The position numbers and the translations under genes were made by a program. From NCBI GenBank assembly GCA_963849325.1, contig CAWKHF010000006.1, positions 736,001 through 800,000 of the forward strand: a stretch of 64,000 nucleotides of DNA. The letters are read 5' to 3'. The DNA is from an uncultured Planctomycetota bacterium. Lineage in GTDB: Bacteria; Planctomycetota; Planctomycetia; Gemmatales; Gemmataceae. The stretch's first letter is position 1. Every line of letters starts with the position of its first letter. The notes below the pieces were generated by a model. That model searched no databases, was not told where the DNA came from, and saw nothing but the letters and a program-made list of their open reading frames with translations. This document shows, piece by piece, positions 1 through 64,000 of this stretch.

Positions 1-1672
1 CGGCATCGCCGGTGAATACCAGTCCGCCGCCCGTGGCGAGCACTCCCGCAACCATCGGCGAGCGCGTGGCTACGTCCCATTTGATCTTGCCCGTCTTGAC
101 GTCAATGGCCTTCAGCGAGCCGGACGCCTGGTTATCGATTAACGTCAGCGAGCTGCCCCAATAGGGCTGCCCCTTGATGAAGAACGCCTTGCCGGAAGTG
201 AACTTGGCGCAGTTGTTGATGACCGGCACGTAGGCGAAGCCGGTGCCGGGGTGATAGGCCATCGGGTTCCACTCTTTGCCGCCGGCGGCGCCGGGGCAGA
301 CGCGCACACCCTTTTCGGTCGGCAGCGCGGCCGGGTTGACAAACGGCCGGCCTGTGTCCGGATCGAGTCCGTCCACGCCTTTCTTGCGGTCGGTCCAGGT
401 CACTTCGCAGAAGGGCTTGCCGTAGAGAAATTTGCCGGTTTCGCGGTTGAGACAATAAAAGTAGCCGTTGCGATGGGCCTGCACCAACGCCTTGATCCGC
501 TTGCCGTCCTTCTCGACATCGACCAACAGCGGTTCGTTGACGCCGTCATAATCCCAGACATCGTGAGGGCTGTTCTGGAAGTGCCACTTGTAGCTGCCGT
601 CGTCGGGGTTGAGGGCGAGGATGGAGCAGGTGTAGAGGTTGTCGCCTTTGCGCACGTCGCCGTTGAAGTCCGGCGAAGGATTGCCGATGCCCCAGTACAG
701 GGTGTTCAACTGGGGATCGTAAGTGCCCGTGACCCAGGCCGAACCGCCGCCGGTGAGCCACGATTGGCCCTGCCAACTGGCCAAGGCTTTTTGGGCGTGC
801 GCTGCCTTGTCGTTGGGACTGGGCACGGTCCAGAAACGCCATAGGCGTTTGCCGCTCTTGGCGTCATAGGCGTCGAGGAAGCCGCGGATGCCGTATTCCG
901 CACCGCTGATACCCATAATCACCTTGTCCTTGACCACCAGCGGAGCGACGGTGGCGCTGTAGGCCAATTTGTAAATGTCCTTGATCTCCTTGCCATCGTC
1001 GCCCGTAACCGTGATCGCCGTGTCCCAGATCTCCTCGCCGGTGTTGCGGTCGAGACAGACCAGATGGGCGTCGAGCGTGGTCATGTAGAGGCGCTCGCCC
1101 CAGGCGGCGAAGCCGCGGTTGACGGCGTCGCAGCACAGGGCCATGTTTTCGGGCAGCGATTTCTGGTAATGCCACAGCTGCGACCCGGTCTTGCAATCGA
1201 TGGCATAGGCATGGTTCCAGGGCGTCGTCACATACATAATGCCGTCGATGACCAACGGCGTGCATTCGAAGCCGTCGAGAACGCCCGTCTGAAACGACCA
1301 TTGGGGGATCAGGCGTGCCACGTTCTTTTTGTTGATTTGCTTCAGGGGGCTATAGCGATGGGCGTCATAGGTTCGGCCGTACATGAGCCAGTTGTCCTGG
1401 TTGTCCGCGGCGTGCAAGAGGTGATCCTGCGTGACGGCGCCGACGGGGCCTGCCGCTCCCTCGTCCGCCTTGGCCTTGGCCGATGGCGTATCGTCCTTGG
1501 CGGCGGGCTTCTCCCCCGCCTGCGACTTCTCGCTGGCCCGCGACTGCGGATCCGGTTCAGCAGCCGGCTCCTCAAGGGACCGCCCGCAGCCGATTGACGA
1601 GCAGACAAAAAGGAGTAAAGCAATCCAAGATAGTCCGCGCAGGAATACACGAGACGGTGAAGAGAGGTGCAT
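1..1672 (-). CDS. PQQ-dependent alcohol dehydrogenase (methanol/ethanol family), probable lipoprotein; runs off the window start
   Basis: Manual translation from ATG 1672: MHLSSPSRVFLRGLSWIALLLFVCSSIGC... then NWLMYGRTYDAHRYSPLKQIN, vicinal CC (ALCCDAVNRG), GISGAEYGIRGFLDAYD, LYWGIGNPSP, HDVWDYDGVNE, QAHRNGYFY. Absent from the ORF track because no stop lies in the window. Confidence 0.93.
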   Translation of the reverse strand, partial: MHLSSPSRVFLRGLSWIALLLFVCSSIGCGRSLEEPAAEPDPQSRASEKSQAGEKPAAKDDTPSAKAKADEGAAGPVGAVTQDHLLHAADNQDNWLMYGRTYDAHRYSPLKQINKKNVARLIPQWSFQTGVLDGFECTPLVIDGIMYVTTPWNHAYAIDCKTGSQLWHYQKSLPENMALCCDAVNRGFAAWGERLYMTTLDAHLVCLDRNTGEEIWDTAITVTGDDGKEIKDIYKLAYSATVAPLVVKDKVIMGISGAEYGIRGFLDAYDAKSGKRLWRFWTVPSPNDKAAHAQKALASWQGQSWLTGGGSAWVTGTYDPQLNTLYWGIGNPSPDFNGDVRKGDNLYTCSILALNPDDGSYKWHFQNSPHDVWDYDGVNEPLLVDVEKDGKRIKALVQAHRNGYFYCLNRETGKFLYGKPFCEVTWTDRKKGVDGLDPDTGRPFVNPAALPTEKGVRVCPGAAGGKEWNPMAYHPGTGFAYVPVINNCAKFTSGKAFFIKGQPYWGSSLTLIDNQASGSLKAIDVKTGKIKWDVATRSPMVAGVLATGGGLVFTGDA

Positions 1673-1824
1673 AGCGCTCACGGCGGTTCCCTCATTGGAG
1701 CGGAAAGATGCTTGCCCGCGTGGGACGGGGCCAATAATACTCCACGCTGATGAACAGTCAAGCAATTTCATCGGATCGCCGCGGAAGGCGGAAGGGGGTG
1801 GGCGTCATGACTTCGGCGCGGGAC

Positions 1825-2238
1825 TCAGGCAGGCGGATGTCGGCCGCGGACAGTTTCCTCTTGGCGGATGGCGATGATGAGCGGACGGTTCATCGCCAGG
1901 GCCATCACGGTGGCCCGTCCAGTCGGCGTCCGCGGCACGACCCTTGCGCCGTCCCAACGGAAGTGTTTGCCCCAGCTTTGTGTCCGCGGGTTAAACAACG
2001 GCACTTCTTCACCCGTGTCGGGATCGGCGGCCGTCTGTTTCGCCCACTTTCGCAGCGAACAGGAAACACACGCCAGAGCGAGGTTGTCTGCGGTGGTCGG
2101 CCCACCGGCCGCTCGGGGGACGACGTGGTCAATGTGAAACGTCGCCTCCTGCCCAAGTTGAGACAACTGACAGTACTCGCATCGATTGCCCGCCCGGAGC
2201 ATGACTTCTGCCTGGAGGCGGGGGGAGATGTCGCTCAT
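1825..2238 (-). CDS. HNH endonuclease
   Basis: RCEYC...FHIDHVVPRAAGGPTTADNLALACVSC...PLFNPR motifs. Confidence 0.9.
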   Translation of the reverse strand: MSDISPRLQAEVMLRAGNRCEYCQLSQLGQEATFHIDHVVPRAAGGPTTADNLALACVSCSLRKWAKQTAADPDTGEEVPLFNPRTQSWGKHFRWDGARVVPRTPTGRATVMALAMNRPLIIAIRQEETVRGRHPPA

Positions 2239-2444
2239 GGGGTCATTCGCTCGGCCCGCAGTCGCAACAAAGTGAGGAACTCCGCCAGATCGACCAGTCC
2301 CTCGGCCTCCTCACGCTCCTGCGCGGACAGCGGTTGGCCGGAATCCTGACGGTCGAGAAGTGTCTGCAAGCGGGCGGCGACAGCTTCCGGCAGCCGGAAT
2401 CGAGCGAGATCGTCGGGGAGATCGACTTCAAGGGTCAAGGTCAT
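2235..2444 (-). CDS. Small antitoxin-like protein coupled to the HNH gene
   Basis: MTLTLEVDLPDDLARFRLPEAVAARLQTLLDRQ...; GGAGG upstream of ATG 2444; 4-bp overlap with the HNH start. Confidence 0.7.
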   Translation of the reverse strand: MTLTLEVDLPDDLARFRLPEAVAARLQTLLDRQDSGQPLSAQEREEAEGLVDLAEFLTLLRLRAERMTP

Positions 2445-2606
2445 GCGAGCCTCCACGTTACCGTTACCCCATCATTTTACTATCGACGGGTGGACGGGAA
2501 CAGCCAAAGCTCAGGAATCGGATCATGCGAGAGACGCGATAAAGTCAGACGAGGCGTGATTCGCGCGGCCGTTCTGCTGGAGCGGCTGATTCGGCTGCCT
2601 CACTCT

Positions 2607-3017
2607 TTATCGGTGGTCCCCGGATCTTGGCCGCCGACCAAAAACCTCCACTACGGTTGAGTCCGCATCGGTAACTCTTTCACCGGCAACTTGAAGCACC
2701 GTGACATAGTCGATGGTATCATCTTTGTAGAAGGCCAGGGAGGAGTATTGTGACTCATCTTTACGGAGCTGACACTCGCAAAGTGCATCGACAATGAGTT
2801 TGGCCACGTTCTCAATATCGAAGCGGCGTGGGCCAGCCTTTCGAACGAGGATGCGGAACGCCCATTGCTTGACCTCGGAAGGAACCGAATTGCGCTCCGA
2901 CAACTCTGAAATCTCCGAAACGAAATGAGGATGGCCAGCAAGAGGCGCACCGTGGCGGACCAGGTGCCACCGACAACTCTGTAACCTCCGAAACGAAATG
3001 AGGGTGAACGTTCTCAA
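2607..3017 (-). CDS. RusA-like Holliday-junction resolvase/nuclease (5' end uncertain)
   Basis: RRFDIENVAKLIVDAL...FYKDDTIDYV resembles the RusA DxDNxxKxxxDAL...DD motifs; the 5' part contains a duplicated 34-bp segment. Confidence 0.55.
   Translation of the reverse strand: MRTFTLISFRRLQSCRWHLVRHGAPLAGHPHFVSEISELSERNSVPSEVKQWAFRILVRKAGPRRFDIENVAKLIVDALCECQLRKDESQYSSLAFYKDDTIDYVTVLQVAGERVTDADSTVVEVFGRRPRSGDHR
2897..3003. repeat. Two-copy 34-bp direct repeat, period 73 bp
   Basis: ccgacaactctgaaatctccgaaacgaaatgagg (2897-2930) vs ccgacaactctgtaacctccgaaacgaaatgagg (2970-3003), 2 mismatches. Confidence 0.9.
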
Positions 3018-3042
3018 GTCGCAATCTCTCGCTCTGTTCCCG

Positions 3043-4152
3043 CTATCCTGGATTTGGGCATGGATTCCGGCGCCAGGACCACGCCCTGGAAAGGTCCAAC
3101 TCCAACGATGTTGAAGCTCTCTGCGCCTGGGCCGCTACCCTCTCGTGGTACGGCGATAGTCCACACACCGGGTCGGTATTGGCCGCGTCGCCGGTCAGCA
3201 GGGCCGCCTGGCAGCGGCAGCCGCCGAAATCCCGCTCGCGCTCCGGACAGCTGCGGCACGGCTCCGGCATCCAGCCGGTGCCCCGGAAGCGATTGAACGC
3301 CTCCGACTCCTCCCAGATCCACCGCAGCGACCGACGACGGACGTTCTCAAATCGAAGTCCCGCGATCCCCCCCGCGGTCGGGCAGGGCAGCACGTCGCCC
3401 ACCGGGTTGACGGTCAGGTGCCGTTGCCCCCAGCCGTTCATGCACGGCTTGGGACGGTCGCCGAGATAGTCCGGCAACACGTAGACGACTTGCATCCGCC
3501 CGCGCAGACGCTCGGCGGCAGCCGTGGCTGCCGCCTGGGCCGCCTCCGCTTGACTCCGCGATGGCAGCAGCGACGCCTGGTTGCGCAGCGCCCAACCGTA
3601 GTACTGCGTGTTCGCCAGCTCCAGACGTTCGGCCCCCAGTCCCTCCGCCAGGGCCACCAGCGCCTCGATGCGGTCGATGTTCTCCCGGTGCAGGACCACG
3701 TTGAGGGTCAGCGGCCAGCCCAGCTCGACCGCCAGCCGCGCCGCTTCCAACTTGCGGGCGTGGGCGTGTACGCCCGCGAGGGTATCCGCCGCTGCCACTT
3801 CGTCCGCCTGGAAACTGATTTGCACGCTGTCCAGTCCGGCTTGTCGCAGTCGCTCGCCGCGCGCCCGCGTGAGTCCGATTCCGCTCGTCAGCAGGTTCGT
3901 GTATAACTCCGCCGCGCGGGCCACCTGCACCAATTCCGGCAGGTCGGAGCGCAGCAACGGCTCGCCCCCCGAGAAGTGAACGTGCACCACCCCCAGCTCT
4001 CCCGCCTCGCCCAGCACACGCTGCCATTGGGCTGTCGTCAGCTCCTCCTCGGCCGGCGAGAACTCCGTGGGGTTGGAGCAGTAGGGGCAGTGCAACGGAC
4101 AACGATACGTCAGCTCCGCCAGCAGTCCCAGCGCCGCGGCGCGGCCCGACAT
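3043..4152 (-). CDS. pqqE: PQQ biosynthesis radical SAM/SPASM protein PqqE
   Basis: LLAELTYRCPLHCPYCSNP, FSGGEPL, RPKPCMNGWG, PEPCRSCPERERDFGGCRCQA; operon context. Confidence 0.97.
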   Translation of the reverse strand: MSGRAAALGLLAELTYRCPLHCPYCSNPTEFSPAEEELTTAQWQRVLGEAGELGVVHVHFSGGEPLLRSDLPELVQVARAAELYTNLLTSGIGLTRARGERLRQAGLDSVQISFQADEVAAADTLAGVHAHARKLEAARLAVELGWPLTLNVVLHRENIDRIEALVALAEGLGAERLELANTQYYGWALRNQASLLPSRSQAEAAQAAATAAAERLRGRMQVVYVLPDYLGDRPKPCMNGWGQRHLTVNPVGDVLPCPTAGGIAGLRFENVRRRSLRWIWEESEAFNRFRGTGWMPEPCRSCPERERDFGGCRCQAALLTGDAANTDPVCGLSPYHERVAAQAQRASTSLELDLSRAWSWRRNPCPNPG

Positions 4153-4520
4153 GGCGAACGGCCGGCGTTAGCCGGCTGGTTGGAGCCGTATCGGCTAGTC
4201 GAAGTCGTACCAGCCGGCTGACGCCGGCCGTTCGCCTCTAACAGTCCACACCGGCGCAGGCGGTCGAGGAACTCACTCGCCTCGCTCCGGAGCACCTCCG
4301 GGGGGACCGCATACCGGCCCTCTAACTCCGCCACGATTTCCGCCAGCGTGCGACGGCCATCACACAGGCCCGCGATCACGGCGGCTGTGGCGTTGAGCCA
4401 CAATACCCCTTCGGGGTAGAGAATCAGCGGCGCGCCGCTGATGCGGTCCTTCGCCATGCGAGTCTTCCTCGCCAGGCAGGGCCGAACCTGGAGGTCCAGG
4501 GACTTCTCGTCATTTCGCAT
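4110..4520 (-). CDS. pqqD: PQQ peptide chaperone PqqD, C-terminus extended through a palindromic element
   Basis: LILYPEGVLWLNATAAVIAGLCDGRRTLAEIVAELEGRY; lies between pqqC and pqqE. Confidence 0.9.
   Translation of the reverse strand: MRNDEKSLDLQVRPCLARKTRMAKDRISGAPLILYPEGVLWLNATAAVIAGLCDGRRTLAEIVAELEGRYAVPPEVLRSEASEFLDRLRRCGLLEANGRRQPAGTTSTSRYGSNQPANAGRSPCRAAPRRWDCWRS
4153..4236. repeat. REP-like palindrome, family 1 (28-bp arms)
   Basis: ggcgaacggccggcgttagccggctggt (4153-4180) / accagccggctgacgccggccgttcgcc (4209-4236), 1 mismatch; same family as 20194-20264. Confidence 0.9.
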
Positions 4521-5232
4521 GGTCGTAAGCCTGCGTCAAGGCATCCAGCATGGCCCACAACACATCGCACTTGAATTCCAGGGCCGCGACGGCTTGCTGC
4601 TGCAATTCCGCCCTCGTGCAGTGAGCGAGGGTCACCTCCAAGGCGTGCGCCGCGTCCTGCCGGGCCTGCGTCAGTCGCGCCCGGAAGTAGGCCAGCCCCC
4701 AGGACGGCACCCAGGGATAATGCCGCTCGAAGGCGGCCAATCGCTCGCCCATCAGGTCGGGAGCGAACAGTTCGGTCAGCGAGGAGGCGACCGCGACGGG
4801 CCACGGCCGACACCGGGCGAACTGCACGTAGGCGTCCACGGCAAAGCGAACACCGGGCAGCAGCCGCCGCTCCTCCCATACCTCGTCTCTCGTCAGGCCC
4901 GTCGCCTCGGCCAGCCGGAGCCATGCCTCGATCCCCCCCTGCCCAGGCTCCGTCCCATCGTGATCGAGCAATCGGCGAACCCAGATGCGGCGCACCTCCG
5001 GCAAGGGGCAGTTCGACAGGATGGCCGCGTCCTTGATCGGGATGTTCCGCTGATAGTAGAAGCGATTGGCCACCCAGGCGCGGAGCTGGTCCGGGTTGAG
5101 TTCTCCGGAGTTCATGCGGCGATGGAACGGATGTTTGTCGTGGTATCGATCCTGGCCGACGGCCCGCAGCCGCGCCAGGAACGTCGATTGGTCCCATGAT
5201 CCCCCGCCGGTTGGTGCCTCGTGGGCCTTCAT
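4510..5232 (-). CDS. pqqC: Pyrroloquinoline-quinone synthase PqqC
   Basis: RYHDKHPFH, WVANRFYYQRNIPIKDAAILSNCP, RFAVDAYV, SSLTELFAP, FKCDVLWAMLDAL. Confidence 0.97.
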   Translation of the reverse strand: MKAHEAPTGGGSWDQSTFLARLRAVGQDRYHDKHPFHRRMNSGELNPDQLRAWVANRFYYQRNIPIKDAAILSNCPLPEVRRIWVRRLLDHDGTEPGQGGIEAWLRLAEATGLTRDEVWEERRLLPGVRFAVDAYVQFARCRPWPVAVASSLTELFAPDLMGERLAAFERHYPWVPSWGLAYFRARLTQARQDAAHALEVTLAHCTRAELQQQAVAALEFKCDVLWAMLDALTQAYDHAK

Positions 5233-6149
5233 AGACGGAACTCCAGGCCATCCCAGCCGACCTCGGTGCCGGCCTTCTCCACGGCTCGCCGCTGGGGAGA
5301 ATCGTCGCGGAGCATGGGATTGGTGTTGTTGATGTGGACGTAGATCTTGCGGACCGCGGGCAGAGAGGCCACCGCGATCAAGCTGCCGTCCTCCGATCCG
5401 ACGGGGAGATGGCCCATGGCTCGCGCCGAAGCCCCGTCCGCGCCGACGATCCGCATCTCCTCGTCGCTCCAGAACGTGCCGTCCAGGAGCAAGGCATCGG
5501 CATCTCGCAACCGCGTCAGCACGTCACCGTCAAGGGCGGCCAGGCCGGGGACGTACACCAATCGCCCCCCCGTGGCCTCATCCACGAGCTGGTATCCCAC
5601 GGTATCCTCTCCGCTGGGGGAGGCCCGACCTTCTCGGTAACGCGGTAACTTGCCGGGGACCGGAAAGGCCGCGTAACTCAATCCGCTCAACGTCCCGTCC
5701 GCGCAGGTCAGCGGAGCCAGGCTCGCGGGCGGCCGGCGCCAATCCAGCCCGCCATAGCGATCGAGCACTTCGGTCAGACGAAGCCCCTCGTCGAGGGCGC
5801 GCCGCACCGAGGAAGTGGCGTGAATGGACAGCCGTCCGCCCTCACGGAGCACCAACAGACCAAGCGTGTGATCCAGATCGGCACTCGTCACCAGGATCCC
5901 CTGGATTGCGCTGCCGCGGATGGTCCCGTACGGCAGCAGAGGAGCGAACGATTCGATCTGGACGCGAACGTCCGGGGAGGCGTTGAGGAGGAACCAGCGC
6001 CGCCCGTCGGCGCTGACGGCCACGCACGACTGGGTGCGCGGCCGTGCCCGCACGGTGCCTCGGCGGACACCTTCGCAATTGAGGCATCCGCAGTTCCATT
6101 GGGGGAAGCCACCTCCAGCCGCCGTGCCCAGGAGACGAACGTGCATCAC
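5229..6149 (-). CDS. pqqB: PQQ biosynthesis protein PqqB
   Basis: LLGTAAGGGFPQWNCGCLNC, RTQSCVAVS, NASPD, DGTFWSDEEM, MGH, HINNTNP. Confidence 0.97.
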   Translation of the reverse strand: MMHVRLLGTAAGGGFPQWNCGCLNCEGVRRGTVRARPRTQSCVAVSADGRRWFLLNASPDVRVQIESFAPLLPYGTIRGSAIQGILVTSADLDHTLGLLVLREGGRLSIHATSSVRRALDEGLRLTEVLDRYGGLDWRRPPASLAPLTCADGTLSGLSYAAFPVPGKLPRYREGRASPSGEDTVGYQLVDEATGGRLVYVPGLAALDGDVLTRLRDADALLLDGTFWSDEEMRIVGADGASARAMGHLPVGSEDGSLIAVASLPAVRKIYVHINNTNPMLRDDSPQRRAVEKAGTEVGWDGLEFRL

Positions 6150-6182
6150 CTTCTCCGCGCCAGGTCGCTCCGCTCGCGTCCC

Positions 6183-6344
6183 TCAAAGGGGAGGCAGCCG
6201 AACTTCGCCGGACACTCGTTCGTCCACTCCCCGGCAAGCCGAGAGATCGTTTGTCTCGAAGGCATCCTGCGTGCCGGCGTACGCCGTGCATTCTCCCGCC
6301 ACGTCGATTTCCTGAAAATCCGGTTTGGACCATTGATCATTCAC
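6183..6344 (-). CDS. pqqA: PQQ precursor peptide PqqA (53 aa)
   Basis: Manual translation from GTG 6344 with AAGGAG upstream: MNDQWSKPDFQEIDVAGECTAYAGTQDAFETNDLSACRGVDERVSGEVRLPPL*; WxKP leader and ExxxY core; directly upstream of pqqB. Confidence 0.9.
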   Translation of the reverse strand: MNDQWSKPDFQEIDVAGECTAYAGTQDAFETNDLSACRGVDERVSGEVRLPPL

Positions 6345-6637
6345 GACTCATCTCCTTTCGTGCCTGCTCCGGAGCCTCGGCCGTAACACCAACGGCGGAG
6401 GGTATCACTACCGAATAGCGATTGCAAGGATTTTCCCCCATTCGATCCGAAGGGGGCTTTGCCCATAAACCCCTCGAAACGGTGAGATGCCGAAGGTGGG
6501 TGGGAGCCTCTCTTTGCCAGATTCCTATGTCCCCGAGTTTATGGGCAAAGCCAGGTTTACGGGCAGACGCCGGTTTACAGACAAAGCCCTACCGCACGCC
6601 TACAACAGAAGTCATCATCTCTTGGGAGGATTGACTC

Positions 6638-7418
6638 GTGGCGGTACTGGACAAGTTCCGACTGGAGGGTCGCCGCGCCCTGGTGACGGGCGGCAGTCGC
6701 GGTCTGGGGCGGGCGATGGCGCAGGCGTTCGCCGAGGCGGGAGCGGACCTGATCCTTGTCGGCCGGGACGCCGACAGTTTGAACCGCGCCTGCGACGAAC
6801 TGCAACCTCTCGGCCACGACATCCGCACGATCGCCGCCGACCTGTCCAGCGGCGAATCGGCGGAGCGTCTGTGTGACGTATTGCTCGGCGAGCATCCGCC
6901 CATCGACATTCTGGTCAACAACGTCGGCGGCCGGCGCGAGAACATCGCCACCGAGGACATGCCGCTGGAGACGTGGCAGCGACTGATCGACCTGAACCTG
7001 ACCAGCGCGTTCGTATGCAGCAAGCGTCTCGGCGGCGCCATGCTGCGCGCGGCGCTGGGGCCGCATCCTCAACATCGCTTCCATCTGCGGCCAGATCGCC
7101 ACGCGCAACATCCACGGCCGGCATTACGAGACGGCCAAGGCGGCGCTGGTCGGCTTCAGCCGCGCCCTCGCCGCCGACTGGGCGCCGTTCGGCATCACCG
7201 TCAACGCCATCGCGCCGGGCGGTTTCCTGACCGACGCCAATCGCCGTTGGTTCCGCGAACGCCCCAGTTTTCAGAAGGAGGTCGAAGCGCTCATCCCGAT
7301 GGGCCGCCTCGGCGAGCCGGACGAGATTGGCCCGCTGGCGCTGTACCTCGCCAGTGAGGCGTCACGGTACATGACCGGCGCCTTGCTCGTGATCGATGGC
7401 GGCTATACGCTGTGGTAA
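6638..7418 (+). CDS. Short-chain dehydrogenase/reductase (apparent frameshift near 7050)
   Basis: ALVTGGSRGLG, DILVNNVG; after the shift GRILNIAS, HYETAKAAL (YxxxK), ITVNAIAPG, IPMGRLGEPDEI, VIDGGYTLW* (TAA 7416-7418). Confidence 0.9.
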
Positions 7419-7463
7419 AGTTCCGCTCCTCCGCCTTGGCTCCCGCGAAAAATACTCCTCAGA

Positions 7464-7516
7464 GCCCGCGGCGTCAGCGAGGGAAGCAGTCGGCCTCCCT
7501 CATTGACGCTGCGGGC
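7464..7516. repeat. Imperfect REP-like palindrome between convergent genes
   Basis: gcccgcggcgtcagcgaggga ... tccctcattgacgctgcgggc. Confidence 0.6.
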
Positions 7517-7585
7517 ACCGACCACGGTATTTCACTCGGGCCGAAGCCGTAAGATCATGCCACCCTTCCCATGAACCTCCCGACA

Positions 7586-10437
7586 TCAACTTCCTGGACG
7601 CACCCAGATCGGCGACGCCCACGCCATCTGACCGTCTTTCTGGATGACCCGCACATAGTAATAACTCGCCTTGTCGCCTTTCTTCGGCGCCGCATCGTCC
7701 CAGTGGAACTTGGCCTGCTCGCTGTCCTTATCCGGCCGATGCGTGTGCATCACCTCGCCGTCGCGCAGCACGTCCACGCGGTCGAGTGGGCCGGTGCCGA
7801 GGACGACCACGTCCAGCGACGGTTTGCCGGTGCGGACCTCGTCGCCCATGAGGTAATTACCCATGCGCACGTCGAGGACGATGTTGTCGGTGGCGCCGTA
7901 GCTGTGGCGCTTCTTGATCGCCTCGACCAGCCCCTTGCGGCTGAACTCCTCGGCGAGAATGCAGGCGTAGCTGATATGCGTCGAGACGTGATCGCTCGAC
8001 GACTGGAAGCCGAGACGATAGCCCTTGGCCAGGGCCAGCGAGACGAAACCGTCCGGCCGGTAGGGTCCGTGGACCTGGGCGCTTTTCTCGCTGAGGGTCC
8101 GCGGCGCGCCGGGAGCCTCGTAGGACGAATCGAAGCCCTGGGCGATTTCGACGACAGGTTCCAGCTCGTTGTCGTGCTCGGCCCAGTTGGTACCCTGATC
8201 GGTCGCGGAGGTGTGCAGGGTGCAAATGCCGCCGGTACGGCGCAGGTAGTCGTAAAGCTTGCCGGTGTCCTCGGCCATCTGCTTGCGGATGGCCCGCTGC
8301 GGCACCGGCAGCGTGCGATGGCCGCGCTCCGTCCAGATGACGTTGCGATGGCCGTTGGGATACGGCACGCTGCGCTCATATCCATACATCGAAATAAAAG
8401 CATGAGGCAGTGTGTACAGGTCGTTGGCCTTCTGGGTGCGCCACCAGGGATATTCCTTGTCGCCGCCCATGTTGTGATCGGTGATGAAAATGAAATCGAA
8501 GGCGGCGGCGTCCAGGCCGTAGCGGTGCAGATCCAATAGCGAGCCGTCGCCGACGCCGTCGGGCGAAATGTCGGTGTGGCGGTGCATGTCGCCGCGATAG
8601 ATGCGGTAGGTACGGCCGCCGGACTCGACCTTGTAGGCGCGGATGCGCGCCACCTGCTCCGCCTCGCGCGGATGGATGCGCTTCACGGTCGCCGATGCGA
8701 CGCGCAGGTCGCGCAGGCGGGCCTCGGCGGGCCGACCGGCGCCCGACAGTCGGCTGACGGCCACGCTCAGGTTGCGCTCGGTCATGGTGCCGGGCGGGTT
8801 CCAACCGCGATTGTCGCTGGCGTAGGCGAAGTAAACGCTGCCTTTCGGATCGCGCTGAGGTGACAATCGCATGTCATTGCGGCCGGCCGACGACGGCAGC
8901 GCGATGGCGGACGTCCAGCGGTCGCCGACGAAGGCCGTGGCGTACACGTCCCAGCGGCCGCGCGCCCCCAGTCATCGACGCGCGGATTGCGGCAAGTACG
9001 GTGGCGAAACGCCAGCCACATGCGGCCCTCCGTGTCGCCCTGCAAGCTGGGTAGCTCGCTGAATGTGCGCAGGTCCGACGGCAGCGCTTGCGTCAGGTCC
9101 GCTTCCGGCTCGCGCCACTTGCCCTCGACCAGGCAGGCCACGCGCAAACGACGGTCGTGATACAGACGAGTGCCGGCGTTCTCGCGCACCAGATGGCCGG
9201 CGTCCTTGCCCCACTGCGGTCCGGACTGGTCCCACGCCACCCACAACCGTCCCTCGCGGTCGCAGGCCAGGCTCGGATGGGCCTGGAACACGGGCGACGG
9301 ATCGGGACAAAGGACGTCGCCCAGCTTCGGTGCCGGGCCGCCGGACAGGCTGCGGACGCGAATGCCGTAATCGCCGGTCTCATAAGTGTCCCAGCCGACC
9401 CAGACGCGATCGGACTTCGTGTCCGGGGCAACGACCGGGTTCCAGTCGTTGGCCTTCGCCGTGCTGACGCGGATGGGTTCGTGCCAGCCGTCGCCGTCGG
9501 CGCAGCGGGCAAAGATGTCGGCCTGTCCGTCATGGAATCCCTGCCAGACGAGCCAGGCTCGGCCGCGTTGATCGGTGGTCATCGTGTGCCAGATGTCCGG
9601 GCCGGCGTCGTTGGTCAGACGTATCTCGTCGCCGAGTTTGCCGTCGCGGTAAGAGCGGGCGAACAGGTTCCAGTTGTGCTCGCGCTGACTGGCCCAGACG
9701 ATCCAGAGCGTGTCGCCGTGCGTACTGGCCAGGGCGACGCGGAAGTGATCGCCCGGACGCGCCACCTCCTTCGGCTCCGACCAGGCGCCGTCCGGCCCGT
9801 CGCGCTCGGCGAGCAGGACGCGATCTTGCTGCTGGCGGTAGGCGACCCAGGCGAGATAGTGCTTGCCGGTCTTGTAGCGCACCCAGAACGCGGGATAGTC
9901 GTCCTGCACGGGATTCTCGGCGCGCGGCGGTGCCGCCGGACGCAGCACGCTCGTCGCCGGCAGACGTTCGACGCGCACCTGGTCGTCGAGGAACATCTTC
10001 GCTTCGCCGAGCAAGATGTCGCCGGCTTTGAACTTCACTTCTCCGGCCTTGAGGGTGATGGTCAGTGTCGGTGCTTCGCCGCGTACCGTGAGCGTGACAC
10101 CGTTGGGCCAGGGCGTTTGCGGAGCCTCCACCTTGCCGGAAGGAGTGGCAATGGGGAAGCGTTCGCCCGGAGCGATATTTTTGTGCGTGCGGCACTTCCA
10201 GCCTTTGACGCCCTCGACGGCGTCCTTCTCCTCGAAGCGCCAGCCGGTTAGCGCCGTGACCTCGCCGTCGGCGATGGCGACCTGCCCGCTCCAGTCGCCG
10301 GGCTGCTTGTCCTTCAGTCCGAGCGTGATCCGCAAGAGATGCCGCGGCGGCTCGGCTTGCTTCTGCGACGCGGCCACGACGACCATCAGGACAACAGCAA
10401 GGACAGCGACGCCATAACGGCGGACACGCGCGGACAT
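7586..10437 (-). CDS. Large secreted protein with beta-rich repeats and a C-terminal PHP-type (CehA/McbA, DUF3604-like) metallohydrolase; frameshift near 8960
   Basis: Signal peptide MSARVRRYGVAVLAVVLMVVVAA; ORFs 8782-10521 and 7586-8947 join; GDMHRHT, FITDHN, GYERS..NGHRNV, SSSDHVSTH. Confidence 0.75.
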
Positions 10438-10540
10438 GACAGACCCCCTGGCAGCCGGAAGGACGAGGCGAGTACGTCGGCTGCCATTAGAACGCCCGCA
10501 GGATGCCAATGCAACTGGCAAACGGCGTCTCGGAGAACGG

Positions 10541-10879
10541 TCAGCGGCCAGTCAGCTTGTCCAGTTCCGCGAAGATCTGATCGAGCGTCGCCGGGTCGAG
10601 GACGCCAAGGGGTTGCAGGCAATAGCGCTGATCGAGAGCGCGAACCTGAAACACAAGGGCGATAGAGGGGACCGTCAAGCCATTCCGACCGTCGGGTTGA
10701 ACGAGAACGGTGCCGGGAAAGCGCGTTGCCTTTGACGAGCTGGTGAAAGGTACGATCAAGACGGTAGGCAATCTTGCCGTGAAGGGAGCGTCCTGCACGA
10801 TAACAGCAGGGCGCACTCCAGCCTGCGCGTGGCCAGGCGTGAAGGGAATGTCCGCCTGCCAGACTTCACCGCGTTGCAT
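10541..10879 (-). CDS. PemK/MazF-family toxin
   Basis: MQRGEVWQADIPFTPGHAQAGVRPAVIVQ...VLIVPFTS...QVRALD. Confidence 0.92.
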   Translation of the reverse strand: MQRGEVWQADIPFTPGHAQAGVRPAVIVQDAPFTARLPTVLIVPFTSSSKATRFPGTVLVQPDGRNGLTVPSIALVFQVRALDQRYCLQPLGVLDPATLDQIFAELDKLTGR

Positions 10880-11082
10880 CGTCTTCCCCTTCGCGCAACT
10901 GCCGCTCGACCAGTTCCAGGGCTTGCGCTGGCCCGGTCCCAGGCGTCGAATTCCTCCTGCAATTCCGGCGGGACTTCGATCGGCCCGCGGATAACGTGGA
11001 CCTCGACGAATGCACCTTCCGGCAGCGGCGCGTTCGGCACGACGACGCCGTTCTTGACGAAGCCCGCAACGATGTTCGGCAT
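10866..11082 (-). CDS. Cognate antitoxin (frameshift near 10925)
   Basis: MPNIVAGFVKNGVVVPNAPLPEGAFVEVHV...ELQEEFDAWDRAS joined to QALELVERQLREGEDDATR; overlaps the toxin start. Confidence 0.75.
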
Positions 11083-11181
11083 GGCATGATCCTCCGGAAT
11101 CACCCTTGCGAATGGTAACACAAGCGCCGACTTCCGGCAGCGCGTCATCCCGACGAAGGACTCCGCGACCATCCGTGCCAT

Positions 11182-11972
11182 TCAGGGTCGATTGCCTCCG
11201 CGAAAGCGGCGCAGGAAGTACGCCAGCAACTCCGCCCGGCTGGACACGCCGAAGTGACGGTAGAGTGTGCCGACGTACTCGTGGATGGTGGTTTGGCTCA
11301 GGCCCAGCCGCGCCGCCACCTGTTTTTCGCTATCGCCTTCGAGCAGGGCGTCCAGCGTTTGCCGGACACGCGGAGCCAGGTCGGAAACCGCCGGTTCGCG
11401 GGCGCTGGCCAGCGCCCGGCCGACGAGGGGGCCGATTTCCCGATGGAAGAGGTGGACCAGGCGGCGTTCCCGCCGCGCGAACAGCGGCGCGTCCCCAGCG
11501 CGGAAAAAAGAAAAGGAGCTGAACAGGCCGCCTTCCAACGCCTGCTCCGAGTAGAGACCGGCGCCAACGCCGGCCACTCGGAAGTACTCGTTGAAGCCGG
11601 TGCTGGCCTGCCAGCGCCGCATCTCGATCAGCTGTTCGGGGCTGCGCGTGTTGAACCGGCCGGAGAGACGAGCGAACTGACACATGAAGGGATCGCGCGG
11701 TAACATCTGATCGTGAACATACGCGAGATGATAGCGGCGAGCCTGGGGCGAACTCCATCCCACGTCCACGCTCTGGAGAATCCATTGCGCCCCCTTGAGG
11801 ATCGGGGCCGTCGATTCGCCGCCGATTCCTACCGCCGCGCCGATCAAGCCGCGCAGACGATCCACGGCGTGACGCCGCCACGTCAGCGAATCGGCCCCAG
11901 TTCGCGGCATTCGCCGACCAGACGATAGATGTCCCGAACTTCTCGCAGGCGCAGCCGTTGCGATGTGCTCAT
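11182..11972 (-). CDS. LuxR-type HTH transcriptional regulator (frameshift in a G-run near 11895)
   Basis: MSTSQRLRLREVRDIYRLVGECRELG + ADSLTWRRH...; C-terminal LAPRVRQTLDALLEGDSEKQVAARLGLSQTTIHEYVGTLYRHFGVSSRAELL. Confidence 0.85.
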
Positions 11973-12289
11973 GGTCTCTTCTCGCCGCTGGAGATGGTCG
12001 GAGAGGATTGGCGGCATCGCCGGGACGTCTCGCTCTTGTCCCCTCTGTTTAGAGGGATTGCATTTCCCCGCGGATAGGGCCATACTAAGCTCGATTCGTT
12101 CTCCCTGATCTCCGTTATTGATGACCTCCACTTTGTCAGTGGAGGCCGTGGATGTCAAGGAGAACGCACGACGGCCACTGAAACAGGGAGAGAGATCGGA
12201 ACGCGGATCAAGCCGGGACGGGGAGCGGATCGCACCGTGGAGTTGACGCAGATTGGAACCTCTCTTCTGTTTCGGAAAGGAGACAGCCC

Positions 12290-12628
12290 ATGAATTCCCT
12301 TCCGCCCACCTCGTCGCCCAGAGGGGAACCGAAGGGCGACGTGAAGACCATCACCTTGTTTGACGGAGGAGAGTTTCGAGGCGCGGAGAACACGATCACC
12401 CGAGAGTTGGAAGCTCATGGGGATGATTTGGCGATGTGCCATCTGATGCTGGACTTTCGCCGTGTTGGGCGAATCAGCAGCGTCGATCTGGGGACGCTCA
12501 TTCTGCTTCACAAGAGACTGGCGGCCAGCGGCGGGCGGCTTACCCTCTTCAATCTGCGCGACGAAATCTACGAAGTGTTTACCGTGACGCGCCTGCACAC
12601 CGTTCTGGAGATTTGCCGCGAGAATTGA
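12290..12628 (+). CDS. STAS-domain anti-sigma-factor antagonist
   Basis: LMLDFRRVGRISSVDLGTLILLHKRLAASGGRLTLFNL...VFTVTRL; AAGGAG RBS. Confidence 0.88.
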   Translation: MNSLPPTSSPRGEPKGDVKTITLFDGGEFRGAENTITRELEAHGDDLAMCHLMLDFRRVGRISSVDLGTLILLHKRLAASGGRLTLFNLRDEIYEVFTVTRLHTVLEICREN

Positions 12629-12673
12629 GAATCGGTGGCCCAAGCCGCATCCGGCTTGGGCCACCGATTCTCA
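12626..12673. terminator. Perfect 22-bp-arm hairpin between convergent genes (likely bidirectional terminator/REP)
   Basis: tgagaatcggtggcccaagccg-catc-cggcttgggccaccgattctca; the outer triplets are the two stop codons. Confidence 0.7.
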
Positions 12674-15258
12674 CGGGGACGGCGCTTCCCAACTGCCGCC
12701 CCATCGCTGGTAGAGGTTTTGTAGAAACGTCTCCCAGGCGGCGCGCGTCCGCGTGGGTGGGAACGGCACCGGCTGCCGGGGAGTCTCGGAACTCCATAGG
12801 ATCTCGAACTGTCCGCCCTCGACGATGCGGCCCATGCGCACGACCCGCCAGGTGTACCCCGTGTCGGCGTCGATCCGCACCTTGCCTTCGGGGGCTTCCA
12901 GCGTTCGTCCCTTCATGGCCTGGCGGATGGCGCTCGGCTCGATGCTGCCGGACGACTGCACCGCTTGCGCCCACAGATGAATGCCAAAGTACACGGTCTC
13001 CATCGGATCGGACAGGACGCGCTGCGGGCCGTAGCGTTCGCGGAACATACGGAGGAGCTTCTGGTTTTCCGGCCGATCGATGCTCTGGAAATAGCTCCAG
13101 GCCGCGTAATGGCCGACGCCTTCCTCGCGCAAGCTGCGCAGATCGTTCTCGGCGATACTGAACGACAGAACGGGCGTTTGCTCGGCACGGATGCCGGCCC
13201 GGAGCAAGGCCCGGAAGAAAGCGGCGTTGGTATCGCCGTTGATCGTGTTGAGGATCAGGTCCGGTTTGCTGGCCACGATCTCCTTGATCGCCTCACTTAC
13301 GTCGGTGTCGCCGAAGGGAATGTACTTCTCGCCCACGATCCGCACTTCCGGATACTTTTGCACCTCGTCGCGGATAATCGCGTGGGCGGTGCGCGGAAAA
13401 ACGTAGTCCGAACCGATCAGGAAGAGACGGCGCTTGCGCTGGATTCCCAGCACGTAGCCCAGTGCCGGCACGATCTGCTGGTTGGGGGCCGTCCCCAGGT
13501 ACACGAAGTTTGGCGATTGCTCCAATCCCTCGAACTGCATGGGGTACAACAGCAGATGGTCGTGCTTCTCCACGATGGGGCGGATGGTTTTGCGGCTGGC
13601 CGAACTGCGGCAACCGATGATCGTGCAGACGCGGTCCTCGACGATCAGCTTCTCGGCCAGCTGGGCGAACTTGCGGTTATCGGACTCGCCGTCCGCCACG
13701 ACCGCCTCGACGCGCCGGCCGAGTAGCCCGCCCTGTTTGTTCAGCTCCTCGATGGCCAGCAGGGCCATGTCCGTGGACGGGCCGCCCGTGTTGGACAGGG
13801 GGCCTTGCAGCGAGAACAGAACGCCGATCTTGATGGGCTCCTGGTTCGGAGTCGGGATCGCCGCGGAGGGGCGGAAGCTGCGCCACAGCAGTCCGCCGCC
13901 GAGGAGCAGTACGCCGAGCAAACCGCCGGCCGCCAGCCAGCGCCGGCGTGACGGGAGATGTCCGCCGCGTCCGGGTGTTCGCGCCGGCGCCCTTGTCAGG
14001 GACGCGAACTCGTTGGTCGGCGTATCGCCTTTCTCCAGCGCGCAGCGCCTCGGCGACGGCTCGCGCCGAGGGCGGCCGCTGCCCCGGGTCGCGCGCGAGC
14101 AGCTGATGAATGAGGTTACGCAATCCGGCCGGCACGTCCGGCGCCAGTTCTTCGACCGGACGCGGGTCGCTCACGGCCAGGGCCGTCAGCTGGGCCAACG
14201 TGTCCGGCCCATCGAACGGCAGGATGCCCGTCACGATGCGATAGAGGACGCAGCCGAGACTGAACAGGTCGCAGCGATGGTCCAGTGGCATCCCGCGCCT
14301 GCTCGGGCGCCAGGTAACTCGGCGTGCCGACGATCAGGCCCGTGGCCGTCAGATGGCGCGTGTCGTTGATGGGACGGGCCAGACCGAAATCGAGCACCTT
14401 GACTCGATACAGGTATTCGCAGGACAGGCGAGTGCCGCTCGACGTTCCCTGTTCCGGCGGCGGCGTTTCCAGCCAGAGGTTCGCCGGCTTGATGTCGCGG
14501 TGGATCAATCCGCGGTCGTGCGCCGCGCTCAGGCCCAGGGCGATCTCCCGGCCGATTCGCAAGACTTCGTTCGCCGGCAGCGGGCCGTCGCGCTGGAGAC
14601 GCTGTTCCAGCGATTCGCCGTAGAGGAATTTCATGGCCAGGAACGGCACGTCATTCACCAGGCCCACCTGATAGATGGTGATGATGTACTCGTCGGGGAG
14701 GGCGGCGGCGGCGCGGGCCTCTTGCAGAAAGCGCTCGCGGAAAGACAGGTTGGCGGACAACTCCGGCTTGAGCACCTTCAAGGCGACGCGCCGCTGCAAG
14801 TGCGTGTCGAAGGCGTCGAAGACGAAGCCCATGCCGCCCTCGCCGAGCAGGCGGGTGATGCGATAACCGCCCAGCCAGCCGATTTCGTCCGCCTCGCGCG
14901 GCGGCTCCAGGAAAGAAAATGACGGCTTTGCTTCGGCCGACGGAGCGCCAGGGGCCGCGGGGACACGCTCGCCGCCGGCTCCGGGCAGCATGACCTCGGA
15001 GGACCAGGTTATCGCCGGGGCGGAAGAAAGGGCGGCGGCTTCGCCGGGATTGGTGTCGGCGGCGGGATGCGAAAGCGGCGGCGTCGGCCGGGCGACGGTC
15101 TCCGTCTGAAAGTGCTCCCACAGACGGCGGCAGCCGGCGCAGTCGCGCAGGTGTTCGCGGAGTCGGCCGACCTCCGCTTCGGGCAGCGCACGCAGCAGCA
15201 AGCGGCGCAGGTCGCTGGGAGCGGGACAGCCCGTCTCGGTCGGTGTCGGGTTCATCAT
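12671..15258 (-). CDS. Membrane Ser/Thr kinase with N-terminal ZAS-type zinc finger and C-terminal urea/amide ABC substrate-binding (UrtA/AmiC-like) domain; frameshifts near 14292 and 14040
   Basis: EHLRDCAGC; LLGEGGMG, VALKVL, IHRDIKPANL, DFGLA, GTPSYLAPEQ, DLFSLGCVLY; TM helix; IKIGVLFSLQG, LLYPMQFEGLEQSPN, PNQQIVP, LIGSDYVFPRT, NTINGDTN, AAWSYFQS. Confidence 0.85.
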
Positions 15259-15406
15259 ACGGCCCGTGAGGTGAAGTCTTGCTGCAAGTATACTCCGAAA
15301 ACGATGGGGCGAGCAGGCCAGAAGGGGCCGCTTGCGGCTTGGCGAGGGTCCACGCTCGGATCGAATGGTAGTATAACAAGCCAGGAGAGAAAGAAACGAT
15401 TCTCGC

Positions 15407-15832
15407 ATGAGCATTCCAGCAATGTCCGAACCGTGGTACAAGGACGGTCTGCGTTTCACCTGCACGCGCTGCGGCCACTGCTGCACCGGCGAACCGGGCT
15501 TCGTCTGGGTCGATGACGACGACCTGACCGCCATCGCCGCCCAGCGCGGCGAGACGCTCGAAGAGGTCAAGGCGCTGTACACGCGCTGGACCGCGCGCGG
15601 CCGTACCCTCCGCGAAAAGAGCAATGGCGACTGCATCTTCTTCGATCGCAAGGAAGGATGCACCATCTACGCGGTGCGGCCGCCGCAGTGCCGCACCTGG
15701 CCGTTCTGGGACAGCAACGTCGCCACGCCGCAAGCCTGGCAACACACCTGCGCGGTCTGTCCCGGCTCCGGACAGGGCGAATTGATTTCCGTGGAAGAAA
15801 TCACTCGACGCTTGAAGCTCATCCGGCTTTAA
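15407..15832 (+). CDS. YkgJ-family cysteine cluster protein
   Basis: FTCTRCGHCC, DCIFF, CTIYAVRPPQCRTWPFW, CPG. Confidence 0.9.
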   Translation: MSIPAMSEPWYKDGLRFTCTRCGHCCTGEPGFVWVDDDDLTAIAAQRGETLEEVKALYTRWTARGRTLREKSNGDCIFFDRKEGCTIYAVRPPQCRTWPFWDSNVATPQAWQHTCAVCPGSGQGELISVEEITRRLKLIRL

Positions 15833-15930
15833 TGGATAATGTGCTAAGGTTATGGGGACCATGCGTACCCTCCCGCCTCGATGACCCGCCCCGCCGCGCG
15901 AAACCGAAAGCGCCACCCTGATACCCTCCG

Positions 15931-17841
15931 ATGGTCCAAGGAAACGCCTCGATGATCCGGTTGCGGAACCTTCCGCGTTCGAGTTGCGTGCTGGTTGGCC
16001 TGCTGCTCTGCTGGCCCGCGCCGACACGCGCCGCTCCTCCGCCCGCCAAGCCAACCTTTGCCAAAGATGTCGCTCCGCTCGTCAACCAGTATTGCGGCAA
16101 GTGCCACGGCGACAAGAAGCCCAAGGGCGGAGTCGTCCTGACCGTCTTCACCGACGAGGCCTCCGCCCTGAAAAAACGATCCGTGTGGGAGCAGGTCGCC
16201 GACAATCTGCGCTCCGGCGACATGCCGCCGCCCGGCAAACCGCGACCCAGCGCCGCCGAATTGGACGTCCTCAACGCCTGGCTCGACGCCATCGTCTTTC
16301 AGACCGATTGCAACGCCGAGAGGGATCCCGGCCGCGTGACGATCCGCCGACTCAACCGCGCCGAATACAATAACACCATCCGCGACCTCGTCGGCATCGA
16401 CTTCCAGCCGGCCAACGATTTCCCCCAGGACGACGTCGGCTACGGCTTCGATAACATCGGCGACGTGCTGTCGCTGCCGCCGTTGCTGATGGAGAAGTAC
16501 CTCGCCGCCGCCGAAAAGATCGTCGAAAAGGCCCTCGCCTCGCCGGAGGCCCGCAAACGCATTTTCCTCGTCCCGACCCAGAACGAAGAGTCCGCCCGGC
16601 AGATCCTCGAACGCTTCGCCGGCCGGGCGTATCGCCGCTCTCTGCGCGGCGACGAACTGAACCGCCTGATGCGCTTCGTCGAGATGGCGGAGAAGAACCG
16701 CGACGGCTTCGAGACCGGCATCGGCCTGGCCTTGCAGGCCGTCCTCGTCTCGCCGCACTTCCTCTTCCGCGTCGAGATCGATCCACGGCCGGGCGACTCC
16801 AAGGCGATCCATCCCATCAGTCATTACGAGCTGGCGAGCCGGCTGTCGTACTTCCTGTGGAGCAGCATGCCCGACGACGAGCTGTTCGAGCTGGCCCGCA
16901 AGAAGACGCTGCGCGAGCCGGACGTGCTGGAGAAGCAGGTTCGCCGGATGCTCCACGATCCGCGCTCCGCGCCCTGGTGGACAACTTCGCCGGTCAATGG
17001 CTGCAAACGCGCAACTTGCGCGACTTCAAGCCCGATCCCGACCTGTTCCCGAACTTCGACGACAAGCTGCGCTCGGCCATGCTCCGGGAGACGGAGTTGT
17101 TTTTCGAGAACGTCGTCCGCGAGGACCGCAGCATCCTCGACTTCCTCGATGCGGACTATACGTTCGTCAACGAACGGCTGGCGAAACATTATGGTCTGTC
17201 CGGCGTGCAGCGGCGACGCATTCCGCCGTGTGTCCTTGACGGGTACGCCGCGCGGCGGCATCCTTACGCAGGCGGCGGTATTGTCGGTCACGTCCAATCC
17301 GACGCGGACCTCGCCGGTCAAGCGCGGCAAGTGGATCCTGGAGAATATTCTGGGCACGCCGCCACCGCCGCCGCCGCCCGGGGTTGAAGAACTCAAGGAC
17401 GACAAGCAGGCCGTGCTGTCCGGCTCGCTGCGGCAGCGCATGGAGCAGCATCGAGCCAACCCCAATTGTGCCTCGTGCCACCAGCGCATGGACCCGCTCG
17501 GCTTCGGCTTCGAGAACTTCGACGCCATCGGCGCCTGGCGCAGCCGCGAAGGCAAGCACGCCATCGATCCATCCGGCACGCTGCCCAATGGCCAATCGTT
17601 TCGAGGACCGGCCGAGCTGCGGACGATCCTCAAAGGCCGGCAAGACGCCTTCGCCCGCTGCCTGGCCGAGAAGCTGCTGACCTACGCCCTGGGCCGCGGC
17701 GTCGAACGCTACGACCGCTGCGCCCTCGATGACATGGTCAAGGGAGCCAGTCAAGACAACTACAAGTTTTCTCGGCTGATCGTCGAAATCGTCAAGAGCG
17801 ATCCGTTCCAGAAGCGGAGAGGCAAAGGGGGAGTGAAGTGA
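15931..17841 (+). CDS. DUF1592/PSD-domain planctomycete cytochrome c protein (two compensating frameshifts near 16970 and 17210)
   Basis: YCGKCH, RRLNRAEYNNTIRDL, GFDNIG, ELASRLSYFLWSSMPD, RGGILTQAAVL, TSPVKRGKWILE, CASCH, DPLGFGFENFD. Confidence 0.92.
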   Translation: MVQGNASMIRLRNLPRSSCVLVGLLLCWPAPTRAAPPPAKPTFAKDVAPLVNQYCGKCHGDKKPKGGVVLTVFTDEASALKKRSVWEQVADNLRSGDMPPPGKPRPSAAELDVLNAWLDAIVFQTDCNAERDPGRVTIRRLNRAEYNNTIRDLVGIDFQPANDFPQDDVGYGFDNIGDVLSLPPLLMEKYLAAAEKIVEKALASPEARKRIFLVPTQNEESARQILERFAGRAYRRSLRGDELNRLMRFVEMAEKNRDGFETGIGLALQAVLVSPHFLFRVEIDPRPGDSKAIHPISHYELASRLSYFLWSSMPDDELFELARKKTLREPDVLEKQVRRMLHDPRSAPWWTTSPVNGCKRATCATSSPIPTCSRTSTTSCARPCSGRRSCFSRTSSARTAASSTSSMRTIRSSTNGWRNIMVCPACSGDAFRRVSLTGTPRGGILTQAAVLSVTSNPTRTSPVKRGKWILENILGTPPPPPPPGVEELKDDKQAVLSGSLRQRMEQHRANPNCASCHQRMDPLGFGFENFDAIGAWRSREGKHAIDPSGTLPNGQSFRGPAELRTILKGRQDAFARCLAEKLLTYALGRGVERYDRCALDDMVKGASQDNYKFSRLIVEIVKSDPFQKRRGKGGVK

Positions 17842-19178
17842 AAGACCTGCACCTTTCGCGGCGAACCGTCCTCAAGAGCGTGGGGGCAATGGTCGCCCTG
17901 CCGTGGCTGGAAGCGATGATGCCGCGTACCCTGTTCGGGCGCGGCCGCTTCGACGGCGCCGCGGCGCATGGCGTTCCTGTACGTCCCCAACGGCATCAAC
18001 ATGGCCAACTGGACGCCGGCCGCCGAGGGGGCGCTGACGGCGTTGCCGACGACCTTGAAGCCGCTGGCGCCGTTCCAGAAAGACCTGCTCGTGCTGAGCG
18101 GCCTGACGCTGGACAAGGCCCGGCCTCACGGCGACGGCGGCGGCGACCACGCCCGCGCCATGGCCACCTTCCTGACCGGCCGTCAGCCGCGCAAGACGCA
18201 CGGCGCCGACATCCGCGTCGGCGTCTCGGTCGATCAACTGGCCGCCGGAAAGTCGGCACGGCCACGCGCTTCGCCTCGCTGGAGATCGGCTGCGAGGGCG
18301 GCAAGAACTCCGGCAACTGCGACTCCGGCTACAGCTGCGCCTACTCCGCCAACCTGGCCTGGCGCGACGAGTCGTCGCCGGTGGCCAAGGAAATCAACCC
18401 GCGCCTGGTGTTCGAGCGCCTGTTCTCCGTCCCCGGCAAGGGCGACGACAAGGCCGTGCGCCGCGAGCGCTACAAGCAGAGCATCCTCGATTTCGTCGGC
18501 GAGGATGCCCGCCAGCTCAAGAACCGGCTCGGCGGCACCGATCAGCACAAGCTCGACGAGTACCTCACCGGCGTGCGCGAGATCGAGCAACGCCTGGTTC
18601 GCTTCGAGCAGACGACGGACCTCGCCGCGCCGGCCGGCGCCGCCCGGCCGACCGGCATCCCCAAGGACTACCGCGAGCATCTGCGTCTGATGGCCGACAT
18701 GCTGGTGCTGGCCTTCCAGGCCGACCTGACGCGCGTCGCCACCTTCGTCTTCGCCAACGACGGCAGCAACCGCAGCTACCGCGATTATGGCGTCGCCGAG
18801 GGCCATCACGACATGTCGCACCACGGCGGCAGCATGCAAAAGAAGTCCAAGATCCAGAAGATCAACCAGTTTCACATCGAGCAGGTGGCCTATCTGCTGG
18901 GCAAGCTCCAGGCGGTCAAGGAAGGCAACGGCACGCTGCTGGACAACTCCATGATCGTCTACGGCAGCGGCATCAGCGACGGCAATCGCCACAACCACGA
19001 CGATCTGCCGATCCTGCTGGCCGGCAAGGGCGGCGGCACGCTGAAGACGGGACGCCATCTCCGCTACCCCCGCGAGACGCCGCTGATGAATCTGTATCTG
19101 AACCTGCTCGACCGCATGGGCGTTCGCGTCGATTCCTTCGGCGACAGCACCGGCCGGCTGACGGGGCTGGAAGGATAG
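17838..19178 (+). CDS. DUF1552 protein (compensating frameshifts near 17940 and 18248)
   Basis: SRRTVLK...LPWLEAM, MAFLYVPNG, CDSGYSCAY, NPRLVFERLF, AFQADLTRV, GHHDMSHH, EGNGTLLDN, DGNRHNHDDLP. Confidence 0.92.
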   Translation: MKDLHLSRRTVLKSVGAMVALPWLEAMMPRTLFGRGRFDGAAAHGVPVRPQRHQHGQLDAGRRGGADGVADDLEAAGAVPERPARAERPDAGQGPASRRRRRRPRPRHGHLPDRPSAAQDARRRHPRRRLGRSTGRRKVGTATRFASLEIGCEGGKNSGNCDSGYSCAYSANLAWRDESSPVAKEINPRLVFERLFSVPGKGDDKAVRRERYKQSILDFVGEDARQLKNRLGGTDQHKLDEYLTGVREIEQRLVRFEQTTDLAAPAGAARPTGIPKDYREHLRLMADMLVLAFQADLTRVATFVFANDGSNRSYRDYGVAEGHHDMSHHGGSMQKKSKIQKINQFHIEQVAYLLGKLQAVKEGNGTLLDNSMIVYGSGISDGNRHNHDDLPILLAGKGGGTLKTGRHLRYPRETPLMNLYLNLLDRMGVRVDSFGDSTGRLTGLEG

Positions 19179-19221
19179 GTGAGTCTCTTCGCGGTCTGCT
19201 GCCTGCGTCCGAGGGAGTCGT

Positions 19222-19497
19222 TTGGTGAGCAACGGCACCACCAAGCCGATTCGCTTGTCCCATCATGCGCGCGGTTATCTCACGCGCCGCGGCTTCACCG
19301 AGGTTGAGGTCGCCGAGACGATTCGCCGGAGCCGATGGCGGCCCACTTCCATTGCTGGCCGCTGGGAGGCATCGTGGGAATTCGGCTACAATAGCGACTG
19401 GAACGGGACGTACTACGCCAGCAAGCGCGTGCGTCCGATCTTCGTGGAGGAAGCGACAGAGATTGTCGTGATTACGGTGTACACGTACTTCTTCTGA
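19222..19497 (+). CDS. DUF4258-like toxin
   Basis: IRLSHHARGYLTRRGFTEVEV...IVVITVY; directly upstream of DUF2283. Confidence 0.75.
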   Translation: MVSNGTTKPIRLSHHARGYLTRRGFTEVEVAETIRRSRWRPTSIAGRWEASWEFGYNSDWNGTYYASKRVRPIFVEEATEIVVITVYTYFF

Positions 19498-19512
19498 AGG
19501 GGCAAGCCCGTC

Positions 19513-19746
19513 ATGCGAATCCGCTACGACTCCGAAGTCGATGCCCTCAGTATCTCCTTTCGAGACACGACGGTGACGACGCGGGAACTGGCCGAAGGCA
19601 TCTCGGCGGAATACGACGCGCAGGGCCAGCTTGTGGGACTGGAGATCCTAGACGCGGCGAAACGTCTGGGCGACCCCTCCACCATGCAGCAAATCATCCT
19701 GGAGGGGGTGGGCCCCGCCTACCCTATTGCGCCCGTCCTTTCGTGA
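19513..19746 (+). CDS. DUF2283 antitoxin-like protein
   Basis: MRIRYDSEVDALSI...EYDAQGQLVGLEILDA. Confidence 0.88.
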   Translation: MRIRYDSEVDALSISFRDTTVTTRELAEGISAEYDAQGQLVGLEILDAAKRLGDPSTMQQIILEGVGPAYPIAPVLS

Positions 19747-19757
19747 GAGGTCAACGG

Positions 19758-20213
19758 ATGTCCGCATCGCTCCGCCGTCAGGTGCTGCAACTCTATGAAG
19801 AAGTCGATGCCGCCGTGGCCGCCGCCGGTCCCGTGTGCGTCGCCAGCGGGCGCTGCTGTCGCTTTAAGGAATACGGCCACGTCCTGTTCCTCAGCAATCT
19901 CGAAGCCGAAGTCCTGCTGCAAGAGGCTCCGGCCTACGACCCGTCAACCGTGACGCCGGATTTTTGCCCCTTTCAACAGGGCAACCTCTGCACGGCCCGG
20001 CAACCGCGACCGCTGGCCTGTCGCGTCTATTATTGCGATCCGAATTATCAAGATACCGGCAACGAAATCACGGAGACCTACCTGCACCGTCTCAAGGAGT
20101 TGGCCCGCATCCATGACGTGCCGTGGCGTTACGCGCCGCTGCACCATTTCCTTCGTCATCCGACAGAAACCAGGGCGGATTTCTCCGAGCCGGAAGGCGA
20201 ACGGCCGGCGTAA
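19758..20213 (+). CDS. YkgJ-like cysteine cluster protein
   Basis: CVASGRCCRF, FCPFQ, CTARQPRPLACRVYYC. Confidence 0.75.
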   Translation: MSASLRRQVLQLYEEVDAAVAAAGPVCVASGRCCRFKEYGHVLFLSNLEAEVLLQEAPAYDPSTVTPDFCPFQQGNLCTARQPRPLACRVYYCDPNYQDTGNEITETYLHRLKELARIHDVPWRYAPLHHFLRHPTETRADFSEPEGERPA

Positions 20214-20264
20214 GCCGGCTGGTAGAAGTTAGCCACCAGCCGGCTTACGCCGGCCGTTCGCCTT
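20194..20264. repeat. REP-like palindrome, family 1 (perfect 30-bp arms)
   Basis: aaggcgaacggccggcgtaagccggctggt / accagccggcttacgccggccgttcgcctt; supplies GERPA* to the upstream gene. Confidence 0.92.
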
Positions 20265-20279
20265 TCGAGGGTCGGGGCG

Positions 20280-20672
20280 CTAGGGGCGATCTTTCTTCTT
20301 CTCGGTTCGCCGACCCCCTTCGCCCGGAGGCGGTGCATCCGGTCTGGCGTCCGGCCCACCGGGACGCGGCGGACGTAAGGTCTCCAGCTTTTTCCGCTGC
20401 TCGGCGGTGAGGATCTTCTCCAGACGCTGCTTGACTTCCTTCTCCAGCTTGGCGATCTCGGTCCTCTGCTCGCGCGTCAGCTCCAGCTGGTCCACGACGA
20501 AGGGCGGCAGCACCCTGCCCAGTTGGAAGCGCGGTGGGCCGTCCGGCCGGCCGCCCGGCGGCGGACCTTCTCTCTTGCCCTTGTCGCGCCCTTCCGGCGG
20601 CTGGGCGGCCGTCATCACGGCCCCGGTCAGCAGCGCCCCGAGAGCCAGGAGCTTCCACAGCGGTCTTGTCAT
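20280..20672 (-). CDS. Small secreted Pro/Gly-rich protein with LTxxQ (Spy/CpxP-like) motifs
   Basis: Signal peptide MTRPLWKLLALGALLTGAVMTAA; LELTREQR and ILTAEQRKKL. Confidence 0.65.
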   Translation of the reverse strand: MTRPLWKLLALGALLTGAVMTAAQPPEGRDKGKREGPPPGGRPDGPPRFQLGRVLPPFVVDQLELTREQRTEIAKLEKEVKQRLEKILTAEQRKKLETLRPPRPGGPDARPDAPPPGEGGRRTEKKKDRP

Positions 20673-20935
20673 GGTAGACCTCCTCGCCGGCATGTACCCT
20701 TTCCCGGCGGCCGGATGCCGGCCTGCGGCCGCCCGGAACAACACCCGAGGCATTGTATCCACGCCGACCGAAAGGGGAGATGAAGGATGAAAAAAGAGGG
20801 ATCGAAAGCGGCCATGTTCGGCTCCAGGCCGCCTTGTGCTGGCCCGAAGGACCATCGCCAGCTAGTTTATCGGCACGGGCGGCGTGGGCCGGTTCCCCAA
20901 CGGGAAACAACAGGAATCAACAACAGGAGATTGAA

Positions 20936-21703
<768 letters not shown>

Positions 21704-21974
21704 AGGCGGATTTCCCCACTAGCCCGGACGCCCGGGCTAGTCGGGTGCAACCGATCAGCTTGAGCATTTGCGGAAAAACCCGAAAAACCGTCGATTAAGT
21801 GGTGGACAAGCCCAACAACGGCCGGTACAGTCGGAGCAATCACTAGGATTGATCGCCCGGGTAGGATGGCCCTCCAGGCCGGACCCCCAGGCGGTTACGC
21901 GCAGGGAGAACGTCCTTCGTGCGCACGGAACGGATGCCTGGCTTCTCCTCATTCCTCAACGTCGGAGGATGCCC

Positions 21975-24666
21975 ATGTTTCGCTATCGGTGGATTCACAA
22001 CCTCGCCGGCCTGAACGCGGACATCTGCCGCAAACGATCAACCAAAGCGCGTCGAGCAGTACGGCCACACCTGGAATCGTTGGAAGAACGGTTGGCCCCG
22101 GCCGTCTTCGATGTCAACAGCCTCACGGCGTTGCAGCAGGCCATCAATGCCGTCAACCTGCCCGGCTCGGACGCCTCCAACACCATCGTGCTGGCGCAGG
22201 GCAATTACAACCTGTCGAGTCAACTGTCGATCACCACGGGGCACAGCCTGGTCCTCCAGGGCCAGACCGGCAACGCGGCGAACGTGATCCTTGATGCCGG
22301 CGGCGCCAACAACCGCGCCTTCCTGCTCGGCGCCGGCACCAACGTCACCTTCCAGAACCTGACGATCCAGCACGGCACGGCGCACGACAACGGCATTGCA
22401 CCGAACACGGCGGCGGAGGGCGGCGCCATCCTCGACTGGGGCGGCAACGTCACGCTCAGCAACGTGGTGGTGCAGAACAATCAGGCCGTCGCCGGCGCCG
22501 GCCTGGCGGCCTGTGGCGGCGGCGTCTGGGTCTCGGGCGGGCAGCTCACCATCACGAATAACAGCGTCATCAAAAACAACCAGGCTCTCGGCGGCGGCGG
22601 ATTGAGCGGAGGCACCGGCGGAGCGGCGTCCGGCGGCGGTATCTACGCCGTCAACGACTCCGAGTTGAGCATCAGCGGCAAAAGTGTCGTCAGCGGCAAC
22701 ACAGCTCTGGGAGGCAACGGCGCCGCCGGCGCCAAAGGCATCTCCGCCGGCGCGGGCCAAAACGGCGGTGCCGCCTTCGGCGGCGGCGTATTTGTCTCCA
22801 ATGCCACCACGGCACTGACCCTGAGCCTCAGCGGGGCGACCCTGTCCGGCAACACGGCCAAGGGTGGTTCGGGTGGTCAAGGATTCGCCGGGACGCAGCG
22901 CCGTCGGCGGCCAGAAAACGGGCGGCGGCGGCACCGGCGGCAGCGTGGGTAGTGGCGGCCTGTTCCTCCTCGGTTTCGGAAGTGTCCAGATCGGATCTTC
23001 GAGCCTGTCCGGCAATTTCGCCATGGGCGGAGCGGGCGGCAGTGGCGGGCCGGGAGCGGCCGGCAGCAACGGCGGCCTTGGCGGCAACGGCGGCCTTACC
23101 GGCGGCGGCGGCCTGGAGGCCGTCGCCAGCGGCGGCACGCTCAACATCCAGATCAACTCCTCCTCCACGGTGCAGACCAACACGGTCACGGGAGGCGCCG
23201 GCGGTGCGGCCGGTGCCGGCGCCGGGGGGGGCACGGGCGGCATGGGCGGCGGCGTCGAAGGCGGCGGCGTCCTAACCGGCGCGTTGCCCGGCTCCAACGT
23301 CAAGCTCTCGATCACCAGTTCCACGGTCCAGGGTAACATCGCCACCGCCGGCAGCGGCGGCCTCGGCGGCGCTGCCTTCCTCGGCGGCGCCGGCAGCGGT
23401 GGCGGCGGCGGTTTCGCGGAGGGCGGCGGCGTGTTCTCCTTGGGCGGCGGCTCTTCGACCCTAACTCTTACGACCTCCACGGTGGCCAACAACGTCCTCA
23501 CCAGCGGCGGCGGCGGCCAGGGCGGCCAAGGCCCGACCGGCGCGACGGGCGGCACTGCCGGCTTCGCGTATGGCGGCGGCGTCTATGCCAGCGTCAATAG
23601 CACCTCCGGTAACAGCCTTTTCGCCTCGACCATCTCGGGCAACACCGTCACTGGCGGCATCGGCGGCATCGGCGGCACCGGCACCAGCGGTCCCCGCGGC
23701 GGTCTGGGCGGCACCGGCGGCACCGGCGGCGCCACTCGCGGCGATGGCGTCTATCTCCTCGGCGCCGGCCAGACCCAGTTCATCAACTCGACCCTCGCCT
23801 TCAACAAAGGCACGGCCGGCGCCGGCGGCGCCGGCGGCACGGGTGGCTCGGCGACCGTCAGCACAGCCGGTAACGGCGGCACCGGTGGCACCGGCGGCGC
23901 TTCCCTGGGCGGCGGCGTCTACGTCTCCGGCGCCGGCGGCGCCACTTTCATCAATGTTACCGTCGCCGACAACAAGGCCACGTCAAGCACCGGCGGCGCC
24001 GGCGGCAATCCGGGAGCACCTCCCGGGACCGGCGGCAAGGTCGGCTCGATCGGCGCACCGGGAGGCAGCGGCCTCAGCCAGGGCGGCGGCATCGACAACG
24101 CCGGCAGCAATGTTTTCCTCACCAATACGCTGGTGGCCCTCAACGTCGCCGCCTTCGCCACCGACTTCCTCGGCAGAGCCAACAACAGCGACCACGACTT
24201 GATCGGCGATACCACCGGCAGTTTCGGCTTCAGCACCGCTCACGGCGACATCGGCGGCGGCTTGGGCGGCGTCGCCATTCCGCTCAATCCCGGCCTGGCG
24301 TCGGCGCTGGCCAACAACGGCGGAACGACGCTGACCCTCGCTCTGCTGAGCGGCAGCCCGGCCATCGGCGGCGGCGACACCGCCGCCACGGCGTTCACCG
24401 GGCCGAACGACCAGCGCGGCACGGGCTTCGCTCGCAAGACCAACGGCAAAATCGACATCGGCGCCGTCCAATTCGGCCCGACACCAACACCGACGCCCAC
24501 ACCGACGCCCACACCGACGCCCACACCGACGCCGCACACCCGACACCCAGGTTCCCCGACGCCGACACCCACGCCCACACCGACGCCCACACCGACGCCA
24601 ACCCCGACACCGACGCCCACTCCAACTCCAACGCCAACACCTACTCCCCACGGCAACCACCCCTAA
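21975..24666 (+). CDS. Gly-rich surface protein with LEPR-XLL-type leader, beta-helix-like repeats, choice-of-anchor-Q-like domain and terminal PT repeats (frameshift near 22895)
   Basis: [14 protein letters not shown]; repeated N..xGGxGGxG...GGG units; [24 protein letters not shown]...DIGAVQ. Confidence 0.8.
24478..24648 (+). repeat. Coding hexamer microsatellite (Pro-Thr)n in two tracts
   Basis: ccgacaccaacaccgacgcccacaccgacgccc... interrupted by HTRHPGS. Confidence 0.9.
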
Positions 24667-24696
24667 TCGATCCTGGCGACGGGGTGGGAACGAACG

Positions 24697-24737
24697 AGGC
24701 GGCCCGCGGACCACGAAGATCCGCGGGCCGCCTTTCT
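24697..24737 (+). terminator. Probable intrinsic terminator
   Basis: aggcggcccgcgga / tccgcgggccgcct stem followed by ttct, 30 bp after the stop. Confidence 0.55.
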
Positions 24738-24830
24738 GTCCGTTGGCGCATTGCGAGCGAATGATAAAATACAGGCTCCCTTCACCCCGCGCCCTGCGTG
24801 GGACCGCTAACGGTCCCGACGGAGCCACTC

Positions 24831-25790
24831 ATGACCCTCCTCTATTCCGACTCGCTTTTCCTCCAGCACGAGACCGGCCCTCACCCCGAGACCGCGGATC
24901 GTCTGCGCGTCGTCACGGCCCGCCTGGAGAAGGCCGGTCTGCCGGCGCGCTGCCGTCCGGCGCGTATCAACCGATGACCGAGGAGGCGGTGGTACGGCTG
25001 CACGCGCCGCGAATGGTACGCCGCGTCGCGGAGTTGGCGGCCAACGGCGGCGGCCGACTCGATCCCGACACGGTCGTTTCTCCGGACTCGTTCGCCGTCG
25101 CCCTGGCGGCGGCGGGCGCTGCGCGGCCGCGGTCGATGCCGTCGTGCGCGGCGAGGATGTCAACGCCCTGTGCCTGGTTCGCCCCCCCGGCCATCACGCC
25201 ACGCCGACGCGCAGCATGGGCTTCTGCCTGTTCAACAACATCGCCCTCGCCGCCCACCACGCCCTGACGGCGCACCAGTTCGACCGCGTACTCCTGGTGG
25301 ACTGGGACGTGCATCACGGCAACGGCACACAGGACGTTTTCTACGAAGATCCGCGTGTGATGTTCTTCAGCATCCATCGCTTCGGCATGGGCTTCTACCC
25401 CGGAACCGGCGATGCCGACGAAACCGGCGCGGCGCGGGGCTGGGCTACACGCGGAACGTCCCCATTCGCTATCCCACGGCACACCGGGATTACGAAGTGC
25501 GGCGCGAGTATCAGGCCGCCTTCCGCAGTGCCCTGGAGAAAGCGGCGGACAAGATCAAGCCGCAGCTCGTGCTGGTCAGCGCCGGCTTCGATGCTCACGC
25601 CCTCGATCCGATCGGCTCGCTTGGATTGGAGGTCGAGGACTTCGTTTGGCTGACGCGGCAAGTGCTGGAAGTGGCCCGGACGCACTGCGGCGGCCGTTTG
25701 GTGAGTTGCCTGGAGGGCGGCTACAATTTGGATGTGCTGGCGGAGTCCGTGCAGGCGCATTTGGAGGAACTGCTTTCCGCATCCCGCTAA
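24831..25790 (+). CDS. Histone deacetylase family protein (three apparent frameshifts)
   Basis: HETGPHPETADRL, LDPDT, RPPGHHA, GFCLFNN, DWDVHHGNGTQ, SAGFDAHALDP, LEGGY. Confidence 0.9.
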
Positions 25791-25809
25791 TTCTTCGGAG
25801 GGTCTGCCC

Positions 25810-26412
25810 ATGTCCGCCGTCATCACGCCGTCTCCGCAAGTTCTCTCTTCCTCAGGGCCGGTCCCACGGCGCTGGACGCGCGAGGAATATTACCGTATGG
25901 GGGAGATGGGTCTATTCCACGGCCAGCGCGTCGAGCTGATCGAAGGAGAGATCATGGTCCTCAGTCCGCAAAACTGGCCGCACTCCTCCACAGTTGATCG
26001 CGTGGCTGAGGCACTCCGTCGTGACCTGGGGGCTGGTTTCTGGGTGCGTACGCAGTTCCCGTTGAACCTCGGCACCTCCGACCCCGAACCGGACGTGTCG
26101 GTCGTTCTCGGCCGGCGCGAAGACTATAACGATCACCCCACGACGGCCGTGCTGATCGTCGAGGTATCCGAAAGCAGCTTGAGCTACGATCGCACGCGCA
26201 AGGCCAGCCTCTACGCCCGCGCGGGCATCGCCGATTACTGGATCGTCAACCTCGTGAACAAGCAGGTCGAAGTGTACCGCGATCCGCGGCCCGACTCGTC
26301 GCAGTTCTACGGCCACGGCTATGCCAGCGTCGCGGTCCTCGTCCCGCCCGCCGTGGTGAATCCGCTGGCCGCCCCGCAGGTTTCGCTCGCCGTGGCCGAT
26401 CTCTTGCCGTAA
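25810..26412 (+). CDS. Uma2-family endonuclease
   Basis: RRWTREEYYRM, VELIEGEI, PEPDVSV, VEVSESSLSYDRTRKASLYARAGIADYWIVNL. Confidence 0.92.
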   Translation: MSAVITPSPQVLSSSGPVPRRWTREEYYRMGEMGLFHGQRVELIEGEIMVLSPQNWPHSSTVDRVAEALRRDLGAGFWVRTQFPLNLGTSDPEPDVSVVLGRREDYNDHPTTAVLIVEVSESSLSYDRTRKASLYARAGIADYWIVNLVNKQVEVYRDPRPDSSQFYGHGYASVAVLVPPAVVNPLAAPQVSLAVADLLP

Positions 26413-26459
26413 CATCGACAGTGCCTCTCCCGCCCGCGACGTCGGACACGGAACCTGCC

Positions 26460-26807
26460 ATGAAACTCATTCTCGCCATCATCCAGCCGTCGAAGTTGGA
26501 AGCCGTCAAGGAAGCCCTCAACCAGGTCGAGGTCTTCCGTCTGACCATCGTGGACGTGCAGGGATTCGGCCGGCAGAAGGGCCATTCGGAGGTCTACCGC
26601 GGCCACGAATTGACGGTGAACCTGCTGCGCAAGGTGCAGCTGCAAATCGCCGTCAACGAGGACTTCGTCGAGCCGACCGTCAACGCCATCATGGAGGCGG
26701 GCCGCACCGGGCCGGAGGGCCGCATCGGCGACGGCAAAATCTTCATCCTGCCGCTGGAGGACTGCATCCGCATCCGCACCGGCGAACGCGGACCGGAAGC
26801 GATCTAA
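26460..26807 (+). CDS. glnB: P-II nitrogen regulatory protein
   Basis: MKLILAIIQPSKLEAVKEAL, GFGRQKG, GRIGDGKIFI, IRIRTGERG. Confidence 0.93.
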   Translation: MKLILAIIQPSKLEAVKEALNQVEVFRLTIVDVQGFGRQKGHSEVYRGHELTVNLLRKVQLQIAVNEDFVEPTVNAIMEAGRTGPEGRIGDGKIFILPLEDCIRIRTGERGPEAI

Positions 26808-26809
26808 CC

Positions 26810-27385
26810 ATGCGAATTCAGAAGGTCGAGCAGCTTACCAACGAGAAGTGGCTGAACCTGTTCGCGGCCACGTTCGAGCACCAGGGCCACATTGGCCGCT
26901 GGGTGTTCGCCTCGCGCAAGGCCCGGCCGCACGGCGGCGCCGGCGGCGACGCCGTCCTCATCGTGCCGATCCTGCGCACGCCCGGCGAGCCGCCGCGCCT
27001 GGTGATGGTCAAGGAGTTCCGCGTGCCGGTCGGCGATTACATTTATGCGTTCCCGGCCGGCCTTCTCGAAGCCGGCGAGAGCATCGAGGACACGGCTCGC
27101 CGCGAGCTGCGCGAAGAGACCGGCCTGGAGGTCGTCGCCGTCCAGCGCGTCACGCAGCCGTTGTACTCGTCGAGCGGCCTGACGGACGAAGCGGTGGCGA
27201 TGGCCTTCGTCGAGGCGCGGGCGACGCCGGATACGCCGCCGAAGCTGGATGCGTCGGAAGACCTGCAAGTGGTCCTGCTCGATTTCGCCGCCGTCTGTCG
27301 GCTGTGCGACGACTCGACGGCACGCATCGACGCCAAGGCGTGGGCGACGCTGTACCTGTATCAGCAGATGGGACGACTGATTTGA
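26810..27385 (+). CDS. NUDIX hydrolase (ADP-ribose pyrophosphatase-like)
   Basis: FPAGLLEAGESIEDTARRELREETG Nudix box. Confidence 0.9.
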   Translation: MRIQKVEQLTNEKWLNLFAATFEHQGHIGRWVFASRKARPHGGAGGDAVLIVPILRTPGEPPRLVMVKEFRVPVGDYIYAFPAGLLEAGESIEDTARRELREETGLEVVAVQRVTQPLYSSSGLTDEAVAMAFVEARATPDTPPKLDASEDLQVVLLDFAAVCRLCDDSTARIDAKAWATLYLYQQMGRLI

Positions 27386-27414
27386 CGCCGCTATCGGCTT
27401 CGGAGGGAGGCGAC

Positions 27415-27798
27415 ATGCCGTCGGGATTGTTGTTGTGCGATGATCTGCTGTTTGCCAGCCGCATCACCGGCGAGGCCCGCGCCCTGGGCCTGACGGTGAC
27501 GCCGGCTCGCTCGGTCGATCAACTCGTCGAGTTGGCGCGGCAGCAAGCGCCGTCCTGCGTCGTGGTCGATCTAGCCTGTCCGGGGCTGGTGCTGGATGAT
27601 CTGTTCCGCCGCCTCGGCGATGTGTGCAGTCCGACGCCGCGGGTGGTGGCGTATGGCTCGCATGTCGATGCGGCCGGCCTGCGAGCGGCGCGGTCGGCCG
27701 GCTGCGATCCGGTACTGCCGCGCAGCAAATTCGTTGAAGAACTGCCGCGAGCGCTGCCGCAGTGGCTGGCCGAGGCGCCCTCCGGGTCGGGAGCCTGA
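27415..27798 (+). CDS. Stand-alone response-regulator receiver-like protein
   Basis: LCDDLLFASRI, CVVVDL, VAYGSHVD; GGAGG RBS. Confidence 0.7.
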   Translation: MPSGLLLCDDLLFASRITGEARALGLTVTPARSVDQLVELARQQAPSCVVVDLACPGLVLDDLFRRLGDVCSPTPRVVAYGSHVDAAGLRAARSAGCDPVLPRSKFVEELPRALPQWLAEAPSGSGA

Positions 27799-27886
27799 TG
27801 TGGCCTCGGATTTCTCCTGGTTTCCTTGCGGGCCGGAGGATGGTATACTGTCCGGTGTGAGACGACTTCGCCCTTGGAGGTGAGCC

Positions 27887-28182
27887 ATGATCGACGATGT
27901 TCCGCCCCTCGTCGCAGCCGCGCAGGTGGAGGCGCCGTCTCCGGTGCTGCCGCCCGCCGGCGAGTCCAACCTGCCCGCGCCCACGGTCGAGCAGGCACTG
28001 CGCCGCCGATCACGTCTTCACCGCCTCGACGCAGCGTCATCCCCTTTCAACCTTGCTGGGCGTATGTACGAGCATCGCGCTGCTGCGTGATGTCGCCGTC
28101 GATACCTTCGAGAACGTCCGAGGAGGATGAACGGCCGGAGCGGAAGCCCCACGAGGATGAAGACGCGGACGGCGCGGATTAA
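27887..28182 (+). CDS. Small hypothetical protein (probably frameshifted)
   Basis: GGAGG upstream of ATG 27887; three overlapping short ORFs can be joined. Confidence 0.35.
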
Positions 28183-28346
28183 ATCGACATCCGCCCCTGC
28201 CACCTTGCCAAAAGCTCGAACCCCGTGGCAGGGTGGGGTGGATGACTTAACACATCTCCCATCTTGGGATTATGGGTTGGCGAAAGAGTATCCTTGCCAC
28301 GTTGCCGGGGTCTCAAGGCGACCCGTTTGATCGTGCGGCGCTACTA

Positions 28347-28949
28347 CTAATTGCTGCGCTCAACGACGGAGACCTTGATCTCGTTGCTCCTAATCTCGAC
28401 CTTGGGCACCTGTCTGAGCAGACCAACCAGCTTATCGTTTTCAGCGTCGCCGAACCAAGCGTCCATGTTGTTGCTGTTGGTAGAGTAGAAAAACCGGATG
28501 CGATACTCGCCGGTTGTCCGAAAAGTGCGTGAATTGAGCTGGGAGGCGAAGAAGAATCCATGATCGCCGATCTGTTGGTAGGGATCGAATGTCCTGCCCG
28601 GCGACACCTTGACGAAATTCTTCTCTCGCAGTTCGCTCACGTTCCCACACCCCTTGCCTCCCTCAGCAGCCGACTTTCCGTCAGGTCCAATCACCTCAAA
28701 ATAGCAGAGCGGATAACGCCACTTGCAGTCCGAGGCGTCGAGGCTCCCGACGAGATAGATGTCTGCGTTGGTCTGATTGGTTATGGCAACCGTGATCTTG
28801 GGCACCTTACCCAATTCACAGGTTCGCTCACCACGGATAGTACAACCCAACGGCTCGATTTGCTCAGCTGCCTTTCGATCGGGTATGTTATAAACGCATC
28901 CAGAGCCGAGGAGCGATAGAGCCGCCAAAAACACAAACGAAGTGCGCAT
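28347..28949 (-). CDS. Putative lipoprotein, candidate immunity/accessory protein
   Basis: MRTSFVFLAALSLLGSGC lipoprotein-like signal; last gene of the minus-strand Ig-repeat locus; visibly more AT-rich than the flanks. Confidence 0.65.
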   Translation of the reverse strand: MRTSFVFLAALSLLGSGCVYNIPDRKAAEQIEPLGCTIRGERTCELGKVPKITVAITNQTNADIYLVGSLDASDCKWRYPLCYFEVIGPDGKSAAEGGKGCGNVSELREKNFVKVSPGRTFDPYQQIGDHGFFFASQLNSRTFRTTGEYRIRFFYSTNSNNMDAWFGDAENDKLVGLLRQVPKVEIRSNEIKVSVVERSN

Positions 28950-28988
28950 GAGGCTCACCTCTCGCCAAATGACCAGCCGCCTCGTTTC

Positions 28989-29642
28989 CTACCGTTGCTG
29001 CGTGGATGGTGCCGCTGGCCGACTCTTTGTCTGGGCTTTGACGCGGGCCTCGTCCAACCGTCGCTTCAGTTCGTCCCGGCACTTCTTGACGTGCTGGCGG
29101 AATTCGACCTTATCGCGGTAAGTGACGCCGCGCAGCCATGCGTCCATCGCCACCACTTCCCGCGAGCCGCCGATGGCGGCCAGCGTCCTCGCCGCCGCGT
29201 AGCGAACCGAGACGTCCTCGTCCGATAGCAGGGCGACCGCCGGGGACGCCTCCACAGAACTGCCAATATCCTTCAGCAGAATCAGCGCGTCCGCCCGGAT
29301 CCCGGGGTCTGCGTGCGTCAGGTGGGTGACGGCGTACTCGCGGAAGCGGCGAGCACCCGGTTTCTCTCCATCGATTAGAAGGTAAACTTTGGTGACCGCC
29401 TCTGGAGTCACCTTAGGGTCTGAGAGGATTGCCTCGTATATCGGATACGCCTTCTCACCCACACGGAGCAAATAATGGTATTTCTTCAACTCCTCCGGAT
29501 CATCTAAACAGCCCCAGCAGAGCGCCTCACGAATTTGCCGCTCCTCCTCCATGGTGAGAGGAGGGGCCGCAGCGATCGCCGCATCGCTGAAAGCGAGCGC
29601 CATGAAACAAGCGAACACCAAATGTCTGGAACACAGTCGCAT
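28989..29642 (-). CDS. Secreted HEAT-repeat protein (paralog 1), candidate immunity protein
   Basis: Signal peptide; DPGIRADALILLKDIG, LLSDEDVSVRYAAARTLAAIG. Confidence 0.8.
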   Translation of the reverse strand: MRLCSRHLVFACFMALAFSDAAIAAAPPLTMEEERQIREALCWGCLDDPEELKKYHYLLRVGEKAYPIYEAILSDPKVTPEAVTKVYLLIDGEKPGARRFREYAVTHLTHADPGIRADALILLKDIGSSVEASPAVALLSDEDVSVRYAAARTLAAIGGSREVVAMDAWLRGVTYRDKVEFRQHVKKCRDELKRRLDEARVKAQTKSRPAAPSTQQR

Positions 29643-29724
29643 GGCGAGTCCTCCGTTGAGAATGCCGCGCCCTGAAGTGACAGATATAGAAAGGGATGGT
29701 GCCAGCCAACCTTCGCACCGTTAC

Positions 29725-30375
29725 TTACCGTTGCTGCGCGGACGGTGCCGCTGGCCGACTCTTTGGCTGGGCTTTGACGCGGGCCTCGTCTAACCGCTTC
29801 TTCAGTTTGTCGCGGCACTCCTGGACGTGCTCTCGGAGTTTGGCATTATCGGGGTAGCTAGCACCGATCAGCCATACGTCCATCGCCACCACTTCCCGCG
29901 AGCCGCCGATGGCAGCGAGCGACCTCGCGGCGGCCTGCACAATTGGCGTTTCTTTGTCCGATAGGAGGGCAACTACTGGCGAGGCATCCGCAGGGCTACC
30001 GATCTGCCCCAGCAGAGTCACCGCATTGAACCGTATACTGAATTCTGCCTCAGTCAACCGAGAGATAGCGTGCCTGAGGAAACGGCGCCGGTCCATTTTC
30101 AAGTTGCAGAGTACAAGAAGAACGCGAGCCACCTCCTCAGACTCCACCTTGGGGTCCGAAAGGATGGCTTCGTAGACCGGGAACGCCTTCCCCCCCATCT
30201 GGGTCAAATAGTCCCATTTCTTCTCCACGTCCCCCTCAGCTAAAATATTCCAGTGTAACGCCTCACGAATTTGCCGCTCCTCCTTCACATTGAGAGGAGG
30301 AGCGGCAATCACCCTGCCGTCGAACGCGAGCACCGTGAAGACGACGAACATCAATAATCGGGAACGCGATCGCAT
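29725..30375 (-). CDS. Secreted HEAT-repeat protein (paralog 2), candidate immunity protein
   Basis: MRSRSRLLMFVVFTVLAF signal; IRFNAVTLLGQIG, LLSDKETPIVQAAARSLAAIG; clear paralog of 28989-29642. Confidence 0.8.
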   Translation of the reverse strand: MRSRSRLLMFVVFTVLAFDGRVIAAPPLNVKEERQIREALHWNILAEGDVEKKWDYLTQMGGKAFPVYEAILSDPKVESEEVARVLLVLCNLKMDRRRFLRHAISRLTEAEFSIRFNAVTLLGQIGSPADASPVVALLSDKETPIVQAAARSLAAIGGSREVVAMDVWLIGASYPDNAKLREHVQECRDKLKKRLDEARVKAQPKSRPAAPSAQQR

Positions 30376-30465
30376 GTTGAATTCTCCTTGGAAAATGACG
30401 CACCCGAGAGGCAGGGCGAACAAATGTTCCGATCGCTAATCACAGCGTCTCCCGGTTCTTGTCGG

Positions 30466-33400
30466 TCACTGCGTGGGCGGATTCGACGCCAGTTTGGACT
30501 TGAGCATAGCCTTGGCCTCGCCATCGGGAATACGCCGCGAATCCGTGACTTCACCATCATCCTGAGGTAAGCCGCGGACCATGAGGTTGACAATGCGACT
30601 GTCATGCTTCCCGTTGTTAAACAGGATGTGCCCAACTTCGTGAGCCAAGGTCTGATATTTCTCGAAATTCGCGCTGATGATGATGCTGTTCGCATACTGG
30701 GCTGGCACGAGCGAAGCCGGGAAGGATTCGCCGAGGCCGTCTTTAATAGGATCACCTTTTCCATCTACAAAATTGTTAACATAATACACCTCGATGACGC
30801 CTTTGGCGTTGGACCGAAGCTGAGCTGCTCCCAGCAGATTTCTTTCTGCCGTCGTCATCGGGATCCCGCCTCCAGAGTCCCAATTGGCACCGAAAACGAA
30901 GTGCGTTAAAATACCCTTGCTGATATTCGCTTTGGCGAGCGGGTCCACGATCTGGGCTGACGCCTTCAATTGAATGCCAGCCTGAGCATAAATCGCGTTC
31001 GCCCATAACAAATCATGTACCACCTGGGTTGCCGAGGCCGCCGGCTTGCCCTTGGCGACACTTAGGATGTTGACGTGCAGCTTGACTACCTTCTGGACCG
31101 GCACGGTGGCCTTGGCCTTCTCCTCTCCATAAGAGGCGCTGACCGCATCGCCGAGCAGGACGTTCAAAGCCCGGCCATCCCCGGCCTGTTTATCGACCGA
31201 GACAGACGTCAGCAGTAGCGATCTGGAACGGAACAGGCCGGTGTTGACACCCGTTTCCGTCAGCGTGATGTCATCGCCGAGGTCGCTGCTAGTATCGACA
31301 TAGACCTGGATCGTATCCTTCTGGCCTCTGTTCTTGTTCGCCATCGGATCCTTCACCTGCACATAAAAGTGATCTGGATCCAGAGAAATGAAATCGCCCC
31401 TCTTCAACTGCATGTTCCTCCCTACTCCCAGGAAAGCGTTCGTCCACTTCCCAACATGGAGCGTGTTCACCGAACTGAGCTGAGGACCGAGACCCTTGTC
31501 GACGTTTGCGAGGAATTGGATGATAGGCTTGCCGTTCGCTTCCTCAGGCTTTCGGGCAGCCGGTTTCTGCACGCGCCAGCCTTGCGAGATCTGCACGGTG
31601 ATGGTGTACCAGCCGTTGGCCGCGTAGGTATGGCTGCCCAGCACCTGGAACAAGCCGCCGCCACCCTGTACCACCCCCGTCGTGTCCAGCGGCGTGCCGT
31701 CGCCCCAATCGATCTGCGCCGTGAATTCACTGGCCGCATCGCTGGCGTCCGGATCGGTGAACGTCGCCACCTGCACATTATTCAAGGTCAGGCTCTTGCT
31801 GATGTCCTGATCGGCCACCGTCAGCGACAGCGGCGGGCGCACCACCGTCACCGGCGTGCTGTACGTCAGCGTATTGTTGTGCTCGCCGCCCTTGACCGTC
31901 ACCGTCACCGCATAGGTTCCGCCCGGCTGATCGAGACTATCGTTTGCATACTTGTGACTGCCCTGCACCGAGAACGAGCCATATCCGCCTGTCACTGTGC
32001 CGGCCGACGTGTTGCCGTCGCCCCAATTGATCGACGCCGTGTAGTCCGACGCCTGCACGTGCGGATCGGGATCGCTGAAACTGGCCACCGTCAGGCTCGA
32101 CGGTAGACCGGCATAAATGTCGCCCACCACCACCGTACTGTCCGCCGTCGTCTTGATCCCATCGGCATTGATCACGGTCACCGTCGCCGTAAACGTGCCC
32201 TGCTGACTGTAGCTGTTGCTGCCGCTGACGCCGAAGACGCCGTCGCCTAGGTCCATGATCGTCGCCGACTGCGGACCATTGCCATCGCCCCAATCGATGG
32301 CCGCCGTGTAATCTCCGACCTGGGCGTTGGGATCGCTAGAAGTGAAGGTGGCCAACGTCAGCGTCGCGGATTGATACTGGATGGCGCCCAACTGGAAGCC
32401 GCCCGTCACGGCCACGGTCGCCGCCTGCACCGTCGCCGTACCGGAAGTGGTGATGGTGGTGCCGTCGGGGCCGGTGATTTGTACTTGGAGGGCATAGTTG
32501 CCCGGCGTGGCGTAGCTGTGATCGCCCGTCACCGTGAAACTGCCAGTGTCGCCGTCAACTATACCCGTGTCAGTCGTACCGTCGCCCCAGTCGATGGTCG
32601 CCGTGAAGTCGCTGGCCTGACTGTTCAGGTCCGGCGTCGTGAATGTCGCCACGGTGATCGAACCGCTGTCGCTGCTGCCCACGATACTGACCGGCGTGGA
32701 CTGGACCGTCAGCGTCGGGGCGTTGACCAGCCAGGTGAACGTCTGGCTGACGGACTGGCCGTTGGAGTCAGCGGCCGTCACGGTCACGGCGTAGGGTGTC
32801 GTGCTGACGGCGTCGTCGGCCACCGTGCCGGAGATGACGCCGCTGGACGGGTCGATGTCCAGGCCATCGGGCAGTCCCGTCGCCGAGTAGGTCAGCGCAT
32901 CGCCATCGGCATCGCTGGCGTTGACCGGCAACGATACGCTGTCGCCGGCCACGTTGGTCTGCGTGCCCGGAGTGCTCATCGTCGGCGGTGTCGTGTCCGT
33001 GTGCGTGATGGTCCAGTTGAATGCCTGGCTGGTGCTATAGGTGCCGTCGCTGGCCGCCACCGTCACGGCGTAGGGACCGCCGCTGGAATCACCGGCCGCG
33101 ATGGTGCCGGAGATCAGTCCCGTCGTGCTATTGATGCTCAACCCCGACGGCAGACCGTCCGCCGTGTAGGTCAGATTGGCGTTCATGCTGTCGCTGGCTG
33201 ACAGGGACAACGAGACGTTATCGCCCTCGCTGTTGCTCTGATCGGAGGGAGCGGTCAACGATACCACCGGATTGACGTTCCAGGTGAAGGTTTGACTGCT
33301 GCTGACCACGCCGTTGCTGACCGCCACGTCCACGGTGAAGGGACCCTCCGCCGCCGCGCCCGCCGCGATCACGCCGCTGATCAGGCCCGTCGTCGCATTG

Positions 33401-35603
33401 AGCGACAGGCCATCGGGCAGTCCGCTGGCGCTGTAGGTCAGCGAACCGCCATTGGACACACCTTGCAGTTGCAACGACACGCTATCGCCTTCCGTATTGG
33501 TCTGGTCCGCCGGCGCCGTCAACGCCACCGGACCTACCGTCCACAAAAACGATTGGCTCGCACTATTGACGCCATCGCCGACCGTCACGGTCACATTGTA
33601 TGGACTATTCGTGTCCGCATTAGACGCAATGGTGCCGGAGATCAGTCCCGTGCTACCGTTGATGCTCAAGCCCGTCGGCAAGCCGCTGGCCGTCCAACTC
33701 ACCGCATCGCCGTCCGCATCGCCGCCCTGCACAGCCAGCGACACCGTCTGACCGTCCGCACTGGCTTGCGAACCCGGATTGACCAGCGACAGGTGCATCA
33801 CCGTCCACGCGAACGACTGACTGACGCCGGCGACGCCATCATCGGCCGTCACCGTGACGTTGTAGGGACTGGAAGTATCCGCTCCTGTCGCGATTGTACC
33901 ACTGATGAGACCCGTGCTGCTATCGATATTCAATCCCGGCGGCAGGCCGCTGGCGCTGTACGTCAGCGTACCGTTGGCGGCGTCGCTGGCCGAAACTTGC
34001 AACGATACCACATCGCCCACGGCGTTCGTGGGATCGATGGGGTCCATCGACAGACGCGGACTGACCGTCCAATTGAAACTCTGGCTCGCCGTATTGGTCC
34101 CATCCGTGGCCGTCACCATCACTTGATACGGACTATTGGTGTCCGCTGTGCTGTCGATAGTGCCGCTGATCTGGCCGCTGCTGGGGTCGATGTTCAATCC
34201 CGGCGGCAGGCCGGTGGCGCTGTAGCTGAGCGTGCCGCTGCCGTGGTAACTCGTGGTCAACGGCAGCGACACCGTGTCGCCATCGAGATTGCTCGGATCG
34301 CCCGGCGATACCAGGTTGATCGCCGACACCGTCCAGGTGAAGGTCTGGCTGCTGCTGGACGTACCATCGGATGCCCTGACCGTCACCGTGTACGGCGTAC
34401 TGCTGGCGGCGTCGGCGGCCACGGTGCCGGAGAGCAGGCCCGTGCTGCTGTTGAGGCTGAGGCCATCGGGAAGGCCGCTGGCGCTGTAGCTCATGGTGCC
34501 GCCCGGCGAAGTCGCCGACAGTTGCAGCGAAACGTTATCGCCGGTGGCGTTGCTCTGGCTGCCGGGATTGACCAAGGCCACGCGCGGCGTCACCGTCCAC
34601 ACGAACGACTGGCTCGACGTGGCGCCGCCGTCCGTGGCCGTCACCGTCACCTGATAGGGACTGCTGCCATATAAGCCGATGCCGACGGTGCCCGAGATCA
34701 AGCCCGTCGCCGCGTTGAGGCTCAGACCGGCCGGCAGTCCCGTCGCGCTGTAAGTGGGCGCGCCGCCGACATCGGTGGCGTTCAGTTGCAGCGACACGGC
34801 CGTACCTTCCTGGCTCTCCTGATCGGCCGGCGCTCAGGGCCAGCTTGGCGATGGTCCAGGTGAACGACTGGCTGGCGCTGGAAGTGCCATCGCTGGCCGT
34901 CACGGTCACGGCATACGGACTATTCGTATCCGCCGTGCCGCTCAGGTTGCCGCTGATGAGTCCGCTGCTGCTGTTGATACTCAGCCCCGGCGGCAGGCCG
35001 GTGGCGCTGTAGGTCAGCGGCAGTCCGCTGGCATCACTGCCCCATAGGGACAGCGACACGGCATCGCCATCGACGTTGCTCTGATCGCCCGGATTGCTCA
35101 GCCCCACGGGGTTGACGGTCCACGAGAACGTCTGACTGCTGCTGGCCTGGCCATCGGAGGCCATGACCGTGACCGTGTACGGCGTGGCACTGGCGGCGGA
35201 GTTAGGTAAGGTGCCGGAGAGGAAGCCGCTGGACGGGTCGATGCTCAGGCCGGGCGGCAGTCCGCTGGCCGTGTAGGTGAGGCTGTCGCCGTCAGCGTCG
35301 TTGGCGGACAGCGACAGCGACACGTCATCGCCGGCGGTGTTGGTCTGATCGCCGGGGTTGCTGAGGATGGGAGCAACATTGGCTGGGCTGATGGTCCAGT
35401 TGAAGTTCTGGCTGACGCTCTGGTTGTTGGACTCGTCGGTAGCGGTGATGGTGACGGCGTAGGGCGTGCCCAAGGTCGAGCTGGGATCGATGGTGCCGGA
35501 GATGAGGCCGCTGTCGCTGTCGATGCTCAGTCCGGGCGGCAGGTTGCTGGCGTCGTAGACCAAGGCGTCGCCGTCGGCCTGCGTAGCATTGACCGGCACG
35601 CTG
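30466..35603 (-). pseudogene. 5'-truncated Ig-repeat cassette (11 He_PIG + 4 WGDG PKD-like repeats) ending in a Zn-metalloprotease domain
   Basis: ORFs 34535-35599 and 30466-34797; TYSATGLPxGLSIxxxTGLISGT repeats; TLAHEVGHILFNNGKH...NLM; no leader; homology to the full-length copy stops abruptly at 35603. Confidence 0.75.
31576..35603. repeat. 4.0-kb direct repeat, copy B (copy A at 38352-42379)
   Basis: Constant offset of 6776 bp at the SQGW boundary, the shared frameshift and the 5' breakpoint. Confidence 0.92.
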
Positions 35604-35708
35604 CCCCGGATTGACAGCCCAGGTAAACGTCTGACTGCTGTCGATGCCGTTGCTGACGGCCGCGTCCACCGTGAATGAACTTCCCGCCGCCGCCTCCGCT
35701 CCCTCAGC

Positions 35709-35875
35709 CTAGGCTCTGTCTGGTAAAGAGCAACGTACGTCGTCGAAAAGCGCCGAAAAGCGCCGAACCCAGCAAAAGACGCTGTTTGAGAGCGCCGAAG
35801 CTTCGGCGCCGACAGCCAGTTGGAAGCCTTTTTGCCGAAAACGGCCTGAAATCGCAGTTACCAGACAGAGCCTAG
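35709..35875. mobile_element. 167-bp MITE-like element with 18-bp perfect terminal inverted repeats
   Basis: ctaggctctgtctggtaa (35709-35726) / ttaccagacagagcctag (35858-35875); CTAG at both ends; internal tandem cgaaaagcgc x2; no transposase. Confidence 0.75.
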
Positions 35876-37038
35876 CGGGGAGTGGAGGGATGACGCGGGG
35901 CTATCGATTCGCGGATGACCGTACCTAGAATTAAGCGAACATGAGGGGTTGTGCATTTGTCCCTCGCCGCCTTGACGATCTTTACCTCTTCCGCACTCAC
36001 TTTGCCCAGGTGTTCGAGCCAGTGGGCCGCGTACGCCCTGGTCTCTTCGTCTACCGATTTTTCGAGCAAGCGGAGGGCGTAGGTAATAATGCGCTGCCGT
36101 TCTCGGATGTGGCGCTTATCGGTCGCGGGATACGCTGAGTACAGTTTATATAACAACCCTTCCGAGAAGTGTTGTCGGACGACCCATTTCTCTATCAACG
36201 GAAGCCAGGTATCCAAATCCAGTTGGTCATTTTCCAGCGCGTAATGGAAACGAGCGATAATCATCTGAAGGTCATGCGTCCTGATAATGTCACCGCTGAC
36301 CCAACGGTCGAAGAGCGCCGCTCGCCGCCGCGAACCCACCCATTTATCCCGGTTGATCTCCCACAGGATCTCATCAATCGTCACCTGCCCGGCGACGGCC
36401 ACCTTGGGATCATCCGCCAACTTCTCCAGGAACGGGATCAAATCGGTGGGTTTCTCCGCCGCCAGAACCTGGATGGACCAAGCGGCAACATAGGGGTTGT
36501 TGCTGAAGACATACTGCCTCAGAAACTTCGGCCGTTCTGCGGGGCGGGCTTTGGAGGCAGTCTCCACGATACAAGCCCATTTCAGGGCGACGGTGTAATC
36601 GATATTATTCGCCGAGCCCCCAAGGATTTTCCGTGCGGGTACGGGGATAGACATATTCCACGGAAGTAAGCCGTCCCCCTCATAAGTGCCGTGATTCGGC
36701 CCGTATATGATCAGTCTGCCGTCATTGGAGATGAGCTGCCAGATACCGACTTCCCCTTCCTTTACGAACGGGTTGAGTTCGTCCTCCAAGTGCATACGCG
36801 AATGTCGTGTAAAGTGTCCTTGAAAGGTCGTGGTCTTCAGCTTCGGGTCGCCGCGGTAGACGTATTCGATCCGAAAGGTCACCTCCTGCCAAGGATCCTG
36901 CCAGTATAGTCGCTTCTCGTACACGACGCGGACGGCCTTGGCTCGGACCAAAACTTCCGGCCAGAATGTCTCTTTGTCTTCTTCTGCCTGGATGGATGCG
37001 GGCAGGATTAGGGCGGACATCAAGCAAGCCGTGAGCAT
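35872..37038 (-). CDS. Secreted hypothetical protein with helical C-half, candidate immunity protein
   Basis: MLTACLMSALILPASIQA signal-like start 50 bp after the large gene's stop; long open frame; more AT-rich. Confidence 0.75.
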   Translation of the reverse strand: MLTACLMSALILPASIQAEEDKETFWPEVLVRAKAVRVVYEKRLYWQDPWQEVTFRIEYVYRGDPKLKTTTFQGHFTRHSRMHLEDELNPFVKEGEVGIWQLISNDGRLIIYGPNHGTYEGDGLLPWNMSIPVPARKILGGSANNIDYTVALKWACIVETASKARPAERPKFLRQYVFSNNPYVAAWSIQVLAAEKPTDLIPFLEKLADDPKVAVAGQVTIDEILWEINRDKWVGSRRRAALFDRWVSGDIIRTHDLQMIIARFHYALENDQLDLDTWLPLIEKWVVRQHFSEGLLYKLYSAYPATDKRHIRERQRIITYALRLLEKSVDEETRAYAAHWLEHLGKVSAEEVKIVKAARDKCTTPHVRLILGTVIRESIAPRHPSTPR

Positions 37039-37088
37039 GGGAGTAACCTCTCTCGCCAAGTAGTGTTCGTCACGGTTTCGCATCGAGA

Positions 37089-40000
37089 TTACTCAAAATT
37101 GTATTGGCGAATTTCCTGATTGCCGTAGGCCCCACTTGTATCCACTTCGTGCGGCGCAGTGCGTGGCTGCCATCCGTCGGGAGCCGTGACTTGCGCATTC
37201 CCATCGTTGCTCCAAGCCAACGACGGGTTGATCTTACCGCTGCCGTTGAAGGCCCAGTTCATAAACGCCTCTGACCAGAAAGTGGAACTCCATGACGGGT
37301 TAACATCGGTGGTGGCCGTGATCTCCGTGAGGAAACTGTACGCTCCCTCAATGTAGGTCAGATAATTCCGTGCCACCTTGGGATCCTTCACCTGCACTGC
37401 TGACAACTGCTGGTAGGTCAACGGCACGTCAACGCTCGGAGTGTCCTGGACGCCTATCGTCTTGGAATTACCCGGAGGGGCCGTCGCATTGGAAAAACCG
37501 TTCGCGTAACCTCCCAGGCTCTGATAGTAGGGCGAGGACGTGTCGTCCCCCAGGTCCAGCATCGTATCCCCCTCCAGCGGGGATTTCAAAACCTTTCCGT
37601 TGTCATAATCGCCCTCCAATTTATTGATCGTCACGTGCTGGATGAAGCCTACACGCACCCAGCTCAAGGCGTTGGCATCGCGAGCGTTCAGAGTCACTGT
37701 CGCAAACCAGTACAAACCCGGCAGTTGGAGGAAAAATCGGCCCGTGGTGATCTGGTTGCCAGCAGCATCACCCGCCTGCCTACTGTTGACAGGAATCACC
37801 TTCGTGCTCGATTTCACCGATTTCATCAGGACATTTTTTTCCGTCGGCGTGAATTCGCCGTTGTCCGCCGGCGTGCCGACGAGGAACGGACTTCCGGCTT
37901 TCGCAAAGGTTACGCTGATCGCCGGCTTCCCATTCACTCGCACCGCTGTGGCCCCCGTGAGCCGCGTCGGCGACGTAACCACGACCTGCACAACGTTGAT
38001 AGTCGTCGCCCCACCCTCCACGTTTTTCCCACCCACTTTCAATTGGACGATCACCGTGGCAGGCTGGTTCTTGAAGACTAGGTTGACGGACGCCGTGCTG
38101 AGAACTCCATTGATATACGTCAAGCGCAGGGGGCCGGGTATCGCCACGTTCGTCGCCCCTCCCCCGGGCGTCGTGAACTGCAATGTTACATTTGGCTTGT
38201 CGCCCTCCTTGAAGTTGAAGCTCTCCAGCCCGCTCCATACGTACTTGTACTCCGAGTTGCCGGGGACAACGGACTTGCCGTCGATCGCAGCGCCACCAGG
38301 GTTCACGGCTAGTCCCATCCCAGCGCCCATCGCTGCCAGCAAGGTCGTGGACCATCCCTGGGACACTTCCACTTCGATGCGATACTCCCCCGCCGTCTGA
38401 TAGGTGTGGCTCCCCAGGACGCGGAACATACCGCCCGAACCCACGACCGTCGCACTCGTGTCCGGGGGCGTGCCGTCGCCCCAATCGATCATCGCATGGA
38501 ACTCGACGGACGTGTCACTGACATCCGGCTCCGTGAAGCTCGCCACCTCCATATTGCTGAAGGCCTCGCCCGGCTTCGCCTCCACCGAACCCACCACCAG
38601 CGACAACGGTGGACGCACCACCGTCACCTGCGTGCCGTACGTCAGCGTATCATTCTGCTCGCCGCCCCTGACCGTCACCGTCACCGAATAGACCCCGCCT
38701 GGCTGATCGATGCTGTCCATCGCATACTGGTGGCTGCCCTGCACGTAAAACGAACCATAGCCGCCCGCCACCGTGCCCTGGCTGGTGTTGCCGTCTCCCC
38801 AGTTGATCGAGGCCGTGAAGTCCGACGCCTGTACGTCCGGGTCCGGATCGCTGAAACTCGCCACCGTCAGGCTCGATGGCAGACCGGCATAGATATCGCC
38901 GACTACCACCGTACTCGCCGCCGACGCCTTCGACCCATCGGCATCCGTGACCGACACCGTCACCGCATACGTCCCCTTCAGGTTGTAGCTGTACGTGCCA
39001 CTGACGCCGAACAGACCATCCCCCAGGTCCGTGACCGTCGCCGGCATCGGGCCGCTGCCGTCGCCCCAATCGATCGCCGCCGTAAAGTCCGACGCCGTCG
39101 CATTCGGATTGCCGTCGGTGAACGTCGCCAGCGTCAAGGTCGCCGACTGCTGCTGGATGGCCCCCAACTCAAATCCGCCCGTCATCGACAATGGCGCGTC
39201 CGTCACCGTCGCCGTGCCGGCGGCCGTGGTGTTGTTGCCAATGCTATCGGTGAGGACCACACTCACCGGGTACTGGCCCGCCTCGGCATAGGTGTGATCG
39301 TCCGTCACCGTGAAACTGCCGTTGCCGCCGCTGACCGTTCCTGTATCCGTCGTGCCGTCGCCCCAGTCCACCGTGGCCGTGAAATCGCCGGCTTGGCTGC
39401 TCATGTCCGGGGTCGTGAACGTGGCCACGGTGATCGGGCCCGTGTCGTTGCCCTCCACGGCACTGATGGGTGTCGCCTGAGCGGTGATCGACGGGTCGTT
39501 GACGAGCCAATCGAGGGTTTGGCTGACGGACTGACCATTGCCATCACTGGCTGTCACCGTCACCACATAGGGTGTCGTACGCGCCGCATCGTTGGCGACG
39601 GTCCCCGAAATCTGGCCTGTGAACGGATCGATGTTCAGGCCATCGCGTAGTCCCGCCGCCGAATAGATCAAAGCATCGCCGTCCGGGTCGCTGGCCGTGA
39701 CGGCCAACGGCACGTTATCGCCTGCCACGTTGGTCTGTGTGCCCGGATTGGTCATGGTCAACGCCGTCGTATCAGTGTGGGTGACGGTCCAATTGAACGT
39801 CTGACTCGTGCTGTAGGCGCCGTCGCTGGCCGTCACCGTCACGACGTAGGGGTCGCCGCTGGAAGCGCCGGCCGCGATGGTGCCCGAGATCAAGCCCGTT
39901 GTGCTGTTGATGCTCAACCCCGACGGTAGACCATCCGCGCTGTAGGTCAGCGGCGCATCGAGCGCATCGCTGGCCGACACCTGCAACGAGACGTTGTCGC

Positions 40001-43000
40001 CCTCGTTGTTGTTCTGGTCCGCCGGGGCCGTCAGCGACACCACCGGATTGACGGTCCAAGTGAACTGCTGACTGGTGCTGACCGTACCGTTGCTGACCGC
40101 CACCGTCGTCGTGTACGGACCATCTGCCGCCGCGCCTGTCGCGATGACGCCGCTGATGAGGCCCGTCGTCGGATTGAGCGACAGACCATCCGGCAAGCCG
40201 CTGGCGCTGTAAGCCAGCGAATCGCTATCAGACACGCCTTGCAACTGCAATGACACGCTGTCGCCTTCCGTATTGGTCTGATCGGCCGGCACCGCCAACG
40301 CCACCGGACCCACCGTCCACAGGAACGTCTGGCTCGCGCTGTTGACGCTGTCGCTGACCGTCACCGTTACATTATAGGGACTATTCGTGTCCGCATTGGA
40401 AGCAATGGTGCCGGAGATCAGACCCGTGCTGCCGTTGATGCTCAAACCCGTCGGCAAACCCGTCGCCATCCACGTCACCGCATCGCCATCGGCATCGCCG
40501 CCCTGCACAGCCAGCGATACCGCCTGACCGTCCGCACTCGCTTGCGGCCCCGGATTGACCAGCGACAAGTGCGTCACTACCCAGGCGAACGACTGACTGA
40601 CGCTGGCGACGCCATCGCTGGTCGTCACCGTCACGTTGTAGGGACTGCTGGCATCCGCTCCCACAGCGATTGTACCACTAATCAGGCCCGTACTGCTATC
40701 GATAGTCAGACCCGGCGGCAGGCCGTAGGCGCTGTACGTCAGCGTACCGTTGGCGGCGTCGCTGGCCGAAACTGGCAACGACACCGCATCACCCACGGCG
40801 TTGCTCGGGTCGATGGGGTCCAGCGACAGACGCGGACTGACCGTCCAGTTGAACGTCTGACTGGCACTATCGGTCTCATCCGAAGCCGTCACCGTCACCT
40901 GATAGGGACTATTCGTATCCGCCGTGTTGTCGATGTTGCCGCTGATCTGGCCGCTGCTGGGGTCGATGTTCAATCCCGGCGGCAGGCCGGTGGCGCTGTA
41001 GCTGAGCGTGCCGCTGCCGTGGTAACTCGTGGTCAACGGCAGCGACACCGTGTCGCCATCGAGATTGCTCGGATCGCCCGGCGATACCAGGTTGATCGCC
41101 GACACCGTCCAGGTGAAGGTCTGGCTGCTGCTGGACGTACCATCGGATGCCCTGACCGTCACCGTGTACGGCGTACTGGTGGCGGCGTCGGCGGCCACGG
41201 TGCCGGAGAGCAGGCCCGTGCTGCTGTTGAGGCTGAGGCCATCGGGAAGGCCGCTGGCGCTGTAGCTCATGGTGCCGCCCGGCGAAGTCGCCGACAGTTG
41301 CAGCGAAACGTTATCGCCGGTGGCGTTGCTCTGGCTGCCGGGATTGACCAAGGCCACGCGCGGCGTCACCGTCCACACGAACGACTGGCTCGACGTGGCG
41401 CCGCCGTCCGTGGCCGTCACCGTCACCTGATAGGGACTGCTGCCATAGGAGCCGATGCCGACGGTGCCCGAGATCAAGCCCGTCGCCGCGTTGAGGCTCA
41501 GACCGGCCGGCAGTCCCGTCGCGCTGTACGTGGGCGTGCCGCCGACATCGGTGGCGTTCAGTTGCAGCGACACGGCCGTACCTTCCTGGCTCTCCTGATC
41601 GGCCGGCGCTCAGGGCCAGCTTGGCGATGGTCCAGGTGAACGACTGGCTGGCGCTGGAAGTGCCATCGCTGGCCGTCACGGTCACGGCATACGGACTATT
41701 CGTATCCGCCGTGCCGCTCAGGTTGCCGCTGATGAGTCCGCTGCTGCTGTTGATACTCAGCCCCGGCGGCAGGCCGGTGGCGCTGTAGGTCAGCGGCAGT
41801 CCGCTGGCATCACTGCCCCATAGGGACAGCGACACGGCATCGCCATCGACGTTGCTCTGATCGCCCGGATTGCTCAGCCCCACGGAGTTGACGGTCCACG
41901 AGAACGTCTGACTGCTGCTGGCCTGGCCATCGGAGGCCATGACCGTGACCGTGTACGGCGTGGCACTGGCGGCGGAGTTAGGTAAGGTGCCGGAGAGGAA
42001 GCCGCTGGACGGGTCGATGCTCAGGCCGGGCGGCAGTCCGTTGGCCGTGTAGGTGAGGTTATCGCTGTCAGCGTCGTTGGCGGACAGCGACAGCGACACG
42101 TCATCGCCGGCGGTGTTGGTCTGATCGCCGGGGTTGCTGAGGATGGGAGCGACGTTGGCCGGGCTGATGGTCCAGTTGAAGTTCTGACTGACGCTCTGGT
42201 TGTTGGACTCATCGGTAGCGGTGACGGTGACGGCGTAGGGCGTGCCCAGCGCCGAACTGGGATCGACGGTGCCGGAGATGAGACCGCTGTCGCTGTCGAT
42301 GCTCAGTCCGGGCGGCAGGTTGCTGGCGTCGTAGACCAGCGCGTCGCCGTCGGTCTGCGTGGCATTGACCGGCACGCTGACGTTGTCGCCACGGAGGTTG
42401 GTTTGATCGCCGGGGTTGGTCAAGACGGGAGCGGCGTTGGCGGAGTTGATGGTCCAGTTGAAGGAAGTCGTGGTGCTGCCGCCCTGGCCGTTGGCGATGG
42501 TGATGGTCGGGTTGTAGCTGCCGTCGAAGTCGGCAGAGGCGTCGTTGGCGATGGTGCCGGAGATCAGTCCGGTGCTGCTGTTGATGCTCAGTCCGAGCGG
42601 CAGACCGATGGCGTCGAAGGTGAGCGGATCGTTGTTGGGGTCGCTGGCCTGGATTTGCAGCGAGACGCTGTCGCCCTCGGTGCTGGTTTGAGAGCCGGGG
42701 CTGCTGGTGACGGAGGGCGACGCGACAGGCGTCTGCGTCCAGGTGGGGGTTGGTCCTTGCCAGGTGGGCGGGGCGTCGTCTTCCTTGATGGCGACCGTGG
42801 TGGTGTTGGGGTCGCCCAGGGTGGCGTTGCTGGGGTTGCTGAGGGACAGGGTGAACGACTGGATGTCGGCTTCGCCCTTGCCGTCGTCATCGAGAAGGGG
42901 GATGTTGATGTCCTGTACGGTCGTGCCGGGATCGAAGGTCAAGGTGCCGCTGACCGGCTGGTAATCGGTGCCGGCGAGGGCCGAGCCGTCGTTGCTGGCA

Positions 43001-44613
43001 TACTGCACGGTCACGGTCTGACTGGAGGCGGTGTTGAGGGTCACGTCCACGCCCACACTGCCATCGGTTTCGCCGACGTTGGTGGTGGGGCTGGCGAACT
43101 GGACCGTCATCGGCGTAACGCTGGCCGTGCCCGTGACCGTCGTTTGGCTGCCGCCCGCATCGGTGATGGCCGCGCTGATGGGGTAAGAGCCGACGGCGGC
43201 GTAGGTGTGATTGCCATAGATGTTGAAGAGGCTATCGTTGCCGTAGGGATCGTAGCCGCCCGAGAGGGTGCCCGGCGAAGTCTGTCCGTCGCCCCAGTTG
43301 ATCTGGACGGTGTAATCGCTGGCGGTGGCGAGGGGGTTGGCATCATCGAAGTAGCCGACCGGCCCGCTGTAGGGCAGGCCGGCGTACATCGAGAAGGTCT
43401 CGCCGGACTGCGGTGTCAGGACGGCGTTGCTGACGACGGCCGTGTCCGAGGCGGTGAAGATGCCGCCGGGTCCGCTGACGCTGACGGAGATGGGGTAGGT
43501 GCCTTCGTCGTCATAGGTCATGCTGTCAAACACAGAAATGGAATTGGTGGTGACCGTGGGATAGTCGGTCGTGGTTTGGCCGTTGCCCCAAGTGACGGTG
43601 GCGGTGTACTGGTCGTTGGGATTGCCGTCGGGATTGCCGAAAGAGGCCAGCGGCACGTCATAGTTGTAGGCCCCTTCGACGAAGTTGAAGGACGGCGACG
43701 GGTCGTCGGCCGGCGTCATGTCGTTGCCGGCGGGTCTGTCGGCGGTGGCAGCCGGCTGGTTCGGGCTGGCCATCGCATGAGGGGCGATCATCGTGGTCAG
43801 GGGAGCGGCGGGCGCTCCGTTCGGGACGGCCGCCGTCAGCGCCGGACCATTGAAGGCGCCGCGGATGCCCAGGGCGGTCAACTCGTTGGCGGCGCCGTTG
43901 CCTCCGCCTCCGCCGCCTCCACCACCGCCGCCCCCCAGCGAGCCGCCCGTCGAGGTGCCGCCCACCCCCGTGCCCATGCCGGTCAGGCTGTTCGCTCCAC
44001 CGGCAGCCGGCCCGTTCTTGGTCGGCGTGTCGGCGGAGTGATACTTGGGCTGCGCGCCGTTCGTCAACGCTGGATCGACCAGCGGATCCGCCGGGGCATG
44101 AGTCGCGGCAGCCCGCGCATCGAGACCGGAAGCATTCGTCTTGCCCACGTCGGAGGATGACGGCGGCTCGGCCGGCGCAAGTGTGTCCGTCTGAGCCAGG
44201 TAGCGGCTGGCGTCCACCGAGGAGGAGGGATGCGCTGCTGCGTGGAGGAAGAGGGCATCGGTCAGGGCGGCGTCTGGGTCGGCCGGCGTCCGACCGGCGC
44301 TCTCCGTCGTCGTGGCGGAATGGTCGTCCGCCGCCGGCGTGGGATGCGAGGGAGCGGTCCGAGCCGTATCGGCGACCTGAACCAGAGCGGTCTGGGCCAG
44401 TAACCCCTCCACGCCCATATTGGTCGGTGATTCGATCTCTTCCAACCGCTCCAGACAGAGGGCAGAGGAACGCGGGCGGCGGAGGCGCGGCAGCACTTCC
44501 CGGCCGCGCAGGACACGTGCGGGTTTGAGCCAAGCGAGCAAACTCTTCCAAGTCGTCGAGAGCCAAGCAGGCGGACAAACCTTGATGCGGAGAGGACGCT
44601 TCCACCGCAGCAT
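37089..44613 (-). CDS. Giant (~2500 aa) exported Ig-repeat protein: leader, low-complexity linker, 2 PKD-like, Calx-beta, 12 He_PIG, 4 PKD-like, variable C-terminal domain; frameshift near 41605
   Basis: ORFs 41311-44613 and 37089-41573 join as ...KLALSA(P)ADQESQEGTAVSLQL; Calx-beta DGSALAGTDYQPVSGTLTFDPG; repeated GLPxGL and WGDG motifs. Confidence 0.88.
38352..42379. repeat. 4.0-kb direct repeat, copy A
   Basis: Colinear with 31576-35603. Confidence 0.92.
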
Positions 44614-44900
44614 GGGTGCGAATCCTTTGCAGACAAGCGAGTCGCGTCAACGGATGCGAGTAGGAGAACTCTTTGTTCCAGAATTCGTCCTATTGTAGCA
44701 GCCCGTGGATCGAGACGTAACGAAAAAAGTTAAAAAAAAGTAAGATTGTGAGGTCGCGTGCCGAAGTTGGTTCGGAGTGTAACCGATCCGGGCCCGCCTT
44801 GACGCCCAGTCGCAAAGCATCTACCATCGGCCGACCTCGGTGCCGGTAGACATCGAGATGCCGGAAGCATCGTTTCCTTCATCGAGAAGCGGGGTCGCTC

Positions 44901-46673
44901 ATGGAAGGGCAAAGATTGAGCGAATCGACGCAAGGGACGGAAACCACCTCTGCTCCGGCGGCCGGCGCGGCCTGGGCGAACCTGCGCCGCCTGGCGCTGC
45001 TGGTCCTCCTGGTCGTCGGGATACGGGCCTGGCAGATCAGCCACACCGAGGTCATCTCGCGCGACAGCATCAGTTACATCCGCATCGCCTGGCAGCTGGA
45101 GCATGGCGACTGGCGGCAAGTCCTGCCGCAATCGCCGCAGCACCCGGCGTATCCGTTGGCCGTCCTCGGCCTGTCGCGGATGGTGCATCCCTTCCTCCCC
45201 GAGAACCTGCCGGGAGCGTGGCAGCTCAGCGCCCAGCTCGCCAGCGCCCTGGCCAGCGTCCTGCTCGTCGTGCCGATGTTCTTCCTCGGACGCGAACTGT
45301 TCGACCGCCGCGCCGCCTTCTGGGCGTGCGTGCTGTTTCAGTGCCTGCCCACCAGCGGCAAGGTCATGGCCGATGGCCTCTCCGACACGCTCTTTCTGTT
45401 GTTCGCCTGCTGGGGCCTGTGGCTGGCGTGTGTCGCCCTGCGGCGCAGGTCGTCGGTCGTCTTCGCGCTGACGGGCCTGGCCGGCGGACTGGCCTACCTG
45501 ACGCGGCCGGAGGGGGCGCTGGTCCTCGGCGCTACTGGACTGGTGCTGCTCGCCCTGCAAGTCCGTCGCCAACGGCGCCGCCCGTGGCGGAGCGTCCTGG
45601 CCAACGGGGCCGCTCTGTCGGTGCCGGCGTTGGCCGTGATGGTGCCGTACATGGTCCTCATCGGCGGCATCACCGTGAAGAACACGCCCAACATCATGAT
45701 CGACAAGCCGCGGCCGGACGCCGACTGGGAAGGCCGGCTGCGTCCTCATGCGTCGAAAGACAAGGCGCTGCGGTCGCACGGCACGGCGGCCGGCTCGACG
45801 CTGCTGGCCATCTGGTGGGGCCCCGGCGATGCCGATTTTGAGAGTACCCTGAAACAGATCAAGGATCCGCGGGACTTGCCGAATGCCCAGCCGCCTTCGC
45901 ATTATCTGTGGGCGTTCAAGGCCCTTTACCTGGAGTTGTCCAAGGGGTTCTTCTACACGGCTTGGCTGCCGGCGCTGCTGGGACTGTGGTGGTTCCGCGA
46001 TCGCTTTCGGTTGCCCGGGACCTGGGTCCTGCTGCTGGTTTGCCTGCTCCTCGTCGCCTTGCTCTACCGCGTCGCCGAGAAGATGGGATACCTGTCCGAC
46101 CGCCATCTGCTCCTGGTCATCCTGTGCGGCTCGTACTGGGCCGCGGCGGCGACGGCTGCTCTCGGCGTCAAGCTGGCGCAGGGAGCGGCTCGCCTCCGGC
46201 CGACCCTGGCCGGCACACGATGGACGGATGGGCGGCTCTGGTCGCTGGGACTTCTGTTACTTTTGACCCTCGCCCCGCTACCGCGGACACTGCAACGACT
46301 GCACGCCGAACGAGCCGGCTTCCGATCCGTGGGTCAATGGCTGGCCGAGAACACCTGTCCCGGCGACTTCATTGAGGATCCCTTTTGCTGGAGCTATTAC
46401 TATGCCGGCCGTGTCTTCCTGGAGGGAGCGACCGGCCTTGCGGCCCAGCAACCGCCGTGTTTCTACGTGGTGCTGGAGCAGTCGAAGAACCGCCATCCGC
46501 ACCTGGTCTCCCTGTACATGGCGGTCGTCCACACGCTGCAACAGAAGGGATCGGAGATCATCCATCAGCGCGAAGTGCTGCGCGGCAAGGACAAGGTCCA
46601 AATCCTCGTGTGGAAGGTGCCGGGTCCGTATCAATGGGCGCCGCTACCGGCCCTGCCGAGTCAAAGTCGTTGA
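44901..46673 (+). CDS. GT-C fold membrane glycosyltransferase (family 39/PMT-like)
   Basis: ISRDSISYI, QHPAYP, many TM helices, GLSDTLF, LAYLTRPEG. Confidence 0.8.
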   Translation: MEGQRLSESTQGTETTSAPAAGAAWANLRRLALLVLLVVGIRAWQISHTEVISRDSISYIRIAWQLEHGDWRQVLPQSPQHPAYPLAVLGLSRMVHPFLPENLPGAWQLSAQLASALASVLLVVPMFFLGRELFDRRAAFWACVLFQCLPTSGKVMADGLSDTLFLLFACWGLWLACVALRRRSSVVFALTGLAGGLAYLTRPEGALVLGATGLVLLALQVRRQRRRPWRSVLANGAALSVPALAVMVPYMVLIGGITVKNTPNIMIDKPRPDADWEGRLRPHASKDKALRSHGTAAGSTLLAIWWGPGDADFESTLKQIKDPRDLPNAQPPSHYLWAFKALYLELSKGFFYTAWLPALLGLWWFRDRFRLPGTWVLLLVCLLLVALLYRVAEKMGYLSDRHLLLVILCGSYWAAAATAALGVKLAQGAARLRPTLAGTRWTDGRLWSLGLLLLLTLAPLPRTLQRLHAERAGFRSVGQWLAENTCPGDFIEDPFCWSYYYAGRVFLEGATGLAAQQPPCFYVVLEQSKNRHPHLVSLYMAVVHTLQQKGSEIIHQREVLRGKDKVQILVWKVPGPYQWAPLPALPSQSR

Positions 46674-46751
46674 TCGGCGACGGTTGCCATTCGGTGCATC
46701 GACAATCTCATTCGGTTCCGGGAAGCCCTTCGCCGTCGTGTTCTTCCGGCG

Positions 46752-47081
46752 TTATTCACTCAACGCCTCAACCAGCGCCCTCAATTTTTTCATGCCGCCG
46801 ACCTCGTTGGCCCAGGATTTGATCTTCAAGATCGTGGACAACGCATCGGCATTGCCGGTGCCGGTGGATGCGGCGAACTTGGCGACCATCTTTCGGGCCT
46901 TGTTCCGGTGAGCCTGCCTGCCCAGCATTTTTCCCTTCACGAGATAGTACAGCTTCTCACTCACCTTGATGCCTTTGGCTCCCAAGGTGGAACAGACCTC
47001 TTTGGCAGTGATCTTCGGGTTCGCCTTCAGCAGTTGCCGGATTTCTTCACTCTTGTTGACGCCGTTTTTCTGCTTGGCCAT
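46752..47081 (-). CDS. Small Lys-rich hypothetical protein, possibly DNA-binding
   Basis: MAKQKNGVNKSEEIRQLLKANPKITAKEV...EVGGMKKLRALVEAL. Confidence 0.7.
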   Translation of the reverse strand: MAKQKNGVNKSEEIRQLLKANPKITAKEVCSTLGAKGIKVSEKLYYLVKGKMLGRQAHRNKARKMVAKFAASTGTGNADALSTILKIKSWANEVGGMKKLRALVEALSE

Positions 47082-47195
47082 GAAACGCACTCCCGTAAAG
47101 GTAAAAGAATCCTCTCTGTGCAGTTTGTAGGATTGTTCTTGGTGTAGTCAACAGCCGAACTGGGGAAACCCTTCCCTCCGGAAAGTAGCGGATGT

Positions 47196-47549
47196 TCAGA
47201 GCATTTCCCTGAAACGAATGCGTCGAAACTCAAAGCGGCCATATTCGGACTGAAGCCCCATCGCGCCGGTTGCCGGAACCTTCATGGGCTTGCCGATGAG
47301 TTCTCCATTGCACTTGCAGATGGCCTCGGTCCCCTTCACGGTAATTTCGATCTCGTTCCAGTCGCCCGGCTTGAACTTGTTGAGCTTCTTGAAAACGCCG
47401 GTCCGTCCACCCTCGGTCACGGCATCCAGTTGCAGTTGCGGCCCTCGAATGGAAATGCCGCTGTTGTTCTTGGGCTTGTCCGTGGTGGTGCGGAACTCCA
47501 GCCTGAACGGAAAGTCCTTGTTGTACTCCTTGGCGGTGTACAGGGCCAT
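47196..47549 (-). pseudogene. C-terminal fragment of a DUF1080 gene
   Basis: FRLEFR, NNSGISIRG, PGDWNEIEITVKG, GAMGLQSE...EFRRIR; N-terminal part and signal peptide absent. Confidence 0.65.
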
Positions 47550-47550
47550 G

Positions 47551-47697
47551 AAAGGAGTGGTCGGCCGTGAAGATTTTCGTCTGCGCTTTCGGCAGACACA
47601 AGCCAGGGCGGCGGAGCATGAGAACGGCGGTAGCTGCTGCCGCTTCGGTGCCTTTCTCGTTGACCTCCACAAACGCCTTGTGGACGACCTCGGAAAT
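47551..47697 (-). pseudogene. Serpin reactive-centre-loop fragment
   Basis: ISEVVHKAFVEVNEKGTEAAAATAV...FTADHSF. Confidence 0.75.
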
Positions 47698-47832
47698 CTG
47701 GCGCTGCCGATGAGGGAGGTCAGAAGGAGCCACGGAGAGAACAGAGAACCGAGACCCTTGCCTATCCTCCCCGCTGCGGCGACAATGCCGGCAGTTCTCG
47801 CCCCGGACCTTCACGCATAAGGAGAACCCGCC

Positions 47833-48426
47833 ATGCGTCCGCTCGCACGTCTCTTCCTCGCTGGCCCGATCGTGGCCCTGGTGTCCCTCGCCAGTCCGTT
47901 TCCGCTCGCCGCCCGCGACGACACGCCGAAAGTCCAGGTCGGACAGCCGGCCCCGCCCATCGAGCTGCCCGCCACCCAAATTCAGAAGTATTTCCCGGAG
48001 GCCAAGGACAAGAAGACGCTCAAGCTCGCCGACTTCTCAAGAGGTATAAATGCAAAGAACGTCGTCCTCTTCTTCTATCCCAAGGCCATGACCCCCGGCT
48101 GCACGCGCGAATCCTGCAAGTTCCGCGATCTGAACAAGGAGTTCGCCAAGCTCGACACCGTGGTCCTCGGCATCAGCACCGACAAGCTGGAGGCGCAAAA
48201 ACAGTTCACGGAGAAGGAAAGTCTCAATTTCCCGCTGTTCGCCGACGCCGACAAGAAGATCGCCAAGGCCTACGGCGTCCTCAACTCGGAACGCGGCTTC
48301 GCCAAGCGGGCCACCTTCGTCATCGACAAGAAGGGCATCGTCCGCAAGATTTATCCGGCGGCCAACGCGGACAAGAACCCCGAGGAGGTGCTGACCTGGA
48401 TCAAGGAAAACCTCAAGGAGAAATGA
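47833..48426 (+). CDS. bcp: Exported peroxiredoxin (BCP/PrxQ)
   Basis: Signal peptide; VVLFFYPKAMTPGCTRESC, VLGISTD, RATFVIDK. Confidence 0.9.
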   Translation: MRPLARLFLAGPIVALVSLASPFPLAARDDTPKVQVGQPAPPIELPATQIQKYFPEAKDKKTLKLADFSRGINAKNVVLFFYPKAMTPGCTRESCKFRDLNKEFAKLDTVVLGISTDKLEAQKQFTEKESLNFPLFADADKKIAKAYGVLNSERGFAKRATFVIDKKGIVRKIYPAANADKNPEEVLTWIKENLKEK

Positions 48427-48452
48427 GCAAGGCTTGAACGGCGACCGTTGAC

Positions 48453-48529
48453 TGTCCGAGCCTGAAGCGTAAGCGAAGAGACGGCAACCGAAGGTTGCCG
48501 TCTCTTCGCTTACGCTTCAGGCTCGGACA
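48453..48529. repeat. REP-like palindrome, family 2 (perfect 37-bp arms)
   Basis: tgtccgagcctgaagcgtaagcgaagagacggcaacc-gaa-ggttgccgtctcttcgcttacgcttcaggctcggaca, between convergent genes. Confidence 0.92.
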
Positions 48530-48536
48530 AGTCGGC

Positions 48537-50720
48537 TCAGAACGGCAGCGTCATATCGAACTGGAACACGGCCATCTCATACTCGAACTCGGCGAACATC
48601 AGGTTGGCGAAGGCGTTCAACCGTCCCGTCGGCGACGCGAAGGCGGACAGCGCGAAGACGTATTGCGACGTCAGCAGGTTGGTCAGGGCGTTCTCCATGG
48701 TGTTGAACTGCACGTTGACGGTGCTGGTATCGGCCTGATACATGGGAATGAGCGGCGGGATGGCCGGCTTGCCGGCCACGTTCACGCCCGTCTGCACCGT
48801 GACCGAGGCGCCGCCGACGTCCGTGATGACCACCCGCACGACAAAGCTGCCGCTGGTGGCGTAGCTGAACGGGTTGCTGCCGTAGACGCCGAAGGTGTTG
48901 TTGCCCAGCGCCACGATGGTGCCGGTGGAGCTGCCGAACGCTCCGCCCGCCTGCTCGAAGAAGACCGTCGCCGTGTAGTTGCTCGGACTTTCCGGCGTCG
49001 TATCGGTGTCCTGGAAGGTCGCCACCAGGGCGTTGGCCAGGAACGATCCCGTCGCGGAGGTAAGGGGAGGCTGCGGCGAGGCGACCAACGGTGCGTCGGC
49101 CACGTTGATCGGGCCGCTGACCGTGCGCGATTTGCCTTGCCCCGGCTGGGATACGTTGACGGTGAGCGTGTAATTGCCCTCTTCCGAGTAGGTGTGACTG
49201 CCCAGGACCGTGTAGTTTTCCCCTCCGGAATTCACGACCGTACCGGCGGAACTGCTGCCATCGCCCCAGTAGATGGTGGCCGCGTAAGTGCCCGTGGCGT
49301 TGCTCTGGCCGTGGAAGACCGCCACGGGCACGTTCGTCAAGGGCTGTCCTTCCGTGGCGTTGTGCAGCGTGATCGAGACGTTCAGGCCGATCAGGTCGGG
49401 GATGAGCAGGTTGGCGGCCGGACTGCCCAGCCCGGTGACTTCATCGTAGCCCGGACCAGCCGAGAAGGCGCCGTTGTTGCCCGTGGTGATGTCGTGGAAA
49501 TCGCCGGGGTTCGATTGATACAGTTCGTAGAGGTCGGGGAGGGTCTGGGTGGCGCCATCCAGGGTGGTTCCCCCATTCTGAACCAAACCCTCGTCGGCGA
49601 TGGAGATGAGGGCAGCCCAGCTGGGCGACGCCAGGCTCGTTCCGCCGATGATGTTCCAGGGCGTGGCGGCGCCGTTGGTGAAGGAGTCGTAAACCCACAC
49701 ACCGGTATTGGGATCGGCGAGGAAAGCGACGTCCGGGATCGTCCGCTTGCCGGTCTTCTGTACGCTCTCCTGGTAGGCCGGTTCGTTCTCGAACTGGCTG
49801 ATGCCGCCGCCGCTGCCGCCCAGCGTTGAACTCTGCGCACCGTTCCCCCAGCCCGTTTCGCTTTTGTAGGTGTTGTTGGGGTTGAGCGTCAGGGCCGTGC
49901 CGCCGACCGCGATGACATTGGGAGAGTAGGCCGGGTAGCCTCCGGGAGAGCCGTTATCGCCGGTCGAGGCCAGGAACGTCACGGGGTTGTGGCCAGGCGG
50001 TGTCTGGAACGTCGTATCACTACCTTGTTCCCCGGCGAATTCGTTGCCGCCAAAGCTCATGGACACCACGGACACGCCGGGGGTGCCGGCGGCGGTGGCG
50101 ACGGCCGCGTACAGATTGGCGTTGCTGGCGTCGTTGGCCTCGAAGAGGATGATGTTGGCTCCGGGGGCGAGAGAGTGCGCCCATTCCACATCCAGAGCCT
50201 CCTCCCCTTCCCAACCTTTGGCCGGATCGGGGCCGGGCAGCGCACCCGTGCCGGTCTGACCCAGCTTGAGGAAACTGGGCGGATCGGGCAGGCCGTACTG
50301 CACGTCAAATTGGTGCAGGTCGCTGGTGTTGAAGGCGGGGTTGGTGCTGTCGAGCAAGTTGGGATCGTCGTAGGCATCCACGAGGGCGATGGTCTGGCCG
50401 GCGCCGTCGCCGATAATGCCGAAGAGTTGGTCGATCCCGTAGGCCGTTTGCACCTGCTGGGGACTGAAGCCCACCGGCCCCGTCGGGGTCGGGAACTGAA
50501 AGGGCTGATTGCCCGACGGGTGATAGACCACGTAGTCCGGGGTAGCGACCGACGGATCCACGCTCGGCAGCGTCGCGCTCAGCAGGGTCCGGTCCTCCAG
50601 CGCTTCCAACCTCAGGCGCGGAGGGCGATAGGATCCGCGCCTTGGCCGGGGAAGCCGCCGGGGCTGTCGAGACGAGGGGAACGTCCGCTGGAGCCAATTT
50701 CGCCAGAAAAGAATAAACAT
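48537..50720 (-). CDS. Sedolisin-like S53 serine peptidase with LEPR-XLL leader and PKD-like domains
   Basis: RLRLEALEDRTLLS; EEALDVEW, STGDNG, PDVAFLADP, GGTSLASP, GYDEVTGLGSP. Confidence 0.9.
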   Translation of the reverse strand: MFILFWRNWLQRTFPSSRQPRRLPRPRRGSYRPPRLRLEALEDRTLLSATLPSVDPSVATPDYVVYHPSGNQPFQFPTPTGPVGFSPQQVQTAYGIDQLFGIIGDGAGQTIALVDAYDDPNLLDSTNPAFNTSDLHQFDVQYGLPDPPSFLKLGQTGTGALPGPDPAKGWEGEEALDVEWAHSLAPGANIILFEANDASNANLYAAVATAAGTPGVSVVSMSFGGNEFAGEQGSDTTFQTPPGHNPVTFLASTGDNGSPGGYPAYSPNVIAVGGTALTLNPNNTYKSETGWGNGAQSSTLGGSGGGISQFENEPAYQESVQKTGKRTIPDVAFLADPNTGVWVYDSFTNGAATPWNIIGGTSLASPSWAALISIADEGLVQNGGTTLDGATQTLPDLYELYQSNPGDFHDITTGNNGAFSAGPGYDEVTGLGSPAANLLIPDLIGLNVSITLHNATEGQPLTNVPVAVFHGQSNATGTYAATIYWGDGSSSAGTVVNSGGENYTVLGSHTYSEEGNYTLTVNVSQPGQGKSRTVSGPINVADAPLVASPQPPLTSATGSFLANALVATFQDTDTTPESPSNYTATVFFEQAGGAFGSSTGTIVALGNNTFGVYGSNPFSYATSGSFVVRVVITDVGGASVTVQTGVNVAGKPAIPPLIPMYQADTSTVNVQFNTMENALTNLLTSQYVFALSAFASPTGRLNAFANLMFAEFEYEMAVFQFDMTLPF

Positions 50721-51247
50721 AGGTGCAATCGCTTCGCTGCGGGGCCATCATCGGGTCGATGCGATGGGTGCGACGCCGCACTCGATCGGGATGCGCGATG
50801 GCCCGCGTCGGCCATCGGCGTCAAGTCTATCGCATGGGTGAGGGAACCGTATAGCAGAACAGAGAGACTTCCTGCTCACTCGGGGTCCGGAAGCGCTGCC
50901 CGGACGGAACAATCTACGCGGGTGCTATTCCCGGCAGAAAAAGCAGTGTGGTTCGCCCCTTCCTTCTCTCCGATGATGATGGAAGGTTTCGCGGAGGTTG
51001 TCAAGCAGTTCCTGGCGGAAAACAAGCCGTCGGCGCATTGAAGCGGGAGAATGAGTTGGCTGGGAAATTTGGGCAGATCGTGCGGCATGGAAGGACAGCA
51101 TGGGCGGAGCGCGTTTCAACGGTTTTCCCTGAACTTCGCCGTCTAGGGATTCCGATGGCTTTATGGAAGAGGGGAGTCCGCCTCGCCGCGAGGCCGCACC
51201 GATGACGTCCGAGGCGATGGATCACGCCGGGCACAAGGCAGGTCGCG

Positions 51248-52448
51248 ATGAGAAGAAAATTTCTGACCGCCCTTCTGGCCGGACTGGCCCTGGCCGGCCC
51301 GGTCTGGGCGGACGAGGAGCCGGACAGCACCATGCGCGTCTGGCTGGACGCCGACTACTTGCTGTGGGCGATCAAGAACTTTCCCGTCTCGCAACCGCTC
51401 GTGACGACCGCCACGGGACTGGCCACCACGGCCAACGAGGGCGCCCTCGGCACTTCGACCACGCGGGTCCTCGCCGGCGACGACAACATCAACCAGGGGT
51501 TTTTCAGTGGCTACCGCTTCAGCGCCGGTTGGATCAACTTACCCGGCACCTTCGGCCTGGAGGGCAACTTCTTCAACCTGACGCAACATGCCACGGCGGA
51601 CAGCTTCGCCTCCGGCGCCACCGGCTCGCCGCTGCTGTCGCGGCCGCTCTTCGAACGTCCGCAGCCAGACGCAGACGGTGCAGTTGGTATCGGCCCCCAA
51701 CGCCTTCGCCGGTTCGGTCACGATCGGCACCTCCTCCGAGCTGTGGGGCGCCGACGTCAACGCCCTGTGGCCGGTGCTGCGCGGTGGCAGCGATGACGAT
51801 GTCGTTCGCTATTTCAGCTTGCTGGCGGGCGGCCGTTACCTCAACCTGCGCGAGGACCTGACCGTCGGCCAGTCCGGCAATGTCCTGGGCACCGGCATCG
51901 CCTTCTTCGACGGCCAACCCCTGACCGCCGGCGGCAGCCTGCTCATCACCGACGATTTCCACACGCTCAATCAGTTCTACGGCGGACAGGTTGGCGCCCA
52001 GGCCGGCCTGGTGTGGTGGCGCTTCACCCTCCGCGCCACCGGCAAGATCGCGCTGGGTTCGATGCGCGAAGAAGCGATCGTGTCCGGCAGTACGTCGGCG
52101 ACCAGTCCCTTGATCGGTTCGCAGACGGTCAACGGCGGCGTGCTCGCCGCGCCGAGCAACATCGGCACCTACGCGCGTGGCGTACTGGCCTTTCTGCCGG
52201 AGGGCAATCTGAATTGCAGCCTGGAGATCACGCCGCAGATCCGCTTGACGCTCGGCTACACGTTTCTGTACGTCAGCAATGTGGCCCGGCCCGGCGAGCT
52301 GATCGACCTCGGCGTCAATCGCACCAACTTGCCGTCGTCGCAGACGTTCAACCCCGCCGCTGGCGGCCCGCAGCGACCCGGCTTCTCCTTTCAGGGCACC
52401 GATTTCTGGGCCCAGGGCATCAACGCCGGCATCTGGCTGCGCTTCTAA
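51248..52448 (+). CDS. BBP7-like outer-membrane beta-barrel protein (frameshift near 51655)
   Basis: Signal peptide; WLDADYLLW, NQFYGGQVG, LGYTFLYVSNVARPG, FWAQGINAGIWLRF (terminal Phe). Confidence 0.85.
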
Positions 52449-52455
52449 TCCATAA

Positions 52456-52548
52456 TCTATCGAAATACTCGTTTAGCCGCGACGCGCAGCGGAGCGCGGG
52501 CTGCCCGCGCTCCGCTGCGCGTCGCGGCTAAACGAGTATTTCGATAGA
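52456..52548. repeat. Perfect 46-bp-arm palindrome (1-nt loop), family 3
   Basis: tctatcgaaatactcgtttagccgcgacgcgcagcggagcgcgggc-t-gcccgcgctccgctgcgcgtcgcggctaaacgagtatttcgataga. Confidence 0.93.
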
Positions 52549-52573
52549 ACAAGATAACCGCTAAAATAGCGGC

Positions 52574-52999
52574 ATGGACAACTACGATCCGCGTTACCTG
52601 GCCGGCATTCGCTTCTTCAACGAGCAGGACTTTTTTGAGGCCCACGAAGTCTGGGAAGACCTGTGGTCCGAGAGCCACGGCGCCGAGCGTCGCTTCTACC
52701 AGGGCTTGATCCAGGCGGCCGTCGGTCTGTTCCATTTCGGCGGCGGCAACCTCGGCGGGGCGGTGAAGTTATACCGATCCAGCTACGACTACATGAAAGG
52801 CTGCGGATCGCCGTTTCTCGGTCTGGACGTCGAGGACTTCTGGCGGCAGATGGGACAGTGTTTCGAGCCGCTGTTGAGCACATCCGCGCCGGATCGGGAC
52901 CTGCGACCGGCGCCGGAGCGGATGCCGGTCCTCACGCTCGACCCGCCGCCGTCGGCCTGGCCGGACCCCGCGGATTATGTCCACGACGACGACGAATGA
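52574..52999 (+). CDS. DUF309 protein
   Basis: FNEQDFFEAHEVWEDLW, FYQGLIQAAV. Confidence 0.9.
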   Translation: MDNYDPRYLAGIRFFNEQDFFEAHEVWEDLWSESHGAERRFYQGLIQAAVGLFHFGGGNLGGAVKLYRSSYDYMKGCGSPFLGLDVEDFWRQMGQCFEPLLSTSAPDRDLRPAPERMPVLTLDPPPSAWPDPADYVHDDDE

Positions 53000-53021
53000 C
53001 GATGCGCAAAGGCGGCCCTCC

Positions 53022-53713
53022 ATGAGCGCGGAACCTTCTCTGCCGGCGAACTTCAGCGGTCGGGTTCGTCTGTTCCCCTTGCCGAACCTCGTCCTTTTCC
53101 CCGCCGCGGTGCAGCCGCTGCACATCTTCGAGCCGCGTTACCGCGAGCTGATGGCCGACGCCCTGGAGGATGACCGTCTCCTCGCCATGGCCGTGCTCCA
53201 ACCCGGTTGGGAGCCGCACTACCACGATCGGCCGCCGATCTCTCCGATGGTCTGCGTCGGCCGAATCCTCCAGGAGGAACACCTGCCGGATGGGCGCTAC
53301 AACCTGCTGCTCCACGGGCTGAGCCGGGCACGCGTTCTGGGAGAGCTGGAAACGGACAAATCGTATCGCATAGCTCAGGTAGCGGCGCTGGTGGATGTGC
53401 CGCCGGCCTCGCCCGCCGTGGAGCAAGAGCTGCGGCGGAAACTGACCGAGTGCCTGCACGCCTGGTTCGCCGCGCAGAGCGCCGACCTCGATCCGCTGCG
53501 CAACTCCTGGAGAGCGGCCTGTCGCTGGGAACGCTGTGCGACATCTTCAGCTTCACCTTAGGCCTGGAGGTGGAGGTCAAACGGCAACTGCTCGAACAGG
53601 TCCACGTCGAGCGGCGCGCGCGGATGCTGCTGGACTACCTGGTCCCCCGACTGCCGACCCAATCGGCGCCGGAGACGCCTCGCCGCTTCCCGCCGGACTT
53701 CAGCGCCAACTGA
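53022..53713 (+). CDS. LON peptidase substrate-binding domain protein (frameshift near 53500)
   Basis: LFPLPNLVLFP, PLHIFEPRY, LPDGRYNLLL, KRQLLE. Confidence 0.88.
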
Positions 53714-53837
53714 GCGCCCTCCTTTCGCCTCGTGCTTATCGGAGAAATTGCTTGCCGTGGGCTGATCCTGTGGCCATGATGGGGGCATGCACGCCGGCAG
53801 GACGGCTGCGACCTCTTCTCCCTGAAAGGAAACCACG

Positions 53838-54905
53838 ATGCCGGACCATGCGAACGCGAGTTGCCCCGAATGCGCCGACTCCTTCGAGGGTCGGGAGTCT
53901 TTCGATCGACGCGATTTCATCCGCGTCGTCGGCGGTCAAGCGGCCGCCCTGGCGGCCCTCGCCGGCGGCGCCGGCGCGGCCGGCCGTGTCTTCGCCGCCG
54001 AGGACGCCAAACTGAAGAAAGTCAAACGCCCGGTCAAGCCGGCCGAAGACCTGGTCCGCGAGCTGTACGCCAGCCTGTCGTCGGACCAGAAGAAGGACGT
54101 CGTGCTGGCCTGGGACCACGGCTCCGAGGGCGGCAAGCGCCGGCCGACCCGCCTGCGCATGTTCAACGCCCCGATCGGCAAGCAGATCGCCAAGGTCTAC
54201 ACCAGGCCGCAGCAGGAGTTGATCGAGCGCATCCTGCGGGCGATCTGCTCGGACGAGGACGGCTATCGCCGCATCAGCCGTAATGGCAACTTCGACACCA
54301 GCGGTTCGCTGGCCGGCTGCGGGGCCACGCTATTCGGCGAGCCGGACGGCGGCAAGAAATACGCCTGGGTGTTCACCGGCCATCATCTGACGGTGCGCTG
54401 CGATGGCAACTCGGAACCGGGTGCCGCTTTCGGCGGGCCGATGTACTATGGGCACAGCCCCAACGGCTACAGCGAAAGAAACGTCTTCAACTACCAGACG
54501 AAGAGCGTGCTGAGCGTCTATACCGCCCTGTCCGAGGAGCAGCGCAAAAAGGCCGTCGTCACCGGCACTCCCGGCGAGGGCGAATCGTCCATTCAGTTCA
54601 AGAAGAAGATCGAGGAGCAGCCGGGTATTCTTTACAAGGACTTGAAGGCGGACCAGCAACAGCTCGTCGAGAAGGTCATGCGCGACATCCTCTCGCCATA
54701 CCGCAAGGAAGATGTCGATGAGGTCATGGACATCATCAAGGCCAACGGCGGCATGGAGAAGATTCACCTGGCCTTCTACCCGGATCGCCGCATGAACGAC
54801 AACGAACCGTGGCACTTCTGGCGGCTGGAAGGGCCGGGCTTCGTGTGGAACTATCGCGTCCTGCCGCACGTTCACACCTACGTCAACATCTCCGCCAAGG
54901 TGTGA
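53838..54905 (+). CDS. DUF3500 protein with Tat-type signal
   Basis: DRRDFIR; FGEP, FTGHHLT, FWRLEGP, PHVHTY. Confidence 0.82.
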   Translation: MPDHANASCPECADSFEGRESFDRRDFIRVVGGQAAALAALAGGAGAAGRVFAAEDAKLKKVKRPVKPAEDLVRELYASLSSDQKKDVVLAWDHGSEGGKRRPTRLRMFNAPIGKQIAKVYTRPQQELIERILRAICSDEDGYRRISRNGNFDTSGSLAGCGATLFGEPDGGKKYAWVFTGHHLTVRCDGNSEPGAAFGGPMYYGHSPNGYSERNVFNYQTKSVLSVYTALSEEQRKKAVVTGTPGEGESSIQFKKKIEEQPGILYKDLKADQQQLVEKVMRDILSPYRKEDVDEVMDIIKANGGMEKIHLAFYPDRRMNDNEPWHFWRLEGPGFVWNYRVLPHVHTYVNISAKV

Positions 54906-54920
54906 GACACGGGCGTTGAT

Positions 54921-54982
54921 TGTCCGAGCCGGAAGGGTAAGCGAGAGTGGACTTTCCCTCGCTTACCCTTCCGGCTCGGACA
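54921..54982. repeat. REP-like palindrome, family 2 (25-bp arms)
   Basis: tgtccgagccggaagggtaagcgag / ctcgcttacccttccggctcggaca; related to 48453-48529. Confidence 0.9.
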
Positions 54983-55113
54983 GTTGGCAAGTGAGATGAT
55001 TTGCGCGGGAGCGTCGATCGAGTGATAAGATAACGAGAAGAAGGTTCCGCTTGACGCAGGTCTCCTCGTCCCTTAGAAGCCCACGGGGAATCGCCACTTT
55101 AGGAGGTTTCGCC

Positions 55114-55629
55114 ATGCCAACGCTGACGGCCCCGTCACTCGATCGACGGCTCTTGCAGACGGTGAAAGAAGAGGTCGAGGCCAAATCCGTCCGCGACTGG
55201 CCCCCGGAATCGGTTGAGCTTTGCTTGGTCCTCTTGCGGCAAATCCGCGAGACGACCGCCGGTATGCTCCGGACCCTGGAGGAAGTCCTGGCGGGAGGCG
55301 TCGAGGCTCGCTCCTTCGTCCGCGATGGCGTTCCTCTCCTGGCCGCCGCGGAGGACCGCGTCGCGACCATTCGGGAGTTTCTCGAAAAGCTGTCCTCGTC
55401 GGAAGACGCCGCTTCCGCAAGACTCTTGGCCGTGTTGCACTCCTTGGAGGAGAAAGAAAAGGCTTTCCGCGGCCTTTTGGCCGAGGCGTTGGCCCGAGTC
55501 TCGGCGCCGTCCCCGTCGATGGATTGGGACCGTCTCAAGCGGGAAGCGGATGCCGACTTCGCCGATGGTCATATGGTGAGTTTTGCAACCACCGAGGAGA
55601 TGTTCGAGGGGTTGGCAAATCCTGATTGA
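55114..55629 (+). CDS. Helical hypothetical protein with antitoxin-like C-terminus
   Basis: AGGAGG RBS; ends ...EADADFADGHMVSFATTEEMFEGL. Confidence 0.65.
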   Translation: MPTLTAPSLDRRLLQTVKEEVEAKSVRDWPPESVELCLVLLRQIRETTAGMLRTLEEVLAGGVEARSFVRDGVPLLAAAEDRVATIREFLEKLSSSEDAASARLLAVLHSLEEKEKAFRGLLAEALARVSAPSPSMDWDRLKREADADFADGHMVSFATTEEMFEGLANPD

Positions 55630-55643
55630 CCCGGAGGTTGGAT

Positions 55644-55929
55644 GTGCGTTACAGGCTCGAATTCCGCGCGTCCGTCCGCGATTATCTCCGGCAGCTGCCT
55701 CTTACGCGCGAAGGTCGGAAGACTCCACGCGAATCTGATTCCGTTGACCGCTGAAGTCCCGGACTCCTTTCAGTCTGATCCGGCCAACCGACCCGATCCG
55801 TCTTCTCCCTTCTACCATTTCACCTATCACTTCCGGGACGGGGGCCGCTGGTGGAGGCTCTTTGTCGTCGTGGATGACTCAACAGCTGCCTACGGCGTCC
55901 TGCGCATTGTTTACGCCGACTGCCAGTAA
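55644..55929 (+). CDS. RelE/ParE-like toxin (frameshift near 55720)
   Basis: GGAGG + GTG: MRYRLEFRASVRDYLRQLPLTREGR joined to RLHANL...WRLFVVVDDSTAAYGVLRIVY. Confidence 0.55.
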
Positions 55930-55949
55930 TGAGAAGCACAAGTGAGTGA

Positions 55950-55998
55950 GAAAGGTCATAGGGTCTTTTTCGCTCCGAAAAAGACCCTATGACCTTTC
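55950..55998. repeat. Perfect 23-bp-arm palindrome between convergent genes
   Basis: gaaaggtcatagggtctttttcg-ctc-cgaaaaagaccctatgacctttc. Confidence 0.88.
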
Positions 55999-56150
55999 CC
56001 TGCATTCAGACAAATCCCTCTTCTTCTTCTTCAGGGAGCTTAACCCGTCGCATTGTCTTTCAGGACAGTTCAGGCTCGACGCCTGCATGCTCCGTTTACT
56101 CGGTAGGGAACCTGGTGGCCTCCTCTAAGTCGTTGCGCAGGGTAGGTCGC

Positions 56151-57287
56151 TTAGAACAATTTTTGTTTGACCATCTCAAGGAACGCGGTCACGTTCGATA
56201 CACAAGGAACTTCCGAAACCATAGCCACATCTCCGTCAGATGCACGAACCGGTGGAACCGTGTGTTCGACCATCAAGGCTTTAATGCGCTCCCAATTTAT
56301 CGCATCGTCTGCCAGAAAGCCTGGGCTGGCCATCGCCTTTCCTCCAGCAGCATGGATTCGTTCAAGTTGCCGGTGGATGCCGAGATATTCGGTTCGGTTC
56401 ATGACGCGGGCAGGGCCGAGCATGATCCCTCTCATAACCTCGTTGTAATGTTTCGCGTGCAGGAGTCCTTCTTCGATTAGCACCTGACGGAGTTCATAAC
56501 CGATGGTTTCTGCAAGGCCGCCAGCGGGGGCTTGCGACTCCAGTCTCTGGAGCATTCGGAAGACTGCGTGATCAGGACGGGGAGTCGCAAGGGCAAGGCT
56601 ACAGACAATCACTGTCAATCGGTCGATCGTCACCGGGACAACATTATGCTCATAACGCGGCTGCGACAGGATATTCCGGATCCCGTCGTAAAACTCGGTT
56701 TCAATGGCGGATGCGGGCCATGTATGGGTGTTGTAAGCCATATTGGTTTTCAGCCACTGATCGATTCGCCGCGCCATACCCTCTGCCAAGAGGCCGGGAG
56801 AGAACGGCCGAAAGCGTTTTCCCGGCGTCACAAACCCGGCCATCATCTCTGTGTATGTTCCGTTTGTTACTTCCTGCTGTTCGACCGTCCAAGGTCCGCT
56901 CCCACCCATGTAGGGAAAGTCCATTGGTGAAAACAGCAGTTTGGTCTCGTCCGCAAATTGTTGTGCCCGGTAACGTATATCGGCGTGGTTTGTGCCCTCA
57001 TGGTCAGGTAAGGTTGCCAGCTTCGGAAGGATTTTGTGATAGCCATTGATCTCTCCCCCAGCGGCTGAAATATCCCCTGCCAGTTGGAATGCCGAGTGGA
57101 CTCCGAAATCCACCAATTCGGCGAGGATTCGGAATCCTGGGTTACTGCTAATCAGCTGTAAATAGTGAATGTACTCATGGGAGAAGGACATAGTCATGAC
57201 CGCGTTGGCCGGCATACCAGCCAAGTCAGACGATGATCCACGATCCGAGACATCGATCCTACACGAGAAAAAGTCGAAATACGCCAT
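56151..57287 (-). CDS. Hypothetical HEXXH-motif protein (putative Zn peptidase)
   Basis: SFSHEYIHYLQ and downstream LLAEGMA; long open frame; more AT-rich than its neighbours. Confidence 0.65.
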   Translation of the reverse strand: MAYFDFFSCRIDVSDRGSSSDLAGMPANAVMTMSFSHEYIHYLQLISSNPGFRILAELVDFGVHSAFQLAGDISAAGGEINGYHKILPKLATLPDHEGTNHADIRYRAQQFADETKLLFSPMDFPYMGGSGPWTVEQQEVTNGTYTEMMAGFVTPGKRFRPFSPGLLAEGMARRIDQWLKTNMAYNTHTWPASAIETEFYDGIRNILSQPRYEHNVVPVTIDRLTVIVCSLALATPRPDHAVFRMLQRLESQAPAGGLAETIGYELRQVLIEEGLLHAKHYNEVMRGIMLGPARVMNRTEYLGIHRQLERIHAAGGKAMASPGFLADDAINWERIKALMVEHTVPPVRASDGDVAMVSEVPCVSNVTAFLEMVKQKLF

Positions 57288-57535
57288 AATTATTCCTGAT
57301 GATGTATTAAAGTCAGCGCTGTGTGTTACCCCTGGCGAAGGAAGCAACCAGTCAATCGATCCAACCTCGCCGAACTACTAGCTAGGGCGTGTCGCGCGTT
57401 CTAACTCCCTCCCGTCAATTCTCGCCTGGGGCGCTTGCCTGTCAAGCGAAGTCGTAACTCCCGGCCAATCTTTCCGATTGTCCCCACAGCGCCGGGGGTA
57501 TCTCTACCCCCGGCAAGCGAGGTTCTGTGAGGCGA

Positions 57536-58431
57536 TTACATGAACTCCTCAACCAACTCACGGCGCTGGTCCTTGGTCAGGCCGCGCGCCTTGCCGACGA
57601 GTGGGCCGTCCTGCAAGGCCGCGTCGAGCTGATCCAGCGACGGGCGCGGATTGGGGTTTTTGTAGAACAGGCCAATGGGGATTTTCGCGCCCATTCCAGC
57701 GCCCGGTCCATCGCCGCGTGGAAGTCGGTCGAATCGTGGCCGTTGTCTTCCAGGCGGTAGACGTGATCGCGGAACCAGTGATACGTGTTCTGCTTGTTGA
57801 AGGTCACGCACGGGCTGAACACGTCGATCAGGGCGAAGCCGGGGTGCTGAATGCCGTCCATGTACAGCTTGAGCAGGTGCTTGGGATCGCCGCTGAAGCC
57901 GCGGGCGATGTAGCCGCAGCCGATGGCCAGGGCCAGGGCCAGCGGGTTGAGCATGTGCTCCAGGTTGCCGCCCGGCGTGCTCTTGGTCACCATGCCGTGC
58001 TCGCTGGTCGGCGATACCTGACCCGTCGTCAGGCCGTAAATCTCGTTGTTCATGACGATGTAGGTCAGATTGATGTTGCGACGCATGGCCTGGATGAAGT
58101 GGTTCAAGCCGATGCCATAACCGTCGCCGTCGCCGCCGGTGGCGATGACGGTCAGGTGATGGTTGGCCAGCTTGGCGCCGGTGGCGAAGGGCAAGGCCCG
58201 GCCGTGCAAGCTGTGTACGCCGTAGGAGCGGAAGAAACCGGGCAGGTTCGACGAGCAACCGATGCCGGACACGACCAGCAATTCATGCGGCCGAATCTCC
58301 AGCTCGGCGCACGCCTTCTGCAAGACGTTGAGCACACCGAAATCGCCGCAGCCCGGACACCAGTCCGGCGCCACGTCCGCTTTGAAGTCCTTCACTTCGA
58401 GTTTGCGAGGGGTTGCGGTCAGGGTCGTCAT
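57536..58431 (-). CDS. 2-oxoacid:ferredoxin oxidoreductase beta subunit (frameshift near 57690)
   Basis: DWCPGCGDF, SGIGCSS, LHGRALP, GGDGD, NNEIYGLTTGQ, SPCVTFN. Confidence 0.95.
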
Positions 58432-58465
58432 TATGGAGAACTCCTTCGTTCGGTTTCGTGAGGGA

Positions 58466-58867
58466 TCAGGCTTTGTCCCGGCGGAAAATGATGCACAGGT
58501 GCTGCGTGTCTCCCTCGGGAGGGAAGGCGCGCATGCGGTTGCCGGTGCCCGGCTCGGCCGGGCACCAAATGAGATGATCGCCATCCAGTTCGTAGATAAT
58601 CAGCGACGTCTTGCCGCGGTGCTTCTCCGGGCCTTCGCGGATGGTCATGTCCATCATCTTGGGCTTGGCCGTCGGATCGAGGGTGTAGGTGCCGAGGTAA
58701 ACGTCGCCGTTCTTGAAGGTGACGGTGAAGTGTTCGCCGGCGATGAGCATATGCGCCTCGCGGATGCCGGAGACGAATTTCCACATCCCTTGCAGGCGCT
58801 CTTTATCTCTTCCGGCGGCAGCTTCGCGCGCCAGGTCGGGGTCGAGTAACGCGGTTTCCATGAACAT
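58466..58867 (-). CDS. TIGR03067 domain protein
   Basis: LQGMWKFVS, GTYTLDPTAKPKMMD, IYELDGDHLIWC. Confidence 0.85.
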   Translation of the reverse strand: MFMETALLDPDLAREAAAGRDKERLQGMWKFVSGIREAHMLIAGEHFTVTFKNGDVYLGTYTLDPTAKPKMMDMTIREGPEKHRGKTSLIIYELDGDHLIWCPAEPGTGNRMRAFPPEGDTQHLCIIFRRDKA

Positions 58868-58895
58868 CTCCCTTGATGAGATAGCCTCTCGTTCT

Positions 58896-58991
58896 CCCCT
58901 CTCCCCCGCTTCGGGGGAGAGGGGTTGGGGGTGAGGGGGCGGCGTCTCCCCCTCACCCCCAACCCCTCTCCCCCGCTTCGGGGGAGAGGGG
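58896..58991. repeat. Composite REP-like element (ccctcacccccaacccctctccc / ggggagagggg type)
   Basis: Two cccctctcccccg-ctt-cgggggagagggg hairpins joined by an inverted ggggttgggggtgagggg / cccctcacccccaacccc. Confidence 0.85.
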
Positions 58992-58999
58992 GGCAGTTC

Positions 59000-60889
59000 T
59001 TAATGCGTGGTGGCGGGGGCAACGCCGGAAAGCCGGCCGGCCCAGTCGGCGCTGGTGCCGCTGGGATGGTCGGTACGCCAGCCCGGCTCGGTGGATTGCA
59101 CAATGACCACCTCCGCCTTGCCGTCCAGGATGTCCTGGACGCCGGCGACGACGTGCTTCGGTTCCAACGGTTCGCCGTCGTATTTGCGAATGTGGCCGTT
59201 GGCCGCGATGCCGGTCTCGGCCCGCAGGTGGCGGGCGAACTGGCCGCTCTGGTTGTTCTCGACCACGATGATGCGCCGGCTGCGGCCGAGCAACTTCTGC
59301 ACCTCGCGCACCTGGAACGGCAGCAGATAACGCACCTGCAGATGATTGGTCGAGACCCCCTCGCGGTTGAGACGTTCGACCGCCTCGGTCAGCACGCCCC
59401 AGGTCGAACCCCAGCCGACCAGCGTTACCTCGGCGTCGGCCGGCCCGCTGAACAGCGGCGGCGGCAGATGGGCCAGCACCGTACTCATCTTGCGGACGCG
59501 CTTGTCCACCATTTTCTGACGCCGCACCGGGTCGGTGAAGACGTCGCTGAGCAGCACGCCGTCCTCGTCGTGCTCGTCGCTGGCGGCCACGTACAGATGG
59601 CCGGGCACGCCGGGCACGGCGCGCGGCGAGATGCCCGACTCCGTGTTCTTGTAGCGCAGGTACGGCTCGCCATTGGCGTGATGCGCCTCGCCGTTGCTCG
59701 AACCGTTGCCGCTGGGCAAAATCACCTCGCCGCGGTCGATCTCCAGGATCTGCTCGAACACGGCGGGATCGACGGTCTCGTTGCCCTCGCTGAGAAGCAG
59801 GTCGGAGACGACGATTACCGGGCACTGGTAGCGATCGGCCAGGTTGAAGGATTGCTGAATGACGGCGAAGCAATCGGGAATGCTGAGCGGAGCGACGATG
59901 ATGCGCGGGAAATCGCCCTGGCTGGCGCCGATGGCCTGGTTGAGGTCGCCCTGTTCGGTCTTAGTCGGCACGCCGGTGGACGGCCCGGCCCGCATGACGT
60001 TGATGGCGACGACCGGCGTCTCGAAGATGCCGGCCATGCCGATGGCCTCGGTCATCAGAGCGAAGCCGCCGCCGGAGGTGGCGCACATGCCGCGCACGCC
60101 CATGTGGTTGGCGCCGATGGTCATGTTGATGACGGAGATTTCGTCCTCGACCTGGCGCACGCAGATGCCGAGCTGCTTGCCGTGGGCGGCCATCCAGTGC
60201 AGGACGCCGGAAGCCGGACTCATCGGATAGGCACAGTAGAATTTGCAATCGGCCATCGCCGCAGACATCGCCAGCACTTCGTTGCCGGTGACGAGCGCCC
60301 ATTTCTGGTCTGTCGGCGTCAGCTGGCGCGGCATCGGCTGGAAGTGTTGGCCGGCGTAGTCGAAGCCGGCCCGCGCCGCCTCGACGTTGGTGCCGATGAC
60401 CTTCGGCTTCTTGGCGAAGGTGGTGCTGATGACCGATTCGAGTCCGGCGAAGTCCAGGCCCATCAGGCGCATCACGGCGCCGACGGCGACGGTGTTCTGC
60501 ATGACCGGCAGTTCTTTGTAGGCGGTGGTCAAGTCAGGCACGGGCAGCGGGCAGAGCTGCACGCCCCTGGGCGGCTCGTAGCTGGGTTTGACCTTGGCGC
60601 TGTTGTACAGGGCCACCCCCCCAGGCCCCAACTCTTGCAGATGACGGTCGAGCGTATCCTGATTCAAGGCGATCAAGCCGTCGATCTGATCGCCGTGATT
60701 GAGCGGTTTGTGCGCCGAGACGCGCAGGCGCAGCCAGGAATGTCCGCCGCGAATGACGGACTGGTAACTGTTGTAGGCGTAAACGCCCTGCCCTTGCCGG
60801 GCCACGGCCAGGGCGAGCGTGTTTCCGGCCGAGGCGACGCCGTCGCCCGCGGCCCCACCGATACCGACGATCAGGTTGGCATGGTCCAT
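59000..60889 (-). CDS. 2-oxoacid:ferredoxin oxidoreductase alpha subunit
   Basis: IGGAAGDG, SVIRGGHS, TGNE, AYPMSPAS, EDEI, ATSGGGFALM, RAGPSTGVPTKTEQGD, GWGST. Confidence 0.95.
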   Translation of the reverse strand: MDHANLIVGIGGAAGDGVASAGNTLALAVARQGQGVYAYNSYQSVIRGGHSWLRLRVSAHKPLNHGDQIDGLIALNQDTLDRHLQELGPGGVALYNSAKVKPSYEPPRGVQLCPLPVPDLTTAYKELPVMQNTVAVGAVMRLMGLDFAGLESVISTTFAKKPKVIGTNVEAARAGFDYAGQHFQPMPRQLTPTDQKWALVTGNEVLAMSAAMADCKFYCAYPMSPASGVLHWMAAHGKQLGICVRQVEDEISVINMTIGANHMGVRGMCATSGGGFALMTEAIGMAGIFETPVVAINVMRAGPSTGVPTKTEQGDLNQAIGASQGDFPRIIVAPLSIPDCFAVIQQSFNLADRYQCPVIVVSDLLLSEGNETVDPAVFEQILEIDRGEVILPSGNGSSNGEAHHANGEPYLRYKNTESGISPRAVPGVPGHLYVAASDEHDEDGVLLSDVFTDPVRRQKMVDKRVRKMSTVLAHLPPPLFSGPADAEVTLVGWGSTWGVLTEAVERLNREGVSTNHLQVRYLLPFQVREVQKLLGRSRRIIVVENNQSGQFARHLRAETGIAANGHIRKYDGEPLEPKHVVAGVQDILDGKAEVVIVQSTEPGWRTDHPSGTSADWAGRLSGVAPATTH

Positions 60890-61264
60890 TACTTCAGTCC
60901 CCCGCCAAAATGGAACAACTCGGGCCACGAATCCCCCAACGGCCGTCCGCGAATGCGGACGGAACGTGGCCCCCTCGTGCAATCGTCCTCTGCTCTCGAA
61001 CCGTCGTTGTTGCGTGTGCCGCGGCGCGAACGGACTCGTTCGGAATGGACAAGCGTCGGCGGCAAAAACCGGAATCTTCCCCGATCATAAGAGGTTTTTC
61101 GCCGCGTGCAACTGAATAACGGTTGCGATTCTGTTTTCTCCCATTTTTTCCTTGACGCGCTCGCCAGGTGAGACTACCTTACTTCTTCGTTAGCATTTTC
61201 TCATTTACTTCCAGACCGTTGACACGAGAGATTCCGTCGTTTATCGCCCGCGAGGATCGCACCT

Positions 61265-64000
61265 ATGATGCGCTGGAAGCACTCGATCCGCATCGATCTC
61301 TGTCCGCCGGAATGGCTCGCCAACGCCTGGGCTACCCTGCGCGGCTGGCTCAAAGACTCGCGCGTTCTCTCACGCCGCGACTTCGGGCCGCCCCGGCCAT
61401 GGCGACGCCGCGTCTACCTCGAAGTGGAAGCGCTCGAATTAAGACTGCTGCCCGCAGTTGACTTGTCCCAGTTCATCTCCACTTTCAACGCAGGAAACAC
61501 GCTGCCTATCTTGGCGGTTGCTTCCGCTTACCCGGCTCACGGCAGCACAGCCGGTCCTGGTCAGGATGACCTGAACACGAGCGGCACCCCCACGCCGAGT
61601 GTCCACAACGCCTTCCCGGGCGATAACGCTATCGACGAATCCTCTACCCGAAACGTAGGATCTGACGTTCCGCAACGCCCCCAAGAACAGCTTGGGCGAC
61701 CCGAGCACAGTCCCCATCGAAATCCAGGAAGACAACCAGATCCTACACCGACGACTACCCCAACGCCGATCACGCCTCAGGTTATAGGCCCGCACGCTAA
61801 GCTGCCTCCGAATTACGTCACCGGCCCCAGTTGCAACTGCGGTTGCCCTGACGAACCGGGCAGCACGGTGCAGTCAGCCGCGAATACCAACGCCACGACG
61901 AGTTCCGCCTCCTCCAGCGGAGCGACCGGCGGCAATGGTCCCGTCTACACACCCGGCGGCGGAGGCACGGGCGGGGTCGCTGTCCAAACAACGCCCCAGG
62001 TTGAGACCCCCTACCCTGTGCGCTTCGCCGACGGCACGGTGAACATTGCCGAGACCGACCTGCACTCCGACGCTTTCGGCTTCGCCTGGGGACAGACACG
62101 CTCCTGGAGCAACGGTCCCGGCTACGCCACCGGCTCCGACAACGGCAACGGCTGGGTCGATACCTACACGCCGCATCTCATCCAGGCCGGCGGCTGGGCT
62201 CCCAACAATACCCTCGCCGTCATCGCCAACGGCACCACCGCCTACTACTTCGACCTCCAGGACGACGGCAGCTACCAGGGACGATTCAGCGATCCCGCCA
62301 AGCTAACCGTCAACAGCAGCAACGACACCTACACGCTGACTGACGGCCAGGGCGATCAGATCGTCTTCGACGGCTTCGGCTCCAGTTGGCTGCCCGCCCA
62401 GAAGGGCCAGATGCAAAGCTACACCGACGCCAACGGCATCACCCTGGCCGTCACGTCTTACACCGCCGACGGCCACATCGCCGAGATGCAGCGTTCGGGC
62501 ACCAGCAACGGCAACACCGTCACCGAATCGTGGCTGTACAGTTACCTACCCTCGACCGACGCCAACGCCGGCCTGCTCCAGAGCGTCACCCTGCGACAGC
62601 AGACCAACGGCGGCGCCTGGACCACCGTGCAGCAGGTCCAGTACACCTACTACGACGGCAGCCAGCAGTACGGCGGCAGCCTCGGCGACTTGATGACCGC
62701 CACCGTACTCGATGGCAATAACAACGTCCTGTCCACCAGTTACTACCGCTACTACACGGCGGGGCAGGCCAACGGCTACGCCGGCGGTCTGGAGTACGTC
62801 TTCAATCCCGCCTCCTACACTCGACTGACCGCCGCTCTGGGCACCGACCTCGGCGACCTCACCGACGCGCAGGTGGCCCCCTTCGCCGACAACTATTTCC
62901 AGTACGACAGCCAGCAGCGCGTCATCCAGGAAGTAGCGCAAGGCGCGGGCGACTCGCAGACGGCCGGCGGCCTGGGTACCTACACCTTCAGCTACACCGC
63001 CAGCAACAACGCTCCCGGCTACAACAGTTGGGCAACCAAGACGGTCGTCACCAATCCCGACGGTAGTACGGACACGGTCTATACCAACGCCTACGGCCAG
63101 ACCATGCTCATCGATCACTACGATCCGATCAGCGGTCTGGATACCGATAACTTCTATGCCTACAACGATCAGGGCCAACTCATCCTGCAAGCGGCACCGT
63201 CGGCCGTCACCGGCTATGACGACAGCTACGCCGACCTGCTGAACAACGATCAGTATCTCAACAGCAACAGCGGCCTGATTACGCGCTACGACTATTACAC
63301 GACGACCACGGCGACGGAGACGACGGCGGGCGGCGTGGCCGGCTACCTGGAAGACAAGCAGATCCAGCAGGGGCAGCAAGGCGCGCTCGTACCGCAAGAG
63401 ACCTGGCAGTATTACGCCCACGCTTACGGTGGTCAGACCGTCGCGCCCATCGCCACCGACACCGTGTATCGCAACAGCGATGGCACCGGTGCCGAGACGA
63501 CTTCCTACGCTTACACCTGGTATAGCGGCACGGCCGAGATGCAGTCGGAGACGGTCAGCGCCCCAGTCATCTCGTCGGCCCAGAATGGTCCGGGCACGGC
63601 CGACGTGACCACGACCGTCTTCGATACCAACGGCAACCCCATCTGGGTGCAAGATCCCGACGGTTACATCCAGTACTTCGCCTACGATCCGCTGACGGGG
63701 GCGTTGGTCACGAGTATCGCCGACGTGAACACGGCGGACACGAGTGAATTCACGAACCTGCCGACGGGCTGGACGACGCCGACGGGCGGCGGCCTGAACC
63801 TGGTGACGCAGTATCAGGTGGACGACCGGGGACGGACCACGAAAGAGACCTCGCCCGATGGCAACATCACCTACTACGTCTATCTCGACGCCCAGCACGA
63901 AGAGCGCATCTACCAGGGCTGGAACGCCAGCAGCGGCATGCCCACCGGGCCTACCGAGGTCATCCGCGAAGACGCCGCCGACGGCTACGACGAAGTCTTC
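61265..64000 (+). CDS. RHS/YD-repeat protein, 3'-truncated by the window end
   Basis: Frame from ATG 61265 stays in register with the window end; DUF6531-like PVRFADGTV...WGQTRSWSN...GNGW; YD units YFQYDSQQRVIQE, YAYNDQGQL, FDTNGNPIWVQDPDG, YQVDDRGRTTKETSPDG; missing from the ORF track (no stop). Confidence 0.9.
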   Translation, partial: MMRWKHSIRIDLCPPEWLANAWATLRGWLKDSRVLSRRDFGPPRPWRRRVYLEVEALELRLLPAVDLSQFISTFNAGNTLPILAVASAYPAHGSTAGPGQDDLNTSGTPTPSVHNAFPGDNAIDESSTRNVGSDVPQRPQEQLGRPEHSPHRNPGRQPDPTPTTTPTPITPQVIGPHAKLPPNYVTGPSCNCGCPDEPGSTVQSAANTNATTSSASSSGATGGNGPVYTPGGGGTGGVAVQTTPQVETPYPVRFADGTVNIAETDLHSDAFGFAWGQTRSWSNGPGYATGSDNGNGWVDTYTPHLIQAGGWAPNNTLAVIANGTTAYYFDLQDDGSYQGRFSDPAKLTVNSSNDTYTLTDGQGDQIVFDGFGSSWLPAQKGQMQSYTDANGITLAVTSYTADGHIAEMQRSGTSNGNTVTESWLYSYLPSTDANAGLLQSVTLRQQTNGGAWTTVQQVQYTYYDGSQQYGGSLGDLMTATVLDGNNNVLSTSYYRYYTAGQANGYAGGLEYVFNPASYTRLTAALGTDLGDLTDAQVAPFADNYFQYDSQQRVIQEVAQGAGDSQTAGGLGTYTFSYTASNNAPGYNSWATKTVVTNPDGSTDTVYTNAYGQTMLIDHYDPISGLDTDNFYAYNDQGQLILQAAPSAVTGYDDSYADLLNNDQYLNSNSGLITRYDYYTTTTATETTAGGVAGYLEDKQIQQGQQGALVPQETWQYYAHAYGGQTVAPIATDTVYRNSDGTGAETTSYAYTWYSGTAEMQSETVSAPVISSAQNGPGTADVTTTVFDTNGNPIWVQDPDGYIQYFAYDPLTGALVTSIADVNTADTSEFTNLPTGWTTPTGGGLNLVTQYQVDDRGRTTKETSPDGNITYYVYLDAQHEERIYQGWNASSGMPTGPTEVIREDAADGYDEVF

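Follow-up and report, generated by a model that had tools for sequence, protein, structure and literature searches.

The window analysed here is a stretch of 64,000 nucleotides from an uncultured bacterium of the Gemmataceae, and it contains two genes whose products begin with much the same peptide of about 63 residues. One encodes an RHS protein (RHS1) and the other encodes a giant protein with Ig-like He_PIG repeats (gene A). The original prediction regarded this leader as a dedicated export or targeting signal for large toxin-like proteins. The question is therefore whether a special signal is reserved for such cargo, or whether the two genes came to carry the same N-terminus in some other way.

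The similarity itself is not in doubt. The leader peptides that were first noticed are exact translations of both loci (Table 1), and they align without gaps by BLASTP (21/42 identities, E 1e-14). A hand count of 27 identities over 63 positions agrees with the MAFFT alignment of the two leaders, which gives 40% identity over 67 columns. When all 107,907 ORFs from a six-frame translation of the genome were searched with an HMM built from the two leaders, it recovered RHS1, gene A and a third copy (E 9e-18), which belongs to a second RHS gene, RHS2, located at C6:604840-610986. The next match has an E-value of 0.013. Further matches of the kind anticipated thus exist and all are N-terminal, with each of the six strong matches starting at residue 1-6 of its protein.

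Table 1. Coordinates of the features discussed, in window numbering.
Feature	Position	Strand	Basis
Extended leader of RHS1	61265..61453	+	Translation, BLASTP, HMM, own-genome profile
Extended leader of gene A (Ig/He_PIG giant)	44425..44613	-	Translation, BLASTP, HMM, own-genome profile
RHS1 gene, 2226 aa	61265..64000, leaves window, ends C6:803945	+	Pfam, public protein record
Upstream non-coding block common to RHS1 and RHS2 only	61146..61264	+	blastn, genome search
Gene A, first reading frame	41311..44613	-	Pfam, sequence comparison
Gene A, frame continuing past the frameshift	37089..41573	-	Pfam, sequence comparison
PKD-like module pair of gene A, residues 245-500	43114..43881	-	Sequence comparison
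Ordinary LE.LE.R leader of a 727-aa protein, MFILFWRNWLQRTF...LRLEALEDRTLLS	50571..50720	-	In-window comparison
Second ordinary LE.LE.R leader	21969..22106	+	In-window comparison

Perhaps the resemblance is one of untranslated DNA in a duplicated 5′ region, and the true start codons lie downstream. RHS1 and RHS2 do share 119 nucleotides upstream of the leader at an identity about as high as that within it (the block from -119 to +159 spans 278 nt and is 80.6% identical), which indicates that the duplication took in the promoter or 5′ UTR region; the genome contains no other copy of this upstream block. However, gene A keeps the peptide pattern although no similarity is detectable at the nucleotide level, the leader dN/dS is below 1, the frame stays free of stops across the leader in every copy, and the gene calls of three relatives from outside this genome (described below) start at the aligned methionine. 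The downstream starts that the original prediction named as fatal to its case are also contradicted by the genes themselves. In both window ORFs the ATG is the earliest ATG, GTG or TTG past the upstream in-frame stop, and the 2226-aa RHS protein is on public record with an identical start. A downstream start would moreover strip extracellular-type cargo of any signal, and this explanation is highly improbable.

The leader consists of two parts. The first ~20 residues form an extension (MMRWKHSIRIDLCPPEWLAN, residues 1-20 of RHS1) with the pattern M-x-R-W-K-R-x-x-R-I-x-x-x-P-x-x-W-L. The remainder (residues ~21-63 of RHS1) has the ordinary layout of a W/L-rich amphipathic pre-box start, an arginine-rich tract and the box L-E-x-x-E-x-R-x-x-P. 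This box reads LEVEALELRLLP in RHS1 and LEIEFLEARLVP in RHS2, and is degenerate in gene A (LERLEEIESP, with I replacing R). Like Sec, Tat and lipoprotein signal peptides, the leader is N-terminal and has a positively charged start. The earlier statement that it is not a Sec or Tat signal is nevertheless borne out, as uncharged-run and Kyte-Doolittle measures show no classical hydrophobic core or h-region, which would comprise about 7-15 uncharged residues and in Tat signals follow an RR motif. Uncharged stretches do not exceed 9-11 residues, the best 12-residue Kyte-Doolittle mean is 0.8-1.0, and the net charge lies between +6 and +11. There is also no lipobox in these leaders, and cysteine is not conserved.

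A planctomycete cell-surface or 'extracellular' N-terminal motif was reportedly described by Studholme et al. in 2004. Since that year it has been a puzzle how planctomycetes export giant surface proteins that have no classical signal peptide, and it is not solved here. A literature search on LEPR-XLL, Planc_extracel/PF07595 and the motif strings returned a single relevant paper (PMC8567305). In Tuwongella the motif LxLExLExRxxP occurs on 52 genes, and eight of the ten longest proteins bear it; it is interpreted there as a presumed export signal of a novel type, and the Rhodopirellula form is RRLxxExLExRxLLA (PMC8567305). Of the 20 Tuwongella motif proteins detected, 8 came solely from the SDS-soluble fraction, and surface exposure of motif-bearing proteins is considered likely in that study (PMC8567305).

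To relate the extended leaders to this class, a profile was built from 63 other leaders of the same genome, with RHS1, RHS2 and gene A left out. It aligns to residues ~21-66 of the extended leaders, covering WLK, the Arg-rich tract and LE.LE.R..P. Calculated with Z at 107,907, the number of genome ORFs, its E-value is 2e-4 for RHS1 and a weak 0.087 for RHS2, while gene A fails at 3.3, in keeping with the arginine missing from its box; the three foreign relatives give 2e-5 to 9e-5. The curated models behave differently. PF07595 (Planc_extracel) does not match the trio at E<=1 in either the proteins or a genome scan, and its gathering cut-off of 25.5 bits is reached nowhere in the genome (best 18.9 bits). 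NF012209 (LEPR-XLL; cut-off 17 bits) likewise misses the trio at E<=1, and does match other proteins of the genome. The proposed likeness to LEPR-XLL/Planc_extracel thus stands for RHS1, and weakly for RHS2, against the genome's own leaders of that class and fails against the two curated models.

The comparison with these classes can be made more specific. Like those of the PF07595/LxLExLExRxxP class, the leaders of the trio are N-terminal, have an LE.LE.R..P box after an Arg-rich tract, lack a hydrophobic core and are carried by the largest surface-type proteins. Unlike that class, the trio has ~20 extra N-terminal residues with a conserved pattern of their own, lies below curated Pfam detection and includes a box, that of gene A, which has lost its arginine. 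LEPR-XLL (LEPR-8K, 24 positions) is a box of the same kind, short, N-terminal and found on giant proteins of planctomycetes, but the trio has LE.LE.R..P rather than LEPR.LL. The ordinary leader is found on about 60 other large proteins of the genome. Two of the ordinary LE.LE.R leaders lie in the window and, as originally noted, lack the extension; neither is matched by the two-leader HMM. On these alignments, residues ~21-66 can be assigned to a leader class that is already published, and only residues 1-20 appear to be special.

The extension lengthens the segment ahead of the box. The distance from Met to box is 20-40 residues in 51 of the 63 ordinary candidates of the genome and 52-53 residues in the trio, and there is one other giant whose Met lies 59 residues ahead of the box. 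Among billions of proteins searched, the extension was found in three truncated foreign proteins (P0007-P0009), which align from their own residue 1 or 6. This count is a lower bound, as the library was clustered at 50% identity, leaders can be hidden behind cluster representatives, and RHS1 itself was not returned. In a genome of the same genus there is one weak match, at the start of a He_PIG giant. A profile of the trio gives weak matches in 25 of 251 family genomes, where the best 15-24 candidates per genome were scored, and these matches cover model positions ~13-66 and thus represent ordinary leaders. The extended leader is a catalogued leader in a longer form that is rare and restricted to this lineage. 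An origin of the extension by internal duplication is not supported, as the offset that stands out among those tested (24) has a score reached in 360 of 2000 column shuffles.

The cargo is of two kinds. In RHS1, RHS/YD repeats are followed by a tip at the C-terminus that is rich in Gly. PF05593 matches both RHS1 and RHS2, RHS_repeat is all that the Pfam scan finds, and neither protein has a PAAR or other known trafficking domain according to Pfam. Past the end of the shared core the tips diverge, being Gly-rich in RHS1 and Pro-rich in RHS2, and orphan RHS pieces are located at C6:594-603 kb. Repeats, core end, variable tip and orphan fragments together identify RHS1 and RHS2 as predicted members of the RHS/YD polymorphic toxin class. 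N-terminal trafficking domains listed for such toxins include PAAR/T6SS, LXG/WXG, TPS and others (PMC3482391). The likeness extends to a modular N-terminal piece before the RHS repeats, variable tips and orphan pieces downstream, but here there is no PAAR-type domain by Pfam, and the leader belongs to planctomycetes in general rather than to toxins specifically. Gene A begins with the leader, a low-complexity spacer, a PKD-like pair, Calx-beta and four He_PIG domains. Its frame slips out of register near 41,600, and the continuing frame encodes eight He_PIG domains, cadherin and PKD domains and a C-terminal region of its own. RHS2 likewise has an apparent frameshift.

RHS2 links these two architectures. 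Its leader and promoter are ~81% identical to those of RHS1 at the nucleotide level, its PKD-like pair corresponds to that of gene A (61% amino acid and 79.6% nucleotide identity), and its RHS body is that of RHS1 (84.6% nucleotide identity). The view that the two bodies are unrelated is accordingly correct for RHS1 and gene A, between which blastn finds no match, but does not extend to RHS2, which has gene A's PKD-like pair as well as an RHS body. The PKD-like pair also occurs in the foreign leader-bearing fragments, and the alignment of P0007 with RHS2 begins at residue 1 and extends through this pair (E 7e-36). The same-genus He_PIG giant, in which the extension is diverged, has a body 64% identical to gene A. 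Sequence comparison thus indicates that all carriers of the extension belong to one recombining mosaic family. The cargo is of extracellular type, but the carriers are pieces of one family with shared modules, so that the expected enrichment for RHS and Ig cargo does not rest on independent cases.

One possibility is that the extension serves as a second address label, directing a toxin/adhesin subclass to a dedicated machine or destination unlike that of the ordinary LE.LE.R route. M1, R9, P14 and W17 are invariant in all five sequences compared, in proteins otherwise 30-40% identical, which hints at some constraint on the extension itself, and the wider pattern M..W.R..RI...P..W[LF] is kept in the five, which are 30-64% identical. 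The pattern is weakly kept in the same-genus giant, both full-length RHS genes of the genome carry the extension, and every match is N-terminal. However, the carriers share modules and hence descent. In addition, leader dN/dS (0.46 for RHS1 versus RHS2 at a dS of 0.45, with a range of 0.46-0.68) is above that of the RHS body (0.13-0.23 at a dS of 0.38-0.63).

RHS relatives also speak against such a label. Homologues of the RHS body are present in 42 of 121 family genomes. Among 19 RHS-body loci the N-terminus was captured in 11, of which 10 have the ordinary leader box, and none of the 19 matched the extension (model positions 1-24). One locus (L044) even combines an ordinary leader, a PKD-like module and RHS. 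Because ordinary leaders prevail in the captured relatives, RHS cargo appears not to need the extension, and RHS toxin-type proteins of the family routinely use the ordinary planctomycete leader.

RHS1, RHS2 and gene A are surrounded by housekeeping genes, together with a kinase, a transposase and orphan RHS pieces, and none of the genes flanking the three is a secretion gene. The expected co-occurrence with one secretion machinery is therefore not seen beside them. Elsewhere a secondary SecA-like gene has been described with T1SS-like genes (PMC4452313). In the present genome a second SecA-like gene lies at C1:~106-108 kb, where it is split between three frames and no HlyD or M50 gene was seen next to it. 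HlyD-M50 cassettes are located at C1:520-522.6 kb and at C7:168.8-173.2 kb. None of these is near the three genes, and a link to them is not established. An address label for a toxin/adhesin subclass is thus unlikely, and we also find it quite unlikely that the extension acts as a second sorting determinant that sends a small toxin/adhesin family to a specific cell pole or export machine or gives it a specific mode of delivery. If it did, the trio and its RHS relatives with ordinary leaders would make a natural pair for tracing an export pathway.

The claim of a dedicated signal for toxin-like proteins is thus not upheld, given that residues ~21-66 are ordinary, the carriers form one family, RHS relatives use the ordinary leader and no secretion machinery adjoins the three genes. 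We instead consider it likely that the trio carries an extended lineage variant of the ordinary planctomycete leader, which was spread by module shuffling and whose extension has no separate role. The leader would be a modular, translated N-terminus whose last two thirds are an ordinary cell-surface leader, and the extension would lengthen the variable pre-box segment to the distance given above. RHS1, RHS2 and gene A would be mosaics assembled from the leader, the PKD-like pair and either an RHS or a He_PIG body. An RHS gene and an Ig giant would share a leader because their family recombines, and unrelated proteins need not each have recruited a special signal independently. The leader may act as a non-Sec-type export tag that takes its cargo to the cell surface or beyond, with the LE.LE.R..P box as a putative recognition or processing site and the extension probably without a sorting role of its own.

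Several points of the original interpretation are supported: the leader is translated, strictly N-terminal, free of a hydrophobic core and attached to extracellular-type cargo. Perhaps the leader is nevertheless no export signal and works inside the cell, for example as a pro-piece that binds a chaperone, inhibits its own protein or associates with the membrane, or its cargo stays with the cell by another route. The missing hydrophobic core fits this idea, export of the class is itself presumed (the motif is 'thought to represent' a signal; PMC8567305), and an AlphaFold2 model of the first 112 residues, made with no alignment, is uninformative (mean pLDDT 52). Nonetheless, the He_PIG, Calx-beta, cadherin, PKD-like and RHS domains are extracellular types, and the Tuwongella fractionation described above points outward. 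Furthermore, in a metagenomic protein from another organism the PKD-like module follows a classical hydrophobic signal peptide, which suggests that the leader stands in the signal peptide's place. An intracellular function is therefore rather improbable.

An extended variant of a known leader is a modest discovery on its own. It does show the leader being shuffled freely as a module, and it provides a natural contrast between RHS cargo with an extended leader here and with an ordinary leader in related genomes. Among the minor results, a search of metagenome contigs with P0007 returned two PKD-like proteins, both without the leader, whereas P0009 had no match in genome contigs and P0008 had a single spurious 13-residue match in a cyanobacterium. 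In the upstream regions, a sigma-70 promoter scan returned no site for RHS1 and a single one for gene A, which lies on the strand opposite to the gene. A TTGAC is visible by eye in the upstream block shared by RHS1 and RHS2.

The window's RHS gene (RHS1) and its gene for a giant Ig/He_PIG-repeat protein (the Ig gene) begin with the same 63-residue leader, as originally predicted. Translation from the two starts returns both peptides of that prediction, and these align without gaps by BLASTP (21 identities in 42 residues, E 1e-14) and with 40% identity over 67 columns by MAFFT. No ATG, GTG or TTG codon lies between the upstream stop and the ATG of either ORF, and a public collection holds a 2226-aa RHS protein wherein the start is identical to that of RHS1. 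The genome (8.16 Mb in 14 contigs, 65% G+C, with the window at C6:736001-800000) also contains one further representative, which sustains the expectation that an HMM would find more. With all filters off, an HMM built from the two leaders and run against 107,907 six-frame ORFs recovers its source genes (E 1e-34 and 2e-32) and a third gene, RHS2 (E 9e-18). The best match after this trio (E 0.013) lies off-frame within an ABC-type ORF.

There are very few representatives elsewhere. A profile of the three leaders matches only two of 1.84 billion representative proteins, at residues 1-66 of P0007 (289 aa) and residues 6-65 of P0008 (92 aa). A 5.8-billion collection adds P0009 (134 aa), and among lengths of 1224-3896 aa it returned nothing besides RHS1. 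All three proteins are truncated and run on into the PKD-like module of the trio, and the alignment of P0007 with RHS2 starts at residue 1 and extends across the PKD-like pair (E 7e-36). The matches in these collections are N-terminal, as had been anticipated, but they are few and all lead into one module. The 1.84-billion library, clustered at 50% identity, failed to return RHS1 itself, and so cluster representatives can conceal leaders. When the best 15-24 candidates per genome were scored, there was no strong match in 40 relatives, 400 phylum-wide genomes or 251 family genomes. Weak matches (25-31 bits) among these candidates occur in 25 of the 251 family genomes. They cover model positions ~13-66, and their translations are ordinary planctomycete leaders, which have an LE.LE.R..P box without the first 20 residues (the extension). 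The sole exception (positions 3-62, 29 bits) is found in contig C3 of a same-genus genome, G007. This 2171-aa protein has 12 He_PIG domains plus cadherin and PKD domains, and its body is 64% identical to that of the Ig gene while its leader is far more diverged.

The extended leader is a longer, lineage-restricted variant of an already published planctomycete cell-surface leader. A filtered regular expression (a basic tract, then [LVIFMC]E.[LVIFM]E.[RKI]..[PLVT] near the start) matches 66 ORFs of the genome, including the trio; the other 63 include some probable false ones. A Met lies 20-40 residues before the box in 51 of these 63, compared with 52-53 in the trio. Two have only a longer spacing, one being a 3265-aa giant (59), and ten lack a Met before the box. 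A profile of the 63, with the trio left out, covers residues ~21-66 of the extended leaders. At Z = 107,907, it matches P0009 (E 2e-5), P0008 (3e-5), P0007 (9e-5) and RHS1 (2e-4), followed by RHS2 (0.087), the G007 protein (0.26) and the Ig gene (3.3). PF07595 (Planc_extracel) and NF012209 (LEPR-XLL) do not match the trio at E<=1 and match other proteins of the genome weakly. The extended leaders carry a net charge of +6 to +11 and no hydrophobic core, their longest uncharged run being 9-11 residues.

In Tuwongella immobilis, PMC8567305 describes the motif LxLExLExRxxP in 52 genes, including those for 8 of the 10 longest proteins. Proteomics detected 20 of the motif proteins, 8 of them solely in the SDS-soluble fraction, and the motif is presumed there, after Studholme et al. 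[quoted passage not shown] From this fractionation in a relative, together with position and cargo type, we infer that the extended leader probably acts as an export tag. Elsewhere in the genome, about ten tandem paralogues have near-identical ordinary leaders (MFRNEWLRKF..., 18 further letters not shown), indicating that leader subtypes follow gene families here.

The original prediction of a dedicated signal for toxin-like proteins, as applied to the extra 20 residues, has a low probability and was supported by no test run. RHS-body homologues are present in 42 of 121 family genomes, this one counted, and the 19 loci returned from outside it were surveyed for their N-termini. An ordinary LE.LE.R or LEPLEPR box precedes ten of them; six do not reach the N-terminus, two are orphan-like fragments and one has 128 upstream residues without a box. 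Not one of these 19 loci has a match to positions 1-24 of the extended-leader profile. One family locus (L044) combines an ordinary leader, PKD-like module and RHS body; apart from the missing extension, RHS2 is laid out in this way. In a metagenome protein (L034), a classical signal peptide precedes the PKD-like module. This supports an extracellular fate for the cargo, and the comparison shows that the leader occupies the place of a signal peptide. There is no Pfam match in P0007, the one module carrier scanned.

The leader travels as a module among the RHS and Ig-repeat giants, which make up a single recombining family. Behind its leader and a spacer, RHS2 has a PKD-like pair that also occurs in the Ig gene; a PT linker and a CNCGCP motif follow, and then a body resembling that of RHS1. 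By blastn, RHS1 and RHS2 are 80.6% identical around the ATG (-119 to +159) and 84.6% over 4989 nt of body, and RHS2 and the Ig gene are 79.6% identical over the 632-nt PKD-like pair. RHS1 and the Ig gene have no nucleotide match, and thus the window genes are connected via a mosaic third gene. The upstream region was duplicated along with the two RHS genes, and this block has no other occurrence in the genome. By Nei-Gojobori counts, the RHS1/RHS2 leader (62 codons) has dS 0.45 and dN/dS 0.46, compared with 0.38-0.63 and 0.13-0.23 for the body. The leader is therefore coding but less constrained than the RHS body. For RHS2 and the Ig gene, the values are 0.90 and 0.58 in the leader and 0.43 and 0.63 in the PKD-like pair. 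The leader and its neighbouring module appear to have separate histories, although sites in the leader are few. The Cys-rich motif GPSCNCGCP(D/N)(E/Q)PGS marks the start of both RHS modules, behind Pro/Thr-rich linkers.

Locations of leader genes and associated features (C1, C5, C6 and C7, contigs of the genome; L001, RHS2 region; L002, RHS1 region; L031, SecA-like region)
Feature	Location	Strand	Remark
RHS1	window 61265..	+	
Ig gene	window 44613..	-	
RHS2	C6:604840-610986	-	2049 aa in first frame
Cys-rich motif, RHS1	window 61,850-61,900		residues ~196-210
Cys-rich motif, RHS2			residues ~385-400
RHS1 tip	L002:7965-8945		
RHS2 tip	L001:4158-5177		
Two orphan RHS fragments	C6:594,353-603,249 (partly L001:1-3204)		downstream of RHS2
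Double-zinc-ribbon ORF	L002:9113-9598	+	161 aa, directly downstream of RHS1
DDE transposase	L002:9678-11051	-	downstream of RHS1
Ig gene C-terminal region	window 37,089-38,600	-	
Frame change	window ~41,600		Ig gene, continued in ORF 37089..41573
Frame change	L001 ~5,100-5,180		RHS2, continued in tip
Frame change	L031 9,900-12,000		SecA-like gene, over three frames
Frame change	window 22,860-22,950		
Second SecA-like gene	C1:~106-108 kb		broken across three frames
HlyD-M50 cassette	C1:520-522.6 kb (520,141-522,588)		
HlyD-M50 cassette	C7:168.8-173.2 kb (168,838-173,247)		
Five ordinary-leader genes	C1:495-511 kb		
Tandem paralogues	C5:131,000-161,000		ordinary leaders
L034 protein	L034:577-2829	+	750 aa, two PKD-like 'DWGDG...HTY...G.Y' modules

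Around the trio are genes for 2-oxoacid:ferredoxin oxidoreductase subunits, a PMT_2-type glycosyltransferase and a Ser/Thr kinase, as well as a zinc-ribbon ORF, a DDE transposase and orphan RHS pieces. A secondary SecA-like cassette was sought, prompted by PMC4452313. The second SecA-like gene has no detected HlyD or M50 domain beside it. HlyD-type adaptor genes adjoin M50 peptidase genes at two other loci, in one case as a fused M50-HlyD gene that has a WD40 neighbour. None of these loci is close to the trio, so no link can be claimed, and no secretion genes stand beside the trio. Five ordinary-leader genes lie at a raw distance of 10-25 kb from the C1 cassette.

Several long genes of this genome shift reading frame once or more, and marker-gene completeness is only 84.7% although the contigs number no more than 14. 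These features tentatively point to an assembly rich in indels, as opposed to genuine pseudogenes.

The RHS1 and RHS2 tips are unrelated past the end of the common core, and neither has a Pfam match. The former is Gly-rich with repeated DWGRID motifs, and the latter is extremely Pro-rich. RHS sequence in this genome is confined to these two loci and the orphan pieces behind RHS2. These pieces are leaderless, start mid-core and, where they match best, share 86-89% identity with RHS1. Between them and RHS2 lies an ORF of 255 aa whose retropepsin-like match is weak. This is the layout usual for displaced RHS tips. The zinc-ribbon ORF occupies the expected immunity-gene position behind RHS1. The C-terminal region of the Ig gene is unlike that of its G007 homologue, which terminates in a stretch containing a zincin-like motif, HEFGH. 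This difference suggests that Ig-repeat giants may likewise have variable tips.
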